DNA of 64,000 bases, taken from NCBI GenBank assembly GCA_964245045.1, contig CAXTLD010000007.1, forward strand, positions 1,971-65,970. The letters run 5' to 3'. This DNA comes from an uncultured Acidobacteriaceae bacterium (GTDB lineage Bacteria > Acidobacteriota > Terriglobia > Terriglobales > Acidobacteriaceae). The notes below the pieces were generated by a model, which saw nothing but the letters and a program-made list of their open reading frames with translations, was not told the origin of the DNA and did no database searches. The position numbers and the translations under genes were made by a program. Of this stretch, positions 1-64,000 are shown piece by piece. The stretch's first letter is position 1; the number at the start of each line of letters is the position of its first letter.

Positions 1-1131
1 CCCCCGGATGTAAATTCCGGCACGCTGCGCCGTCGAAGCGTCGAGCATAAGCGCCAGCAGCGGAGTGAATAGGTGCACAAGGGTGTGATAATACGACACG
101 GTCGGCAGACTTACCATGCAAACGGTAACGCCGAGCAGTTGGTTGGTCAGTGGCAATCTCGCGAGCTTTCTGAAGAAGGCCCATATGAAGAGGCTCGCTC
201 CGCCGAGGTAATAAGGAAAAGTGAGATTGGACGAGGATGTGTGAGCGATCTGTGTTGCAAGTTTCACAAAGGAGAACGCTGAATGATTCGCGACCAGTTC
301 GCGGAAGCTCCACTCGGAGGCGCGCAGGTGCTGGTAGCCAAACACGTTGTGCAGCGAGCCATGCCAGGCCACGGTGACCGTAGGGCCCATCCAGTACAGC
401 GATAGCCAGGAGACCCCAAGAAAGACGGCGGCACCAACTATTAGTGCACCGTACCGCTTTTTTGGGAACAAGAGGGTAAGCAAGAGTAGCGGATATAACT
501 TGACCGCTGCGGCTGCACCCCACAGGCCCGCTGCCAGGGAATACCTTTGACCGAAGAAGGCATACGTGCCGGTGCTCGCTAGTATCCACACGGCTAATTC
601 GATATTTCCCTGATGTAGCAGCCGCTGTACGGGAAAGGAGATCAGGAGAAGAGACGCTGGTAGAAGGATTGCCACGCTTGGATGAACCCCGAGTCGGCCT
701 AAGGTGCGGCCTACGCCAAAGAGCACCGTGCCCAACCAGGCGATCGCAACCGTGAGGAACACAAAGGTAGGGTGCGGAACGAAGTAAAGCGCGGCAAGCA
801 AGGCAGAAGCAAACGGAGGATAGGCCACGGCGGAGAACATGGCAGCGGGAAGTGACGCAGGTGGTGTGTTGTAGAAGAACGCCGCATGGTGGAGTGATTG
901 AAACGTCGCGGGATACTCCATAAGGTCCCCCATCAAAAGATCGCTTAGGGCATCCCAACGAGGTCTAGGCAGGCCGGCGTGGTGCAGTCCCCAACTGAAA
1001 AGGAGCGACACGGCAAACGCGCCCAGACACACCATCCAAAAAAGACGTATTGGAGGCGGCAACGGAGTGAACCCGACCTGAGGGACGTCACCGTTGCGTA
1101 CTGTTCGTATGACGAGTGCCGCTGATCCCAC
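1..1131 (-). CDS. GT87/DUF2029-like membrane glycosyltransferase (GT-C fold); 3' end runs off the window, start uncertain (GTG 1131 or ATG 1035/933)
   Basis: Manual translation of the minus frame is open from the stop at 1165-1167 to position 1: ...MGDLMEYPATFQSLHH...AVAYPPFASAL...LLHQGNIELAVWIL...AAAVKLYPLLLL..., many TM segments. The YPP, GNIE and KLYP motifs are typical of GT87. Absent from the ORF track because there is no stop in the window. Confidence 0.75.
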   Translation of the reverse strand, partial: MGSAALVIRTVRNGDVPQVGFTPLPPPIRLFWMVCLGAFAVSLLFSWGLHHAGLPRPRWDALSDLLMGDLMEYPATFQSLHHAAFFYNTPPASLPAAMFSAVAYPPFASALLAALYFVPHPTFVFLTVAIAWLGTVLFGVGRTLGRLGVHPSVAILLPASLLLISFPVQRLLHQGNIELAVWILASTGTYAFFGQRYSLAAGLWGAAAAVKLYPLLLLTLLFPKKRYGALIVGAAVFLGVSWLSLYWMGPTVTVAWHGSLHNVFGYQHLRASEWSFRELVANHSAFSFVKLATQIAHTSSSNLTFPYYLGGASLFIWAFFRKLARLPLTNQLLGVTVCMVSLPTVSYYHTLVHLFTPLLALMLDASTAQRAGIYIRG

Positions 1132-1267
1132 ATCGTTCAGAATGCCTTTGATCGGACGCGGATGTCACCTACACAAAAGTGGCACACGGAATCGACACTA
1201 TTGCAGCTAGAATTCGTGTCGGTCCTAGATTTTGGGCGATTGTTGCCTATGAGTAAAGCTGAGATCG

Positions 1268-1858
1268 ATGGCGAAGCCTAGTATGCACCGAATAATCACG
1301 CATGGGACTGCGGCTGAATCGGGCGCGGTGAAAGTTCCGGGTTTGCGGAAGGGCTATCGTCTTCGTGAAGCAGCAATGGCCCAACTGGCAGATGGGCCTC
1401 CGGCGCGCTGTACAAATTTGGTGAGCGGCGACGTTTGCGGGGAGGGGGGAGCTAGCCTCTTGGAATTGGCTCTGTTGACACCAATCCTTCTTTTGCTGCT
1501 GGCGGGGTCCGTGGACCTGGGCCAAGTTTGTTATGTCGCCATTGAACTATCTGCCGCCGCAAGTGCCGGGGCCGAATATGGCAGCCAAAACCCAACGGAT
1601 ATGACGGGTATGCAGAGGGCTGTTACCCTGAGTGCGACCAACTTGACTGGAGTTAGCTCGACTGCGAACTGGGGATGTGAGTGCTCGGATGGTACATCCG
1701 CCTCTCTCACGTGCAGTGCAAATCCGACCTGCGCTACGACCCGTGTCAAGTATGTGGTTGTGAGTGCGTCCTTGAACTATGTGCCCGTCCTCGGGCTTCC
1801 TGGTCTGCCCACGAGATATCCACTTGCAAGCACTGCGCGGCTACGCGCGGCGGAGTGA
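1268..1858 (+). CDS. tadE: TadE/TadG-like minor pseudopilin (true start may be downstream, e.g. ATG 1376)
   Basis: G-ASLLELALLTPILLLLLAGSVDLG prepilin-like motif, followed by a Cys- and Ser/Thr-rich domain; lies in the tad locus. Confidence 0.85.
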   Translation: MAKPSMHRIITHGTAAESGAVKVPGLRKGYRLREAAMAQLADGPPARCTNLVSGDVCGEGGASLLELALLTPILLLLLAGSVDLGQVCYVAIELSAAASAGAEYGSQNPTDMTGMQRAVTLSATNLTGVSSTANWGCECSDGTSASLTCSANPTCATTRVKYVVVSASLNYVPVLGLPGLPTRYPLASTARLRAAE

Positions 1859-2394
1859 ATGCGAGGTCCACTGTGATCCAGCGCTCCGGAAGTGGCTCAT
1901 TAGCTATGCACGCACACAAGTTTGTGAACGCTGATTCAGGTAGTGCTTCGGTGGAGTTCGCGGCCTCCGCCATACTACTCTTCACCATCCTATTCGGCAT
2001 CGTGGAATGCTCACGGGCCGTCTATGTTTACCACTTCGTGGGTAACGCGAGCGAAGAAGCGGCGCGCTATGCCATGGTGCGAGGGGCTTCTTGGTCCAGC
2101 TCCTGTATCTCGGCAACCGCTTCCAACTGTGCGGCCACGAGCACTAGCCTAAATCTTTTCGTGCAATCGATAGCTCCTGCTGGTGTATCGAGCTCGAACC
2201 TGCACGGGTTCGCCACCTGGCCCGGAACCAGTATTACTGGAGCCACTTGCTTGTCCTCGGGTTCTGCGTCAACCAACAGCGTTGGCTGCACTGTGTCGGT
2301 AACGGTGAACTATCGTTTTGCATTTGTTTCTCCCTTGTTGCCTCAGATCGCACTGCGCTTGGTTAGCACCTCACAGGTGACCATTGTTCAGTGA
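1855..2394 (+). CDS. tadE: TadE-like minor pseudopilin
   Basis: G-SASVEFAASAILLFTILFGIVE...EAARYA motif. GTG at 1855 overlaps the upstream TGA (GTGA); alternative ATG at 1906. Confidence 0.85.
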   Translation: MNARSTVIQRSGSGSLAMHAHKFVNADSGSASVEFAASAILLFTILFGIVECSRAVYVYHFVGNASEEAARYAMVRGASWSSSCISATASNCAATSTSLNLFVQSIAPAGVSSSNLHGFATWPGTSITGATCLSSGSASTNSVGCTVSVTVNYRFAFVSPLLPQIALRLVSTSQVTIVQ

Positions 2395-3679
2395 ACAAGC
2401 GCTGGTTTCCGGTACGGCTTCGCAGTCTAGGGATCGCACCCTCCTGCTCTTCGTCATAGCGTCGTTGCTGCGCCTACTCGTAGTGGCCTATAGCCTTAGC
2501 CACTTTGGGCCTGGCTGGTTCTTTGCGCGAGGATCTGAAATGGGATTCTTGGCCCAATCTATCCTCCGTGGCGACGGTCTGGGCTCCCCGTTCGGCCCGC
2601 ACACAGGTCCCACGGCGATTGTCGCGCCGGGCTATCCTCTCTTTGTCAGCGGGGTGTTTCGCATACTGGGTACTTACAGCGCCGCTTCGGCATGGTTCCT
2701 TATGTTTTCCAACTGCGTTCTAAATGGCGCTACGGACGCGCTTATTTACAGAGCGGCACGGAACCTGGCGAGTGAACCGAGCGCTTTTGCCGTGGCCTTA
2801 ATTTGGGCCTGTTCTCCGCCTCTTCTCTGGATGCCAACGATCTTCTGGGAAACAAACGTGTCGGCCGCGCTGCTCCTATCATGTGTCTGCCTAACACCTC
2901 GTCAGTCGAGAAGTAGATCGTCGCTCTTGTGGGCTGGGTCTGGTATGCTTTGCGCTATCACGGGACTGATTAACCCCGCCCTACTTCCTTCGCAGCTTAT
3001 CTTGGCAGGCTATGGGGTGAGCCGGGGAGCCATCGGCAAACGCGAGTGGCAGGCGGGAACCATCTACTGTTCCAGCTTCCTCCTCTTTTTTCTGCCCTGG
3101 CCGACGCGCAATCAGCGCGTATTCCACTCCTTCATTCCCACGAGAACCACATTGGGTCTGGAACTGTGGATGGGCAATCAGCTCGGAGGGCAGGGGTATC
3201 TCGAGCCAGCCTTGTTTCCGACCTACAACGAGGTCGAGCTGTCTAAATACAAGCGGCTCGGAGAACCTCAGTACATGGCGCAAAAGCAGGAGCTAGCCCT
3301 CAGGTACATCCGCGCCCATCCCGTGCATTTCCTGGTGCTATCCATTCGAAGGTGTACCAGATTTTGGCTTGGAGGTGGCACGCGGGACGGATCCCCATTG
3401 CTGATGCTACACGGAACGTTCTTGTTCGTCCTGGGTGCTTCTGGTTTGGTCCTGTTGTGGCGTGAAGGAAGGAGAGATCTGTGGAGTTGCACACTAATCC
3501 CACTTATCCTGTTCCCTTTGCCCTACTACGCTACTCATGCGGAGTTCAAATACCGTCTGATTGTGGATCCTCTACTGATGGTTCTGGGGGCGGGAGCTAT
3601 CGATCTGGTACGCCCGCCTGGGCGCAGTCGCGTTGTCGCCCCAGCGAGTGTACTTGCCCTCTTGCCGGAGCCGGAGTAG
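2384..3679 (+). CDS. GT39/ArnT-PMT-like membrane glycosyltransferase (GT-C fold)
   Basis: Polytopic membrane protein: GSEMGFLAQSILRGDGLGSPFGPHTGPTAIVAPGYPLF, WETNVSA, NPALL, WPTRNQRVFHSFIP..GLELWMGN, RYRL-like KYRL. Overlaps the tadE stop. Confidence 0.7.
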   Translation: MFSEQALVSGTASQSRDRTLLLFVIASLLRLLVVAYSLSHFGPGWFFARGSEMGFLAQSILRGDGLGSPFGPHTGPTAIVAPGYPLFVSGVFRILGTYSAASAWFLMFSNCVLNGATDALIYRAARNLASEPSAFAVALIWACSPPLLWMPTIFWETNVSAALLLSCVCLTPRQSRSRSSLLWAGSGMLCAITGLINPALLPSQLILAGYGVSRGAIGKREWQAGTIYCSSFLLFFLPWPTRNQRVFHSFIPTRTTLGLELWMGNQLGGQGYLEPALFPTYNEVELSKYKRLGEPQYMAQKQELALRYIRAHPVHFLVLSIRRCTRFWLGGGTRDGSPLLMLHGTFLFVLGASGLVLLWREGRRDLWSCTLIPLILFPLPYYATHAEFKYRLIVDPLLMVLGAGAIDLVRPPGRSRVVAPASVLALLPEPE

Positions 3680-3799
3680 CCGCAATTGGAAGCAAGCAAG
3701 AACGTAGCTCCGCGGGCATTTCAAGTCAAGTACACGCAACTAGCCTAGGATCGCGTCGCCCGAGCCTGGACGGCTATGTCCCCTTCGTGCTAGGACTGG

Positions 3800-4159
3800 C
3801 TATACGATTAGTTGCAGAGAAAGCGAATCGCCTAGACTGATGGACTTACGAGCTATCTCCCCGCCCGCAAGCTCCAGTACGCTCCGGATCCGCGTGCTTA
3901 CGGATGTCAATCGATACGGTTGCATCTGCGGCCAAAGTCGGATGACACGACGGTCGGCATCAAGGCCGACCACGTCGATTGCGAACCTCATCCCAAAGGT
4001 ATGGACGCCGGAGGAGGGACTTATCCATAACCCCTCTCCGGCTTCCAGATAGTGACGTCCCAGTAGACCAACGAGACGCGTTCTAGTAGTGGTCGCGCAA
4101 CGGATCCGATCGCCGATGACCACGGTTGTCGTTCGGTTGTGAACCGTTACCTTCTGCAT
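3800..4159 (-). CDS. DUF192 domain protein (commonly found near tad loci)
   Basis: RLVGLLGR..L..GEGLWI.PSSGVHTFGMRFAIDVV.LD...VLEL.GG pattern. Confidence 0.85.
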   Translation of the reverse strand: MQKVTVHNRTTTVVIGDRIRCATTTRTRLVGLLGRHYLEAGEGLWISPSSGVHTFGMRFAIDVVGLDADRRVIRLWPQMQPYRLTSVSTRIRSVLELAGGEIARKSISLGDSLSLQLIV

Positions 4160-4180
4160 GGCTTTGTTTATGTCCCCTGC

Positions 4181-4276
4181 TTAGACTGAAGCTTTAGACT
4201 TGCGGCGGTATACGATTACAGCGAGCACGACCACGGCCAGAACACCGGCAATGATACGAATTGTAGAAGCGTCCAT
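4181..4276 (-). CDS. 31-aa single-TM microprotein MDASTIRIIAGVLAVVVLAVIVYRRKSKASV
   Basis: Strong RBS (AGAGGAGG, rc of 4283-4290) shortly upstream of the ATG; one hydrophobic helix and a basic tail; co-oriented upstream of DUF192. Below the ORF-track length cutoff. Confidence 0.7.
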   Translation of the reverse strand: MDASTIRIIAGVLAVVVLAVIVYRRKSKASV

Positions 4277-4790
4277 ATTCAACCTCCTCTCGTAAATTCC
4301 ACTGGTTTCGGTGAGCTATAGCTTGAAAAGCCCCTGTGCTTGGCGACGATAGTAAGCGATTGCTCCTCGGTCGCCTCAGGAGAGGAGGCGGAGCCGATGA
4401 CCGGGTCCGGCCAGATGACACCATACATCGCTAACAACGTAAGCGGCACAGTGATCATGGGTATCATTATCGCAAGATGCATCAAACGAAGTCTCCTTTC
4501 GCGGAATCTGGTATTCGTCTTTCAGAGCCGGGCAGCTCTTGGTACGGGACTAATCTTGACACGCGTCACGGCCACCTGCGAAGAGGACTTTGGATAATAC
4601 GGCTACAACTTTCTTACTTCGCGGTTACGACCAAAGCGGTAGGGCAAACACTAAGGTTTTTCGAGAAAACGCCGACAATAGAAACAGCACGGCAGAGATC
4701 GGGATTGCCTTCATCTCCCGAGCATTCCGGCCCGGCTCAGGCCAGTGTTGAGCAGATTTCCAATTCACCACACACCAGAGGAGAGCACCT

Positions 4791-4973
4791 ATGAAGAACT
4801 TCAAGTACATCGTAACCACTCTTATGCAGGACGAGTCCGGTCAAGATCTTATCGAGTATGCGCTGGTGGCAGCGCTGATCGGACTTGGCGCAGTTACCTC
4901 TATGCGTACGTTCGCAAATGCGATCGGAAACGCGTTTGGAGCCGTGGGAAACACGTTGACCAGCAATGTGTAA
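4791..4973 (+). CDS. flp: Flp family type IVc major pilin
   Basis: DESG|QDLIEYALVAALIGLGAV Flp motif; RBS GAGGAGAG upstream. Confidence 0.95.
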   Translation: MKNFKYIVTTLMQDESGQDLIEYALVAALIGLGAVTSMRTFANAIGNAFGAVGNTLTSNV

Positions 4974-4974
4974 G

Positions 4975-5016
4975 TACAAAGAGGTCTGGCCCGAACACGG
5001 TGGACCTCTATTTGTA
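4975..5016 (+). terminator. Stem-loop immediately after flp (mRNA stabiliser or partial terminator)
   Basis: TACAAA-GAGGTC ... GACCTC-TA-TTTGTA inverted repeat between flp and cpaA. Confidence 0.55.
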
Positions 5017-5097
5017 AAAACGGGCTATCTGCTGCCGGTGTCAGTCTCGATGCAAAGACAGCCTGCGCCAACCGTGCTATATCAACACTGACCAGCT

Positions 5098-5652
5098 ATG
5101 ACGAATGACCTTCTATTTCACCCAGTTTTCGCGATCACTGCAATAGGCGTGGGGGTGATTGGCGCTACAACCGACGTTCGAAGCCGGTTGATCCCTAATC
5201 GCCTCACGGGCCCTGCCATTATCGCTGGGCTCTTGTTGCACCTTGTGATTGGCGGCTGGGCCGAGTGCGGGCGGTCGCTTGCGGCTCTGCTGCTCTGCGG
5301 TGGTGCTTTTCTGGTTTTTCACTTTGCAGGCGGTATGGGTGCCGGTGACGTGAAATTCGTTGCGGCGGAAGCATCCCTACTGAGCTTGCCCAGTGTTGCT
5401 CCTTTGCTGCTTTACACCGCGATTTGCGGCGGAGTTCTTGGGCTGACGGTCGCGATTTCGAGAGGTAGGCTTCGTCAAACCTTAGTCAACGTTGTAATTC
5501 TGACAAACCACCACTCGAGACACGGGCTGTTGCCACATCCTGAACTGAACGTTACAAATGGCCAAACGCTTCGGCTGCCTTATGGGTTGGCTATTGCCTC
5601 AGGCACGATACTTACCGTAATCGTTCCGTTGCTGTTCAGGGGCGGTCTATGA
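5098..5652 (+). CDS. cpaA: Prepilin peptidase, A24 family (CpaA/TadV)
   Basis: TDVRSRLIPN and GMGAGDVK aspartate motifs; LPYGLAI; multi-TM. Confidence 0.93.
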   Translation: MTNDLLFHPVFAITAIGVGVIGATTDVRSRLIPNRLTGPAIIAGLLLHLVIGGWAECGRSLAALLLCGGAFLVFHFAGGMGAGDVKFVAAEASLLSLPSVAPLLLYTAICGGVLGLTVAISRGRLRQTLVNVVILTNHHSRHGLLPHPELNVTNGQTLRLPYGLAIASGTILTVIVPLLFRGGL

Positions 5653-6494
5653 ATACGAGGCGACTTCTTATTGCGTTGCTGGTCGCTCTAGGGTGCTCAG
5701 CCCTGTTGACATGGCAGCTCAGCAGGCATCTTCCCCATGCAGCGCGAAGCGAACGGCCCGCAGCCGTCCGCCAGGTTGTCGTCGCCGCGAAGACCGTGCC
5801 TGCAGGAGAGCCCTTTGTAGAATCCTCGGTAAGCGTGATCCACATGACGGGTTCGCAGCCGATTCCGGGCGCGTTTCAGAGCGCGGCGGAAGTCGTCGCG
5901 CGAACGGCGGCGGTGCCGATCAATGCTGGCGACCTCATCCTTGCACATGACCTTTCGCCTATGGACGCCGGCACTGGTCTGGCGGTGGCCATTACTCCGG
6001 GTATGCGCGCCGTCACTGTCCGGCCCCCGGACGAAATGGCGGGGGGTTCCGGATTCATTCTCCCTGGCTCTTATGTGGATGTGCTCGTTACATACAGGTC
6101 AGGTATTGACGACGCATTCATCTCCTCACTGGTATTGCAAGCCGCCAAGGTGCTGGCCGTGGGACAGAACAGAGAAGCTGGAGGGGAGGACAAAGCTCGA
6201 TCTGATGGAGCGATCACCCTGTTACTCACCCCGGAGGAGGCCGCGCGGTTCACGTCCGCGAGCGCCTTGGGCAAAGTCACTCTTGCTCTTAGGAATGGAA
6301 CCGACCGCATCAGGGATATCGGACCTATGCACGTGAGCTTCACCAGAGGGTACGAGGAAAGACGAAAGTTGCCCGTCTCGGAAATCCCAGTGCGGCGACC
6401 CGAATCGACCAAGCCTTCTTCCGCTCCTGAGTTCAGGGTTGAAACATTAGTGGGCGGCAAAACGACGACCCAGACCTTCCAGGGAGAGCAGTAA
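5649..6494 (+). CDS. cpaB: Flp pilus assembly protein CpaB/RcpC
   Basis: N-terminal TM, SAF-like VVVAAK..PAG, GMRAVTV, GFILPGSYVDVL, VLAVGQ. Confidence 0.92.
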   Translation: MNTRRLLIALLVALGCSALLTWQLSRHLPHAARSERPAAVRQVVVAAKTVPAGEPFVESSVSVIHMTGSQPIPGAFQSAAEVVARTAAVPINAGDLILAHDLSPMDAGTGLAVAITPGMRAVTVRPPDEMAGGSGFILPGSYVDVLVTYRSGIDDAFISSLVLQAAKVLAVGQNREAGGEDKARSDGAITLLLTPEEAARFTSASALGKVTLALRNGTDRIRDIGPMHVSFTRGYEERRKLPVSEIPVRRPESTKPSSAPEFRVETLVGGKTTTQTFQGEQ

Positions 6495-7936
6495 TGACGA
6501 TCGGTGGCGAGCGCGGCCCAGTCCCTACACTGAATGTCCTATGGCGATGCCTAATGCGTGGGTATCTCGCGTTGGCGGGTTTGTCGCTGGGTTATGGGCA
6601 GGTGCCAGGCGCGAGGCTGGCGAACGCTTCCAGCCAGGGCTTTCGTATCGCTACAACCGCCCAAGAACCCCGCACAGAACTCATGCATCTTGAGATCGGC
6701 CACACGCTTTTTCTAGACACACAGACGCGCATCAGTCGTGTTTACGTTGCGAACCCAGCGGTGTTAGAGTCGTACATCGTAAGTCCGAAACAAGTTTTGC
6801 TCACGGCAAAGACTACAGGTATCACGTCTGTGAACTTGTGGGACGAGAAGGATCGTACGCAGACCTTTTTGGTTTCGAGCGATATCGACTCGGCGACGAT
6901 ACAGGCTGCAGTAAAGGCTCAACTGCCCAATGACGCCATCTCAGTGGACGTCCATCAGGGCAGAGTCATCCTCTCCGGAACCGTCGGTTCCCAGGCGGCT
7001 GCAGACTCTGCCGAAAAACTCGCTGCGCTTTTCACTAAAGATGTTGTGAACTCGATCGTCGTGAACTCGGCAAGAGCAAGGCAAGTACGGTTGAAGGTGC
7101 GTTTTGTGGAGGTGGATCGTTCACGATTGGAGCAATTTGGCATCAACATCTTTGCTCCGGGTGGAACCAACTCGGTTGGAAGCGGAACGACTTCCCAATT
7201 CTCTTCGAACGCGACCTTAAGTCCCAGCGGCGGTAGCGGGTTAGCTGTTGGCGGCAATACCCTCCTCGTCAGTGATCCACTCAACTTTCTTTTCTATAGC
7301 ACGAAGACGAACGTCGGCGTTTCGGTGAAGGATCTTGAGAACAGGCAATTGGTTCAGATTCTTGCCGAACCTACGATCACAACACTCAGCGGGCAGCCAG
7401 CCAATTTTTTGGCTGGAGGAGAATTCCCGTTCCCCGTAGTACAAGGCGCGTCGACGGGAGCTACTTCGATCACCGTACAGTTCCGTCCCTTTGGCGTTCG
7501 TCTGGCATTCACGCCTAAGGTAAATGTGGACGGAAGCATTGAGCTGAAGGTAGCACCCGAGGTGAGCGCTCTGGACTACACCAATGCTGTGTCGATCAGT
7601 GGGTACACGATTCCCGCTATCTCAACCAAGCATGTAGATACACAAGTGGTGGTTCGTAGTGGGCAGAGTTTTGCGATATCGGGTCTTCTTGATCGCCGTA
7701 CTACGGACGGACTGGCACGTACACCCGGAATCGCGAGCATACCTTTTCTCGGCACGCTCTTTCGATCTAAGAACATCAACCTGTCTACTTCCGAGCTGAT
7801 CGTGATGGTCACTCCGACCCTTATCGATCCGCTTTCCGACGATGTTGGATCGGGGAGTCCGGCCCTTCCACGGCCCTTCTTGAACCAGAAGGGCTTCGAC
7901 AACAAGATTCCTTCGGTAAACAAACCCCATGATTAA
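6494..7936 (+). CDS. cpaC: Tad secretin CpaC/RcpA with BON-like domain
   Basis: QVRLKVRFVEVDRS, ILAEPTITTLSGQPANFLAGGEFP, FGVRLAFTP, SGQSFAISGL, GIASIPFLGTLF..SELIVMVTP. Confidence 0.93.
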   Translation: MTIGGERGPVPTLNVLWRCLMRGYLALAGLSLGYGQVPGARLANASSQGFRIATTAQEPRTELMHLEIGHTLFLDTQTRISRVYVANPAVLESYIVSPKQVLLTAKTTGITSVNLWDEKDRTQTFLVSSDIDSATIQAAVKAQLPNDAISVDVHQGRVILSGTVGSQAAADSAEKLAALFTKDVVNSIVVNSARARQVRLKVRFVEVDRSRLEQFGINIFAPGGTNSVGSGTTSQFSSNATLSPSGGSGLAVGGNTLLVSDPLNFLFYSTKTNVGVSVKDLENRQLVQILAEPTITTLSGQPANFLAGGEFPFPVVQGASTGATSITVQFRPFGVRLAFTPKVNVDGSIELKVAPEVSALDYTNAVSISGYTIPAISTKHVDTQVVVRSGQSFAISGLLDRRTTDGLARTPGIASIPFLGTLFRSKNINLSTSELIVMVTPTLIDPLSDDVGSGSPALPRPFLNQKGFDNKIPSVNKPHD

Positions 7937-7975
7937 AATCTGGAAACCCAGGTTTGGAAAGGAGACGTTACCACG

Positions 7976-9244
7976 ATGACGGCATACACCATGAGCCTTC
8001 TCTTCGTTTGTGCTTCGGAGGCGACCGTCCAAGCCGCGTTGCAATCCGCGTCAGAGCTGGACTGGAACACGATACAAGCATCGTACGACACGTATATCTC
8101 ATCGCGTCGTCGGCCCCACTTTCCCGAAAGCTTGAAATCGTGCGACTGCTGTGTAGCGTTCATTGACTTCGACCAGGATCCGGAGCAGGCCGCTTCCTCC
8201 GCCGCGTATCTGAATCATGCTTTTCGGGATAACATCGTCCTGATTGCCGTATCCGGTCGCAATGAACCGGGATCGATGCTTTCGGCTATGCGGGCGGGAT
8301 GTACTGAATTTCTAGCGCAACCGGTACAGACGCAGTCTTTGCAGGTAGCCTTTGGACGCGTACAACAGCGCGTCCTGGAGCGTAAAACGAACGTTCGGGC
8401 GTCCGGGTCTGTCTTGGCTCTGTTGGGAGCAAAGGGGGGCGTAGGCACTACCACCCTAGGCGTGCATCTGGCCACGTACCTCGTCCAGAACAACGGCAAG
8501 AAGGTCCTTCTTATCGATAGCAAGGCCCAGTTCGGTCACGTGTGCATCTATTTGGGCATGGAGGGTAGCGGATGCCATTTTCAAGAGGTGGTCAGCAACG
8601 TAAGTCGACTGGATAGCGAACTGTTGCAGGCTTTTGTGGGCCGGCATCCCAGCGGTCTCGATCTGCTTTCTTCCCCGGAGGTTGGGCAGAGCGCAAGGGC
8701 GTTGCATCCGGACGATGTGCAGCATACGCTAGACTTCCTCCGCACCGAGTATGACTTTGTGATCGTAGACTGCGACGACTCAGCGGATGAGATCACGCGA
8801 GCTATCATTGCCGCATCATCCCAGGTTTATGTGGTTGCGACACCCGATATCACAGCCATCCGTGACCTATCGCGGCATGTCGACGATCTGGCACGGACCG
8901 ACGACGCCAGCAAGATCCATATCGTAATTAACAGATACTCGTCACAGTTTGCGGTGGGTCTGGAGGAAGTAGAAAAGGCGATTCGACTGCCGATCAGTTA
9001 CAGCGTTCCGAACAACTATATCGAGCTAGTTCGCTCGGCCAACTTAGGCGTTCCGGTCAGTGCGGAAGGCAAATCCGGGTTTACGACGGAGCTACTGAAG
9101 TGGGCCAATGCGCTGGTCGGTGCGGTTGCTCAACAGCCGTCGTCCAAGCCGCAAAGTGCCACCGCGCCAAATGCCTGGAAGCTACTGAAAAATCTAGCGT
9201 CGACGTTGTCGATACAAACTTCTACGGCGGGAAAGCGAGTTTGA
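7976..9244 (+). CDS. cpaE: CpaE/TadZ (receiver-like domain plus ParA/MinD-like ATPase)
   Basis: [10 protein letters not shown] receiver remnant; [10 protein letters not shown] deviant Walker A; EYDFVIVD. Confidence 0.9.
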
Positions 9245-9245
9245 G

Positions 9246-10598
9246 ATGGAGGCACGTGTTAGTACATCGCCAAAGCAGATGCAGGTTGCGACTCCTGTCC
9301 TGCGCACGGGACGGGCGGTGCAGAACGGGTCGCAACAGCGGATAAAAGGCGCTGTCCACAAAGAGTTGATCCAGCGGCTCGATTTGGAGAAGCTTTCGGA
9401 ATTCCAAAGCTCCCGTAACGGGCAGCAACAACTTCTGTCCACGATCCATCAGCTGCTAGGCGAGCAAGAGACGCCCCTAAGCGCTACGGAACGGAGTGTC
9501 TTGGCGCAGGAGGTGATGGATGAGGTCTTCGGCCTTGGGCCTCTGGAGCCGTTGTTGCAGGATCCGACTGTAAGCGACATTTTGGTGAACACCTCAAAAG
9601 CTGTCTACGTTGAGCGACGTGGGCTTTTGGAGAAGACAGACGTTGTGTTCAACGACGATCGCCACCTGCTGCAGATCATCGACAAGATTGTTTCCAGTGT
9701 CGGGCGGCGTATCGACGAGTCCTCGCCCATGGTCGATTCGCGGTTGGCGGACGGTTCGCGCGTGAATGTGGTGATTCCCCCGTTGGCCGTGGACGGTCCC
9801 ATTCTTTCGATCCGGCGGTTCGGACGTTCGCCACTGACAGCGGAGGACCTTGTGCGTACGCGAATGCTGACGCAGCCCATGCTGGAAACGGTAGCGGCCG
9901 CGGTGAAGGCAAGGCTGAACATCGTTGTTTCAGGTGGCACCGGCGCAGGGAAGACCACGTTGCTGAACGTGCTTTCGGGGTTTATCTCTGAACGTGAACG
10001 GATTGTTACGATCGAGGACTCGGCGGAACTACAGCTGAAACAGGAACACGTCGTCCGGCTGGAAACCCGGCCGCCCAACGTGGAGGGCAAGGGTGCGGTA
10101 CGCCAGCGTGAACTTGTGATCAACGCTTTGCGGATGCGTCCCGATCGCGTGATCCTTGGCGAGGTACGTGGCGAAGAGACGTTGGATATGCTCCAGGCGA
10201 TGAACACCGGCCACGACGGATCAATTACGACCATTCATTCCAACACGCCGCGCGACGCGATCGCGCGTATGGAGACGATGGCGATGATGGGCGAGGTGCG
10301 GCTTGCCGACAAGGCCATCCGCGCGCAGATTGCGTCAGCAGTTCACCTGATTCTGCAGGTGTCTCGTATGAGCGATGGATCGCGGCGCGTGACCCACATT
10401 ACCGAGGTGACCGGAGCGTTTGAAAGTGTGGTCAACATGCAAGATATTTTCCTGTTTGAGAAGAAGGGCATCGACCCGCAAGGCAAAGTTCGAGGACGGT
10501 TCTTTGCGACCGGTGTCGCGCCTAAGTTCCAGGAGAAGCTGGCCGCCGCCGGCCTGTCGCTTCCAGCGGGACTTCAGAACCACGTGTGCGAGATCTGA
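9246..10598 (+). CDS. cpaF: Tad assembly ATPase CpaF/TadA
   Basis: [10 protein letters not shown], Walker [39 protein letters not shown]. Confidence 0.97.
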
Positions 10599-10611
10599 CC
10601 CGGAGACTATC

Positions 10612-11580
10612 TTGCTGATCCTCATAAGCCTTGGCATCTTCAGCTTATTTATCCCGTTCATCCTTCTTGCGGGGCGGCGCTCCGAGGAGGACCGAAAGAT
10701 GCGGGCGCGATTTGCTGCCTTGAGAGCGGGTCGTGTGGGCGCCGGATCGGCTTCGGGTAGAGACACCGAGCTGCTGAAAAACGTCGAGGAGCGACCGAGC
10801 GGTTTGCTGCACGTGGCAATCGATCGTATGGCCTTGTTATTGAAACTCGAGGCGATCCTGCTGCAAGCAGAGAGCAAGCAGACACCCCGGGCGGTGTTGC
10901 GATCGTGCCTCATCGGGGCAGTAGGCCTGACGCTTGTGACGTTTCTCGGCACTCGCAATGTGCTCGTCACCGGAGTTGCTGCGGCAGCGGGCACTGCTGT
11001 CCCGGTTTTGTCGATCCGATTGAAGGCGAAGAAGCGCACCACCGCCATGACCAGGGTGCTGCCGGAAGTTTCGGACATGATCTCGCGCGCCTTGCGGGCG
11101 GGGCATTCCATCTCGGCTGCCCTTGGAATCGTTGCGGAGGAAGCTGCTGAACCCGCCCGTAGTGCCTTTGGCGAAGTGTTTCAAAAGCAGAAGTTTGGGC
11201 TCCCTTTGCGGGACGCGTTGCTGGAATTGGTCCAGAGCTTTCCGTCCCAAGACTTGAAGGTGCTCGTGACAGCCATTCTTGTCCAGCGGGACACGGGAGG
11301 GAACCTTGTGCAGATACTAGAGCGCACGGCAGCGGTGATACGTGAACGTCAAAAGCTCGAGGGAGAGGTGCGCGTCCATACCGCGCAGGGTAGGATGACC
11401 GGCTGGATTCTATGTATGTTACCGGTTCTCATGCTAGGGGTGCTCACCTTGGTGAACCCAAACTATCCGAAGACGCTTATCGATGATCCGTTGGGTCGCA
11501 AGTTACTTTATGGCGGGGTAGGTCTTCTTTGTCTGGGCGCATATCTCATTCAGCGCATCGTCAAGGGAATCGAGGTCTGA
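10612..11580 (+). CDS. tadB: TadB inner-membrane platform protein
   Basis: LPEVSDMISRALRAGHS, QRDTGGNL, TAQGRMTGWIL. Start placed at TTG 10612 after GGAGA. Confidence 0.92.
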   Translation: MLILISLGIFSLFIPFILLAGRRSEEDRKMRARFAALRAGRVGAGSASGRDTELLKNVEERPSGLLHVAIDRMALLLKLEAILLQAESKQTPRAVLRSCLIGAVGLTLVTFLGTRNVLVTGVAAAAGTAVPVLSIRLKAKKRTTAMTRVLPEVSDMISRALRAGHSISAALGIVAEEAAEPARSAFGEVFQKQKFGLPLRDALLELVQSFPSQDLKVLVTAILVQRDTGGNLVQILERTAAVIRERQKLEGEVRVHTAQGRMTGWILCMLPVLMLGVLTLVNPNYPKTLIDDPLGRKLLYGGVGLLCLGAYLIQRIVKGIEV

Positions 11581-11583
11581 GAG

Positions 11584-12486
11584 ATGGACGCCGGTCTGCT
11601 CTTCCTTAGTATGTTTGGCAGTTCTTGTTTAATTTTGCTGGCCTGCCTGCCCTGGGTACTGCGATCCTCCCCTGAGGCGGAGAGGATGTTTGCCTTGGTG
11701 AAAAGTAACCGCGAAGACAAGCGGCGCGTAGGGTTGTTAGAACGGCTGGTCACCATGCTGGCGGGAAATATCCGGCGGACGCGCAACGTTCTGGGCGGTG
11801 GCAAAAACGACAAGATGGCCAAGCGATTTATGGAAGCGGGACTGCGCGGGCAGAATCTTTCCGACATCTTTGTTTTGGCACAGATCCTTTGCTTACTTAT
11901 GGGAGGCCTCCTCGGCAGCTTTATTCCGTCTGACTCATTCTTCCTAGTGCTGGCCTTGGCGGCGGTGGGATTTATGGCTCCGGACCTATGGCTGACGTTC
12001 CAACAGAAAAAGCGGAGAGAACGTATCCGGCGGAGCGTGCCGGATATGGTTGACCTCCTGGTAATCTGTGTCGGTGCGGGGCTGGGACTGGATCAAGCAC
12101 TGCTTCGGGTGTCGGACGAATTACGCTTGTCTCATCCGGACATCGCGGAGGAACTCGAGCGCGTCATGCTGGAGCGACGAGCCGGGGCTTCCCGGATCGA
12201 TGCCTGGCGCGCGTTGGCGGAACGGACCAACATAAAGGAGTTTGCCGCGTTTGTGAGCATGCTCTCGGAGACTGACCGGTTTGGATCGCCGATCACGAAA
12301 GCGCTGAATGACTTCTCCGACGAACTGCGCACTAAGCGGCGTCAGAAGGCAGAGGAAGCAGCCGCGAAGACCAAGATAAAGATCATCTTCCCGCTTGTGA
12401 TCTGCATCTTTCCGTGCATCTTTATTGTGCTCTTGGTGCCGGCGCTTCTCGGGTTCATCCATAACTTCAGCAGCCTTGGCCGATGA
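11584..12486 (+). CDS. tadC: TadC inner-membrane platform protein
   Basis: VPDMVDLLVICVGAGLGLDQAL, ETDRFGSPI..AL, AEEAAAK...KIIFPL. Confidence 0.92.
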   Translation: MDAGLLFLSMFGSSCLILLACLPWVLRSSPEAERMFALVKSNREDKRRVGLLERLVTMLAGNIRRTRNVLGGGKNDKMAKRFMEAGLRGQNLSDIFVLAQILCLLMGGLLGSFIPSDSFFLVLALAAVGFMAPDLWLTFQQKKRRERIRRSVPDMVDLLVICVGAGLGLDQALLRVSDELRLSHPDIAEELERVMLERRAGASRIDAWRALAERTNIKEFAAFVSMLSETDRFGSPITKALNDFSDELRTKRRQKAEEAAAKTKIKIIFPLVICIFPCIFIVLLVPALLGFIHNFSSLGR

Positions 12487-12516
12487 AGTCGCCGAAGTCG
12501 TGCACGGACCCCCAAG

Positions 12517-13878
12517 CTAGGTTGTGGGCGATTGCAGAAGCGAGATCGCGGCAGCGGTCATCGCGGTAACGCCGGTACGCAACGTGGGTTCCGGGAGCGG
12601 TTCAAAGCGGCTGGTGTGGGGTCCCGGAAGGGCTTTGCCGGCAGCCTGCGCCGCAGCGAACTTGCTCGGATCCATCGCGCCGAGCCAGAAAAAGGCAACG
12701 GGGATCTGCTTATCCAGACTGAAGACGCCGACGTCTTCGCTGCCCATAACTCTCTGCTGCTGCAGGACATTGTCTGCGCCGAGCGCTTGCACGAGTACGG
12801 GCTGCAGCTGCGCCATCAGGGCAGGGTTGTTGAACATCACTGGGGTGGACTCATCGGTGAGCACGGTGACTCGGGCGGCCTTGTCGGGCGGCAAGTTGTA
12901 GGCGGTGGTCAGACCGGCGGCCAAGGAGTTGAGGCCGTCGATGACGACCTGGCGGCTCTTGTCGGAAAAGGCGCGTGTGGTGAGCTCGAGCTTGACCTCG
13001 TCAGGGATGATGTTGCGCTTGGTGCCGCCGTGGATGTCGCCCACGGTCACGACGGAAGGATCCTGGGGATCCTCTTCGCGGCTCACGATCGTCTGCAACT
13101 CGGTGATGTAGTACGCCGCGAGGGTGACAGGATCGCGGCCCAGTTGCGGGGCGGAGCCGTGACCGCCGATTCCGTGGATGAGGACGTCGATCGAGGTAGA
13201 GCTGGCGAGGGTGGGGCCGGGGACGAAGCCGAGCTTGCCGGCGGGCAGCGTGTTGGTGTCGTGGAGGCCGATGATCTTATCTGGCCGGCCAAAGCGGGCG
13301 TAAAGGTTATCGGCGAGCATGGCTTTGGCCCCGTCGATGGTTTCCTCAGAGGGCTGCCCGACGAGCATCAGGGTGCCGTGCCATTGGGACTTCGCCAGGG
13401 CGAGCGCGTGAGCGGTGCCGATCATGACGGTGGTGTGCACATCGTGGCCGCAGGCGTGCATGACGCCGGTGTCCTGCCCGGACTTAGTCTTGGTCATGAC
13501 CTTGCTGGCATACGGAACGCCGGTCTCCTCGATAATGGGCAGGGCATCCATGTCGGCGCGAATGAGCAGCGTGGGACCCGGGCCGTTCTTGAGAATGCCG
13601 ACCACACCGTACGCGTGGGAGCCATCGGGGTAGAGGCCCACGTGCTCGGTGACGGTGTAGCCGTCGGCGCGCAACGCCTTTGCGAGGATAGCGGAGGTGC
13701 GGACCTCGTTATGGGATAGCTCTGGATGCGCGTGAAGGTCCTTATAAATTTCCGTGAGGGCGGGGAACTCGGCGTTGATGGTGGAGGGAACCGATTGTGC
13801 ATACGCGGCGGACAGCACGCCCAAGGTGGAGGCGCAGACGGCGAGGCGGACGCTGAAGCGGGCAAAAGTTGGTCGCAT
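12517..13878 (-). CDS. M20D family amidohydrolase with signal peptide
   Basis: LHAHPELS..E, RADMDALP, MHACGHD.H, QPSEE, GGHGSAP, GSEDVG. Start set at ATG 13878 (MRPTFARF...AAYAQ). Confidence 0.9.
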   Translation of the reverse strand: MRPTFARFSVRLAVCASTLGVLSAAYAQSVPSTINAEFPALTEIYKDLHAHPELSHNEVRTSAILAKALRADGYTVTEHVGLYPDGSHAYGVVGILKNGPGPTLLIRADMDALPIIEETGVPYASKVMTKTKSGQDTGVMHACGHDVHTTVMIGTAHALALAKSQWHGTLMLVGQPSEETIDGAKAMLADNLYARFGRPDKIIGLHDTNTLPAGKLGFVPGPTLASSTSIDVLIHGIGGHGSAPQLGRDPVTLAAYYITELQTIVSREEDPQDPSVVTVGDIHGGTKRNIIPDEVKLELTTRAFSDKSRQVVIDGLNSLAAGLTTAYNLPPDKAARVTVLTDESTPVMFNNPALMAQLQPVLVQALGADNVLQQQRVMGSEDVGVFSLDKQIPVAFFWLGAMDPSKFAAAQAAGKALPGPHTSRFEPLPEPTLRTGVTAMTAAAISLLQSPTT

Positions 13879-14044
13879 GGTTTGGGACAGTATGCCACGC
13901 ACACGCCAGAGTCGGAGGAGATAGCCCCGTATGGAGCCTGACAGCGGGAGTATTTTGCCTCCCAAAGGACCAGGTCGCCTGTTGGCTTCAGCGCGCGGTG
14001 CGGCCGAGCAGATTTGCTACCAGCCGCTACGATAGGCTGAGCCA

Positions 14045-15193
14045 ATGCCGCACATCGCCTTCTTTCCAGACAGCTTTCACGAGGTGAACGGGGTGGCCCA
14101 CACGGCGCGCCAGTTCGTCGCGTTTGCGGAGCGCCGCGGCATCCCCATGCTGTGCGTGCGTGCGGGCGGGCGCGCAGACAGGCTTGTTCGGCAAGGCACG
14201 GTTGACGTTCTGGAGCTCGGGCGCAGCAGTTGGTCCGTGCGCCTCGAACAAGACCTCTCGTTCGACCCACTCTACTTCCGGCACGTCCGAGCTATCGGCA
14301 ACGCCTTGCGCAGGTTCAGGCCTGAGGTGATTCACATCACCGGGCCAAGCGAGCTCGGCATCCTGGGCGCGGCGTTTGCCTGGCGCCTCGGAGTGCCGCT
14401 TGTCGCGAGCTGGCACACCAACGTGCATGAGTATGCCGGGCGGCGGCTCGCGGCGAGCACACAGCGGCTCGGGCGATGGAGCGCCGGGCTTGGCCGCGTC
14501 GCCGAGGCCGGCGCCCTGCGTGTCGCCACGCAGTTCTACCGCATGGCCAAGGTGCTGTATGCGCCCAATCCGCCGCTGTGCGCGCTGCTGCAGGCCAGAA
14601 CCGGGCGCCCTTGCCGCCTGATGCAGCGCGGTGTGGACACCGAGCTCTTCTCGCCCGCAAGGCGAACGCGTTCTTCGGCGCATCCGTTGACGTTGGGGTA
14701 TGTGGGACGTTTGTCTGTGGAGAAGAACGTTGCCCTGCTGCCGCGAATCGACCGCGAGTTGCGGGCCCGAGGTCTGGACCCACACTGGGTGATCGTGGGT
14801 CATGGGGCAGAAGAGCGCAGCTTGCGGCAGCAGATGGGCGCCGCAGCTCAGTTTACGGGTGTCTTGCGCGGCAAAGCGCTGGCGGTGGCGTACGCGAACA
14901 TGGATCTGCTGGTCTTTCCGTCGCACACCGATACTTTTGGAAACGTTGTGCTCGAGGCGCTTGCCAGCGGTGTTCCAGCCATCGTTACACCCGATGGAGG
15001 GCCGGCGCACATCGTCGCGGACGGGCAAACCGGTTGCATCGCGGACGACGAGGGGTTTGCTGCCGCAATCGCGCATCTGGCCGAAGCGACCGATCCCAGG
15101 GCTGCGATGGGACGTGCAGCGCGAACCTACGCGCTCGGTTGCTCCTGGGACGCGGTCTTCGAGCGCGTGTTAGCGGCCTACCCTGTGCCTTGA
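14045..15193 (+). CDS. Glycosyltransferase family 4 (GT-B)
   Basis: NGVAHT, GVDTELFSP, YVGRLSVEKN, FPSHTDTFGNVVLEALASGVP. Confidence 0.9.
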   Translation: MPHIAFFPDSFHEVNGVAHTARQFVAFAERRGIPMLCVRAGGRADRLVRQGTVDVLELGRSSWSVRLEQDLSFDPLYFRHVRAIGNALRRFRPEVIHITGPSELGILGAAFAWRLGVPLVASWHTNVHEYAGRRLAASTQRLGRWSAGLGRVAEAGALRVATQFYRMAKVLYAPNPPLCALLQARTGRPCRLMQRGVDTELFSPARRTRSSAHPLTLGYVGRLSVEKNVALLPRIDRELRARGLDPHWVIVGHGAEERSLRQQMGAAAQFTGVLRGKALAVAYANMDLLVFPSHTDTFGNVVLEALASGVPAIVTPDGGPAHIVADGQTGCIADDEGFAAAIAHLAEATDPRAAMGRAARTYALGCSWDAVFERVLAAYPVP

Positions 15194-16783
15194 TGCGGCC
15201 ATCTTTGCGGACGGACGCCGGCTCGCAGAGAGCTCACAAAGCAGTGCGGCGTTAGACGGCAGGGTGAAGTGGTCGATCGTCTCACCGGCAACCTCGCGAG
15301 CCGACGAGGCGAAGAGTAGACGTAGCGGACCGGATCGGAGGCCCAGCCCCTCGAGCGCACCGCGTATCGACAGTGTGACAGCTACACCAGACAGGTTGAC
15401 GGCCCCAATGACATTTGCTACGGTGCGCGTTCCTGCCGGAGCCCGCCGGACCCAGACCAGCGTGCCCGGCACGTTGGACGCGAGCACCCGAAGTTCGCCA
15501 TGACGCAGGGAAGCATTGGCGTGGTGTAACGCGATGAGCTGCCGGTAAGCGTGCAACAACGAACCCGGATCGCGGTCCTCAGTGACCACATTCTTCCGTG
15601 GATTAACGGCAATGGGCGCGGGCAAGGGAGCACTGGTGAATCCGGGCAAGGCATCAGGTTCTGGCGCCGTCGCCGGCAAGTTGGGGTCCGCAACGACGCG
15701 AACAGAAGAGGCAGGGGGGCCGGTCAGCTCGCGAGGCGGCCGCACATAGGGGTGGTAGGCGCCAAACTGCCCGCTCGGCGAACCCGCTGGGGCGGATCCG
15801 ATGCCATTGGCCTCTGCGACGGTAGCCGGTGTTCGATTCGAGGGCGTCCACTGCATCACGGGCAGGGCGGCTGATGCCTTGCCGGGCGTGGGGGAAGGAA
15901 AGGTGTTCAGGCCGATTTCCTGACCGAAGTTCAGCATCACGGCGCCGCGTCCTCCGAACAGCAGGGCAGCGTCAGCGATGGCGTGGCCTGAGCCGGCAGC
16001 GGCAAAGACCGCAAACCGCTGCAGCGGATTCAACCCTAGGCCGGGTTGTTGGCTGGCGGCGGCCAAAGCATCACCAAGGGTTTCCGCGCTGCCGGACCCG
16101 ACCGGCAGGGGCGAGGTCCCGACCAGCACACCACCGCGCGCCGTTGCCACGGTGTCCGTGCCGTGACGGCCAAAGGTAGGAGCAACGCCGGTGGAGGACG
16201 GCGCAGACTCAGTGATCAGCACGCGCTCACCGGGGAAGGATCGGACGAGGTACTCCAATACGGAAACCAGCGATGTATAGCTCGGAGCTCCCATCATGTT
16301 GCCCTCAGGCTTGGGCAGCCAGAAGCCAGCGATCCCGGCACTGAGCCAAGTGCGCGCGGAACCTAGGACGGCGTCACGTGGCCCAACCTCCAACGCCGCA
16401 GGCACGGTCATCAGCACGCGAAGGTGATGCCGACTCGCTTCCCGGATCAGATCGCCCAGATCGCGATCGGACACTGGCCCATCCAGCGCATCCGGCCCAT
16501 CCAGGAGCAGCGCGTCGACACCGAGCGACTGGAGGTAGTCCAGCCGTTGCACGATGCCCTCAACGTCGCCCTGGCCATCGCCATCCGAGTCCTGAAAGCG
16601 GGCTGGGTCAATGCGGTAGATGACGGCTCGTAGCCACCAGGGCTCGGGAGCGACCCCGGACCCGGCCCAGCCAGGACGCGCAAGCACCTGCGCCTTGGCC
16701 GCGAAGGCGAAAAGCAGACCCAGGCCCAGGACGAACGCCGTTCCACGTGCAAGCCGAAACAAGGGAAGTCTTACTCCATCCAC
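15170..16783 (-). CDS. Alpha-amylase (GH13)-fold protein, secreted, apparently non-catalytic
   Basis: PWWLRAVIYRIDPARFQDSDGDGQGDVEGIVQRLDYLQSLGVDAL N-terminus and SLLHAYRQLIALHHANASLRHG C-terminus; catalytic regions degenerate. Confidence 0.75.
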   Translation of the reverse strand: MDGVRLPLFRLARGTAFVLGLGLLFAFAAKAQVLARPGWAGSGVAPEPWWLRAVIYRIDPARFQDSDGDGQGDVEGIVQRLDYLQSLGVDALLLDGPDALDGPVSDRDLGDLIREASRHHLRVLMTVPAALEVGPRDAVLGSARTWLSAGIAGFWLPKPEGNMMGAPSYTSLVSVLEYLVRSFPGERVLITESAPSSTGVAPTFGRHGTDTVATARGGVLVGTSPLPVGSGSAETLGDALAAASQQPGLGLNPLQRFAVFAAAGSGHAIADAALLFGGRGAVMLNFGQEIGLNTFPSPTPGKASAALPVMQWTPSNRTPATVAEANGIGSAPAGSPSGQFGAYHPYVRPPRELTGPPASSVRVVADPNLPATAPEPDALPGFTSAPLPAPIAVNPRKNVVTEDRDPGSLLHAYRQLIALHHANASLRHGELRVLASNVPGTLVWVRRAPAGTRTVANVIGAVNLSGVAVTLSIRGALEGLGLRSGPLRLLFASSAREVAGETIDHFTLPSNAALLCELSASRRPSAKMAASRHRVGR

Positions 16784-16788
16784 AATCG

Positions 16789-17502
16789 TCAGCGGACCGA
16801 CGCCGACTGAGGCCCAGTCTCTTCCGTCAACGCTGGAAGGAGATCCGCGTAGACGAATCCGTCCCGCGCCACAACCTCACCGGCGCGCACTTCGATCCTA
16901 CGCCGGAACATCGGCCCCGCGTGGGTAAACGTGTGGAACTCGCCATTCTCACCGCAAGGGTCTACGCCGCCCGGGAGTTCTCGCAGAAGATGGCGATCAA
17001 ACCGCCGTCCCGCAAAGGAGGCATCGAGCCGGCGCGGGTCGATGCAGGTGAGCTTGGCTTCCAGGCCGCCGTCCAGCATCTGCTCGGCCAGCGTCCCGGT
17101 CGGCTCGCCCCAGAGCGGAAACAGCGACTGCAGCCCAAACGGGGCCAGACTTGCCTCGCGATACTGCCGAATGTCTTCTAAGAAGAGGTCGCCGAAGGCG
17201 ATGCCATGCAGGCCCTCGCTGACGCAACGGTCGATCGCCGGAGCCATCGCGGCTTCGTAGGCTACATTACTGCACGGCCAAGGCAGGTTTACCTGCCAGA
17301 GTGGAAGGCCGGCTGCCTCCGCTTGTGCATGAAGGAGAGACTCGCGATATCCATGGATCGCCACGCGCGCGAAGTGCCGGTTCACCGTAGTCAACAGCCC
17401 AACCACCTCGAACGACGCCCACTGCGGGGCGGAACGCAGCCGGTGCAGGGTCCACGCGCTGTCCTTGCCGCCCGACCAGCTGAGTAGAATCCGCTTGGTC
17501 AC
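16789..17502 (-). CDS. Dph6/MJ0570-like PP-loop ATP-binding protein
   Basis: LLSWSGGKDS PP-loop, AFGDLFLEDIRQYRE, FPLW, DPCGENGEFHT. Confidence 0.88.
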   Translation of the reverse strand: MTKRILLSWSGGKDSAWTLHRLRSAPQWASFEVVGLLTTVNRHFARVAIHGYRESLLHAQAEAAGLPLWQVNLPWPCSNVAYEAAMAPAIDRCVSEGLHGIAFGDLFLEDIRQYREASLAPFGLQSLFPLWGEPTGTLAEQMLDGGLEAKLTCIDPRRLDASFAGRRFDRHLLRELPGGVDPCGENGEFHTFTHAGPMFRRRIEVRAGEVVARDGFVYADLLPALTEETGPQSASVR

Positions 17503-19094
17503 ATGCCCAAAAACGCGCGATACCGCGACTGGAGCAAGCCTGTGCCCCGTGCCAGGTTTATCTTGGCTGTATTGAACTGATATGACGCGCTGACCAACTG
17601 GGCCTCGGAGCCGGTAACCGCCGCCTCGGCGTCCACAACCTCCAGATTGTCCGTTACCCCGGCGGAAAAGCGGTCGCGGGCGTCGGACAGCTCTTGCAAC
17701 GCCAGTTCGACGTTACTGCGGGCCACACCGACCAGCTGCGAGGCGGTCTCGACATCGAGCAGGCTCGCCCGGACCTGCGCCTCAATGGTGCCGCGAAGGT
17801 TGGCCTCTTGGTCCCGCGCCAGCTGCAACTGGGCGTCAACAGTCTGCTGCTCGCCGCGCTGGGCGGCCTCGCGGAAAATGGGGACCCGCAAGCTGCCTTC
17901 GGCGGTGAAAACGCCGTGGTACAGCCCCGTCGTCTCGCCCACGACCCCGTAGAAGCCATTAACCCCAAGTGTCGGAAGACGTTGATACCGGACGGCTTTC
18001 ACCTCGTGACCGGCAACGAGGATGGCTTGCTGCAGCGACAATAGATCGTCACGATGGGTGTACGCCGTGTCGAGCGCCTGTTGCAGATCGAAGGCCCCAA
18101 GCTCGACAAAGGGCGTTTCATCCGTCAGGTCTACCTGTTGCCCGGCGGGCAAACCCATGATCCGGTTCAGCTGTATACCATCCTTGTCCAGCTGCGTTTC
18201 CGCGGACACATGTTGCTGCTGCTGCTGCTGGTACTGCACCTGAGCGCGCAAAACGTCCAGCTTGACGCCGATGCCAGCCTGATCTCTCTGGATCGCCTGA
18301 TCCAGCAGGGCCTTGGCGGACCCTTCTTGCGCGATGGCGTTCTGGAGATTGGCCTGGTCCGCGAGCACCTTGAGGTAGGCCGTTGTGACCGCCTGAACGA
18401 GCTGCTCGTTCGCGTCCGCCAGGCTCAAATCGACGGATTTGAACTCCGGCTTGATGGCGCGGTAGAGCTCAAAGTCCGGCATGTTGAAAATCTGCTGGTT
18501 CAGGCTTACCTGTGCCGTCGTCGTGTTGACCTTGACTATGTTGTGCAGGTCGGCAGGGTTGATGCCGAAGGAGGACAGCAAAGGCCCCAGGTTCGCTGGC
18601 TTGAAGCCGAGGGCGGCGAGGTTGATCTCCTGCGCGGAGCTGGCGACCTTTAGCTGCAAGTCAGGCAGGATCGCATTAGCAATCTGCCCGCGGTAGCCGC
18701 GCACGGCGCGCTGGTTGGCCACCTGAAACTTGATGCGCAGGTTGCGCGCCAGGCCGAGAGAGACAGCGTCGTCCAGCGACAGCGGCAAGGGGCCGTCCAC
18801 CGGTTTTTCCACAGCGAATCCACCCGGGCCGGCGATCGTCCCAGAGCCGACGAACTTGACCCCCGAGCCTGGCCCACGAACCAAGCCGTTGCCCGGCGCA
18901 GACAGTTGCGCGCTCGGAGCCTGCGGCAGCGCCGGCACGGCGGTCGCCTGGGTTGGTGTGCCGGCCTGTCCGGGAACTAGGTGCCCGGCACCACCCGGCA
19001 CCGGCGGAGGTGACACAGTCTGCCCAAGGGCGCTGCCGCGCGCTACGCACAACGCCGCGGCTGCCGCGAGGAGGAATGTGAAGCGAGTGTGCAC
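17499..19094 (-). CDS. TolC family outer-membrane channel
   Basis: Signal peptide, LSLDDAVSLGLARN, two OEP repeats (AYLKVL..., RFSAGVTDNLEVVDAE). Start set at GTG 19094. Confidence 0.88.
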   Translation of the reverse strand: MHTRFTFLLAAAAALCVARGSALGQTVSPPPVPGGAGHLVPGQAGTPTQATAVPALPQAPSAQLSAPGNGLVRGPGSGVKFVGSGTIAGPGGFAVEKPVDGPLPLSLDDAVSLGLARNLRIKFQVANQRAVRGYRGQIANAILPDLQLKVASSAQEINLAALGFKPANLGPLLSSFGINPADLHNIVKVNTTTAQVSLNQQIFNMPDFELYRAIKPEFKSVDLSLADANEQLVQAVTTAYLKVLADQANLQNAIAQEGSAKALLDQAIQRDQAGIGVKLDVLRAQVQYQQQQQQHVSAETQLDKDGIQLNRIMGLPAGQQVDLTDETPFVELGAFDLQQALDTAYTHRDDLLSLQQAILVAGHEVKAVRYQRLPTLGVNGFYGVVGETTGLYHGVFTAEGSLRVPIFREAAQRGEQQTVDAQLQLARDQEANLRGTIEAQVRASLLDVETASQLVGVARSNVELALQELSDARDRFSAGVTDNLEVVDAEAAVTGSEAQLVSASYQFNTAKINLARGTGLLQSRYRAFLGM

Positions 19095-19167
19095 GGCTTT
19101 TAGAGTGCCATGCCACGCCGGAGGATGCGACTTCTTTGCTGAACGCGAAACGAAGCGAAGCGCCATC

Positions 19168-20037
19168 TCAGCGCTGCACCTGTTCCAGCTGTTGGAGAGC
19201 GGTCTGGAGGTCGGGTGCGGTGGATCGGTGCCAGTCGGTTTTTACCTCGTCCTGCTGCTGGCCGATCGTCTTGAACAGCAGCGCGTGTCCGCTGATGTGG
19301 ATGTGCGTCTCCGCAATCTGCCACTTGCCCGGGGCGAGCTGCCGCCGCTGCACATGGAAGGTGCCGCCCTTGTCGATCTTGCCAAACACGCCGAAACCAA
19401 ACTTCACATCGTCGGTGAGCGTGCCGCGCAGTAGCTGGATACGATTGCCCTCGCGGGCGATCACCATCTGCCCAGCTAGAACCCCGAGTACTTTGGATTG
19501 CGCGTCTGGGGGATGGAATCCCGGGTCCGGTCGGAAGTTGAGTGTGATGGCCTGTGGCGTCTCGCTGACAGGCGTCCAGAGGAAGGCAACGGGCAGCATG
19601 GAAAGGAACTCGCGGGCTTGCGCCCCGTCCGCCTCGGCTGTCTTGCGACTGTGCGCCTGCTCCTCCGGGCTGTTGACGAACTCACGAAGGCGGTCGAGCT
19701 CTTTGGTCGCGGCCGCCCCCTGGAGCGGCGTTCCGTTCAGCGTCAGCATGCGCCTGAGATCGCCATGCGGCGTCTCGATAACCTCGTAGACGGCGTCTTT
19801 GCCGGGCTCGACATCGTGGTCCCGGTACGCCCAGGGGCTGCGGTCCGTTGCGCTGGCGTGTAGCTCGGCGGCCACGGCCAGCTTGACCGCGGCTACGGCC
19901 GCAGGGTTGGAGGCTTCGGCCCTGGCCGCTGGCGCAACAAGGAGGACGCTGGCGAACGCGCCCAACAGGGCGAACGTACGGCCGAAGGACGCATCGGGGA
20001 GCAAGGGTGCAACGCGACGCAAAAAAGGAGCCCGCAT
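19168..20037 (-). CDS. Exported hypothetical protein (possible LolA/RseB-like beta fold)
   Basis: Signal peptide, F.PDP.F.PP, GTL..DVKFGFG..GK..KGG.F, amphipathic beta pattern. Confidence 0.6.
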   Translation of the reverse strand: MRAPFLRRVAPLLPDASFGRTFALLGAFASVLLVAPAARAEASNPAAVAAVKLAVAAELHASATDRSPWAYRDHDVEPGKDAVYEVIETPHGDLRRMLTLNGTPLQGAAATKELDRLREFVNSPEEQAHSRKTAEADGAQAREFLSMLPVAFLWTPVSETPQAITLNFRPDPGFHPPDAQSKVLGVLAGQMVIAREGNRIQLLRGTLTDDVKFGFGVFGKIDKGGTFHVQRRQLAPGKWQIAETHIHISGHALLFKTIGQQQDEVKTDWHRSTAPDLQTALQQLEQVQR

Positions 20038-20051
20038 GATGGATATATCGA

Positions 20052-20771
20052 CTACTCCGGCAAAATCTTTACAAAAGAATTTTCTGGAAGCGTTCCGCCG
20101 AGCAAGTGGACGACGCCTTCCCGGACAAAACCACGCAGCATGGTCCGTTCCACCCCGTTAGACGGTGCATCGAGGCTTGCCGGTACAGGCGAAGCGCCGG
20201 TCGCAGAAGGGTAGGGCAGAGCCTTGATCGGCTTGGGGGTGTCGCCCCCGCCCGCCGGCTTGCCCATACCGCGGTCCATGGCTTCGTTCGCAAGCCGGTC
20301 AGCGATCTTGTTCTTGTGCCGAAGGGCGTGGTGGATTTCAAAGCCGGCCAGCTGCGCTATCCGGCGGCGAGCCTCTTCAAAGAGCGGTCGCAGGTCGGGC
20401 GAGTTCACCTTGTACTTGCCTTGGATCTGCTTGACCATCAGCTCGGAGTCTGAGATCACGCGCAGATTGCGATGCCCGTGCGCGACGGCCCAAGCGAGCA
20501 CGGCCAGCAGCCCGGAGTACTCGGCAAAGTTGTTAGTGCGAAAGCCCAGGAACTCGCTGAGCTCGGCCAGCGGGTCGCCGGCCGCGTTTACCACGACGGC
20601 ACCGAAACCGGCCGGGCCGGGGTTGCCGCGTGCGCCACCGTCGCAATGCGCCAGTACCCAATCGTCGGGCAGGGGCGAAAGCTCGGTCGGGACGGCTTTG
20701 GGCCGCGCTGGGTATTTGCGAAAAGCAGGCCGAGGCTTGGCCGACCCGCCGTCTCCAAACAGGGATTCCAT
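20052..20771 (-). CDS. rnhA: Ribonuclease HI with N- and C-terminal extensions
   Basis: CDGGARGNPGPAG, TNNFAEY, SDSELMVKQ, NKIADRLAN: all four acidic catalytic residues present. Confidence 0.9.
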   Translation of the reverse strand: MESLFGDGGSAKPRPAFRKYPARPKAVPTELSPLPDDWVLAHCDGGARGNPGPAGFGAVVVNAAGDPLAELSEFLGFRTNNFAEYSGLLAVLAWAVAHGHRNLRVISDSELMVKQIQGKYKVNSPDLRPLFEEARRRIAQLAGFEIHHALRHKNKIADRLANEAMDRGMGKPAGGGDTPKPIKALPYPSATGASPVPASLDAPSNGVERTMLRGFVREGVVHLLGGTLPENSFVKILPE

Positions 20772-20851
20772 CCAGCCCAGTGTAGCCGCTTGCGCTGCCC
20801 GCTGCCCGAGCCGTCAAGCGGAGACCGCGTCCGCTTGGATCCCAACAACGT

Positions 20852-22075
20852 CTAAGCCGTGGCTATGGTTCCCGCAGAGGTGGACGGCGGCCGAACCACG
20901 AACGGCAGCAGCGCCGAAAGCAGCAACACCACGGAAAGAATGTGCAAGCCGCTGCCGTAGTGCCCGGTGCTCTTGCGGGTGTGCGCGATTAGCAACGGAC
21001 CAAACGCGCTGGCGAAACCCCAGGCCGTCAACATCAGGCCATAGATGGTCCCCGCGAACTTGGGTCCAAAGTAATCCGCCGTAAAGGCCGGCATGGTGCC
21101 AAACCCGCCGCCATAGCAGAGCAGAATCACAAAGGTGACCACGGTGAGTGAAGTCTGCGCATTGATGGTCGGCAGAATCCAGAACAAGGCCGCCTGCAGC
21201 AGAAACATGATGAGAAACACAAACCGTCGCGGCATCAGGTCCGAAACCCAAGCCCAAAAGATGCGTCCCGCGCCGTTGCCGAACGCGACGATACCGATCA
21301 TGCCGGCCGCCACGGCCGCCGTTACGCCGGCAAATTCCTGAAACATGGGCGCTTCCTGCGAAATGATGGAGATGCCGGCCGAGGTGTTCAGGAACAACAA
21401 CAGCCAGAGCGCCCACCACTGCCAGCTCCGCAGCGCTTCGCCGAGGGTAAAGTCGCGTGCGGCCTCAGTCCTTTTGAGCGCGGCCGATGGAGTCCAACCC
21501 TCGGGTCTATAGCCTTCCGGCGGGTTCTCCATGAAGTACCCTGCCGCGACGCACACCACAAGGTAGGCGAGACCCAGGTACAAAAAGGTGGTCAGCACAC
21601 CGACCGTCTTGATCAGGTGCGTGGCAACGGGCGCCGTGATGAGCGCGCCCGCGCCGAAACCGCCCACCGCAATACCCGTCATAAGCCCGCGTTTGTCAGG
21701 AAACCACTTGACCAGCGTCGCGATAGGAATGATATAGCCGAAGCCAAGGCCGATGCCGCCGATGAGGCCGTAGCTCAGATACAACCACCACAGGCCGTGG
21801 TTGGACAGGCTAGCGAGGGCGACGCCGACGCCGTAGAGCAGGCCGCCGGTCATGGCAACGATGCGCGGTCCGCTGCGCCCGCTCCAAAGGCCGCCAAAAA
21901 ATGCGGCAAAGCCCACCACAAAGATCGCGATCGTAAACGTCAGCGTGACCTGTTCGATCGACCAGCCAAACTTGGCGGTCAGGGGCTTGCGAAAGACGCT
22001 CCAAGCGTACACGGCGCCGAGCGCGATCTGCATGACCACCGCGGCAAAGGCGATACCCCAACGTTTTCCACCCAT
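20852..22075 (-). CDS. MFS transporter, oxalate:formate antiporter (OFA) family
   Basis: LGAVYAWSVF..PL, KWFPDKRGLMTGIAVGGFGAG, NGAGRIFWAWVSD, YGGGFGTMPAF. Confidence 0.9.
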   Translation of the reverse strand: MGGKRWGIAFAAVVMQIALGAVYAWSVFRKPLTAKFGWSIEQVTLTFTIAIFVVGFAAFFGGLWSGRSGPRIVAMTGGLLYGVGVALASLSNHGLWWLYLSYGLIGGIGLGFGYIIPIATLVKWFPDKRGLMTGIAVGGFGAGALITAPVATHLIKTVGVLTTFLYLGLAYLVVCVAAGYFMENPPEGYRPEGWTPSAALKRTEAARDFTLGEALRSWQWWALWLLLFLNTSAGISIISQEAPMFQEFAGVTAAVAAGMIGIVAFGNGAGRIFWAWVSDLMPRRFVFLIMFLLQAALFWILPTINAQTSLTVVTFVILLCYGGGFGTMPAFTADYFGPKFAGTIYGLMLTAWGFASAFGPLLIAHTRKSTGHYGSGLHILSVVLLLSALLPFVVRPPSTSAGTIATA

Positions 22076-22330
22076 CTGCTTGATCCTTTTCCCGCAAGAA
22101 AGCGCGCACGCGGCGGGGCTGCCCGCGTTGGATACATTGCAGCCTTCCGGTCGCTGCGTGTGAGTCGGACGGTGCTTGGTTACTGTCGCTCAAACGCATG
22201 TGTTTACGCAACTACACGTTTCGGCATCCCCGTAACACTTCCGTGCCATGACCACAACCTGCTCACCCCTGAGGCGGACGTTCGTCCATACGCTTGTAGC
22301 AACCCCACTGACTCCGGAGTCAGCCCAAGC

Positions 22331-23116
22331 ATGAGCCTTTCCCCCGCAATCGTCCTCCCCGGCGAAACCACCCGCCGTCGCGTCAGTCCCTTTGCGCTCG
22401 GTTTGCAGGAGACCCTTGCCGTCCGCCCGCCTGCCGCGTCGGTAGAATCAGCGGCAGGGAGCATGCCCAAGGCGGCCGCAAAATCCGGAAGCGCCCGCGT
22501 CAAGCTGACCCCGCAGGAGCTGGAAGCGCGCGCCCAACAACGCGCCGAAGACGACGAGCTGATCCGGGCCGCGCAAAAAGGCGACCGTTCCGCCTTCGAT
22601 ACGCTGGTGCGGCGGTACGACCGCAGCGTGCTTCGCCTGGCGCTCCACATGCTCAACAATGAGGAAGACGCCCAGGACGTGCACCAGGAAGCCTTCATCA
22701 AGGCCTATCGGCATCTATCCAACTTCCGCTTCGAATGCTCGTTTTATACCTGGCTGTACCGAATCGTCACCAACCTCTGCCTGGACCAGTTGCGCCGCCG
22801 CAAGAGCCGCCGCGAAGACCCGGGCACCGTGCTGGACGCGGCTGGCGAAGAGATGGACCTGATGGCCAACGTGCAGGACAACCGGGCGACGGCCGATCCG
22901 GACCGGGAACTGGAACGCAAGCACCAACACGCGGCCATCCAAAGCGCCCTGGGCGAACTGACCCCCCGCGAACGGACCGTGTTTGAACTGAAGCACTACC
23001 AGGGCCTGAAGCTGCGAACCATCGGCGAAATGCTGTCGACTACGGAAGAAACGGCAAAGAACACCCTTTTTCGCGCCACGCGCAAGCTCCGCGCGCGCTT
23101 GGCGGAGGTGAGGTAA
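22331..23116 (+). CDS. ECF sigma-70 factor
   Basis: AQKGDRSAFDTLVRRY, DAQDVHQEAFIKAY, FYTWLYRIVTNLC, region 4 TVFELKHYQGLKLRTIGEML...KNTLFRA. Start set at ATG 22331. Confidence 0.92.
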   Translation: MSLSPAIVLPGETTRRRVSPFALGLQETLAVRPPAASVESAAGSMPKAAAKSGSARVKLTPQELEARAQQRAEDDELIRAAQKGDRSAFDTLVRRYDRSVLRLALHMLNNEEDAQDVHQEAFIKAYRHLSNFRFECSFYTWLYRIVTNLCLDQLRRRKSRREDPGTVLDAAGEEMDLMANVQDNRATADPDRELERKHQHAAIQSALGELTPRERTVFELKHYQGLKLRTIGEMLSTTEETAKNTLFRATRKLRARLAEVR

Positions 23117-23240
23117 CAACAGCAAGCAGGATGTAGGAAGCAGGAAGTAAGAACGCCGAGCACGGACACCTAAGCACCAAATGCAGGCAAACGACCTGCA
23201 CCCGCTGCACCTTTTTGAGAGGCCACACGAGGAACACACC

Positions 23241-24215
23241 ATGCAATGCGAGGACGCACAAGAACGCATCGTTTTAGCGCAGTACGGCGAACTGCCCGAC
23301 GAGCATCTGCTGCCGCTCGAACGGCACTTGAACACCTGCGAGGCTTGCCGGCGAGAGTGGAACGCCGTTCTGGCCATGCACGAGACCATGTCGCTGGACC
23401 CGGTCGTGGAGCCGCCGCCGAACCTGCTCGCGGCCTCCCGCATGCGGCTGGATGAGGCACTGGACGCCATGCCGGCGCGGTCGTTTGCACAGCGCCTGGC
23501 GGCCAACGCGCACCGCTGGCTCGGCTTCGTGGCCGGCAGCCCCGCGCTGGCCACCCTTCTGCTGGGGGTCGGTTTTCTGGGCGGCAACGCGCTCACCCGC
23601 TACCAGGTCCATCACACGGTCGCCCGCCCGGGTGCGGTGGTGATCTCGCACCCCACCCAGGGGCAGATCGCCAGCGTCTCCGGCATCCGGCAAACGCCCA
23701 ACTCCGATCTCGTGCAGGTTGACTACAACCGCCTTGTCCCGGAAAGTGTCCAGGGCACGGTAAGCGACCCTGAGATCCGGACCCTGCTGCTGCTCGGCAC
23801 CAAGCTCGCTGCGAACGCCAAAGCCCATGAGACAGCCGTCTCCGTGGTCGCCGCAGAGTGCCGCATCGGACACGCCTGCGGCGACGCGGATGGCGTCGGC
23901 CCGGACTCCAGTGAGCTGCGTCTGGCCTTGGTGAGCAGCTTGCGCTTCGACAAGAGCGCTGCTGTTCGGCTGTCGGCGCTGCATGGGCTCGAGCCCTATG
24001 TCGCTCAGGATATCCACGTGCGGGACGCCGTGCTCGACGCGCTCATGCACGACCGCAGCGAGACCGTTCGCGCGCGCGCCATCTTCATGCTGTCTCCGGT
24101 GGGTGCGGATTCCAGCGTGCGTCAGGCGCTGCGGACCGTCTCCACCGAGGACGTCAACCCCGCCGTGCGCAATGCCTCGTTCCAGGTCTTACAAAGTGCA
24201 TCCGACATCGAGTAA
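23241..24215 (+). CDS. Zinc-binding anti-sigma factor (zf-HC2) with TM helix and periplasmic HEAT repeats
   Basis: MQCEDAQ...RHLNTCEAC HxxxCxxC motif, TM segment, repeated D.S..VR..A HEAT units. Confidence 0.85.
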
Positions 24216-24219
24216 GCCG

Positions 24220-25227
24220 ATGAGGTCCGGGCTAAGTCCTTGTGTGTCAACCCACGCGCAGGCCGCGCGCCTCCGCCGGCAAGCTCTGCTGCTGATCGGC
24301 GTGTTGCTGAGCTTCGCTGGGCCGTCGGTCGCGGCACCGCACCGCTCGGCGATCGCGCACAGCGGCGCCGGGATACATGGCGGTGTCAATCCGCACGCGC
24401 CGGGATACCTCGGCATCGAGTTCCATGACATCCCCGACGAGCAGCTCCGGTCGTTGCGCGTCCCCAACGGTCGCGGCGTCGAGGTGCTCATGGTGGACCA
24501 CGACGGCCCCGCAGGCAAGGCCGGTCTGCGCCCCCACGACATCATCGTGAGCCTGAACGGCCAGGCCCTTGCCGGCGCAGAGGCGCTACGCCGCATGATC
24601 CATGACGCCGGCGCCGGCGTACAAATTGCCTTAACGGTTCTTCGCGGGGGATCGCCCATGTCGCTCACAGCGCTGCTGGCGGATCGCGCCGCCGTGGATC
24701 GGGCGGCGGCGGTTCACCTCGCTGCTCCCGCTCCTCCCGCGCCGGTGGCTGATGCTGAAAACTCCGATGCTCGCGGCTTTGGGGAGCGGTTTGCCGCGCC
24801 CGACCCGCAGCCTTCCGTGCCGGTCGCCCCCCCCCCGTCCGCCCCCGCCACACCGCCGCCCGGCTCGGGCTTTCTCGGCCACATCGTCCACGGCAGCATC
24901 TACACCGGCGCCGTGCTGGACACCATGGAACCCCAGTTGGCCGGCTTCTTTGGCGCGCCGCAGGGTGTAGGGCTGCTGGTGCACTCGGTCCTACCCGGCA
25001 GTCCCGCCGCCACGGCCGGTTTACGCGCGGGCGATGTGATCGTCCGCGCAGACCTGTACACCATGCGCAACAGCGCCGACTGGACCAAGCGCCTCCACGC
25101 CGCCAAGGGCCGCCCTATCACGCTCATCGTGCTTCGCGACCGTCGCGAAATGCCGCTTACGCTCCAGCAAAATCTCAAGCGCCACTCATTGCTGGAGTGG
25201 CCTGCCGCGCTGTCCGTAAACCGCTAA
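24220..25227 (+). CDS. Exported protein with two PDZ domains
   Basis: GYLGI...[19 protein letters not shown] and [24 protein letters not shown], joined by a Pro-rich linker; no trypsin domain seen. Confidence 0.8.
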
Positions 25228-25261
25228 GCGACCCTAGACGGTCGCCTGCCGCCACTCAGCC

Positions 25262-25690
25262 TTACTTCGCCACCGGCTTGCCTTCCTGCACATAGTTCTT
25301 GTTCCACCCCGGGATCTCCACCACATACGCGCCGGGCTTTTCGATCACGGACTGGCAGCCAAGGCGCGAATTTAACTGCAAACCGGGTGCGAGATCCAGA
25401 CGATCCAGCTCCTTTTCCTCAGCCTCGGAGAGGGCCTTCGCGCCTTCCAGCACAAACAGATGGCAGGTGGTGCAGGCACACACCCCACCGCACGCATGGT
25501 CCAAGAAGACGCCGTAGTTCTCCGCGACGTCCAGAAAGCTCATCGGCTCGCCGTGCCCGTCGTAGGGCAGGGAACCGAACGGAAACTCAACCGTCTTGTT
25601 TTCAGGCTTAAAGGTCACCCGCACTATGTTGGGCGCGGGCGGAACGGAAAGGTCGATCTCGGGCAAAGCTTGCAGTTCGTGTTCGGACAT
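25262..25690 (-). CDS. fdx: 2Fe-2S ferredoxin (ISC type)
   Basis: HACGGVCACTTCH and SRLGCQ. Confidence 0.93.
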   Translation of the reverse strand: MSEHELQALPEIDLSVPPAPNIVRVTFKPENKTVEFPFGSLPYDGHGEPMSFLDVAENYGVFLDHACGGVCACTTCHLFVLEGAKALSEAEEKELDRLDLAPGLQLNSRLGCQSVIEKPGAYVVEIPGWNKNYVQEGKPVAK

Positions 25691-25717
25691 GTCCCTCCCA
25701 GTGTAGTGTGTGCGGCG

Positions 25718-27811
25718 CTAGTCTTCTGTCGACGCGCCCGGCGTCTCCGGATCCGCCTCGGCCGCTACAACGGCATCCGTCGCCCGGGGAGCATCTTCGA
25801 TCTGCGCCGGCGCAAACGGATGCGGCGCCGTCGGCCCCTCGCCCAGGCTTTCGCCGGCCGCCGCCATGGTCTTGCCGCCGATTGCTCCCGTCACCGCGGA
25901 ATCCATCATCAGCTCAGCCAGCCGACGCGTCTTCTTGTCCAACTGCTCAATCGCGTTCCGAATGACGCGATGGTCGTCGCCCGCGATCGACGCCTTCAAC
26001 TCCAGCGCCGCCGCCTTGATCTCCTGGTGCTCAATCGAGGTCAGCTGCTGCCACACAGGCTGCCCCATCGCCTTTTCCACGGCCTCATGGATCGTCTCGG
26101 CTTCGTTTTTGGCCTCGATCACCTGCCGTTCGTGCATGTCCTGCTCCGCCATATCAAAGCTCTCCAGGATCATCGATTCCACTTGCTCGTCGGTGAGGCC
26201 GTAGGTCGGTTTCACCTCGACCTGCGCTTCCGTGCCGCTGCGCTGCTCGCGCGCGCTCACATGAAGGATGCCGTTGGCGTCGATCAGGAACTTGACCTCG
26301 ATGCGCGGCAAACCGGCCATCATCGGCGGGATGCCCTTCAGATCGAAACGCGCCAACGACCGGCAGTCCTTGGCCATCTCTCGTTCACCCTGCAGCACAT
26401 GGATCGCCACGTTCGTCTGCCCATCCACGCCCGTGGTGAAGTGTTCGGTCGCGCTGGCCGGCACGGTCGAGTTCCGCTGGATGATCTTCGCCACCACGCC
26501 CCCCAGCGCCTCAATGCCCAGGCTGAGCGGCGTCACGTCCAGCAGCAAGAGGTCGTCGGTCGCGGCGTTCTCCTGCCCGGAAAGAATCTGCGCCTGCACC
26601 GCCGCGCCGAGTGCAACCACCTCGTCCGGGTTCAGTTCGGTGTGGAGCTTCTTGCCGCGAGCTTCGAGGTTGAACAGCCTGGACACCAGCGCCCGGACCG
26701 CCGGAATGCGGGTCGACCCACCCACAATCACAACTTCCTCGATGTCCTCAGGCGTCAGCTGCGCATCCTTTAGCGCCTGCCGCACCGGCCCGGCGGTTCG
26801 CTCGATCACCGGCGCAATCAGCTGCTCAAACTGCTGCCGAGAGATCTCCCGCAAGTAGCTCCTGCTGTCGTTATCGCCTCTTTGGTTGTCACTCCCGATT
26901 TGTTTGTCATTCCCGAAGGGAATCTGCGTTCCTTCAGCGCCGCCCGAAATCTCCAAGGCAATCCGCGCGGTCTCCCCCGAACTCAACGCAATTTTCGCCT
27001 CGATCACCGCCTGCCGCAGCGCCTGCACCACCTCCGGTTGCCCGCTTACATCCACGCCGAGGTCACCCCGGATGTCGTCCAGCGCCACGGCCATCAGCAG
27101 GTTATCCAGGTCGTCCCCGCCCAGGTGCGTGTCACCGCCCGTAGCGATCACCTCGAAGATGCCCTCATGCAACTTGAGTATGGAGATGTCAAAGGTGCCC
27201 CCACCGAAGTCATACACGGCGATCACACCATCCGTGCCGCCATGCAGCTTGTCCAGCCCATACGCGAGCGCGGCCGCGGTGGGCTCATTCACCAGCCGCA
27301 GCACCTCCAGACCCGCTATGCGACCGGCGTCCTTAGTAGCCTGGCGCTGCGCGTCGTTGAAGTAGGCCGGCACCGTCACCACCGCCTTGGTCACCGGCGT
27401 TCCAAAGAACCGCTCCGCATTGCGCCGCAACTGCAGCAATACGTAGGCGGAGATCTCGGGCGGCGTCAGCGTCAACCCACCCACGTTCAGCTTCAGCACC
27501 TCGCCGGGCTGCAACCCTTCCGCCAAGTGGAAAGGAAACAGCTTCAACTCGGGCACAACATCGGCTAAGTCGCGCCCCATCAGCCGCTTGATGCTGTACA
27601 CGGCATTCTCCGGGTGGGTCAGCAGTACGTTGCGCGCCGCATTGCCCACGGCGAACCCATGCGCCGTTTCCCCATCGAACGCCACCACGCTCGGCACAAT
27701 GGCGGAGCCGTCTTCACCGGGGATTACGGCCGGCTGATCGCCCTGCATGTACGCCACCAGCGAATTCGTCGTTCCCAGGTCAATGCCAACCACGCGTTCC
27801 AGTTCAGCCAC
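25718..27811 (-). CDS. hscA: Fe-S cluster Hsp70 chaperone HscA
   Basis: [65 protein letters not shown]; upstream of fdx. Start set at GTG 27811. Confidence 0.88.
26863..26927. repeat. Palindromic REP-like element plus degenerate 18-nt tandem units inside hscA
   Basis: ATTCCC-GAA-GGGAAT hairpin at 26909-26923; TTGGTTGTCACTCCCGAT and TTGTTTGTCATTCCCGAA units, encoding [18 protein letters not shown]. Confidence 0.65.
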
Positions 27812-28021
27812 AGCCACTCTCCCCGCCCCGGCGCACGGCCGTGCCACGCGTTTGTCACTTCGAAAAATCGGAGTCCTCTCTACAAGATGCCCGGCGGACG
27901 CCCGGTGATGCTGCCGAACCTTCCTGCCCCACTACGGCCACACACCGCAGCCCGCCCGACCGGCGCACACCCGCGCTTCAGGCCCCATCCGCGGGGTGCG
28001 TTTGGCTGCATCCAACGGCGG

Positions 28022-28531
28022 ATGAGTGAAGAAAAAGCCCGGCCCTATGTCCACCTCCTCGAAGGCCGCGACCCCGCCGAAGTGCTGCGCGCCACGCCCT
28101 CGCGTCTGATCAAGGTACTCACCGCGCTGTCGCCGGAGGCGATCGAATACAAACCCGCGCCCCACAAATGGTCCATCCGCGAGATCCTGTGTCACCTCGC
28201 CGACTGTGAGGTCGCCGCGGCGTGGCGTCTGCGCCAGGTCTACGGCTCCGACAACCCCACCCTGCAGCCCTTCGAGCAGGACGCCTGGGCCCGCGCCTAC
28301 GAGGGCGTCGAGTACACCACAGAGGCGGCCCGCTCCACCTGGATCCCCCTCCGCCGCTGGAATTTGGCCCTGATCGACGGTCTCTCCGAAGCCGACAAAC
28401 ACCGCCCGGCAACCCACCCCGAACTCGGCAATGTCACCCTCTGGACCCTAGTCGAGATCGCCGCCGGCCACGACCTCCACCACATCGACTCGCTCGAGCA
28501 CATCGTCGCGGCAAAAACCGGCACCGACTAG
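28022..28531 (+). CDS. DinB family protein
   Basis: KWSIREILCHLADCE, QPFEQDAWA, AGHDLHH metal-binding His pattern. Confidence 0.88.
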   Translation: MSEEKARPYVHLLEGRDPAEVLRATPSRLIKVLTALSPEAIEYKPAPHKWSIREILCHLADCEVAAAWRLRQVYGSDNPTLQPFEQDAWARAYEGVEYTTEAARSTWIPLRRWNLALIDGLSEADKHRPATHPELGNVTLWTLVEIAAGHDLHHIDSLEHIVAAKTGTD

Positions 28532-28538
28532 GAGCCGC

Positions 28539-29705
28539 TCACAACACTGGATCCGTATTGGCCTCCAGCGTCGCAACCCTGCCCGCCTCACGGTCGTGAA
28601 CCCGACCACGGATCTGCAGAAACGGTCGTTCCACGCCCAGGTAGAGGCAACCGGCCACAAGCAGACACGCACCCAGATACACCGGAAGCATGGCGTAGCT
28701 CCTATCCGGCATCCCCGGAACAAGGTGCCGCAGTAGGTGTACCGTCTCCTTGTGCGTGAGATACAGGCTGAAGGCCAACGTGGCCAGCAGCCTGGCCCCC
28801 GGCACGTGCACCCGCGCCAGCCACCCGTTCCCGGAGACCGCCGACGCCGTCAACAGGGCGAAGCCACAACCCAGCAGCGGATACCCAATCACGTCGAACA
28901 CAGCGGCTCGGCCTGTCACGGACGTTGTTCGATCAACCGACAGCCAACCGGCGACGCCGACCAGCAGCACACCCCCGACCGCGAGGCTGTGGCCGCGCTT
29001 GCCCAGACTTGCCGCCCACGCAGGGCGAAACGTCTGCATCAGCGCCAGAGCCACACCGGCCAGCAGACCATCCAGCCGGACGTAGGTGGGGTAGTAGAGG
29101 TTCTCGAAGTATCGCGTGGAGAACATTTCGTCATCGGGCCCGAGTGGGCGCAAGGTGTGTACCAGCACATAGGCCCGCAGTCCCATCCCGGCCAGCAAAA
29201 CGAGGCTTAGCACGGCATACACCCTCCACGCTGCCGGCCGACGCATCAGCAACGCCGTGAGCAGCGGCAACGCCAAGTAAAAGTGCTTTTCCACGCACAA
29301 GGACCAGGCATGCGAAAACGCATGGTTCTGGCTGAAGTCGATTAACAGGTTTTCCGTGAACGTGAGGAACTGCCACGGGGGCTGTAAGCCGGGAGACTCA
29401 CGCCAGGCCGGCACCGAGACATAGAGCAGAAGCACTACGAGGTAAGCAGGCAGGATGCGGTACGCCCGCTTGCGGTAAAACGCCCAAACCTCGACCGCTC
29501 TTCCGTGCCGATACGGACGAAACAGCTGCAGCCCAATCAGGTACCCACTTAGAACGAAGAACAAATCCACGCCCATCCATCCGAAGTGCGTGGCCGGTTG
29601 CAACACCTCCGGGAAGTGGCTCCCCAGGTGAAACGGCATAACGGCAAGGATTGCCGCCGCTCGCAGCGTGTCCAGGCCATGCAGGCGACCAGGGGCGGGT
29701 TTCAC
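28539..29705 (-). CDS. Acyltransferase family 3 (OafA-like)
   Basis: GLDTLRAAA, GWMGVDLFFVLSGYLI, RAYRILPAY, HAWSLCVEKHFY, FSLYLTH. Confidence 0.9.
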   Translation of the reverse strand: MKPAPGRLHGLDTLRAAAILAVMPFHLGSHFPEVLQPATHFGWMGVDLFFVLSGYLIGLQLFRPYRHGRAVEVWAFYRKRAYRILPAYLVVLLLYVSVPAWRESPGLQPPWQFLTFTENLLIDFSQNHAFSHAWSLCVEKHFYLALPLLTALLMRRPAAWRVYAVLSLVLLAGMGLRAYVLVHTLRPLGPDDEMFSTRYFENLYYPTYVRLDGLLAGVALALMQTFRPAWAASLGKRGHSLAVGGVLLVGVAGWLSVDRTTSVTGRAAVFDVIGYPLLGCGFALLTASAVSGNGWLARVHVPGARLLATLAFSLYLTHKETVHLLRHLVPGMPDRSYAMLPVYLGACLLVAGCLYLGVERPFLQIRGRVHDREAGRVATLEANTDPVL

Positions 29706-30613
29706 CGACGCCTCGCCGTCGCGGCCTCGGCCTGCCTCCGGTACGCGGCGTCAAACGCCTGCTCCGCGCCGGTGGTCGCCTCTCGGTACCCCACCGGGTC
29801 GACCCAGACCTCGTCCCCTTCCTGGGGCATACGCTGCAACTTCCGGAGCATGCCGAAGGTACTTCCGTGGGAGGCCAGGAAGATGTCGCAAGGCAAGGAC
29901 CGGAGCAGCGCAAACGTATGCCGAAAGTCCTCGGCTATGCCCGGGTAGGACGGCCGCCTACGCCCCCTCTGCATCAGCCGGTACTCCGAAAGCACGCTCC
30001 AACTGCCCACGATGACCACGTTGCGTCGCTTGCCGGCGGGTTCGCCCGGCACGTGCACCTGCATTGTCCAGGTCGTGCATCCGCGTGTGTGCCCGGCGGT
30101 GCGATGCGCCGTGAGCGCCACCCCGCCCAACGTGACCGCTTCGCCGTCGTGCAGCACGTGGTCCACGTGCGCCGGAGGGAACTGCGGCCTCGGCCCAAAG
30201 GCGAAGTCGGTACGCCCGCCGCTCTCGGCCACGTCAGCATCGCCATCCATGACCTCATTCTTCGCGCCGGTCTCGCGCACGATCTCGGCAGCCCCACCGG
30301 CGTGGTCCACGTGATCATGGCTGACCAGAAGGACTTTCGTATCGCGCCATGGAAAGCCCAGTTGCTCCACGCTGCGGCGGATCTGCGGCGGCGAGCTGGT
30401 GTAGTTGGCGTTGATCAGGATGTTGCCGGCGGGCGTCGTCACCGGATACGCGGCCAGGTCCCGACTGCCGACGTAGTACAGTCCGTCGGCAATCTGGAAG
30501 GGCGGCAGCGCCGTCGTCCAGTCCGGATTGACCGCGGCCGAGACTTCCTGCCTGCCGCACAACAGGGCAAGCAGGATCAGTGCGACTCCGAAGCAACGAC
30601 AGCGTGGGACCAT
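29702..30613 (-). CDS. Subclass B3 metallo-beta-lactamase (exported)
   Basis: Signal peptide, PPFQIADGLYYVG, SHDHVDHAGG (HxHxDH), GHTRGCTTW, CDIFLASH. Start at ATG 30613 or 30649. Confidence 0.85.
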   Translation of the reverse strand: MVPRCRCFGVALILLALLCGRQEVSAAVNPDWTTALPPFQIADGLYYVGSRDLAAYPVTTPAGNILINANYTSSPPQIRRSVEQLGFPWRDTKVLLVSHDHVDHAGGAAEIVRETGAKNEVMDGDADVAESGGRTDFAFGPRPQFPPAHVDHVLHDGEAVTLGGVALTAHRTAGHTRGCTTWTMQVHVPGEPAGKRRNVVIVGSWSVLSEYRLMQRGRRRPSYPGIAEDFRHTFALLRSLPCDIFLASHGSTFGMLRKLQRMPQEGDEVWVDPVGYREATTGAEQAFDAAYRRQAEAATARRR

Positions 30614-30688
30614 ACTCTCTGGTAGCAGAAAGTCTGTTGTGCGAGACAAGGGGTACCGAATACGACAACGCCGTCGACGCCGAACCCG

Positions 30689-31009
30689 CTACACCAGGCG
30701 AAACCGTTCCCGCATCAAGCGCTGAAACCGAGGCTTCCAGATCAGGTCGTACGCCAGTTCTTTCCCAGGAAACATGGCGAGAGCGGCGTTGCGGGCATCG
30801 GCTACCATCGCCGCCGCATCGTCGTAGCTCAGCGTGTTGTCCTGTGCAATCACGCCCATGACCATGTTCATCATCATCTGCAAACGCCGGAGTAGCTTGG
30901 CCTCATCCTGTGCCGCGCGGGGGGTCTCGGGTGACGCGGGCGAGGCCGTGGGTTGACTCGGGGCGTCCTCAATCTCGGTAAATTCATTGCGTGTTTCGCT
31001 CACCTGCAC
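30689..31009 (-). CDS. Conserved-looking hypothetical helical protein
   Basis: Co-oriented between comEC and the MBL gene; ALAMFPGKELAYDLIWKPRFQRLMRERF looks like a conserved motif. Confidence 0.65.
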   Translation of the reverse strand: MQVSETRNEFTEIEDAPSQPTASPASPETPRAAQDEAKLLRRLQMMMNMVMGVIAQDNTLSYDDAAAMVADARNAALAMFPGKELAYDLIWKPRFQRLMRERFRLV

Positions 31010-31037
31010 CTCCTCGCCGCTGATCGGCTGCTGTCTC

Positions 31038-33770
31038 TCATTTATACGCCCGCTCCGCCTGTACGGTCCCGTCCGGATGCAGCAAAAAGGTCTCGGCCCC
31101 TAGCCGATCCGTGCGAAACGTGCGAACATGAGCCGCTTCGAGTCGCTCCAAGACCTCCCATCGCGGGTGCCCGAACGTATTGTGCTGGCCTACGCTGATC
31201 ACGGCCATCGCGGGCTTTACCGCTTCGAGAAACTCCGGGTTCGTGGACGTGCGACTGCCGTGGTGCCCCACCTTCAGCAGCGTGACGGGCCTGAGGTCCC
31301 CACGCGCTACCATGGCAGCCTCGCTCGGCGCCTCCGCGTCGCCTTCCAGCAGCACGCTGGCCCGCTGCCAGTCCAGGCGCATCACCAGGGAGTCGTCGTT
31401 GCGCGCTTCGCCGTAGTTGGCGTACCCGGGTTGCGGAGAAAGCACGGTCGCCCGCATGCCGCCCCAGTCCACCACGTCCCCTGCGGCCAGCCAGCGAACC
31501 TGGATGTTCAGCTCTTCCGCCTGCGCCAGCAACTCCCGCAGTGCCGTGGAATGCCCAGGCTCCAGGCTCAACCACAGCTCCCGTGGCCGCAGGTCGCGCA
31601 ACACCGCCGGCATGCCTCCAATGTGGTCGCTGTGGCCGTGGCTGATCACCACCGCGTCCAGGCGCCGCACCTGCCTGGACCACAGGTAGGGCGCAACCAC
31701 CTCCTCGCCCACGTCCCACTTGGCCGCGACCCTCCCAACCGGGCCGCCCGCGTCCACCAGCATCGTCCGGCCTTCGGGGGAGACCACCAGCAGGGAGTCG
31801 CCTTGCCCCACGTCGATGGCCGTAACCTCCAACGTCCCAGCATGAATCAATGGCGAGGCCGGCCAAAGCACAACGACCGGCAACAACAGTGCTGCCACAA
31901 GGCCGCCCCAGGCCAGCGCCGGCCGCCGTGCCCGCAACGCCCATACGGCAAAGGCGGCCAGAACACCGCAGACCACCATGGCCGCCCAGGGCGGCGCGGG
32001 AACCCGCAGGTCGCCTAATTCCGCTCTTCCGAGCCTATCCACCACTGCCCGCACCAGGTGCAGCAGACCAGCGGTCACCCCGGAAGGGAGCGCTGCCGCC
32101 CAGGGGCTCACCAGCCCCAGCGCAAACGTCACAGCCGCCGACCCGGCCAGCAACACCGCAAGCGGAGCCACAAACAGGTTGCCGGGCATCGCCAACGGCA
32201 CCATGCGATGGAAGTACACGGCCATGGGCAGCACCATGCACAGCTCAATGGCCGCGGAGAGAAGTACGGCTTCGGCCACCGTGAGGCTCAAACGAACGGC
32301 TGCCCCCGGCAGCGCTCCCGCCCAGCGCCAGCCGGTGAGGTCCCGGCAAAGACCGCCGGCCATGCGCAGCCGGACGCGCCTTGCGCCCACCACGGGCGGC
32401 AGAAAGGCGTCCATCTCCACTGTGTCCAGCCCATGAACCGCCAGCCGCCACTGTCCCAGAACGCGCTCGCCGAGCGGGACGGCCATGCCCGCCACCGCGA
32501 TGATGACCAGCGCCGTCATCTGGAAGCTGGCCTCGTACAACGCGCGCGGGTCGGCCACCAGGATCAGCAGCGCCGCCGTGCCCAAGGCATTCAGCCCCGA
32601 TCGTTGCCGGTCCAGCGCCCGCGCGATGAGGTAGAGGGAACTCATCGCCAGCGCCCGCTCGGCCGGCACCCCGAATCCTGACAGCAGCGCATACCCCAGG
32701 CCAAGCGCAATGGTCATCCCAACCGCAGGGAACTCGGGCACACGGCATCGCCGCAGCAACCAGAAGACGGCCCCGGTCAGCAGGGCCACATGCAGCCCGG
32801 AGACCACAAACAGGTGAAAGGTTCCGGTTCGTTCAAAGCCCGCGCGCAGCTCGGCATTCAGCGCGGTCCGGTCCCCAAACAGCATCGCCGCGAGCATGCC
32901 CGCGTCCTCCGCCGTAAGCCGCAACGGCCTCGGGAAATCTCTAATCGGGACCATACGCGGCAGGCTTTCCAGTCGGGAGGCCGCCCAGTGCTGCCACTGA
33001 CTGAGCCGACATCGCAGACCCGAACGCTCCTGCCGCAGCAGCCGCACTTTGTTCACCTGCGCCGTTCCCAGCGCGCCAACCCCCTGCCCCAGCAGCCAAT
33101 CCGCATAGGAGAACGCCCCTGGATCGCGGTACACCTCCGGCTCGCGCAGGCGCACCGGCGCCTCCACCACGTCGCCACAGCCGAGCGGCACCACGCCGCC
33201 GAACACCGTCAACCGCAGTCCACCCTGGACAGGCCTCATCGTGGAAACGTCCGGGGTTACATCCTCCACCGCGTCTAAGGCAAGATCCACGCCCTGGATC
33301 ATCGTGCCGTCGTCGGCCTCCGCGCCGCCCGGCTCCACTTGCCAGGACGCGACCTCCGCGAAGGGCCTTCCATTCACCGGCTTGGCGTCCCGTAAGGAAC
33401 GCACCGTGACCACACGGCCGCGAACCGTCCGGCTCAAGCCGTCGGCGTAGCTATGCACAGCCTGTTGCCGGTCCAGCGGGGCCTGCATCTGCGCGCACCA
33501 ACAGCCCACACTGGCCCACAACCCCAGCACAGCTATCCAACCCGCACGCGGCGCCCAGCGCAGCGCCGCCCAGGCAATCGCCAGCAGAACCACCACGCTC
33601 AGCGCGAGAGACGCCGGCGGATGCCACTGCCGCGCGCACAGCACACCCCCGACAAACGCCAGCGCCGCCGAAAGCATGGGTATCCCCCGGGCCCGCAAAG
33701 GCTCTACGGGCGAGCGCCCGTTCATCCAGAAGGTGGAGGCACCAACGTTCGACATACGACGCGTACGCAC
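31038..33770 (-). CDS. comEC: DNA internalisation competence protein ComEC/Rec2
   Basis: OB-like domain, TGTFHLFVVSGLHV, SFQMT, IDVGQGDS, SHGHSDHIGG, KVGHHGS. Exact start uncertain. Confidence 0.92.
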   Translation of the reverse strand: MRTRRMSNVGASTFWMNGRSPVEPLRARGIPMLSAALAFVGGVLCARQWHPPASLALSVVVLLAIAWAALRWAPRAGWIAVLGLWASVGCWCAQMQAPLDRQQAVHSYADGLSRTVRGRVVTVRSLRDAKPVNGRPFAEVASWQVEPGGAEADDGTMIQGVDLALDAVEDVTPDVSTMRPVQGGLRLTVFGGVVPLGCGDVVEAPVRLREPEVYRDPGAFSYADWLLGQGVGALGTAQVNKVRLLRQERSGLRCRLSQWQHWAASRLESLPRMVPIRDFPRPLRLTAEDAGMLAAMLFGDRTALNAELRAGFERTGTFHLFVVSGLHVALLTGAVFWLLRRCRVPEFPAVGMTIALGLGYALLSGFGVPAERALAMSSLYLIARALDRQRSGLNALGTAALLILVADPRALYEASFQMTALVIIAVAGMAVPLGERVLGQWRLAVHGLDTVEMDAFLPPVVGARRVRLRMAGGLCRDLTGWRWAGALPGAAVRLSLTVAEAVLLSAAIELCMVLPMAVYFHRMVPLAMPGNLFVAPLAVLLAGSAAVTFALGLVSPWAAALPSGVTAGLLHLVRAVVDRLGRAELGDLRVPAPPWAAMVVCGVLAAFAVWALRARRPALAWGGLVAALLLPVVVLWPASPLIHAGTLEVTAIDVGQGDSLLVVSPEGRTMLVDAGGPVGRVAAKWDVGEEVVAPYLWSRQVRRLDAVVISHGHSDHIGGMPAVLRDLRPRELWLSLEPGHSTALRELLAQAEELNIQVRWLAAGDVVDWGGMRATVLSPQPGYANYGEARNDDSLVMRLDWQRASVLLEGDAEAPSEAAMVARGDLRPVTLLKVGHHGSRTSTNPEFLEAVKPAMAVISVGQHNTFGHPRWEVLERLEAAHVRTFRTDRLGAETFLLHPDGTVQAERAYK

Positions 33771-33800
33771 CCCGCGAACGGGAGGCGATCTCAGCTGCCG

Positions 33801-35126
33801 TTAGCCTTCCACATCCGCGCGGTGCAGCACCATCACCGTTTCGAGGTGGTAAGTCTGTGGAAAAAGGTCCAACATGTACAGGTCTGCGACACGGTACTTG
33901 GCCGCTAACACTTTTAGGTCACGTGCCAGCGTCGTCGGATCGCACGACACGTAGACGATCTGCGCGGGCGCGACCCGGAGCAGAAGCTCACAAGCCTCCA
34001 CGCCCGCCCCTGCCCGCGGTGGGTCCAGCACGACCAATGCCGGCCGGTCGCGTTGTGTGACGGCTTTGCGCAGAAAACTCAGCGTCGTCTCCCCTACCAC
34101 CGTGTCCGCGGGACGGCGTAGGCCACGCCGCAGCTCCTCCAGCGCTACTGGACTGGGCTCGACGGCTGTGACCGCCGCAAAGTGCTGGGCCAGCGCGCGG
34201 GCAAACAGCCCGACGCCGGCGTACAAATCCCACGCCAGGGCGCCGGTCCGGTCTGCGCAAACGATCTCGACCAGCTGCGGCAAGAGGAACCGGTTCACCT
34301 GAAAGAAGCTGCCCGGCCGCAGCCAAAACGTCTGCTCGCCAACCCGATACGCGAAGCCGTCCGCGCCCCACGAGGCCAGCCGCTCGGACGCGCGTCCCGA
34401 GGCAGCGTGCAGCCGCGATGCCCCTACCGATCGGACCTCCGCGCCGGCGCGTTGCAGCCCCTGCCCAAAGGCCTCAAGGCTGCCCTTGCGCGTGGGCACG
34501 GGGCGCGCGCACAGCAGGTGCACCTGAACCGCGCTGCCGTCCGCGTCGCAGGCGATCTCGACCTCGGCGGCGGCTCGCATCCACTCTGCCGCGTCCCGGT
34601 TGCTTTCCGTCGCCTGCATCAAGGCTTCCGCCGTTCCCCACAACGCAGAAGCCGCGATCGGACACATCCTCACCGGCAAGAACTCATGGGTGCCGCGAAC
34701 ACTGTAGCCCAGCCGTATCGCGCGTTCGACCTCCCGCACACGAAGACGAATCCGGTTACGGTAGCCCCACGGGTCCGGCGAGGGCACCATACGCACCTCA
34801 GGAAGCGCCGGGCACTCGGCGCGGTCGAGCGTCTCGCGCAGGATCGCCGCTTTCATCATGAGCTGCACCGGGTAGTCTGCCATCTGGTACTGGCAGCCGC
34901 CACACGTCCCGAAGTGCACACAGCGCGGCTCCACCCGCGCCGGCGAAGCCTCCACAATCCGCAGATTCCCAGCGTCGTCGGCGGCTGGCTGTACGAGCTC
35001 GCCGGGCAACGCAAACGGCACAAATACGACTTCACCCGCCGGCGTGCGTGCCAGTCCGTCGCCGCCGTAGACGGCTTTCTCGATCCGCAGCGGACCCCCC
35101 TCTGCGCGAACGCCTCCATCGTTCAC
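33801..35126 (-). CDS. rlmD: 23S rRNA m5U methyltransferase (RlmD/TrmA family)
   Basis: CVHFGTCGGCQYQ 4Fe-4S motif, SFFQVN, DLYAGVG, LDPPRAG, YVSCDP, HLET. Confidence 0.9.
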   Translation of the reverse strand: MNDGGVRAEGGPLRIEKAVYGGDGLARTPAGEVVFVPFALPGELVQPAADDAGNLRIVEASPARVEPRCVHFGTCGGCQYQMADYPVQLMMKAAILRETLDRAECPALPEVRMVPSPDPWGYRNRIRLRVREVERAIRLGYSVRGTHEFLPVRMCPIAASALWGTAEALMQATESNRDAAEWMRAAAEVEIACDADGSAVQVHLLCARPVPTRKGSLEAFGQGLQRAGAEVRSVGASRLHAASGRASERLASWGADGFAYRVGEQTFWLRPGSFFQVNRFLLPQLVEIVCADRTGALAWDLYAGVGLFARALAQHFAAVTAVEPSPVALEELRRGLRRPADTVVGETTLSFLRKAVTQRDRPALVVLDPPRAGAGVEACELLLRVAPAQIVYVSCDPTTLARDLKVLAAKYRVADLYMLDLFPQTYHLETVMVLHRADVEG

Positions 35127-35857
35127 GCGGCACCGCCGTCGTCGCCACCGTCATCCAGCGGCATGTAGAACAGGCTTAAGCGGGGCAAGCGCCGCGCCTC
35201 AAACAGGCGCTTGTGCAGAAACTGCTCCCGCACCTGACGCGTCTGCACGGCCCCCAGCCGCGCCCGGTAGGGGGCGAGCTCGCGCTCCGCCACTTCGCGC
35301 GCGGCCAGCAGCTCCGCTTCCGGGATGCCGGCCAGCAGGGCCGCGTGCAGCCGCTCCTCCAACACCGTCAGCGTACGATCCAGGTCGTCCAGCGCACCGT
35401 GCGTCCCCGCGCGCACTTCTGCCGCCAGCGCCCGAAGCCGCGCCCCGGTTTGCGCCAGCGCGTCGTTTGGAACGCCATCCCCAACCGACTCCAGGGCCGC
35501 CGCGTTGCTGTCCAGAAACTGTGCCACCCGTTCCGTCTCAAATCCGGTTTCGCGGGCGGGCACCGGATCGCGTCGCCCGCCCAGCGACGCTTCGGCCATC
35601 TCCGCCGCGGCCTCCATCACCGCCTGCGCGCACCAGGCCAGCCCGTTTACCTTGGCCAGCCGACCGTTGGCCCGCGCTCGGCGTGCGTCGTACTTGTCAA
35701 ACGCTGCATCGATGCCCCGCAGCACCGCCGCGAGCGGAACGCCCGCCTCGCGCCACGTCTCAATCAGCGCCCAGTCCAGTGTCGACAACAGAAGCAGGGA
35801 CCCACGCCGCGCCGTAAACCGCTCCTCGACCTCGCTGAAGTACTCGAAGTAGTTCAA
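35123..35857 (-). CDS. Hypothetical protein with DnaD/DnaB_C-like N-terminal domain
   Basis: TTG start overlaps the coaX stop; LSTLDWALIETWREAGVPLAAVLRGIDAAF. Confidence 0.6.
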   Translation of the reverse strand: MNYFEYFSEVEERFTARRGSLLLLSTLDWALIETWREAGVPLAAVLRGIDAAFDKYDARRARANGRLAKVNGLAWCAQAVMEAAAEMAEASLGGRRDPVPARETGFETERVAQFLDSNAAALESVGDGVPNDALAQTGARLRALAAEVRAGTHGALDDLDRTLTVLEERLHAALLAGIPEAELLAAREVAERELAPYRARLGAVQTRQVREQFLHKRLFEARRLPRLSLFYMPLDDGGDDGGAA

Positions 35858-36657
35858 ACCCGCCTTCGTGCCCGCTCCCCATTGCGTTCCCAAATCAGCC
35901 GAAGCCCATGCAGGGTCAGCATCGGCTCCACGCGCTGTACGAATCGGCAATCTGCGGCGATCAGCGTGGCCAAGCCGCCCGTGGCGACGGTCTTGGTTTC
36001 CGGTCCCAACTCGGCAATCATCCGCTCCAGGATGCCGTCCACCAACCCGATGTAGCCGTAGTACAACCCGATCTGAATGTTGTCCGTGGTGTTGGTGCCG
36101 ATGATCTTGGGTGGCTTCTTGACCTCCACGCGCGTCAGCCGCGCGGCGCGTGCAAACAGCGCCTCGGCGGAGATCCCAAGTCCTGGCGCAATCGCCCCGC
36201 CGAGAAACTCGCCCTTGCGCGAGACCACGTCAAAGGTGGTCGCTGTGCCCAGATCCACCACAATCGTCGGTCCGCCCAGCAGGTCGAATGCAGCGGCGCA
36301 GTTCACAATGCGGTCGGCGCCTGCTTCGTTGGGGTTGTCCGTCAGCACCGGCACACCGGTCTTCACGCCGGGCTCAATAAACAGCGGCCGGGTCCGGAAC
36401 ATGGTCTCGCACAGGCGACGCAGCGTGGGGTCAAGCGGCGGCACCACCGACGAAATTGCCACCCCGGTCACGGCGCCGGGGTCAAGCCCGCGCATGGAAA
36501 ACAAGGTGCCCAGCAGCGCGGCGATCTCGTCTTGCGTCTGCCGCGAGGGCGTAGTGATGCGCCAGTCCGCAATTATTTTGGCGGGCTCGGGCGCATCCGG
36601 GCCGGCAAACAACCCAATCACTGTATTCGAGTTGCCGACATCCAGTGTTAGCAGCAT
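35854..36657 (-). CDS. coaX: Type III pantothenate kinase
   Basis: LDVGNSNT, SSVVP, GADRIVN, VDLGTATTFD, GGAIAPG, VATGG. Confidence 0.95.
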   Translation of the reverse strand: MLLTLDVGNSNTVIGLFAGPDAPEPAKIIADWRITTPSRQTQDEIAALLGTLFSMRGLDPGAVTGVAISSVVPPLDPTLRRLCETMFRTRPLFIEPGVKTGVPVLTDNPNEAGADRIVNCAAAFDLLGGPTIVVDLGTATTFDVVSRKGEFLGGAIAPGLGISAEALFARAARLTRVEVKKPPKIIGTNTTDNIQIGLYYGYIGLVDGILERMIAELGPETKTVATGGLATLIAADCRFVQRVEPMLTLHGLRLIWERNGERARRRV

Positions 36658-36686
36658 GCCACCCTGTTCGCTCCCGTCGTCTTCAG

Positions 36687-37556
36687 CTAGCGCTCGCGCA
36701 CCCCGCCCGACCGCACCGTTCGCCGGACACCATCGTCGCCGTCCACCAGCAGAAACCCGTGCGCATCTAGCCCGGCTGTCACGCCAGTATAGCCGCCCTG
36801 CTCGGGTACCTCGACCCGCTTGCCGCAGAGCCAGGTAGAGGCCTCCCCGAGCTGCGAAAGGACGTGGGGGCCGACCGCCGTTCCCGCATAGCCGTCCTCC
36901 TCCATACGGACGTACCGGTCGAGCTTGTCGAGCAGCGCAATGAGCAACGGCTGTCTGTCCGGCAGCTGCCAGCCCTCCAGAAATAACGAAGTCGCCAGGG
37001 TGGACAGCTCGGGCGGGAAGGCGCGATGCGCCACGTTGATCCCGATGCCGATAACCGCGTAGCGCAACATCGCCCGGCCACGCGTGGGCGCAAGCGGCGA
37101 CACCGCTGTTTCCACCAGCATGCCGCCCAGCTTGCGGCTCGGTCCCGGGCCTGCAGGCCGGGTGACGAGATCGTTGGGCCAGCGGATATCCACCGTGATC
37201 CCCGTGACCTCGCGAATGGCCTCCCACGCAGCCAGGCCCGTCGTGAGGGAAAGGCTTGCGCCGATGGCGTCGGTGGCCGGCAGCCGGGGCGTAAACAGCA
37301 CGCTCACGTAGAGGCCATTTCCCGGCGCGGAGTGCCAGGTGTGACCGCCGCGCCCACGACCCGCGGTCTGAGCATCGGCCACCCACACGCCGCTCTGCAC
37401 CCCATGCTGCGCGGCCGTCAAGGCCAGGTCGTTGGTGGACGGCACCTCCGCGAGGTGCAAAATTGACCCGCCCAGCCCCGTGTGCCGCAGTGCCGCGTTG
37501 ACCTCGGCCGCGTCGATGCTGTTGCCCTGGCGAGGAGTGGCCGACATCCTCGTCAT
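36687..37556 (-). CDS. birA: Biotin--[acetyl-CoA carboxylase] ligase (no HTH domain)
   Basis: STND, QTAGRGRGGHTW, RWPNDL, KLGG.L.E, GIGINV, GLDAHGFLLV. Confidence 0.92.
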   Translation of the reverse strand: MTRMSATPRQGNSIDAAEVNAALRHTGLGGSILHLAEVPSTNDLALTAAQHGVQSGVWVADAQTAGRGRGGHTWHSAPGNGLYVSVLFTPRLPATDAIGASLSLTTGLAAWEAIREVTGITVDIRWPNDLVTRPAGPGPSRKLGGMLVETAVSPLAPTRGRAMLRYAVIGIGINVAHRAFPPELSTLATSLFLEGWQLPDRQPLLIALLDKLDRYVRMEEDGYAGTAVGPHVLSQLGEASTWLCGKRVEVPEQGGYTGVTAGLDAHGFLLVDGDDGVRRTVRSGGVRER

Positions 37557-37603
37557 GCTACCGCGTCCGTTGGGCGCTCGCACGCATCCAACACCCACCG
37601 CCG

Positions 37604-38041
37604 TTGCGGCACGCACGTATGCCTCTAGAGCTCGCCAGCCCACTTTCCCACCAGACCGCGCTTCTGCTGCTGCTCGCGCTGCCGGTCGCCTGTGCCGCGT
37701 GGACCGTCACGCACGAAGAGGTCTTTCGCGAGCCGAGGGACTTTTGCAAGGAACAGAGCCAAGCCGGCACAGCCCTGCTCAAGCGCAAGTTCTTTTATCT
37801 CTTCACCTGCGAGTACTGTTTCTCTCACTACGTTGCGGCGCTGGCTTTGCTGCTGTTTCAGTTCCGCCTGCTCTATGACGGTTGGCGGGGCTACGTCATC
37901 TCCTGGCTCGCCCTGGTGTGGGTCGCCAATCTGTACATGAACCTCTACAACCGCCTCCGTCTCGACATCAAGCACGAGAACGTCGCCATCGCGGTCGAGC
38001 AGGTGGCGTTGCCGGCGACTTCGCCGCTCTCGGCGAAGTAA
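37604..38041 (+). CDS. Small membrane protein with CxxC motif (DUF1360-like)
   Basis: TM-HEEVFREPRDFC...FYLFTCEYCFSHYV-TM-TM. Start uncertain. Confidence 0.65.
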   Translation: MRHARMPLELASPLSHQTALLLLLALPVACAAWTVTHEEVFREPRDFCKEQSQAGTALLKRKFFYLFTCEYCFSHYVAALALLLFQFRLLYDGWRGYVISWLALVWVANLYMNLYNRLRLDIKHENVAIAVEQVALPATSPLSAK

Positions 38042-38059
38042 CGCTGTGCAGCGGCCACT

Positions 38060-38285
38060 GCGTGTTGGCGCGTTGCGTTGGCATTGCAGTTTGGCGCTGC
38101 GCGTTGGCACTGCAGTTTAGCGCTGCGCGTTAGCATCGCGTGTTGGCGGGTCCGATTGACGCCACTGCCACTCCTGCTAACGCGCAGCGCCAACCCCAGC
38201 CAATGCACCAGCGCTAACGCGCAGCGCCAACCCCAGCCAACGCGCCAGCGCTAACGCGCCAGCGCCAACCTCAGCCAACACACCG
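38060..38285. repeat. Composite inverted/tandem repeat (REP/BIME-like), copy 1
   Basis: Two 26-nt units (38075-38126), a 16-bp perfect inverted repeat (38120-38135 / 38175-38190), and three ~37-nt units starting at 38176, 38213 and 38250. Confidence 0.8.
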
Positions 38286-38313
38286 CCATCTGACCCAGAG
38301 AGAGAGGAAACGC

Positions 38314-38598
38314 ATGGCTGACGACGCACAGCAACCAACACCACCGCGCGAACCCCGCGGCTTTGGCGAGCGCACCCGAGGTCTCGCCGGGGAGTATGCC
38401 CACGAGCAGGGCTGGGGTTTGGATGAGCCGGAACGCACCAAACTGCCCAACGCGCCGCAAGACACCGACGGTGGCACCGACTACGAGTACGGCGCGCGTG
38501 ACTTCGGCGACGAGCCCGTCAACACGGCCATCGACCACACGGACCGCACGGTGAACGACACCGCAGCCGCAACCCCTTCCGCAACCCCCAAGGAGTAA
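38314..38598 (+). CDS. Small acidic hydrophilic hypothetical protein
   Basis: RBS GAGGAAA; EYAHEQGWGL, GGTDYEYGARDFGDEPV. Confidence 0.7.
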   Translation: MADDAQQPTPPREPRGFGERTRGLAGEYAHEQGWGLDEPERTKLPNAPQDTDGGTDYEYGARDFGDEPVNTAIDHTDRTVNDTAAATPSATPKE

Positions 38599-38604
38599 GA
38601 ATCC

Positions 38605-38886
38605 ATGTCCAACGAACACACACAGCACGCCGGCAAAGCCAGCCTCGAGGCCATGCACGAGAACGACGCACACAACACCGGCACCAACGATGCGGTACCC
38701 GGCGGCGCGCACGCGCACTCGGTCGCTGCCCACGAGACCGGCGCCCAGCCTCACACCAAGCCCGCCGAAGACGGCCGCTCGCTCATCGCTCAGGAGGAGG
38801 TAGCGCAACGTCTAGATCGTGGCCACGCGAACAACCGCGGCGTCGGCGCGGGCCTGCGCGGCGATTCCGGCACGCGCGGTCAGTAG
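38605..38886 (+). CDS. Small His/Gly/Ala-rich hydrophilic hypothetical protein
   Basis: RBS AGGAG at the end of the previous gene; followed by a terminator. Confidence 0.65.
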   Translation: MSNEHTQHAGKASLEAMHENDAHNTGTNDAVPGGAHAHSVAAHETGAQPHTKPAEDGRSLIAQEEVAQRLDRGHANNRGVGAGLRGDSGTRGQ

Positions 38887-38904
38887 GTTCAAGCGCAAAC
38901 AGAA

Positions 38905-38942
38905 GAACAGGCGCGGCATAGAGTCGCGCCTGTTCATTTTTG
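38905..38942 (+). terminator. Rho-independent terminator
   Basis: GAACAGGCGCG-loop-CGCGCCTGTTC followed by ATTTTT. Confidence 0.75.
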
Positions 38943-38971
38943 CAACTCACATTGATAACCGATGTCTGGAA

Positions 38972-39025
38972 TTGAACGCGTTCAAATTCGATGATTATCC
39001 GAGATGATTTGAACGCGTTCAAATT
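38972..39025. repeat. Two copies of palindrome TTGAACGCGTTCAA(ATT), 37 nt apart
   Basis: Exact 17-nt direct repeat at 38972-38988 and 39009-39025; the second lies within a perfect 18-bp palindrome ATTTGAACGCGTTCAAAT. Confidence 0.85.
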
Positions 39026-39030
39026 TGCAG

Positions 39031-39351
39031 TTAGCTGTTGATCACCTTTTCCTGCTGCGCGCGTTCTTCGCTCGCGGGCCGATTGGTTACGCCCGGCTTG
39101 TCGCCCTCGGGAAGGGTCGGGCCACTAGGTGCCGTATTCGCCGTGCCCTCGTCCAACGACTTGGGCTGATTGTCGCGTCCGGCGTTGGCGTTAAAGGCGC
39201 GCGTTCCACCGGTCTGTGCACCGTCGCTGTTTTCGTACAGGCTGGGGTCGGCGCGCAACGTGTCCTCGGGGCTCATGTTCGGATCAAGATCGTCCTGCGC
39301 CGAGTTCACATCTTGTGCGGTATTGGTGTGCGGGGTCGTGGGTACTGCCAT
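39031..39351 (-). CDS. Small acidic disordered hypothetical protein
   Basis: RBS AGGAGA; low-complexity D/N/T/P/G composition. Confidence 0.65.
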   Translation of the reverse strand: MAVPTTPHTNTAQDVNSAQDDLDPNMSPEDTLRADPSLYENSDGAQTGGTRAFNANAGRDNQPKSLDEGTANTAPSGPTLPEGDKPGVTNRPASEERAQQEKVINS

Positions 39352-39479
39352 CGCGGTGTCTCCTCTTGCTCTACGACGCGGCTATGATCTCCGGAGGTGC
39401 CTGCCTCGCATTCTGTACCTCAATGACCTCCGCGATCGCATACGATGGGGGGCAGTACCAATATCATTCAAGGACTCTC

Positions 39480-39866
39480 ATGCCGAACGGATCGTATCGC
39501 CGCGCTGTTTACGTTGCTTCAAGTTTTCTTGTCGCTCTTGCGCCCGCAACGCCCGCCCTTGCGCAGCAGTACAGCGCCACGTACGCCGCCTGCCACGCAC
39601 GCGCAAAGAACCCGGTTCAAGAGACCGTCTGCGACCAAAGCGAACTGGGCAAACAGGACGACCGGCTGAATAAGGCTTACAAGCAAGTGATGTCACAGTA
39701 CGCCGGTGATCCCGCCAAGCAGACCGCGTTGCGTAATGAAGAACGCACCTGGCTCAAGAAGCGCGACTACGATTGCAAGATCAACGGCACTACCATTGAC
39801 GACGAGTGCCTGATGCGCCAAACGGCCCAACGCGCCGACCTGCTGGAAAAGCAAGTGAAGTTCTAG
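39480..39866 (+). CDS. LprI/DUF1311 lysozyme-inhibitor-like exported protein
   Basis: Signal peptide; C...C...D.RLNKAYK...LR.EER.WLKKRD..C...C...T..R..L pattern. Confidence 0.8.
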   Translation: MPNGSYRRAVYVASSFLVALAPATPALAQQYSATYAACHARAKNPVQETVCDQSELGKQDDRLNKAYKQVMSQYAGDPAKQTALRNEERTWLKKRDYDCKINGTTIDDECLMRQTAQRADLLEKQVKF

Positions 39867-39872
39867 CGCTGC

Positions 39873-42689
39873 TCACGCCGCAGGCAAAGCTTGCAACGCA
39901 GCCTCCACCTTTTCTTTGAGCGACCGTGTCTCCTGTGCCTGCTTGCGAAGTCCGTCCACAATGGGTGCCGGAGCCTTGGCCAGAAAGGTTTCGCTGCCCA
40001 ACTGCTTTTCCGCTGTGGCCAAGCCTTTTTCGAGCTTGGCAAGCTCTTTGGTCAGGCGCTCCCGTTCAACGGCCACGTCCACCTGCCGCTCATACACCAC
40101 GGCCACGTCGAACAGCGCCGTCGACCGTGCATTGGCGCCGGTGAACGGCGCGCTCATTAACTCCACATCACGCACGCGTGCTAGCCGCGCTAGCAAATCT
40201 GCGTGCGCGTCCACCAGCGCGGCCACGCGATTGTCCGCATGCACCTGAATCGGCACCGGCTCTTTTTCCGGCACAGCCAATTCCTTGCGCAGTGCACGCA
40301 CGGTCACCACCAGCTCCTGCAACGTGTCCATCGCTTCCACGCTTGCCTGGTCCGCGGGGAAGTCCGCCGCTTGCGGGAAACGTGTCAACGCGATTGACTT
40401 CGCCGGCACGGGGACATCCACCTGCGCGTGCAGCGCGTGCCAAAGCTCTTCGGTAAGGAAGGGCATGAAGGGCGACAGCAGACGCAGCGCCGCTTCGAAG
40501 ACGCTGACCAGCGCGCCCAACGTCAGCGCGGTGCCTGCGTTCGTTTCCGCGTCGAAGTTGAGTCGCAACTTCACCAGCTCCACGTACCAGTCGCAGAACT
40601 CGCCCCAGAAGAACCCGTACACCGCCTGCGCGGCCTCATCGAAACGATAGTCTGCCAGCGAACGCGCCACAGCCGCAGCGACCGCATGCAGCCGCGCAAA
40701 GATCCATCGCGTCTCCAGCGGCGTTTCGTCGGGCAGCGCGGGTTGCAACGCTCCAATGCCTGCAAGCGGCGAGTGCAGCGATACGCGATATCCCGCCTCG
40801 CGCCCACGCTCGATCTGCATGGCGAGAAAACGCGCTGCGTTCCAGATCTTGTTTGCAAACGCGCGGTAGCCTTCCGTGCGTGCCTCGTTAAAGGCAATGT
40901 CTGTTCCAGGCGAGGCCTGCGACGCCAGCGTGAACCGCACAGCATCTGTGCCAAACTGCGTGATGATCGCAATCGGGTCAACCACGTTGCCTTTGGTCTT
41001 CGACATCTTTTCGCGATTCGCGTCGCGGATCAAACCGTGGATGTACACGTTGCGAAACGGCACGGTATCGGCCAACGATCGCCGCACGCCAGACGGCATG
41101 GGCACATCCTCCATCAGGTGGCAGCCCAGCATGATCATGCGCGCCACCCAAAAGAACAGGATGTCGAAACCCGTGACCAGCAGATCGGTGGGATAGAACG
41201 CGGCCAGATCGGGCGTGAGCGTGTCTGTGCCGTCCCAACCGAAAACGGTGAAGGGAAGCAGCCCGGAAGAGACCCACATGTCGAGCACGTCGGTCTCCTG
41301 ATGCAAATCGCTGCCGCCGCACGTGGCGCAGACTGCAGGAGCCTCCTGGGCGACGTTGATCGCGGCGCACGCGGCGCAGTGCCACGCCGGGATGCGATGC
41401 CCCCACCACAGCTGGCGCGAGATGCACCAGTCGTGGAGGTTGTTCATCCACTCAAAGTACGTCTTCGTGTAGTTCTCCGGAACGATGCGCACATGCCCTT
41501 CGCGCACCGCGGCCATCGCCTTTGCCGCGAGCGAGGCACCGCCGCTCGCGGGCTCCTTATGCACCGCGATAAACCACTGCGTGGAAAGCCGCGGCTCGAT
41601 GACCGCACCCGTTCGTTGACTGACCGGCAAAGTGAGCGCGTGGTCCTTTACGGCCACCAACGCGCCGCTTGCTTCGAGATCGCCGACGATGCGCTCGCGT
41701 GCGGCAAAGCGGTCGAGGCCGTGATACGGCGAGCCTTCCATCTGTATGCGCGCGCGCTCGTCCATGATCGACGGCTGCGGCAGTTGGTGACGCTGACCGA
41801 TGGCGAAGTCGTTGGGGTCGTGTGCGGGTGTGACCTTCACCGCGCCCGTGCCGAACTCCGGGTTAGCCCAGCTATCCGCGATGACGGGAATCTGCCGCTC
41901 CGGGCCACCATGCGCACCGCTGAGCGGCAACATCAACAGCTTGCCCACGACGTTGGTGTAGCGTGCATCGTCTGGGTTCACGGCCACCGCCACGTCGCCC
42001 AGCATGGTCTCCGGCCGCGTGGTGGCGATGACCACGGAGCCCGTGCCGTCAGCGAGCGAATAGCGAATGTGGTAGATTTTGCCGGCGCGTTCCTCACTGT
42101 CAACCTCGAGATCGCTGACCGCTGTTTGCAGTTGCGGATCCCAGTTGACGATGTATGCGCCGCGATAGATGAGCCCCTGCTCCCACAAGCGCACGAACGC
42201 TTCGCGCACGGCCCGGCTCAGCCGCTCGTCCATGGTGAAGTACTCGCGCGTCCAGTCCACGCTCGCGCCCAGGCGACGCATCTGCTCCGTGATCGCGCCG
42301 CCGTACTCGCGCTTCCACGTCCACACGCGCTCGGTAAAGGCATCACGCCCCAACTCCTGCCGCGTCGGCCCAGCCTCGGCCTTGAGCTGCCGCTCGACCA
42401 TCATCTGCGTCGCAATGCCGGCATGATCGGTGCCCGGCACCCACACACTCCGCTCGCCCAGCATGCGGTGCCAGCGGGCCAGAATGTCCATCTCCGTCTG
42501 GTTGAGCATGTGGCCCATGTGCAGCCGGCCGGTCACATTCGGTGGGGGCAGCAACTGCACGAAGCTCAGCTGCGCAGCTTCGCCCTGTTGCGGGGTTTCC
42601 ACCGCAAACAGCTTTTCCTCAATCCAGTACCGTGCCCATTTTTCTTCGATCGCCGCTGGGTCGTACGCCTTCGGAAGCTCAGAACTCAT
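39873..42689 (-). CDS. valS: Valine--tRNA ligase
   Basis: PPPNVTG.LHMGH, PGTDHAGIATQ, TTRPETMLGD, DWCISRQLWWGH, KMSKTKGN, C-terminal coiled coil. Confidence 0.98.
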   Translation of the reverse strand: MSSELPKAYDPAAIEEKWARYWIEEKLFAVETPQQGEAAQLSFVQLLPPPNVTGRLHMGHMLNQTEMDILARWHRMLGERSVWVPGTDHAGIATQMMVERQLKAEAGPTRQELGRDAFTERVWTWKREYGGAITEQMRRLGASVDWTREYFTMDERLSRAVREAFVRLWEQGLIYRGAYIVNWDPQLQTAVSDLEVDSEERAGKIYHIRYSLADGTGSVVIATTRPETMLGDVAVAVNPDDARYTNVVGKLLMLPLSGAHGGPERQIPVIADSWANPEFGTGAVKVTPAHDPNDFAIGQRHQLPQPSIMDERARIQMEGSPYHGLDRFAARERIVGDLEASGALVAVKDHALTLPVSQRTGAVIEPRLSTQWFIAVHKEPASGGASLAAKAMAAVREGHVRIVPENYTKTYFEWMNNLHDWCISRQLWWGHRIPAWHCAACAAINVAQEAPAVCATCGGSDLHQETDVLDMWVSSGLLPFTVFGWDGTDTLTPDLAAFYPTDLLVTGFDILFFWVARMIMLGCHLMEDVPMPSGVRRSLADTVPFRNVYIHGLIRDANREKMSKTKGNVVDPIAIITQFGTDAVRFTLASQASPGTDIAFNEARTEGYRAFANKIWNAARFLAMQIERGREAGYRVSLHSPLAGIGALQPALPDETPLETRWIFARLHAVAAAVARSLADYRFDEAAQAVYGFFWGEFCDWYVELVKLRLNFDAETNAGTALTLGALVSVFEAALRLLSPFMPFLTEELWHALHAQVDVPVPAKSIALTRFPQAADFPADQASVEAMDTLQELVVTVRALRKELAVPEKEPVPIQVHADNRVAALVDAHADLLARLARVRDVELMSAPFTGANARSTALFDVAVVYERQVDVAVERERLTKELAKLEKGLATAEKQLGSETFLAKAPAPIVDGLRKQAQETRSLKEKVEAALQALPAA

Positions 42690-42726
42690 AGAGTTTTAGC
42701 CTAGCAGGCTGCGCGGGCGAGCTTGT

Positions 42727-43030
42727 CTACAGGTCACGTCCACGTAGCAAACGCGGCACGTCGCGTGAGCCCTGAGTCACAGCCACAATCTCAATCTGAT
42801 CCTGCGCGACTCGGTACACGATCAGGTATGCGCCTACCGGCCAGAACAGAAGGGGTGCAGACGATAAATCTCGCCGCGAGTGGCCGAGCCCAGGCCTGCT
42901 TGCCAACAGCCTCATCGCCGCGAACAGCCGATCCGCCCATCGCTCAGCAGCGTCAACACTGTCGCGAGCTATATTCCCAGATCTCGTCGAGGTCAGCCTT
43001 CGCGTCCGGAGCGACTCTGTACAGGCTCAT
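42727..43030 (-). pseudogene. parE: ParE/RelE-family toxin, frameshifted
   Basis: ATG 43030 overlaps the antitoxin stop; MSLYRVAPDAKADLDEIWEY then a premature TGA. The shifted frame gives (I)ARDSVDAAERWADRLFAAMRLLASRPGLGHSRRDL...YLIVYR...EIVAV. Confidence 0.85.
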
Positions 43031-43293
43031 GCGGCTTGCTGACGACGCATAGCAGCTTTGTCACGGAAATTGGCTTCTACCTCTTCGCCAGGGATACCTT
43101 CACCGCGATCCAGCGAGTCCAGCCGCCGCTGTATCGCTTGCTGAAAGTCGGCGAGCTCCCGGACTCGTCGCTGCTCCTCATCGTCAAGCAAACGTAAGCC
43201 TTCGCTGAGCACCTGTTCTACAGAACCGAAGCGGCCCGAAGTGATGTGCCTCTCAACGAGCGCGGCTATTTCCGGCGTGAGCGCAATCTCCAC
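43027..43293 (-). CDS. parD: ParD-like ribbon-helix-helix antitoxin
   Basis: I.LTPE..ALVE.HITSGRFGSVEQVLSEGLRLL...GLDSLDRGEG-like pattern. Confidence 0.85.
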   Translation of the reverse strand: MEIALTPEIAALVERHITSGRFGSVEQVLSEGLRLLDDEEQRRVRELADFQQAIQRRLDSLDRGEGIPGEEVEANFRDKAAMRRQQAA

Positions 43294-43358
43294 GGTAAGC
43301 CTCCAAGCTCATGCTCAATGGTCGTGATGCGCATGTCAATCTTCTTTCGCGCCCACAA

Positions 43359-46180
43359 CTAGAAGCTGTACCGCAGCCCAGCCTCCACGCGCCGCCCAGT
43401 CTCCACGCGCCGCCCAGTGTCCGCCGCGTACGGCACACCGAACGTCGGTGAGCCGAGCACGCCGCCCACTGCCGTCACGTTGGTGTGATTCAACAGGTTG
43501 GCCGCGCGCAGGTTTACGGTCAGCGTTTGCTGATGTTCGGCCTTGGCGTTGCGCGTCAAGTTGAACGCGCGTTGCAGGTTGGTGTCCAGGTAAAAGCGCC
43601 ACGGCATCACGCCCTTGTTGCGCGGAAACACGCCGGTCCCACCACTTGCAACGAGCAAGCCGTAGGTCGTATGCACCGCGTTGGGCGCACCGACGGCGGC
43701 GTACTGCGGTCGATCGTTGAAGTTGCCGTCGCCGTTGTTGTCAAAGCCCGTGGTGATGTTGTAGTGCGCGTCGCCGCTGCCGTTTAGGTTGCCGCTCAGG
43801 ATCACCTTGTGCGGCAACGTAAAGCTGGCGTTGCCGAACAGATTCCACACCGGTTGGTTGCTGCGATGCGCGAGCTCGCCGGCGTTGCTGAAGGCGCTTT
43901 GCGGTGTCGCGAACGCGTCGTCGTCACTGTCGTCCAGCAGGTTCACGCGCACCGCGCCGACAAACATCTGCACGCGCTTCAGCGTGTGCTGCTCCACACT
44001 GACAAACGCCACATTCGCGCGTCCTTGCCCGCTGTTCTGCACCTGCAACAGATCGAGGTTCGGCACGCCGAGCGCGCGTCGTCCGGTTGGATTGCCGTCG
44101 AGCGGAGCGTTGACGTTGTTGCTGCGTTCCTCATTCCAAAGACGGGCCCAGTAGTAATCCAGCGACATGTTCCAGCCAAACGGCAGCGCGCGCGTTCCGC
44201 CCACGTTGCCGATCGCGTAGCTTGAATTGCCAAGGTGAGCCGCGGGCGCGCGCTGGCTGTGAATGGGCTGGATGCCGGCAAACGGATTGCACCCGCTAGG
44301 GCTGGCCGCGCCGCAGAAGACGGCGTTATAGCCCGTGCTGGTCACGCGATCCGTGCCGTCCTCCCGCAAGACCTCCGCCCATTGCCGATGGCGAAACTCA
44401 CCGGAAAACAGCCCCTCATGCGCATGCAAGGTCCAAGCGCCCTTCTTGGTGGGGGACCACAGAATGCCCAGGCGTGGCGTCAGGCCGTTGCGCGTCGTGG
44501 GATCGGTTTGCACGAAGTACCGCAGACCCATGGCCATGTGAACGCCCTTGCCCACGTTCCAATCGTCCTGCACGAACAACGCGTTGTTGATCTGCGTGAA
44601 GCGAACCACCGGCGTTCCCGCCACGTTGCTGAACGCGGTGGGTGCGCCGCCAGGCAACTGCAGCAGCGCGCGCCGGTACTGCTCCACACCGGTGATGGAT
44701 GCGGTTTGCCCGGGCAACGCCGCTCCCGTGGCGCCCAGCACCGGCGCGATGCCGCCGCCGAAGAGGTACGTCCCGTTGAAGTTGCTGGTCAGCTCGTCGT
44801 GGTCGGTGTGCGTACCCAGTTGCGTGCCGAACTTGAACGTGTGCCGCAGGGTGGTCAGGATCGCGTCGTCGTCGACCTCCACACCCAGGTTGCGCAGCCG
44901 CTCCGCGCCGAGCGTCGCGCCTCCGCCGGTAAAGGCGCCGGACACCTGCAGCTGCGGCGTCGTGGAGTTCGGGGCGTCCGTTTCCCTCACCCAGTGAAGC
45001 TGAAAGCGGGCCTCATGCATCAGGTGCGTGGTGACGGTGGTGATGTCGGTGAAGCGCAGCACGTGCTCCGCATAGCCGCTGCTGTAGCCCGTTTCGGGCA
45101 GATCCAGGCCGCCCACGCCTTGGTTCGCGAAGCTGTTTACGTTGGGGCTGTAGGTGGCGATGAACGTGTTTTTCGCGCCAAGCTGCCAGTCCACGCGAGC
45201 CTCGCCCACCCATAGGCGTTGCGGTGTCGCGACGTTTTGGCTGACGTGTATGGGGTTCCCGTTTATGTCCAGTGTCGTTGCGTTCACCAGCCGAAGTCGT
45301 CGATCGCCCGGTGTTCCAAGGTGAGCGAAAAGTCCGAGCCCTGCTTGCGGATGGGCCCGTTCAGCTCGAAGCCGTAGCGCTGTTTGCCCAGCGGCGCCTT
45401 GCTGGTGGCGAACGGGTCCGAGGCGTTCATCCAACCGCTGCTGTTGGTGGCAAAGAGCGCGCCGTGAAACGCGGGTTGGCCTGGCTTGGTATAGACCTCG
45501 ATGCGCCCACCTTCAAACGGCGGTTCACGGTACTCGGCCGAGTAGAGATCGGGGTTGACCTTGATGTACGCAATGGAGCTCTTGGGCGGCAGCTTGCTCG
45601 ATTCCTGAAAGCCGTTCACGGAGATGGTGGTGTTAGCTGGGTTGCCGCCGGCCGCCGCCCCCAGCTGTTGCAACTGCCGCTGCAGATCGTCCGGATCGTC
45701 GGCGAGCGCTTGCAGCTGCTTGCCCGCGATCGTCTGGCTTGTGCCCGTGCCCTGCGTGTCGGGTGCGGTCACTTCGTCGGCGTTTACCTGGACGCCGATC
45801 TCCACGTTCGCCGGTTGCAGCACAAGCTCCACGTCCGCCCCACGCGGCATTCGCACCTGTATCTCCGCTGCAGCAAAGCCTTCCGCTTGCACGCGCAGCC
45901 GATGGGTTCCTGCCGCCACGCACGCGAAGCGAAACCGACCATCGCTTCCGCTGGTGAGCGGCGCGGCGTCGTCCAGCGTGACTGCCGCTCCCGGGATCAG
46001 AGCCCGTGTGCTATCGTGCACGGTGCCCGCCAATGCGGTCGCGTGGTCCCCGGGACAGGGGCTGTTGACGGCAGCTCGCGTTTGGGCGATCGCTGTGCTC
46101 TCGACTGCGGTCAGGGCATACGGAGCGACAAGCACCACAAGTGTGGCTGGCGGGAAGCGGCGTGTCATAGGGGTCCTCAT
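43359..46180 (-). pseudogene. TonB-dependent-receptor/Oar-like outer-membrane protein with carboxypeptidase-regulatory-like N-domain, split by a 1-nt frameshift near 45292
   Basis: Frame A ends LEHRAIDDFGW*; frame B continues LVNATTLD through a beta-barrel ending in LRYSF. Could be a sequencing artefact. Confidence 0.8.
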
Positions 46181-46341
46181 AAGAGCCCGAGGTCGTTGCC
46201 GAAACGCAGCACCTGCGGTGATGGCCGTTGCTCGGCTCCAACGTATGCCGATCCCTACGTTCTGTTGCGCGCTGCGGTTCCCGATGCTTTGCAGGAAACC
46301 GCTGCGGGCGTGGACGGGAACCGCGCTGGCGCTGAGGCGAG

Positions 46342-46374
46342 CAAAACGAAAGGCAGCGCCGGTGCGCTGCCTTC
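46342..46374 (-). terminator. Rho-independent terminator of bamD
   Basis: Minus strand GAAGGCAGCGC-ACCG-GCGCTGCCTTTCGTTTTGC. Confidence 0.7.
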
Positions 46375-46400
46375 ACGTTCTGTTGGCGTTCGAGGCGAAG

Positions 46401-48329
46401 CTAGAAGGGGTTGACCTTGTTCAAGCCCTTCTTCTTTTTGTGCTTGCTGGAGCTCTCGTCGTTCTTGTCGAACTCCGGCTTGGGGTTCTTCTTCTGGTTG
46501 GCGGCCCTGGTCTGCGCCGCGGGTTGCGGGTGGCCTTGCACCTCGTTTACCGCATCCGGTGCCGGCGCCGGTGCTTCGGCCGCAGGAAGCGGGGCGTTCG
46601 CGGACGGTCTGGGCGTGGTGATCCCGTAGTTCGGATCTGCCGCGCCGGTCGCTGCGGGCCGACCGCTGGCCAAACCGCTTACCGGTGCGCCGGTCATGGT
46701 GCCGGGCGTCAGCACATCCACACCCAGCGACGCACCCGCGTTACCCACGCGCGCTCCACCACCGCCGCCTGGCGCAGCCGGGGCCGCCTCGCTCATGGTC
46801 CCTGTGGAGCGTGTGCCTTCAGTTGTGTTGCCCACGTCAGACAACGTCAGCGGCGCTCCCGCGCCCGCCGGAGCCGGCGTCGGCTCAGCCGGAGGGGGCG
46901 TGTTGTTGGCTGCATCCGCCGCTGCGGTGCGCGCAGGCTGGGCCGCGGCCGGGTTGAAGGCGACCAGGTAGTCGGCTTCAATCTGATGCACGATGGCCGG
47001 CGCCACAGTCGGCTTGGCGTCCTCGAGCGGTGGCGCGCCCAGCTGCGCGGCTGTCACCGTGTCCGGCTTGCGGACCAACAGCAGCTCCAGGCGCTTGCGC
47101 ATGGTGTACTGGGCGCGGCTGCCTTCGAGCGCATCGCTGGCGGCCACCTGCTCGGCCGTCGGTTGCGGAATCGGCAGATTCATCGTCGCCAGACGCTCCT
47201 TGGCGTCCTCGGCGTGGGGCGCGGCGGCGTGCTCCAGAACCACCGCCCGGTACGCGGCGGCGGCCTTGCCGTCGTACTCCTGTTCGAGCTTGGCCTTCGG
47301 GCCCTCGGGCAGGTTGGCTTGGGCGCGAACGATTCGCGCCTCCGACGCGTACGCGTCGCCGATGCCGATCAGCGTATCGTCCATGTGGCTGAACAGGGGG
47401 TACGTGTCGACCACGGTCTGCAAGCGCGCGATGGCCGCGGGGTAGTTGTTGCGGGTGACGTAAAACGCCCCCAGGTCGAACTCCCGCTGCGCCAGCACCT
47501 CCTGCACGTCACGCAATTTCTGCGTGGCTTCTTTCAGAAGCGACTTCGGTGCATCCGGGTAGGTCTTCAACATCGTCCGGTAATGATTCTCGGCCTTAAT
47601 GGCCTTGGCATAGTCCCGGTCGGGCGTGTCCATCTGCTTCAGATAAATGTCGCCCATGCGCATCTGCGCTTCGGCGGCCTCGGGCTGGTTGGGGAAAAAG
47701 GTGATGAAGTCGCCGTACTCCTGCTCGGCCTGCGCCATCGCGGCCGAGCCGCCTTCCTTAAACCAGCAGTCCGCCACCGCCAGCTTCGAGCGCATGAGGT
47801 ATTGCGAGTCGGGGTACGTGTTCAGCAAGGTCTGCAGGTCCAGCCGCGCGACATCGAAGTGGCCCTTCTTTTCCTGATCGAGTGCCTTATCGTAGAGCTG
47901 TTTGTCGGGCAGGTTGGCGTCGCGGCCCACGAGCGGGTTGTACTTGTTCTCTTTGCGCAGCTCGGCTCTGGTGTCTTTGGTCTGCACCGCGCGCTCGTCC
48001 TTGGCGACCTTCTCCTTGGGCTTCTTGTCCGTGCTGGCGGGCGCTTTGGCCGGCTTGGCGGCGGTCGGCTTTGCACTTGCCGTCGAACCGGTCGGCTCGT
48101 CTTTCTGAATCCACTTGTGCTTCTTCGGCGCTGCCGGGGGCGCGGGAGCCTCGTCGGTCTGGGTTCCCGTTTGAGACGCCGTCTGCGCGGCAGAGGAGGA
48201 CGTTGCCGCCGGTTCGGTGGTTGCGGTTTGGGCCCTTAAGCTCGGTCCCGTGATCAAAAGCAGCAGGGCTACGCCGGCAGCTCTGCCTGCACGGCTGTGA
48301 GGAAAAAAGTTCGGCGATTCAACCCGCAT
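46401..48329 (-). CDS. bamD: Outer membrane protein assembly factor BamD with long disordered extensions
   Basis: KQLYDKA, LQTLLNTYPDSQY, FITFFPNQPEAAEAQ, TPDRDYAKA..A, LAQREFDLGAFY...NYPAAIARL TPR pattern. Confidence 0.85.
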   Translation of the reverse strand: MRVESPNFFPHSRAGRAAGVALLLLITGPSLRAQTATTEPAATSSSAAQTASQTGTQTDEAPAPPAAPKKHKWIQKDEPTGSTASAKPTAAKPAKAPASTDKKPKEKVAKDERAVQTKDTRAELRKENKYNPLVGRDANLPDKQLYDKALDQEKKGHFDVARLDLQTLLNTYPDSQYLMRSKLAVADCWFKEGGSAAMAQAEQEYGDFITFFPNQPEAAEAQMRMGDIYLKQMDTPDRDYAKAIKAENHYRTMLKTYPDAPKSLLKEATQKLRDVQEVLAQREFDLGAFYVTRNNYPAAIARLQTVVDTYPLFSHMDDTLIGIGDAYASEARIVRAQANLPEGPKAKLEQEYDGKAAAAYRAVVLEHAAAPHAEDAKERLATMNLPIPQPTAEQVAASDALEGSRAQYTMRKRLELLLVRKPDTVTAAQLGAPPLEDAKPTVAPAIVHQIEADYLVAFNPAAAQPARTAAADAANNTPPPAEPTPAPAGAGAPLTLSDVGNTTEGTRSTGTMSEAAPAAPGGGGGARVGNAGASLGVDVLTPGTMTGAPVSGLASGRPAATGAADPNYGITTPRPSANAPLPAAEAPAPAPDAVNEVQGHPQPAAQTRAANQKKNPKPEFDKNDESSSKHKKKKGLNKVNPF

Positions 48330-48409
48330 CCACAACTCCCTTACCGCAGCAGGCCCAAAGGCTGCCGCGTACGTCCCATTTTAGTCTAACCAGCAGCGGA
48401 GAAACCTTT

Positions 48410-49084
48410 TCAGACCTTGAACGAAGCCGCCTCGCGAGCCGTGCTCAGGAGCTCACGCGCGTTTTGCTCCGTTCGGCCCGGCTGAAAGACCGCCGACCCG
48501 GCCACCAACATGTCTGCTCCCGCTTGGACGACCGCGCCCACCGTGTCGTGAGCGATGCCGCCGTCCACCTCGATGCGAAAGTTCAATCCCATCTCCGACC
48601 GCAGCCGCCTGAGGTGCGCGATCTTTTCCGCCGCCCGCGGCAGAAACTTTTGCCCACCGAACCCAGGGTTCACGCTCATGACGAGCACGTGGTGCACCAT
48701 CGGCAGTACCTCCACGAGGAAGTCCACGGGGGTGGCAGGGTTGATGACCACGGCCGGCTGGCAGCCATGGTCGGCGATCAACTGCAGCGTCCGGTTCAGG
48801 TGCCGACACGCCTCCCAGTGCACCCCGATAAAGTCCGCGCCGGCCTCGGCGAACTCCGGGATGAACTTGTCCGGATCCTCAATCATCAAATGGCAGTCCA
48901 GCGGCAGTTTCGTCACGGGACGAATGGCTTTCACGACCGGCGGCCCAAACGTGATGTTCGGGACAAAGTGTCCGTCCATCACGTCCACATGGACGATCGT
49001 TCCGCCCCCGCGCTCGGCTGTCGCGATCTCCTCGGCGAGGTTCGAAAAATCAGCCGCCAAAATAGAAAAACAAAGCTCAATCAA
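48410..49084 (-). CDS. rpe: Ribulose-phosphate 3-epimerase
   Basis: SILAADF, HVDVMDGHFVPNITFG, DCHLMI, MSVNPGFGGQ, IEVDGGI, VAGSAVF. Confidence 0.97.
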   Translation of the reverse strand: MIELCFSILAADFSNLAEEIATAERGGGTIVHVDVMDGHFVPNITFGPPVVKAIRPVTKLPLDCHLMIEDPDKFIPEFAEAGADFIGVHWEACRHLNRTLQLIADHGCQPAVVINPATPVDFLVEVLPMVHHVLVMSVNPGFGGQKFLPRAAEKIAHLRRLRSEMGLNFRIEVDGGIAHDTVGAVVQAGADMLVAGSAVFQPGRTEQNARELLSTAREAASFKV

Positions 49085-49141
49085 CGCTGCTTCTCCACCG
49101 TTCCTTATGGGCAGGATAGCAGCGCTGGGCAGCCTGCACGG

Positions 49142-50638
49142 TCATAGGACGGCCTCGCCCGGCAACATCGCTCTCGCTCGGCGCTTTCGCTTCGGCAGCA
49201 CCGCCACCACCCTTTCCACCCCCTCTCGCCCCGGATGCAGGAGCTTCGTTTTGATTTCACTTTTGCCTCCAGGCTCCTCGCCATCCTTATCGGCAGTTTC
49301 CGCCAGAACTTTAGCCGCCTCTCGATCCACAGGGGGCAGCTCCGGTGGCGGGCCAAGCACGACGCGCGCGGCCGCGTTCAGCAACCGGCGCACCGGCCAG
49401 TTGTCCTCCTGGTTGGGCAGCAGCACCTCGCCGGCGCGCTGCTTTTCCGGCCGGTAGTACCAGCGCTTGAACAAGGCCAGGGCATCGCCGCGCTCCGTGG
49501 GCTCCGGTTCCCCCGCAACCTGCCGAGCCGCTTCCAATCGCGCCAGAATGCCGCGCGCGCGGTCTTCCGGCGACATCCCTGCGCTCCCGTCCGCGCCGTT
49601 GTCCGCGGCGCCTTCGGGCACCGGCGCCAGCATCAAGGGTTGCGCGAACAGGCTCGACCCCACGGCGGTCTGCTCCCGCACCGCGCGGACGCCCAGCGTC
49701 GACAGCCGCTCCGGCCCCAGCAAGCGACCACCCTCCAGCAGATACACGGCCGCCTCCTCGGTCCCGGAGCCGTCGTCCAAAGGCGCGGCGGCCTGGACGA
49801 CGAGCGCCCGCACCTCGTTCGCCGCGCGCACCAACGGATCCGCTCCTTGCGCCACGGCTTTCACCTTTTCCCATTGCCGGTGCAGCGCGGCGGCGCCTTC
49901 AAAGTCCATGCCCTCGCTGGCCTGGTCGCGCCGAGCCGCGATCTCGGCCATGAGGCTCTCGCCGCGGGTGCGGAGGTAGGCAAACACCCGCTCGGCTTCG
50001 ACGCGGTACACGTCGCCGGTCACCGCCATCTTGCAGGGGGCGAGGCATCGGCCCATCTCGCCGTAGACGCAACCGGGGTGCTCCGAGTGGACGATCAAGT
50101 CCTCATGGCAGCGCCGCACGTTGAAGAGCTCGCCGACGGCTTCGGCGACTCGCTCCGCCGCCGCCCGTGAAGCAAACGGGCCAAAGCTTTCTTTGAGCGC
50201 GCGCCGGCTCATCTTGTTGGAAACAAAGACGCGCGGATGTTCGTGCCCCATGGTCACGCGAAGGAAATAGGGGCAATGGAGCCGCAATCGCTTGCGGGCC
50301 TCGGCATCTCCGAACAGCGCATGGGTGGCACGGTACAGGAGCAGAACCGACTCGAACTCCGAGCCCGTGACGGTCCACTCGACCGAGCGAACACGGTCCC
50401 GCAGGTTCAGCCGTTTGGATAGGACCGGTTGCCCATTGGCGTCCACGGTCTCCGGGGGCAAAAGCAGGCGGCGTACACGTCGTCGCAGGTCGGCGGCGCG
50501 CATCAGGTACGGCTGATCGGTGTCCCGTTCGCCGCGCAGGGCGAACACCCCGGCCCGCGCCGGCACCTCGCGCAAGACCGCCTCCGCCGTTTCGGGCTGG
50601 AAGGGAAGCTTGTTCCGGAATGCGAAGCGCTCCGCCAT
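49142..50638 (-). CDS. UvrC/Cho-like protein (divergent GIY-YIG, Cys cluster, UVR domain)
   Basis: PARAGVFAL...PYL, FGPF, RRC...HPGC.Y.EMGRCLAPC, ASEGMDFEGAAALH; no RNase H or HhH C-terminal half. Confidence 0.75.
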   Translation of the reverse strand: MAERFAFRNKLPFQPETAEAVLREVPARAGVFALRGERDTDQPYLMRAADLRRRVRRLLLPPETVDANGQPVLSKRLNLRDRVRSVEWTVTGSEFESVLLLYRATHALFGDAEARKRLRLHCPYFLRVTMGHEHPRVFVSNKMSRRALKESFGPFASRAAAERVAEAVGELFNVRRCHEDLIVHSEHPGCVYGEMGRCLAPCKMAVTGDVYRVEAERVFAYLRTRGESLMAEIAARRDQASEGMDFEGAAALHRQWEKVKAVAQGADPLVRAANEVRALVVQAAAPLDDGSGTEEAAVYLLEGGRLLGPERLSTLGVRAVREQTAVGSSLFAQPLMLAPVPEGAADNGADGSAGMSPEDRARGILARLEAARQVAGEPEPTERGDALALFKRWYYRPEKQRAGEVLLPNQEDNWPVRRLLNAAARVVLGPPPELPPVDREAAKVLAETADKDGEEPGGKSEIKTKLLHPGREGVERVVAVLPKRKRRARAMLPGEAVL

Positions 50639-50809
50639 AAGCAGGATTTTAGTGCCGTGTCCCGCTCCCGCGCCTACACCTTCCCGGCTACACGCCGCCC
50701 TCCGGTGACCTGAAATGCGACAGAGTGGCGAAAATAGTTGGAACCAAAGCTCGGCCACCGGCGTAGTCTCGTCAGCAACGATCCCAAAGCGATCCTTCCA
50801 GGAGCGAAC

Positions 50810-51703
50810 ATGCGCATTTCCGTACTCGGTTGTGTTTTTTTGCTTGGCTCTCTAAGCTCTGCTGCGACCCTGGCGCAGGCGCAGAGCTTCTCTACCGCGC
50901 CCTGCACGAGCAACGACGGCGACTCGGACGGCGGTTGGTTTGGGCATCAGCAGCGCGTCTGCGAGATGCGCCGGGCCACGCTGCCGCTGGTGAACGGCCA
51001 ACTCGGCGTAATGGGCAAGAACGGCGGGATCGAGGTGATTGGGGAAGACCGTAACGACATCGCGCTCGAGGTGAAGGTGACGGCGAACGGCTCGTCGCGT
51101 GAGAACGCCGACAGCATTCTTCACCAGGTGCGCCTTGTGGTGCAGGGCAGCAACATTCGCGCCGAGGGCCCTACCGAATCCGGTGGCGGCTGGTTCCATG
51201 GGAGCGGTTGGTCGGCGAATTTTCGCCTCCATGTGCCCCATCGCATCGCTCAGGCTGAACTGCACACCTCAAACGGCTCTATTCACGTCACGAATCTCGA
51301 TGGGCGCGTAAACGCGACGTCGAACAACGGCGGCATCGAAGTCGCGCACGTTCGCGGCGACGTGACGGCCAGTTCCACCAACGGCGGTCTGCACCTGGAT
51401 GACCTAGCCGGGGCCGTTCACGCGGAGACGACCAACGGCGGCGTCCAGATCTCGCTGGCCGGCAGTCGCTGGCAGGGAAGCGGCCTGTTTGCAAAGTCCA
51501 CCAATGGCGCAATCTCGCTCAAGGCTCCGGATCGTTTTGCCGCCCACCTCATCGCGGATACGACCAACGGCGGCATCTCGGTTGGGTTCCCGATCACGGT
51601 GCAGGGCAAGATCGGTCGCCACATCGACACGGACATCAATGGCGGCGGTCCCACGGTGCACCTGGAGACCACCAATGGCGGTGTCTCGATCGACCACAGC
51701 TAG
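50810..51703 (+). CDS. DUF4097 (adhesin-like beta-strand repeat) exported protein
   Basis: Signal peptide; repeated (S/T)(S/T)NGGI.V units. Confidence 0.85.
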   Translation: MRISVLGCVFLLGSLSSAATLAQAQSFSTAPCTSNDGDSDGGWFGHQQRVCEMRRATLPLVNGQLGVMGKNGGIEVIGEDRNDIALEVKVTANGSSRENADSILHQVRLVVQGSNIRAEGPTESGGGWFHGSGWSANFRLHVPHRIAQAELHTSNGSIHVTNLDGRVNATSNNGGIEVAHVRGDVTASSTNGGLHLDDLAGAVHAETTNGGVQISLAGSRWQGSGLFAKSTNGAISLKAPDRFAAHLIADTTNGGISVGFPITVQGKIGRHIDTDINGGGPTVHLETTNGGVSIDHS

Positions 51704-51715
51704 CCGGTGGCGGGT

Positions 51716-53146
51716 TTAACTGCCTGCCACCGTCATGCTCTCGATGCGCACAGTGGGCACCGCCCCGGAGCCGCGGAACTCGAGGTCGTTGCCGATGGCG
51801 CTCACGTTGCGGAACATGTCTTTCAGATTGCCGGCGATGGTGATCTCCTCCACCGGAAACGCGACTTCGCCGTCCTCGATCCAAAGGCCGCTCGCGCCTT
51901 GCGAGTAGTCACCCGTGACCAGGTTGACGCCGAAGCCCATGGTGCTCAGCACAAGGAGGCCGCGGTTCACGCCTTGCACGATGGTCTCGTGGCTCAGCCC
52001 GCCGGGTTCGAGAAAGTAGTTGCCCCCGCCGATGCCCGGCGCTCCTGCGAGACCGCGCGAGGCCTTGGCGTTCGAGGGCATGTGCAGCTTGCGGCCCGTG
52101 TAGGTGTTCAGCAGCAGCTCCTTCAGCACGCCCTGCTCAATGACGACGGTGCGCCGCGTGGGCAAACCGTCGCCGTCGAACGGCGAGGTGCCAAACCCGC
52201 CCACGCGCAGGCTCGACCCGTCAGGGAGCGTGTGGTCGAAGACCATGGTTCCATCGTCGACCACGGTGATGTTGTCGCCCGCGACCGCCTCGCCCAGTTT
52301 GCCGGCAAACATGCTGGCGTTGCGGTAGATGGCGTCGCCGTTGGCCGCGCCGAGCAGGTTGGCCATCAGGCCCCGCGCGGTCTCCGGCGGAAACACAACC
52401 GGCACCTGCTGCGTGGCGACCCGCCGCGCCCCCAGCAACCGCAGCGCGCGCCGTGCGGCCTCGCGGCCCACGGCCTCGGGATCTTCGAGCAACCGTGCCG
52501 TTCGCGCGCTGGAGTACCAATGGCCCGTCTGCATGCCGGATCCGTCCTGCGCGATGGGCGTGGCGGAAAAGCCGACGTAGGATCGGCGGTACTGACCGGC
52601 AAACCCGCGCGAGTTGACCATCACGCGATGCGCGGAGGAGCAGTCGAAGCTCGCCCCTTTGGAGTTCTGCAGGCGCGTATCGAAGCCAAGCGCCGCCGCC
52701 TCCGCCCGCCGCGCCATCTCAATCCGCTCCGGTGCCGGGATGCCGATGGCGTCTTCGAAGTAGAGGGCCTGCGTGTCGGCGTCGTGCATGCCGAAGGCTT
52801 CGCGCTCGGGCAGGCCCGCGAACGGATCGACGCCCGTCACTTTGGCAAGGGCCACGGCGCTTTCGACCGCACGCGCCAACCCGGCCTCGCTCAGGTCGGA
52901 GGTCGACGTGGAGGCCGTGCGCTGCCCGCCTTCCGCGGCGCAAAACACGCGCAGCCCCAGTCCACGCGAGCCGGCCTCGGTCAGCTGTTCGACCTCGCCC
53001 AGGCGAACATGGACGTTGAACTCATCGCCCTCGTACGCCACCACCTCGGCGTCCGTGGCTCCGGCGCGCAGCGCGCGGTCCAGCACCTGATGCGCGACCT
53101 CGGCAAGCGCACCTCCCATCTTTTCTGCTTCGACACGATTCGCCAT
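51716..53146 (-). CDS. pmbA: TldE/PmbA family protein
   Basis: VRLGEVE, SPFDGDG, G.L..LLLNTYTGRK, NLVTGDYSQGASG.WIE.GE..FPVEEITIAGN. Confidence 0.9.
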   Translation of the reverse strand: MANRVEAEKMGGALAEVAHQVLDRALRAGATDAEVVAYEGDEFNVHVRLGEVEQLTEAGSRGLGLRVFCAAEGGQRTASTSTSDLSEAGLARAVESAVALAKVTGVDPFAGLPEREAFGMHDADTQALYFEDAIGIPAPERIEMARRAEAAALGFDTRLQNSKGASFDCSSAHRVMVNSRGFAGQYRRSYVGFSATPIAQDGSGMQTGHWYSSARTARLLEDPEAVGREAARRALRLLGARRVATQQVPVVFPPETARGLMANLLGAANGDAIYRNASMFAGKLGEAVAGDNITVVDDGTMVFDHTLPDGSSLRVGGFGTSPFDGDGLPTRRTVVIEQGVLKELLLNTYTGRKLHMPSNAKASRGLAGAPGIGGGNYFLEPGGLSHETIVQGVNRGLLVLSTMGFGVNLVTGDYSQGASGLWIEDGEVAFPVEEITIAGNLKDMFRNVSAIGNDLEFRGSGAVPTVRIESMTVAGS

Positions 53147-53164
53147 ACTGGTCCATTGTCGCAG

Positions 53165-53270
53165 GCGCCGGGGTTGGCGCTGAGCGTTGGCTGGTGTTGG
53201 CGCTGGTCTCAACTGGAATCGCCAACACGCAGTGTCAACGCGCAGCGCCAAACTGAAGTGGCCAACACGA
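53165..53270. repeat. Composite repeat, copy 2 (same family as 38060-38285)
   Basis: 53236-53255 CAACGCGCAGCGCCAAACTG is the exact reverse complement of 38087-38106; GGGGTTGGCGCTG (53170-53182) is the reverse complement of 38185-38197. Confidence 0.8.
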
Positions 53271-53274
53271 CGCT

Positions 53275-54819
53275 CTAGCGCGCGTAGCTGCGCACCCACT
53301 CCGTGAGGCTGCGGACGGCGATGCCGCTGGGTCCCTTGGACTGCCAGGACTTGTCGGTGTCGAGCCAGGCGGTGCCGGCGATGTCTAAGTGAATCCAGGG
53401 TGTATCGCCGACAAACTCCTTCAGGAACATGGCGGCGGTGATGGAACCGCCGTAGCGGGAGTTGCCGGTGTTGGTGATGTCGGCGATGGCGCTTTTGATC
53501 TGGTCGCGGTAGTCGTCGGTAGCGGGCAGACGCCAGAACTTTTCGCCGGTGGTTCCGAGCGTGTCGAGGAACCGCTGGGCGGTGGCGTCGTCGTTGGAGA
53601 AGAGGCCGGCGGTGAGCTGGCCGAGCGCCACGCCGATGGCCCCGGTGAGGGTGGCGGCGTTGATGAGCACGGTGGCGCCGAGCTGCTGGGCGTAGTGGAG
53701 GCCGTCAGCAAGGACGAGGCGGCCTTCCGCATCGGTGTTGAGAATTTCGATGGTCTTGCCGGACATGGCGGTGAGCACATCACCGGGCTTGTAGGCGCGG
53801 CCGTCGGGCATGTTTTCCGCCGCGCAGCAGACGCACAGCACGCGCACGGCGGGCTTGAGCAGCGCGATGGCGCGCATGGCCCCGAGCATGGACGCCGCGC
53901 CGTGCATGTCGTACTTCATCTTGTCCATGTTGTCGGCGGGCTTGAGGGAGATACCGCCGGTGTCGAAGGTGATGCCCTTGCCGACGAGGCCGATCACGGG
54001 TGCGCCCTCGGCCGGGGAGGTGGGAGGCTCATAGCGCAGGACGATGAGCGCCGGCGGCTCTGCCGAGCCCTGGGCCACGGCCAGGAAGGCTCCCATGCCG
54101 AGCTCTTGGAGCTTGTCAGTGGAGTGCACCTCGGCGGCTAGGCCGACCTCCCCCGCCATCTGGGCGGCCCGGCGGCCAAGCTCGGTGGGGGTGAGGATGT
54201 TGCCGGGTTCGTTCACCAGCGCGCGCGCGAAGTTCTGGCTTTCCCCGACAACGATGCCCTGATCGAAGCCGGATTGGAGGTCCGCGCGGTTCTTGGCGTC
54301 GGGCTCGTTGAAGACGACGGTGAGCGTGTGGATGCTCTGGTCCTTGCGGTCAGAGCGGTAGATATCGATGTCGAAGTCGGCGACCAGCGCGCCCTCGATC
54401 AGGGCACGGGCGGTCAACTCGCAGGGCAGGGAGTCCAGGTGCTCGTCGGCGAGGGCATGGTCCTCCGGGAAGCAGAGGGCTAGTTCATGCAAGCCGCGCG
54501 GTTTGGCAAAGCGGACCGCGACGCCGGCGCCCCGCCGCACCTCATGCGCGTTGAGCGAGCCGGCCTTGCCCAGGCCAACGACGAGCAGACGTTGCGCCTT
54601 GAGATTCGCCGGCGCGTGCAGTAGCAAGGTCTCCCCGGCGGTCGCTTTGAACTCGCCCGAGGTGAGCCAGGGGGCGGCGACATCGGCCAGCGGGTCGGAG
54701 GTGGAGAGCAGCGCGGGCGAGGGCTGGGCATCTTTGCCGGTGGCGATGTCGACGGCAAAGACAACGAGCAGGGCGGTGGCGAGGCCGGCTGGTTCCTGGA
54801 AGAGGAGCTTGGTGGTCAC
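53275..54819 (-). CDS. pepA: Leucyl aminopeptidase (M17)
   Basis: VGKGITFDTGGISLK, MKYDMHGAA, NTDAEGRLVLAD, ATLTGA, WIHLDIAG. Confidence 0.96.
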   Translation of the reverse strand: MTTKLLFQEPAGLATALLVVFAVDIATGKDAQPSPALLSTSDPLADVAAPWLTSGEFKATAGETLLLHAPANLKAQRLLVVGLGKAGSLNAHEVRRGAGVAVRFAKPRGLHELALCFPEDHALADEHLDSLPCELTARALIEGALVADFDIDIYRSDRKDQSIHTLTVVFNEPDAKNRADLQSGFDQGIVVGESQNFARALVNEPGNILTPTELGRRAAQMAGEVGLAAEVHSTDKLQELGMGAFLAVAQGSAEPPALIVLRYEPPTSPAEGAPVIGLVGKGITFDTGGISLKPADNMDKMKYDMHGAASMLGAMRAIALLKPAVRVLCVCCAAENMPDGRAYKPGDVLTAMSGKTIEILNTDAEGRLVLADGLHYAQQLGATVLINAATLTGAIGVALGQLTAGLFSNDDATAQRFLDTLGTTGEKFWRLPATDDYRDQIKSAIADITNTGNSRYGGSITAAMFLKEFVGDTPWIHLDIAGTAWLDTDKSWQSKGPSGIAVRSLTEWVRSYAR

Positions 54820-54840
54820 AGGATTATGGTAACGGAGAGC

Positions 54841-55314
54841 TCAGTCGATTTTGGGCAGAACTCTCGCCAGATCGTCCTCGACGTCGATCTGCCAGCGGGA
54901 TGCAAGCAGCGCTACCTGGAACCCCACTTCAGACCGCAACTGGCCGAGATAGATATACACTGCCATTCTTTGAAGAGGTAAGTCGTCCCGGTTGAAGTGG
55001 CGATAGCTCCCTTGTGGAAACCGATCCATAAACCTTCGAGCAGATGTTCTCATCGCTCTTAGATGAGGGAGCAGAGCTGAGCTTTCGGGAAGATCTTCGA
55101 GTTCTGCTGTCATCCTCTTGCGGATCTCTTCGGCAGAAATAATGCAATGACCGATGTCTTCGTCAGCGCAATCGTTGAAGAGCATCCGACGATCCTCAAG
55201 GAAACGGATGATTTTCCTAGCGCGTACGTGATCGGCTTCGATCGATACCCAACCGAAACTCACCGGTCCGATGCCTATCTGGTTGAGGTGAGAAAGAATT
55301 TCAGACCAGCGCAT
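54841..55314 (-). CDS. Low-GC hypothetical protein resembling DUF6650
   Basis: ARKIIRFLEDRRMLF...HC..S..EIRK..T.EL...L..MR...RRF...LG.LR..VG..VA.LA pattern (family name from recall); about 50% GC in two counted lines. Confidence 0.6.
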   Translation of the reverse strand: MRWSEILSHLNQIGIGPVSFGWVSIEADHVRARKIIRFLEDRRMLFNDCADEDIGHCIISAEEIRKRMTAELEDLPESSALLPHLRAMRTSARRFMDRFPQGSYRHFNRDDLPLQRMAVYIYLGQLRSEVGFQVALLASRWQIDVEDDLARVLPKID

Positions 55315-55367
55315 GATGTTCGCTTTCGGATTAGAAGTGGTCAGACCTTACCAGGACATTGGCTCTA

Positions 55368-55661
55368 TCAGAAAACTTCAAGGGCATCTCTCAAGACTCG
55401 ATCCAAGATGGATTGGCGCAATCCGTAGCGCTCTGACAAGTGTGCTTTGGGTCCCAGCCACACGTTGAGGTCCGCTTGGATACCACCCAAAGCGAAGCCC
55501 CAGCTCCTCGTTTTGTCCATTTCGACCAGGACGTCCACATCGGACTCCGGCGTTTGCTCACCGCGCGCCACGGAGCCAAACAGGCGCAGGTGCTCCACCC
55601 CGGCGGCCCGGAGCTCCGGCTCGTGGGCACGGAGGATGGCGAGGACTTGGTCACGGTCCAT
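55368..55661 (-). CDS. Minimal nucleotidyltransferase (MNT/MntA-type antitoxin)
   Basis: LFGSVARGEQTPESDVDVLV (GS..DxD); 97 aa. Confidence 0.88.
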   Translation of the reverse strand: MDRDQVLAILRAHEPELRAAGVEHLRLFGSVARGEQTPESDVDVLVEMDKTRSWGFALGGIQADLNVWLGPKAHLSERYGLRQSILDRVLRDALEVF

Positions 55662-55669
55662 GCGTTTGA

Positions 55670-57883
55670 TTATGGCAGAGGCGGGTTCCCGGACCGGTCT
55701 GCCGCGGGCGTGTCTGCCGCGGGCGCGGAGAGCTGTTGGAACAGGGTGGAGTCGAGTTCCATAAGGCCGAGGATGCCGTTGAGTTGGCTGGTGGAGACCC
55801 ACGGCAGCCAGAGGCGGTGGAGGCCGAAACCGCGAACCGGGGCAAGGCTCCAGTGTTCCTGCTGCCAGCCGGGGCCTTTGAGGTCGAAGGGACGGTTGGG
55901 GAGGGCCACCATGACCTTGGTGTCGTGAAGCAGGAGGCGGGACACGTCGAGGTCGTGGCGGTCGTGGGTGGCGAGGGAAAGCTCGGCGAACTCGTCGGTA
56001 TCGAAGGCCATGTATTCGTCGGTGAGGGAGTGGCCGGTGGCGATGAGTTGGAGGCCGACCGTGGGGACGCCCTGCTTCCAGGGCAGCGCGGCGTCGGGCT
56101 GGCCGATTGGCATCGGGACGTTCCAGAGGTAGATCCAGGTTTCAGCGAACTCGGCGGCGCGCTGGGCGTGAGCGAGCCACTTGGGGTCGTGCGTGTGTTC
56201 GTAAAGGGTGAGGTAAGCCTCGATGGAGAGGGTGCCGGCTTCTTTGTCGATGATGTCGGGGTTGTCGATGGTGCCGCCGACGAAGAGGCCGTTCTGTTGG
56301 CCGGCTGCCCAGGTGAAATCGGCGGCGCGCTCGGCGGCGTGGCGGTAGGTTGGGTCGCCGGTCAGGGAGGTCATGAGGCAGAGAAACGGGACGGGGTTGT
56401 AGGAGGCCTGTTCGGAGGTGTCGAACGGAACGCCGGTGCCGGGGTGCCAGGAGCGCGGGAAGCCGCCGTCAGGGGCTTGCTGGGTGAGGAGCCAGTCCGC
56501 GAACCGCCGCGACCAGGCGAGCCAGGCAGGATGTTCGCGGCCGTGGGCGCGTTCGCGGAGCAGGAGGCGGTTGAGCGACTTCATGTCGTCAGTGAGCGAG
56601 CGGAGGTAGACGCGCTGCTGCTCGGGCTCGTGCGGGAGGTTAAAGGCGGGTGCGCCGGTGTTGAGGTTGAAGCCCTCGGCGACGGGCGGGGATACGGGCA
56701 ATTGCCGCACGAAGGTGTCGATGATGGCTTCGCCCTGTTGCCGATGGAAGGCGGCCTTGGGTGTGTGGACGAGCTCGGCGTCTCCTATGAGGAAGTTGGC
56801 GGCCTCGATGTTTTTGCCGACGAAGCCAAGCAGCGCGTTGAAGTCGTTGGGTGGGGTTATGCCTGTGACAGCGCTGGCGACGACCGGTATGCCGGTGCGG
56901 TCCCCGACGGTGAGGACGCGGTCGAAGAGCATGTTCAGGATGCTGTCGCGGACGAGGGGGATGTTTTGCGGCGTGACGAGCGGGCTGAGTTTCTGCCAGG
57001 CGTCGCGCCATGTAGTGCGGACGAGGTCGGGGAGCGTAGGCGCGGTGCCGGTTTGGAGTTGCAAGGTGTACTGCTGGGTAAGGCCGTCCTCGATGGGGTG
57101 GTAGCGACGACGCCAGCGGTGAAGCTGGCCGCCGGGGTAGGTGTTGCCGGCGTAGGTGACCTCGCCCTCAGAGCCGGGGTACCAGAAGCCGAGGCGCAGG
57201 TCATCGCCGCTTTGATGCATGCCGAGGGCGCCGAAGGTGAAGCGGCGATCGACGAGGGTGCGGGCTTGGGTGTCTTGCGCGTCCTCGACGGTGGTAGCAC
57301 CGAGGGGGTTGAGGTGCAGGAGGCTGACGAAGCTACCGTCAGGGAAGCGGATGGCGGCGAGCGGCGCAGGCGTGCGGTCTTCGCGCGCCTGCAGCACGCC
57401 TTTGTCGCTTGCCGCGTAGGTGTCTCGCCCGCCGATGGCCGCGGGCGTGAGGTGGGCGGTGCCGCCGTAGACGACGCCGGGGATGAAGTAATCGAGGGCC
57501 TCGCGGGGCGGCGGGTGCGCAAAGGTGAGCTGAAGCGAGGAAAGGAATCCGCCAGGGGCGTTGCCGTGGACGGTGACCGTGCGCGCAAGGGTCAGCGTGC
57601 CGCCGGTCTCGGTCCAGCGATCGTTGAAGACGGCGGTGGCGCTGGGGCCGAGGGGGACCGTGGCTTGGGCGATGGTGGAGGCGCCCTGGTGGGCGATGCG
57701 GGTGTAGGGGCGGCAGGTCTCGCGGATGTCGGTCTCGGCGAGATAGCGTTCGACGCAGGCGGGCGTGGCGGTGCCGGCGGCGCTGGTATGCGGACCGAGG
57801 TGCACGCCCTGGCTAGAAACGGTCTGCGACTGGAGTGCGGGGGCGAAAACCAGCAGGAGCAGCAAGGCGAGCGTGGGACGCAT
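55670..57883 (-). CDS. Large secreted hypothetical protein, probable (alpha/alpha)6-barrel glycosidase-like C-terminal half
   Basis: Signal peptide (MRPTLALLLLLVFAPALQS); WLLTQQAPDGGFPRSW, IIDKEAG, AEFAETWIYLW. Confidence 0.6.
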   Translation of the reverse strand: MRPTLALLLLLVFAPALQSQTVSSQGVHLGPHTSAAGTATPACVERYLAETDIRETCRPYTRIAHQGASTIAQATVPLGPSATAVFNDRWTETGGTLTLARTVTVHGNAPGGFLSSLQLTFAHPPPREALDYFIPGVVYGGTAHLTPAAIGGRDTYAASDKGVLQAREDRTPAPLAAIRFPDGSFVSLLHLNPLGATTVEDAQDTQARTLVDRRFTFGALGMHQSGDDLRLGFWYPGSEGEVTYAGNTYPGGQLHRWRRRYHPIEDGLTQQYTLQLQTGTAPTLPDLVRTTWRDAWQKLSPLVTPQNIPLVRDSILNMLFDRVLTVGDRTGIPVVASAVTGITPPNDFNALLGFVGKNIEAANFLIGDAELVHTPKAAFHRQQGEAIIDTFVRQLPVSPPVAEGFNLNTGAPAFNLPHEPEQQRVYLRSLTDDMKSLNRLLLRERAHGREHPAWLAWSRRFADWLLTQQAPDGGFPRSWHPGTGVPFDTSEQASYNPVPFLCLMTSLTGDPTYRHAAERAADFTWAAGQQNGLFVGGTIDNPDIIDKEAGTLSIEAYLTLYEHTHDPKWLAHAQRAAEFAETWIYLWNVPMPIGQPDAALPWKQGVPTVGLQLIATGHSLTDEYMAFDTDEFAELSLATHDRHDLDVSRLLLHDTKVMVALPNRPFDLKGPGWQQEHWSLAPVRGFGLHRLWLPWVSTSQLNGILGLMELDSTLFQQLSAPAADTPAADRSGNPPLP

Positions 57884-57938
57884 GAGGGCTCCTGATGGTA
57901 GCAGGGCAGGTGAATCCGGGAGTGGACCTTCAGCGCTT

Positions 57939-58481
57939 CTAGCGGCGTTGCGAACGCGCAATGGCTGCGCGGGTTTCGCGGTCGGTTTCTTTCTTGCGTT
58001 CGGTCGCGCGTTTGTCCCAGTCCTGCTTGCCCTTGGCGAGCGCGATCTCGCACTTAACCCGGCCGTGCCGAAAGTAGAGCCGCACTGGAATCAGTGTGTA
58101 GCCCTTTTGTTTGGTGGACGCCGTGAGCTTTTCGATCTCGCGCTTGTGCAGCAGGAGTTTGCGGGTGCGGAGCTCTTCGTGGTTCATGGCGTTGCCGTGC
58201 GAAAACGCGCCGATGTGCGCGTTGAGCAGAAACGCCTCGCCGTCCTTCAACAAGCCATAGGCGTCTTTGAGGTTGGCCTTTCCCTCTCGAATGCTCTTGA
58301 CCTCGGTGCCGCGGAGGGCGACGCCGGCCTCGAACCGGTCTTCAAGAAAGTAGTTGAAGCCGGCGGAGCGGTTAAACGCTGCATCGCGTGAGCCCATTGC
58401 GACCGGGTCGCGGTCCTTGGCCTTGACCGGGCTGGCCTTGGCAGTGGTGGGGACGGTCGGATTGGAGAGCGAGCGGGGCAT
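57939..58481 (-). CDS. smpB: SsrA-binding protein SmpB
   Basis: NRSAGFNYFLEDRFEAGVAL.GTEVKSIREGK, RTRKLLLHKREI, ALAKGKQDWDKR. Confidence 0.96.
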   Translation of the reverse strand: MPRSLSNPTVPTTAKASPVKAKDRDPVAMGSRDAAFNRSAGFNYFLEDRFEAGVALRGTEVKSIREGKANLKDAYGLLKDGEAFLLNAHIGAFSHGNAMNHEELRTRKLLLHKREIEKLTASTKQKGYTLIPVRLYFRHGRVKCEIALAKGKQDWDKRATERKKETDRETRAAIARSQRR

Positions 58482-58854
58482 GGTTCCGGGGCAGTTTGTC
58501 GCGAAGTGCGACAGGGCCACGGGTATCGATGCTACCAGAGGGCGGCGGGCTGCACCGGAAGTTGTAGACGCAGGAGAAACGAGCTGGCAGATACTTCGTC
58601 CAAAGGGCAGAGTCACTGTTTTTGCCTTGGTTTTTGCCGTGAACCGGCCCGGGAGCTCGTGTTTGCCGATAGAAGAACAACCCGAGAGGGCCACCGCGCC
58701 AATGCTAGTATCGATCTATCCCGACCTGTCGCTTGCCGTCGCACAGCAGGACACCGAGGTGCGCCGCCCGGAGCCGGGCATGCAGCCGCGCCCGGTATGT
58801 GTGCGGTCTCTGGGAAGGCGGAACGTCCGGTGGGAGCGGGAGCGGTACGCAGCA

Positions 58855-61320
58855 ATGAAGCAACACGGATCGGTTTGGCGCGGCTTGGGTGTGCGGTGGG
58901 GCAGGGGCAGGGCAGCCGTTTTGGTGCTCCTGTGGGTCGTCTTGATCTTCGGCGCGGCGGGTCGTCCGGCACAGGGGCAATCGGCGAGTGCATGGAACAA
59001 GCGCGGTCAGCAGGCTGAAACCCGCGAGGACTTTGACGCCGCCTTCGAGGCCTACCGGCAGGCGCACCTGAAAAATCCCAAGGACCTTCGCTATCGCGAG
59101 CGCTTCGAGCGGCTACGCTTTCAGGCGGCGAGTCTCCATGTGGATCGGGGCCGGGTGTTGCGGCAGTCCGGCGACGTTACCGGCGCCATCAACGAGTTTG
59201 CGCGGGCCTTGCAGATCGACCCCGGCAACGAGGCCGCAGCGCAGGAGTTGCAAATCACCGAGCGGCCCCCAGCCGCGGCCGTGACGCCGGGCAAGGTGGG
59301 CGCGATTGAGAACAGCGTGGCGCCCGGGCAGACGCTGATCCCGGGCGTCGACGAATCCATGCCGCGACAACGCGAGGTACAGAACGAGATCTCCTCACTC
59401 GCGGCGCCCGTGCAGCTACAACCGGTATCCAACGACAACGTTACGCTCCATATCGTTGGCGACTCAAAGACGGTGTACCAGGCGATCGGCAAGATCGCCG
59501 GCGTCAACGTCATTTTTGATCCCGAGTACGTGTCGAAGAGTATCCCTGTCGATCTGACCAGCGTGCCGATCTACGACGCCCTGCGCATCGTGGGAACGTT
59601 GAGCAATACGTTCTGGAAGCCGGTAACGCAGAACACGATCTTTGTGGCGCAGAACACGACCAACAAGCGGCGCGATCTCGACGATTTGGCGGTGCAGACG
59701 TTTTATCTGACCAACGTGTCGCAGCCCAACGATGCCAACGAGATCATGGTGGCGCTGCGCAACCTGCTCGATCCGCAGGTGAAGATCTATCTGGTGCCCA
59801 GCCAGAACGCGATCGTGCTGCGCGCGACGCCGGATCAGTTGATCCTTGCCGAAAAGCTCATCAACGATCTGGACCGCACACGCTCCGAGGTCATCGTGGA
59901 CGTGGCGGTGCTGGAGGTGAGCCGCGATAAGCTGCGCAATCTCGGCATCACGTTGCCGACGAGCTTTGGGCTTACGCCGACGGCGAACACAACTGGGACG
60001 ACCACGGCCACTTCAGGCACCTCCACCAGCAATGGAACGAGCACGACCCCAACTACGAGCCAGAACCTAACACTGAACTCGCTCGGCAATCTCAACGCGA
60101 CCAACTTTGCGGTCACGGTTTCGGGCGGCACGGTGAACGCGCTGCTTACGGATAACGACACGCGCATCCTGCAGAATCCGCGCATTCGCGCAACCGATGG
60201 TCAACGCGCGCAGCTCAAGATCGGGTCCAAGATTCCGGTCGCGACGGGCTCGTATAGTTCTACGCTCTCCACCACCGCCTCGTTGGGTGTGCAGACGCAG
60301 TTCACCTATCTAGACGTTGGTGTGAACATCGACATGACTCCCACGGTTCACCTGGACCGAGAGGTTTCGCTCAAGTTGATCGTGGAGGTGTCCGCCCAGA
60401 ACGGAAGCACCACCATCTCCAGCGTCACGGAGCCAATCATCTCCCAGCGCCGGTCCGAGCAGACGATTCAGCTCAAGGACGGCGAGCCTTCGATTCTGGC
60501 CGGCTTGCTGCAACGGCAGGACACGCGCACCAGCAACGGCACGCCCGGGCTGGGCGAAATTCCACTGCTTAAGTACTTCTTTTCAAGCCAGTCCAAAGAG
60601 CAGCAGAGTGACGAGATTGTGTTTCTGTTGATCCCGCACATTGTGCGTGAGTCGCTGGTGACGGCGGACAATACCCGGCCGATTTACACGGGCACGAACA
60701 CCTCGGTGGAACTGATTCGCCGCCCCGTACCCGCGAGCGACAACAAACCCCGGACCAATGGAGCGATGGAACGGCCGGCAGGGCCAGAGGTCTCGGCGGC
60801 GAACGCGGCAAATTCCATGGTCGGTGTGATCGGGAGCGCGGATCAGCCGGCGCAGCCGCTCGCTCCGGCGCGTCCGGTCACCAACGTCCCTGCGGCGTCC
60901 AACCAGACGCCGATCAACCTGAGCGTCTCGCCGTCGTCGTCGATGCCAGCGGTCGGGTCTACCTTCCAGGTCTCTGTAGTGGCGGCCAACGCGCACGACC
61001 TGTACGAGGTGCCGTTGCAGCTGCACTTCGACCCGCGGGTGCTTACGCTGGTCAATGTGGACTCGGGCGACCTGCTCGGCCGGGACGGCCAGGCGGTGGC
61101 GCTGGTGCATCGCGACGAGGGCAACGGTTCGGTGACGATCGCGGCCTCGCGGCCACCGCAGACAGCAGGCGTGAACGGGACGGGCGTGGTTTGCACACTC
61201 ACCTTCCGGGCGGCCGCCGCGGGCGACTCCCCGCTTTCGTTGGTGAAGATCGGCGCCAAAGACAGCAAGGGAACGACGCTCCCGGCCGTGGGCACGCAGG
61301 GCGTCGTGCACGTAAAGTAG
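58855..61320 (+). CDS. GspD/PilQ-like secretin with N-terminal TPR and C-terminal cohesin-like domain
   Basis: TPR N-terminus, N-domains (QTFYLTN...), VIVDVAVLEV, ILQNPRIRATDG, DVGVNIDMTP, PGLGEIPLLKYFF; C-terminal FQVSV...LQLHFDPRVL. Start uncertain. Confidence 0.88.
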   Translation: MKQHGSVWRGLGVRWGRGRAAVLVLLWVVLIFGAAGRPAQGQSASAWNKRGQQAETREDFDAAFEAYRQAHLKNPKDLRYRERFERLRFQAASLHVDRGRVLRQSGDVTGAINEFARALQIDPGNEAAAQELQITERPPAAAVTPGKVGAIENSVAPGQTLIPGVDESMPRQREVQNEISSLAAPVQLQPVSNDNVTLHIVGDSKTVYQAIGKIAGVNVIFDPEYVSKSIPVDLTSVPIYDALRIVGTLSNTFWKPVTQNTIFVAQNTTNKRRDLDDLAVQTFYLTNVSQPNDANEIMVALRNLLDPQVKIYLVPSQNAIVLRATPDQLILAEKLINDLDRTRSEVIVDVAVLEVSRDKLRNLGITLPTSFGLTPTANTTGTTTATSGTSTSNGTSTTPTTSQNLTLNSLGNLNATNFAVTVSGGTVNALLTDNDTRILQNPRIRATDGQRAQLKIGSKIPVATGSYSSTLSTTASLGVQTQFTYLDVGVNIDMTPTVHLDREVSLKLIVEVSAQNGSTTISSVTEPIISQRRSEQTIQLKDGEPSILAGLLQRQDTRTSNGTPGLGEIPLLKYFFSSQSKEQQSDEIVFLLIPHIVRESLVTADNTRPIYTGTNTSVELIRRPVPASDNKPRTNGAMERPAGPEVSAANAANSMVGVIGSADQPAQPLAPARPVTNVPAASNQTPINLSVSPSSSMPAVGSTFQVSVVAANAHDLYEVPLQLHFDPRVLTLVNVDSGDLLGRDGQAVALVHRDEGNGSVTIAASRPPQTAGVNGTGVVCTLTFRAAAAGDSPLSLVKIGAKDSKGTTLPAVGTQGVVHVK

Positions 61321-61330
61321 GGAGCGGGCA

Positions 61331-61846
61331 ATGTTCAGGGTTGGCCAGCAGAGGAGACGCGCAGACGACGTGCTACGCCGCGGCCGCGTCTCTGGTCGTT
61401 GGCGGAACGACGCCGGTCTGACCTTGATCGAGTTGATTATCACGGTCACGATCCTGAGCATTCTGGCCTCGGCGGCGGTGCCGGTGGCGCGCTTCGAGGT
61501 AAAGCGGCGCAAAGAGAAGGAGCTACGGGCGGACCTGTGGGAGATGCGCCGGGCGATCGACGCCTACAAGGACGCGGCGGACCTGGGCGGCATCCAGGTG
61601 AAGGCGGACTCGAACGGCTATCCGCCCGACCTGGACACCTTGGTGAATGGGGTCGACATTCAGGACAAGCACGTGCGCTTTCTGCGGTCGATCCCCGAAG
61701 ACCCCATGACCAAGTCCAAGGAGTGGGGCTTGCGCTCCAACCAGGACGAGGCCGATTCGACCAGCTTCGGCGGGCAAAACGTCTTTGACGTGTACAGCAA
61801 AAGTACGGACACGGCGCTGAACGGAACGAAGTACAGCACCTGGTAA
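61331..61846 (+). CDS. Type II secretion/type IV pseudopilin (GspG-like)
   Basis: G|LTLIELIITVTIL class III signal; LRADL.EMRRAID.Y, YPPDLDTLV, IPEDPMT. Confidence 0.88.
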   Translation: MFRVGQQRRRADDVLRRGRVSGRWRNDAGLTLIELIITVTILSILASAAVPVARFEVKRRKEKELRADLWEMRRAIDAYKDAADLGGIQVKADSNGYPPDLDTLVNGVDIQDKHVRFLRSIPEDPMTKSKEWGLRSNQDEADSTSFGGQNVFDVYSKSTDTALNGTKYSTW

Positions 61847-61860
61847 GGGCAGGTGAAGGC

Positions 61861-62289
61861 GTGAGCATGAGAGAGCAGCGTGGCACGGAAAAGCGGTGGG
61901 GGGCAGGCGACGGCGGGTTCACGCTGATTGAGCTCGTGATCGTGATGACCGTTATCGGCCTGCTTGCCGCCATCGCGATTCCGAGCTACTTGAATTCCGT
62001 GCGCAAGGCGCGGGAAGCGGTGCTCAAGGAAGATCTGCACACCATGCGGACGGCAATCGACAGCTACACCGTGGACCGGGAACAGGCACCGCAGAGCCTG
62101 GACGATCTGGTGCAGGCTGGCTACTTGAAAACGATTCCCATGGACCCGATCACGAACCACAGCGACACCTGGATCACCAGCCAAAGCGACGTGCTGACCA
62201 GCATCACGCAGACGCAGGGCGGCATCAGCGATGTGCATTCGGGGGCGCAGGGGCTTGCCATCGATGGCGGCTCGTACAACAACTGGTAA
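61861..62289 (+). CDS. Type II secretion/type IV pseudopilin (GspG-like)
   Basis: G|FTLIELVIVMTVIGLLAAIAIP; AREAVLKEDL..MR.AID.Y, IPMDPIT. Confidence 0.9.
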   Translation: MSMREQRGTEKRWGAGDGGFTLIELVIVMTVIGLLAAIAIPSYLNSVRKAREAVLKEDLHTMRTAIDSYTVDREQAPQSLDDLVQAGYLKTIPMDPITNHSDTWITSQSDVLTSITQTQGGISDVHSGAQGLAIDGGSYNNW

Positions 62290-62371
62290 GCGTATTTCCC
62301 TTTTGGGAAGGGACCAGTACCGATTGTGCCCGGATGTGCGTCGCGGGGGCTGAGCGGGACGTCTTATCGTT

Positions 62372-63727
62372 GTGGCAACCACGTCAAATCCTCTTGGCCC
62401 GGTCGAGTCTGCGCCGGAAGCGCCTCAGGCGAAACCTGGGCGTTTCTCCTATGCGTGGCGGGCGCTACGGCACCGCAATTTCAAGCTGTTTGTCGCCGGG
62501 CAGAGCGTCTCGCTGGTGGGCACATGGATGACGCGGCTAGCGACGAGCTGGCTTGTCTATCGGCTGACCCATTCGGCGCTGCTTCTGGGCGTTGTGGGGT
62601 TTGCGGGGCAGATTCTCACGTTTCTGCTAGCGCCGTTTGCGGGCGTGTGGGTGGAGCGGATGGACCGGCGGCGATTGCTAGTGTGGACGCAGGCTGCCGC
62701 CGCCGTGCAGTCGCTGGTCATGGCCGCGCTGACGCTCTCCGGAAGGATCACGATCCACGAGATCGTGGGTCTCAGTGTCTTCCAGGGGCTCATCAATGCG
62801 TTCGACATGCCGGCGCGGCAGGCTTTCACGGTGCAGATGGTGGAGGACCGCGCCGACCTGGGCAACGCCATCGCGCTGAACTCGTCCATGGTGAACGCGG
62901 CGCGGCTGGTGGGCCCGGCGCTGGCGGGTGTGGTGATCGGGGCCGTGGGCGAGGGCTGGTGTTTTCTGATCGACGGCGTGAGCTACTTCGCCGTGATCGC
63001 CTCGCTGCTGATGATGCACGTCAAGCCACTTGCCTTGAAGCGGCAGACTGCAACGATGATTGCGCAGATGCGCGAAGGCTGGGACTATGTGCGCGGCTTT
63101 CGGCCGATCCGGACAGTGCTGTTGTTGTTCGCCATCCTGAGCCTGATGGGGTGGCCGTATACGGTGCTGTTGCCTATCTTTGCGGGTCAGGTGCTGCATG
63201 GTGGGCCGCACACGCTGGGGTGGCTGACGGGGGCCTCGGGCGTCGGCGCCCTGGGTGCGGCGTTGGCGCTGGCGTTGCGCAAGAGCGTCGTTGGCCTGAC
63301 GCGGGACATCCAGATTGCGGCCGTGGCGTTCGGGCTGGGGTTGATTCTGTTCGGCGTGTCGCACCTGCTGTGGTTGAGCCTGCTGCTGATGCTGGCGGTC
63401 GGCTACGGGATGATGACCGGGCTTGCGGCCAGCAACACCATTGTCCAAACGCTAGTGCCCGAGGGCATGCGGGGGCGCGTGATGAGCTACTACACGATGG
63501 CTTTCGTGGGCATGGCGCCGTTTGGGAGCCTGCTGGCCGGAGGCCTGGCGCACTGGCTGGGCGCGCCGCGCACGGTGATGCTCACCGGGCTATGCTGCCT
63601 CCTAGGCGCCGCGTGGTACACCACCGAGCTGCCGAAAATTCGGCAGGTGATGCGGCCGATTTACCAGGAGATGGGGATCTTGACCGAGGCGAACCGGCCG
63701 GGCATCGAGGAGCAGGCCGGAGCTTAA
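62372..63727 (+). CDS. MFS transporter (MFS_3/DUF894-like)
   Basis: ALRHRNFKLF..GQ..S..GTWM, G..VERMDRRR, FDMPARQAF, GRVMS.Y. Confidence 0.9.
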   Translation: MATTSNPLGPVESAPEAPQAKPGRFSYAWRALRHRNFKLFVAGQSVSLVGTWMTRLATSWLVYRLTHSALLLGVVGFAGQILTFLLAPFAGVWVERMDRRRLLVWTQAAAAVQSLVMAALTLSGRITIHEIVGLSVFQGLINAFDMPARQAFTVQMVEDRADLGNAIALNSSMVNAARLVGPALAGVVIGAVGEGWCFLIDGVSYFAVIASLLMMHVKPLALKRQTATMIAQMREGWDYVRGFRPIRTVLLLFAILSLMGWPYTVLLPIFAGQVLHGGPHTLGWLTGASGVGALGAALALALRKSVVGLTRDIQIAAVAFGLGLILFGVSHLLWLSLLLMLAVGYGMMTGLAASNTIVQTLVPEGMRGRVMSYYTMAFVGMAPFGSLLAGGLAHWLGAPRTVMLTGLCCLLGAAWYTTELPKIRQVMRPIYQEMGILTEANRPGIEEQAGA

Positions 63728-63773
63728 TGCCGTGCTTAATGGGATTGTAGACGTGAGTTACGCGGAGTGCCGG

Positions 63774-64000
63774 TCAAGGGTTGCTGACGAATGCAGCAGA
63801 GTTCCGCCCGGAATGAGTGGTGTGCGCCTTGGTCAATGCCGGCGTTTGTCTTGTGTTCGGTGAAGTCTGCCCCGTAGGAAATGCCCGGCGCTCGTGTTCA
63901 AGGAGCCACTGCTTGCGCCACAGGCCGCCGCCGTACCCGGTCAGCGAGCCATCGTGGCCGATAACGCGATGGCAGGGGATCACGATGGCGATCTGGTTGG
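63774..64000 (-). CDS. ogt: Methylated-DNA--protein-cysteine methyltransferase (Ogt/Ada), C-terminal part only
   Basis: [35 protein letters not shown]; 5' end outside the window. Confidence 0.9.

Follow-up and report, generated by a model that had tools for sequence, protein, structure and literature searches.

The hscA locus and its insert

The window, by which we mean the whole 64,000-nt stretch of DNA analyzed here from an uncultured Acidobacteriaceae bacterium, encodes on its minus strand the Hsp70 chaperone of iron–sulfur cluster assembly, HscA (Table 1). The hscA product matches Pfam HSP70 at 3e-197 and scores 701 bits against the NCBIfam HscA model PRK05183, which passes the curated cut-off of 620; against TIGR01991 it scores 694.6, slightly below the cut-off of 708.55. 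A 2Fe-2S ferredoxin gene lies immediately downstream, and a Fer2 gene is likewise found downstream of hscA on a related contig, while neither hscB nor iscU was seen adjoining hscA. We assign the gene to HscA on the curated PRK05183 score together with this ISC-type neighbor. In its own genome, a 3.95-Mb draft of 191 contigs, hscA is single-copy, and the only other Hsp70 is DnaK, at 47% identity.

Table 1. Features of the hscA locus, in window positions.
Feature	Position	Strand	Remarks
2Fe-2S ferredoxin gene	25262..25690	minus	Immediately 3' of hscA, ISC-type context; NCBIfam fdx_isc 1e-23, under curated cut-off
hscA (Fe-S cluster assembly Hsp70 chaperone)	25718..27847	minus	Intact 709-aa ORF hosting the insert
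In-frame insert, 81 nt = 27 codons	26858..26938	minus	Delimited by alignment to 23 same-genus orthologues, protein and DNA
Purine-rich leader GCTGAAGGA	26930..26938	minus	Similar leaders on intergenic copies, e.g. gcgaaggaACGCAG, gcagaagcggaACGCAG
24-nt repeat core ACGCAGATTCCCTTCGGGAATGAC	26906..26929	minus	Equals genome-wide consensus, 0 mismatches, like 17 other copies
Hairpin ATTCCC-TTC-GGGAAT, 6-bp stem and 3-nt loop	26909..26923	minus	Direct sequence reading
Two 18-nt tandem units TCGGGAATGACAAACAAA / TCGGGAGTGACAACCAAA	26881..26916	minus	3' stem arm and start of A-rich tail, duplicated
Putative third 18-nt unit, decayed	26863..26880	minus	Marginal; better seen as part of the purine-rich variable tail

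The original prediction, that a palindromic repeat had been inserted in frame into the HscA ATPase domain, agrees with the alignment to orthologues: the insert carries the hairpin, adds ~25 residues net compared with the xGGKQ turn seen in orthologues with an empty site, and is flanked on both sides by HscA in one continuous open frame. Read on the minus strand from 26938 down to 26858, its DNA is GCTGAAGGA ACGCAG ATTCCC-TTC-GGGAAT GAC AAACAAATC GGGAGTGACAACCAAAGA GGCGATAACGACAGCAGG AGC, in which the 24-nt core is spelled ACGCAG-ATTCCC-TTC-GGGAAT-GAC. The G+C content is 52%, against 65% in the remainder of the gene. Two decaying 18-nt copies had also been proposed behind the hairpin. One of them is real, as the units at 26881-26898 and 26899-26916 are 88–89% identical (16/18 positions) according to Tandem Repeats Finder (period 18, 2.0 copies, 88% match) and a second repeat search; the other is marginal, with 8–9/18 matching positions, a level that composition-matched shuffles equal 8% of the time. 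Other copies of the element trail purine-rich, GCARAR-like tails of variable length. The 27-mer of the insert is unique within the window (shuffles gave 0 matches), and an Rfam search of 26700-27100 at E up to 10 returned no match for the element, only two chance lncRNA hits.

The host gene shows no sign of an altered pace of change. In a tree that omits the loop columns, the branch leading to HscA with the insert measures 0.074, compared with 0.081 and 0.12 for empty relatives. As far as such sequence comparison can tell, the insert-bearing hscA is intact and evolving at a normal rate.

A dispersed palindromic repeat family

The core belongs to a repeat family, here called type A, that is present in many copies. 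In its own genome, 53 copies were found at ≤4 mismatches to the 24-nt core (18 of them exact), and an nhmmer profile recovered 61 copies at E below 1e-3. The consensus reads rrA-ACGCAG-ATTCCC-TTC-GGGAAT-GAC-AA and is followed by an A/G-rich tail of variable length; units occur singly or as direct tandems, the tandem copies being spaced 42–53 nt apart, most commonly 45. Stem pairing is retained in 91–100% of the 53 genomic copies, and one stem pair shows covariation (41 copies with T-A, 8 with C-G, and 3 with the intermediate T-G).

The placement of the copies was surveyed with home-made gene calls, produced by a simple codon-usage caller that yields 2954 genes and 82% coding sequence. By these calls, 45 of the 61 copies are intergenic, 48 placements fall at the 3' ends of neighboring genes vs 23 at 5' ends, and divergent spacers are depleted (2/39 copies, compared with a background of 22%). 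Copies mostly lie 0–60 nt from the 3' end of a gene, and 33 of the 48 3'-end placements are antisense to the adjoining gene. This preference for 3'-end spacers, with few copies in divergent ones, matches the distribution reported for REP elements (PMC3733652). The sequence is therefore multi-copy and mainly intergenic, as had been expected of a genome search.

At ≤2 mismatches, type A occurs in 17 of 25 genomes belonging to the window's genus, with counts of 0–176 per genome and at least 176 in a 4.6-Mb Granulicella MAG; at the same threshold 16 genomes of a sister family in the same order hold 0 copies. Exact 24-mers occur in records of Granulicella (G. rosea, G. paludicola, G. mallensis, G. 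aggregans, and many MAGs) and also of Edaphobacter, Bryocella, and unclassified Acidobacteriaceae; all records with an exact 24-mer are from Acidobacteriaceae, plus one MAG labeled Acetobacteraceae. The originally proposed likeness to an intergenic REP-like repeat of Acidobacteriaceae proved well founded, with 53–61 copies in the genome itself and exact copies in Granulicella, Edaphobacter, and Bryocella. In a limited library searched for the hairpin sequence and for REP, REPIN, or MITE elements in Acidobacteria or Granulicella, the element is undescribed, and the same limited search turned up no account of repeats inserted in frame in Acidobacteria.

In-frame copies in other proteins

Peptides of the QIPFGND type, which a search of the proteome had been expected to reveal, are present in six proteins other than HscA. 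In total, seven predicted proteins contain the motif Q[IV]P.G[ND]D encoded by type A in the same phase (TQIPFGND...). In HscA the insert is at the turn of the IIB beta-hairpin. Placed on Pfam domains, the other six lie at the boundary of the N-terminal and radical-SAM domains (RlmN), of the pterin-binding and B12 cap domains (MetH), of the exonuclease and polymerase domains (PolA), of the 3' DNA-binding and helicase domains (PriA), and of the M-domain and second ATPase domain (ClpB), or in the C-terminal tail (TrpA). A LigD primase-polymerase protein has type A in its tail in the second open phase. Of the in-CDS sense copies, 7/8 share one phase; the third sense phase contains TGA.

ClpB gives a second view of the process across orthologues. 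Its linker is short in about 20 genus orthologues, holds type A in the window's genome and four others, and holds a variant hairpin in two; the window's own ClpB copy is decayed. Taken together, HscA, the six further proteins, and the ClpB orthologue pattern indicate that the phenomenon is genome-wide and genus-wide rather than specific to hscA.

Position of the insert in the chaperone fold

Alignment to solved DnaK structures puts the insert in a gap between DnaK residues ~288 and 289, at the ...ITADA(S/T)GPKH... turn. In the established domain map of E. coli DnaK, subdomain IIB spans roughly residues 228–310, which places the gap within it. An AlphaFold model built with 93 homologues agrees: the ATPase domain is well predicted (most blocks at pLDDT 85–94), and HscA residues 291–313 have a pLDDT of about 40 (<50) and no secondary structure, lying between strands 281–288 and 317–324, with flanking helices 259–278 and 325–337. 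A shallower run with 24 close sequences was poor (pLDDT 58), and its placement of the insert agrees. The insert is thus predicted to be a disordered surface loop at the beta-hairpin turn of ATPase subdomain IIB, outside the folded core, as the original prediction had expected of a structural mapping.

DnaK of the same genome has a canonical, uninterrupted turn. In DnaK this face of IIB contacts GrpE, and HscA needs no nucleotide-exchange factor. This difference may be why insertions are tolerated in HscA and not in DnaK.

The HscA loop across orthologues

In most same-genus HscA orthologues a short turn stands in place of the insert; the loop is not an ancient one conserved in all orthologues. 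Among 23 same-genus orthologues, the turn is empty and 4–5 residues long in 13 (xGGKQ type, e.g., ELPEGKQ-YLREI), five residues longer in 6, and occupied by larger inserts at exactly the same position in 4. The closest relative with an insert-bearing allele (G023) carries a variant element with the same ends and a longer central hairpin. In the complete 4.6-Mb genome G018, three tandem units occupy the HscA site (KQVPFGNDKQK...QQIPFGDDKQK...), one of them with a compensated ATCCCC/GGGGAT stem. Genome G012 has a different palindrome in the loop, type C (CCCACGTCTCGCTTCTCAGACGTGGG); its family numbers 46 copies in that genome, shows clear covariation of the stem, and includes copies that flank a Y1-transposase gene. 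The G004 loop holds a palindrome of a third type, which we did not count on its own as a repeat-family insertion, given only 2 copies in that genome. Peptides of the ASSSAKVG kind, resembling the G004 loop, recur in other HscA loops.

A wider sample was drawn as 120 HscA homologues of query residues 240–400 from a large protein collection, of which 113 full-length sequences were used. Because the query used to rank them contained the insert, filled loops are over-represented in the following counts: 59 of 113 have the short, empty xGGKQ turn, 35 have one to three type A units (...E[KT]QIPFGND...), 6 have type C (GAPRLASETWD...), 2 are type B-like (...ASSSAKVG...), and 11 have other states, including two more recognizable hairpin-repeat peptides, QVSPLRPSASGRDD and QVLRSAQDD. 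Inserts other than type A are thus found in 19/113 homologues, at least 6 of them from a different palindromic family, and one homologue combines type A with type C. The extra residues in the loop range from 17 to 43 across species and come from several unrelated families.

We followed loop states on a FastTree phylogeny of the 113 homologues with the loop columns left out. Type A requires at least 16 state changes (label shuffles average 30), and at least 10 are forced by well-supported branches, as changes in which gain and precise loss are not separable. In a small tree, also built with the loop columns left out, the window HscA groups with its nearest relatives L013 and L014, both empty at the site, and the filled pair G023/G018 is sister to that group. 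With the window HscA standing among empty-site species and G023/G018 as sister, at least two events are needed. Given that at least ten gains or losses are required, the HscA loop is, on the phylogenetic reading, a recurrent insertion site. The turn appears unusually permissive and is possibly a preferred site.

Origin of the insert and competing explanations

It is very probable, in our judgment, that the HscA loop contains a mobile hairpin repeat inserted in frame, as one instance of a genome-wide colonization of coding sequences in the style of the Rickettsia palindromic elements (RPEs), at a site that is used recurrently. This reading rests on the demonstrated multi-copy nature of the sequence, on the empty orthologous sites, on the in-frame copies in six other proteins, on the position in a loop, and on the recurrence across the family, and it upholds the colonization of coding sequence by a mobile palindrome that had originally been proposed.

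A different history can be written from the same loops. The insertion may have happened once, long ago, in a Granulicella-group ancestor and then been inherited vertically, with repeated precise or near-precise losses and remodeling, in which case the loop is no recurrent target at all. In its favor, the left junction is common to all type A inserts (P-x-G, x-x-E, [KT]Q-IP...), E-I-P-A-G is shared just upstream by filled alleles in contrast to the E-L-P-x-G of empty ones, some loops resemble deletion footprints (e.g., P0101, EIPAGAAEPARQ, and P0028), and a gain followed by a loss explains the small tree as economically as two gains do. However, each of the at least ten well-supported changes would then have to be a loss that restored the canonical 5-residue turn, and other repeat families have independently occupied the same turn. 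The window's HscA copy is, moreover, identical to the consensus and should for that reason be young or homogenized by conversion, whereas the ClpB copy is visibly decayed; concerted evolution could mask the age of the former. On balance we regard a single old insertion as unlikely, though it deserves to be taken seriously. In addition, GAGATTCCGGCGGGT resembles the element core, which may mean either that the ancestral insert was larger or that native turn codons mimic the hairpin; we offer this as an idea, not as a result.

The recurrence can also be read more strongly than we have done. The IIB turn of HscA would then be a true integration hot spot, at which three or more unrelated palindromic families insert and excise precisely across Acidobacteriaceae. 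In that case the native P-x-G turn may itself direct targeting through its quasi-palindromic codons (CTGCCCGAAGGCAAG), which match the element hairpin at 11/15 positions. We find this stronger proposal doubtful. If true, it would mean that hairpin repeats actively transpose in essential coding DNA and provide interchangeable peptide cassettes.

Another possibility is that the insert has been retained for a function, either as an RNA hairpin in the hscA message (acting in processing, stability, or translational pausing) or as a new interaction peptide of subdomain IIB. The compensatory stem changes and tolerated G-T pairs hint at structure at the RNA level, 7/8 in-CDS sense copies are in one phase, and the loop is occupied in many lineages. 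Set against this, the length and sequence of the insert vary freely (17 to 43 extra residues from several unrelated families), many close relatives manage well in its absence, the proteins that host the element have unrelated functions, and the insert region is predicted to be disordered, all of which makes retention for function quite improbable. That no mobile element is present, and that the likeness to a repeat is a chance product of low-complexity expansion of the loop in this lineage or of a chimeric assembly, is scarcely credible: the tail is indeed low-complexity and partly tandem and the genome is a 191-contig draft, but the core agrees at 24/24 nt with a family some 60 copies strong, HscA continues on both sides in a single open frame, complete single-contig genomes carry the same type A element at the same HscA codon, and the site is empty in most orthologues.

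Proposed mechanism of insertion and spread

Under the preferred reading, an in-frame insertion of a mobile hairpin repeat, type A would be a short non-autonomous palindromic repeat of ~40–50 nt (purine-rich leader, ACGCAG, 6-bp hairpin, GAC, and A-rich variable tail) that appears confined to Acidobacteriaceae of the Granulicella group. One unit would have inserted in frame at the codons for the beta-hairpin turn at the tip of HscA ATPase subdomain IIB, and the 3' half of that unit would afterwards have been partly duplicated in tandem. With an inserted length divisible by three and no stop codon in this phase, the element would be translated, giving a 27-residue loop rich in Gly, Asn, Asp, Gln, and Lys that is probably disordered and would protrude without disturbing the chaperone fold. 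At the level of the genome, type A would behave like a DNA hairpin repeat that is selfish or neutral, with most of its copies surviving in 3' untranslated spacers; copies in coding sequence would survive only if their length is a multiple of three, their phase is open, and the peptide is hydrophilic and falls in a loop, linker, or tail. We infer that the peptide is kept in mature HscA with near-neutral effect, and that an enzyme acting in trans spreads the element in the form of a DNA hairpin.

Several results bear on how that spread may take place. A scan for target-site duplications around 50 copies, over all pairs of left and right boundaries, found none above the permuted control; a 45-nt unit with a 6-nt duplication, proposed from one filled/empty pair, was dropped on the strength of the same scan. 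An HUH-type single-strand mechanism fits the lack of duplications, the maintained stem, and the possible seamless loss, and we put forward spread by an HUH/Y1-type mechanism as a guess, at somewhat less than even confidence. In 16 genus genomes, 0 of 34 PF01797 (Y1 transposase) loci had type A on both sides within 1.5-kb flanks, and 2 had a single type A copy nearby, which equals the chance expectation. The flanks of the Y1 genes in the own genome hold other hairpin families, and across the genus genomes Y1 gene number does not track repeat copy number. In the complete genome G015, divided into halves by the position of dnaA, independently of skew or annotation, 26/33 copies are on one strand in one half and 10/20 in the other half, with local clusters. 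In G003, type A units often form inverted pairs 60–190 nt apart with extra inner inverted repeats.

Implications

The best-known cases of in-frame palindromes colonizing conserved proteins are those of Rickettsia and a few REP-rich bacteria; the phenomenon is here extended to free-living soil Acidobacteriaceae and to a previously undescribed element family. The recurrent use of a single Hsp70 loop by several repeat families is its most unusual feature. Since the loop of this chaperone, which serves an essential pathway, can be empty, hold one to three units, or hold other families, it forms a natural series for asking how much foreign, disordered sequence the ATPase domain of an Hsp70 can accept. 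The same series allows one to ask by what route the repeats move and whether useful protein variation results. There is also a consequence for annotation: these repeats can account for differences in length and apparent low-complexity inserts among proteins of the Granulicella group, as well as for many spurious small ORFs.

Comparison with known palindromic elements

Bacterial MITEs (ERIC, Nezha, BOX) are small non-autonomous repeats able to fuse in frame with host ORFs (PMC10969869), and type A is likewise small, non-autonomous, and found in frame with host ORFs. Unlike MITEs, which have terminal inverted repeats and a target-site duplication, it is a single short hairpin; a duplication was undetected, and inverted pairs were seen in G003 only. 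Those inverted pairs with inner repeats in G003 do look REPIN-like (REPIN/RAYT; Bertels and Rainey 2011, PMC3116915), and other hairpin families of this genus flank Y1 transposase genes as in that system. In contrast to REPINs, type A units of the own genome are singletons or direct tandems, and in contrast to REPs with a RAYT, no Y1 gene among the 34 loci is flanked by type A.

The GTAG/CGTC REPs (Di Nocera et al. 2013, PMC3733652) are stem-loops of 20–40 bp whose copies number in the tens to hundreds. They lie mainly 3' of genes, in unidirectional or convergent spacers, with a minority of intragenic copies that are often in replication and repair genes, and the CGTC REPs are without a dedicated transposase (PMC3733652); Acidobacteria are mentioned in that study only in connection with TIR-flanked tyrosine transposases. 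Type A is similar as a short palindrome (a 6-bp stem and 3-nt loop inside the 24-nt conserved core) that is dispersed, predominantly intergenic and 3' of genes, and whose coding hosts include PolA, PriA, and LigD. It differs by having no GTAG/CGTC tag: its feet are ACGCAG (5') and GACAA (3', reverse complement TTGTC), the unpaired tag by the stem is TGTC/GACA in 51/53 copies, and the base before GTC is T, not C.

The comparison with Rickettsia, made in the original prediction, splits in two. PMC10969869 and PMC3733652 summarize RPE-1 to RPE-10 (Ogata et al. 2000) as multi-copy palindromes of about 100–150 bp, the short ones ending in CGTC, in obligate intracellular alphaproteobacteria with reduced genomes. 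As a matter of family membership the likeness fails: type A is ~40–50 nt rather than 100–150, has no sequence similarity to RPEs, no CGTC/GTAG tag, and no linked transposase, is mostly intergenic, shares one HscA loop with other repeat families, and lives in free-living soil Acidobacteriaceae with 3–6 Mb genomes. As a matter of behavior it stands. According to the same summaries, RPEs lie in frame in many unrelated housekeeping genes, which remain intact, and contribute a conserved peptide at sites considered compatible with the protein fold; type A in turn is in frame in intact HscA, RlmN, MetH, PolA, PriA, TrpA, and ClpB, and in HscA the alignment gap in DnaK and the low pLDDT point to a comparable position at the protein surface.

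Palindrome families and their association with Y1 transposases

In the same-genus relative G012, the HscA loop (the turn of the subdomain IIB beta-hairpin) holds a palindrome, type C, that differs from the type A hairpin repeat found in the hscA of the window. Because a Y1 transposase match on contig C26 of this relative has a type C copy on each side, the two copies being in direct orientation, our data suggest that type C, unlike type A, is a family with a linked transposase. In the draft assembly of the window's own genome, two Y1 transposase genes on contigs C3 and C77, both outside the window, have palindromic repeats beside them. The gene on C3, which is IS200-like/RAYT-like, has a tandem run of four double-hairpin repeats (GCGGGCCAACGGCCCGC...CCTGGGGCAACGCCCCAGG), distinct from type A, in front of it and one inverted copy behind it, and the gene with its surrounding copies is a REPtron-like arrangement. 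Upstream of the gene on C77 (189 aa) are palindromes of the CCCATCC...GGGTGGG type, to which the HscA-loop palindrome of another relative, G004, is similar. Another hairpin family, GGCACGGCTGAAGCCGTGCC, is often found near type A copies in the window's own genome, where it is abundant, with about 100 strand-matches with two or fewer mismatches across many contigs.

Locations of transposase-associated features and other genes
Feature	Sequence	Position	Strand	Remark
Type C and Y1 region	G012 C26	271.4-272.3 kb		
Type C copies	G012 C26	271442; 272253		direct
Y1 transposase match	G012 C26	271575-271808		
Y1 transposase gene and repeats, region	own genome C3	~14.9-16.2 kb		
Y1 transposase gene and palindromes, region	own genome C77	12.7-13.6 kb		
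Class II ribonucleotide reductase-like protein	own genome C12	2-3736		1244 aa
ORF matching the subclass B3 metallo-beta-lactamase model (NCBIfam)	window	29702-30649	-	280 bits vs curated cut-off 240
ComEC/Rec2 gene	window	31038-33770	-	

Type A in coding sequences, arrays, and inverted pairs

In the public HscA homologue P0077, this loop contains one type A and one type C unit next to each other, with 59 residues between the conserved anchors. The ribonucleotide reductase-like protein has two copies of SSPERGSAS in its C-terminal linker, one overlapping a weak antisense type A match (nhmmer, 21.7 bits), and further repeated low-complexity peptides are found nearby.

Dense type A arrays are present at three loci on public Acidobacteriaceae contigs (L034, L088, and L105), with 5-12 exact cores per 0.3-1.1 kb at spacings of 38, 45, and ~70 nt, and thus type A has undergone tandem expansion outside genes too. 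At loci L185-L192 of relative G003, the type A units form inverted pairs 60-190 nt apart, containing inner inverted repeats (ctcccgtt / aacgggag) and carrying long tails that are purine-rich and hexamer-like; in appearance, these pairs are similar to a REPIN or MITE.
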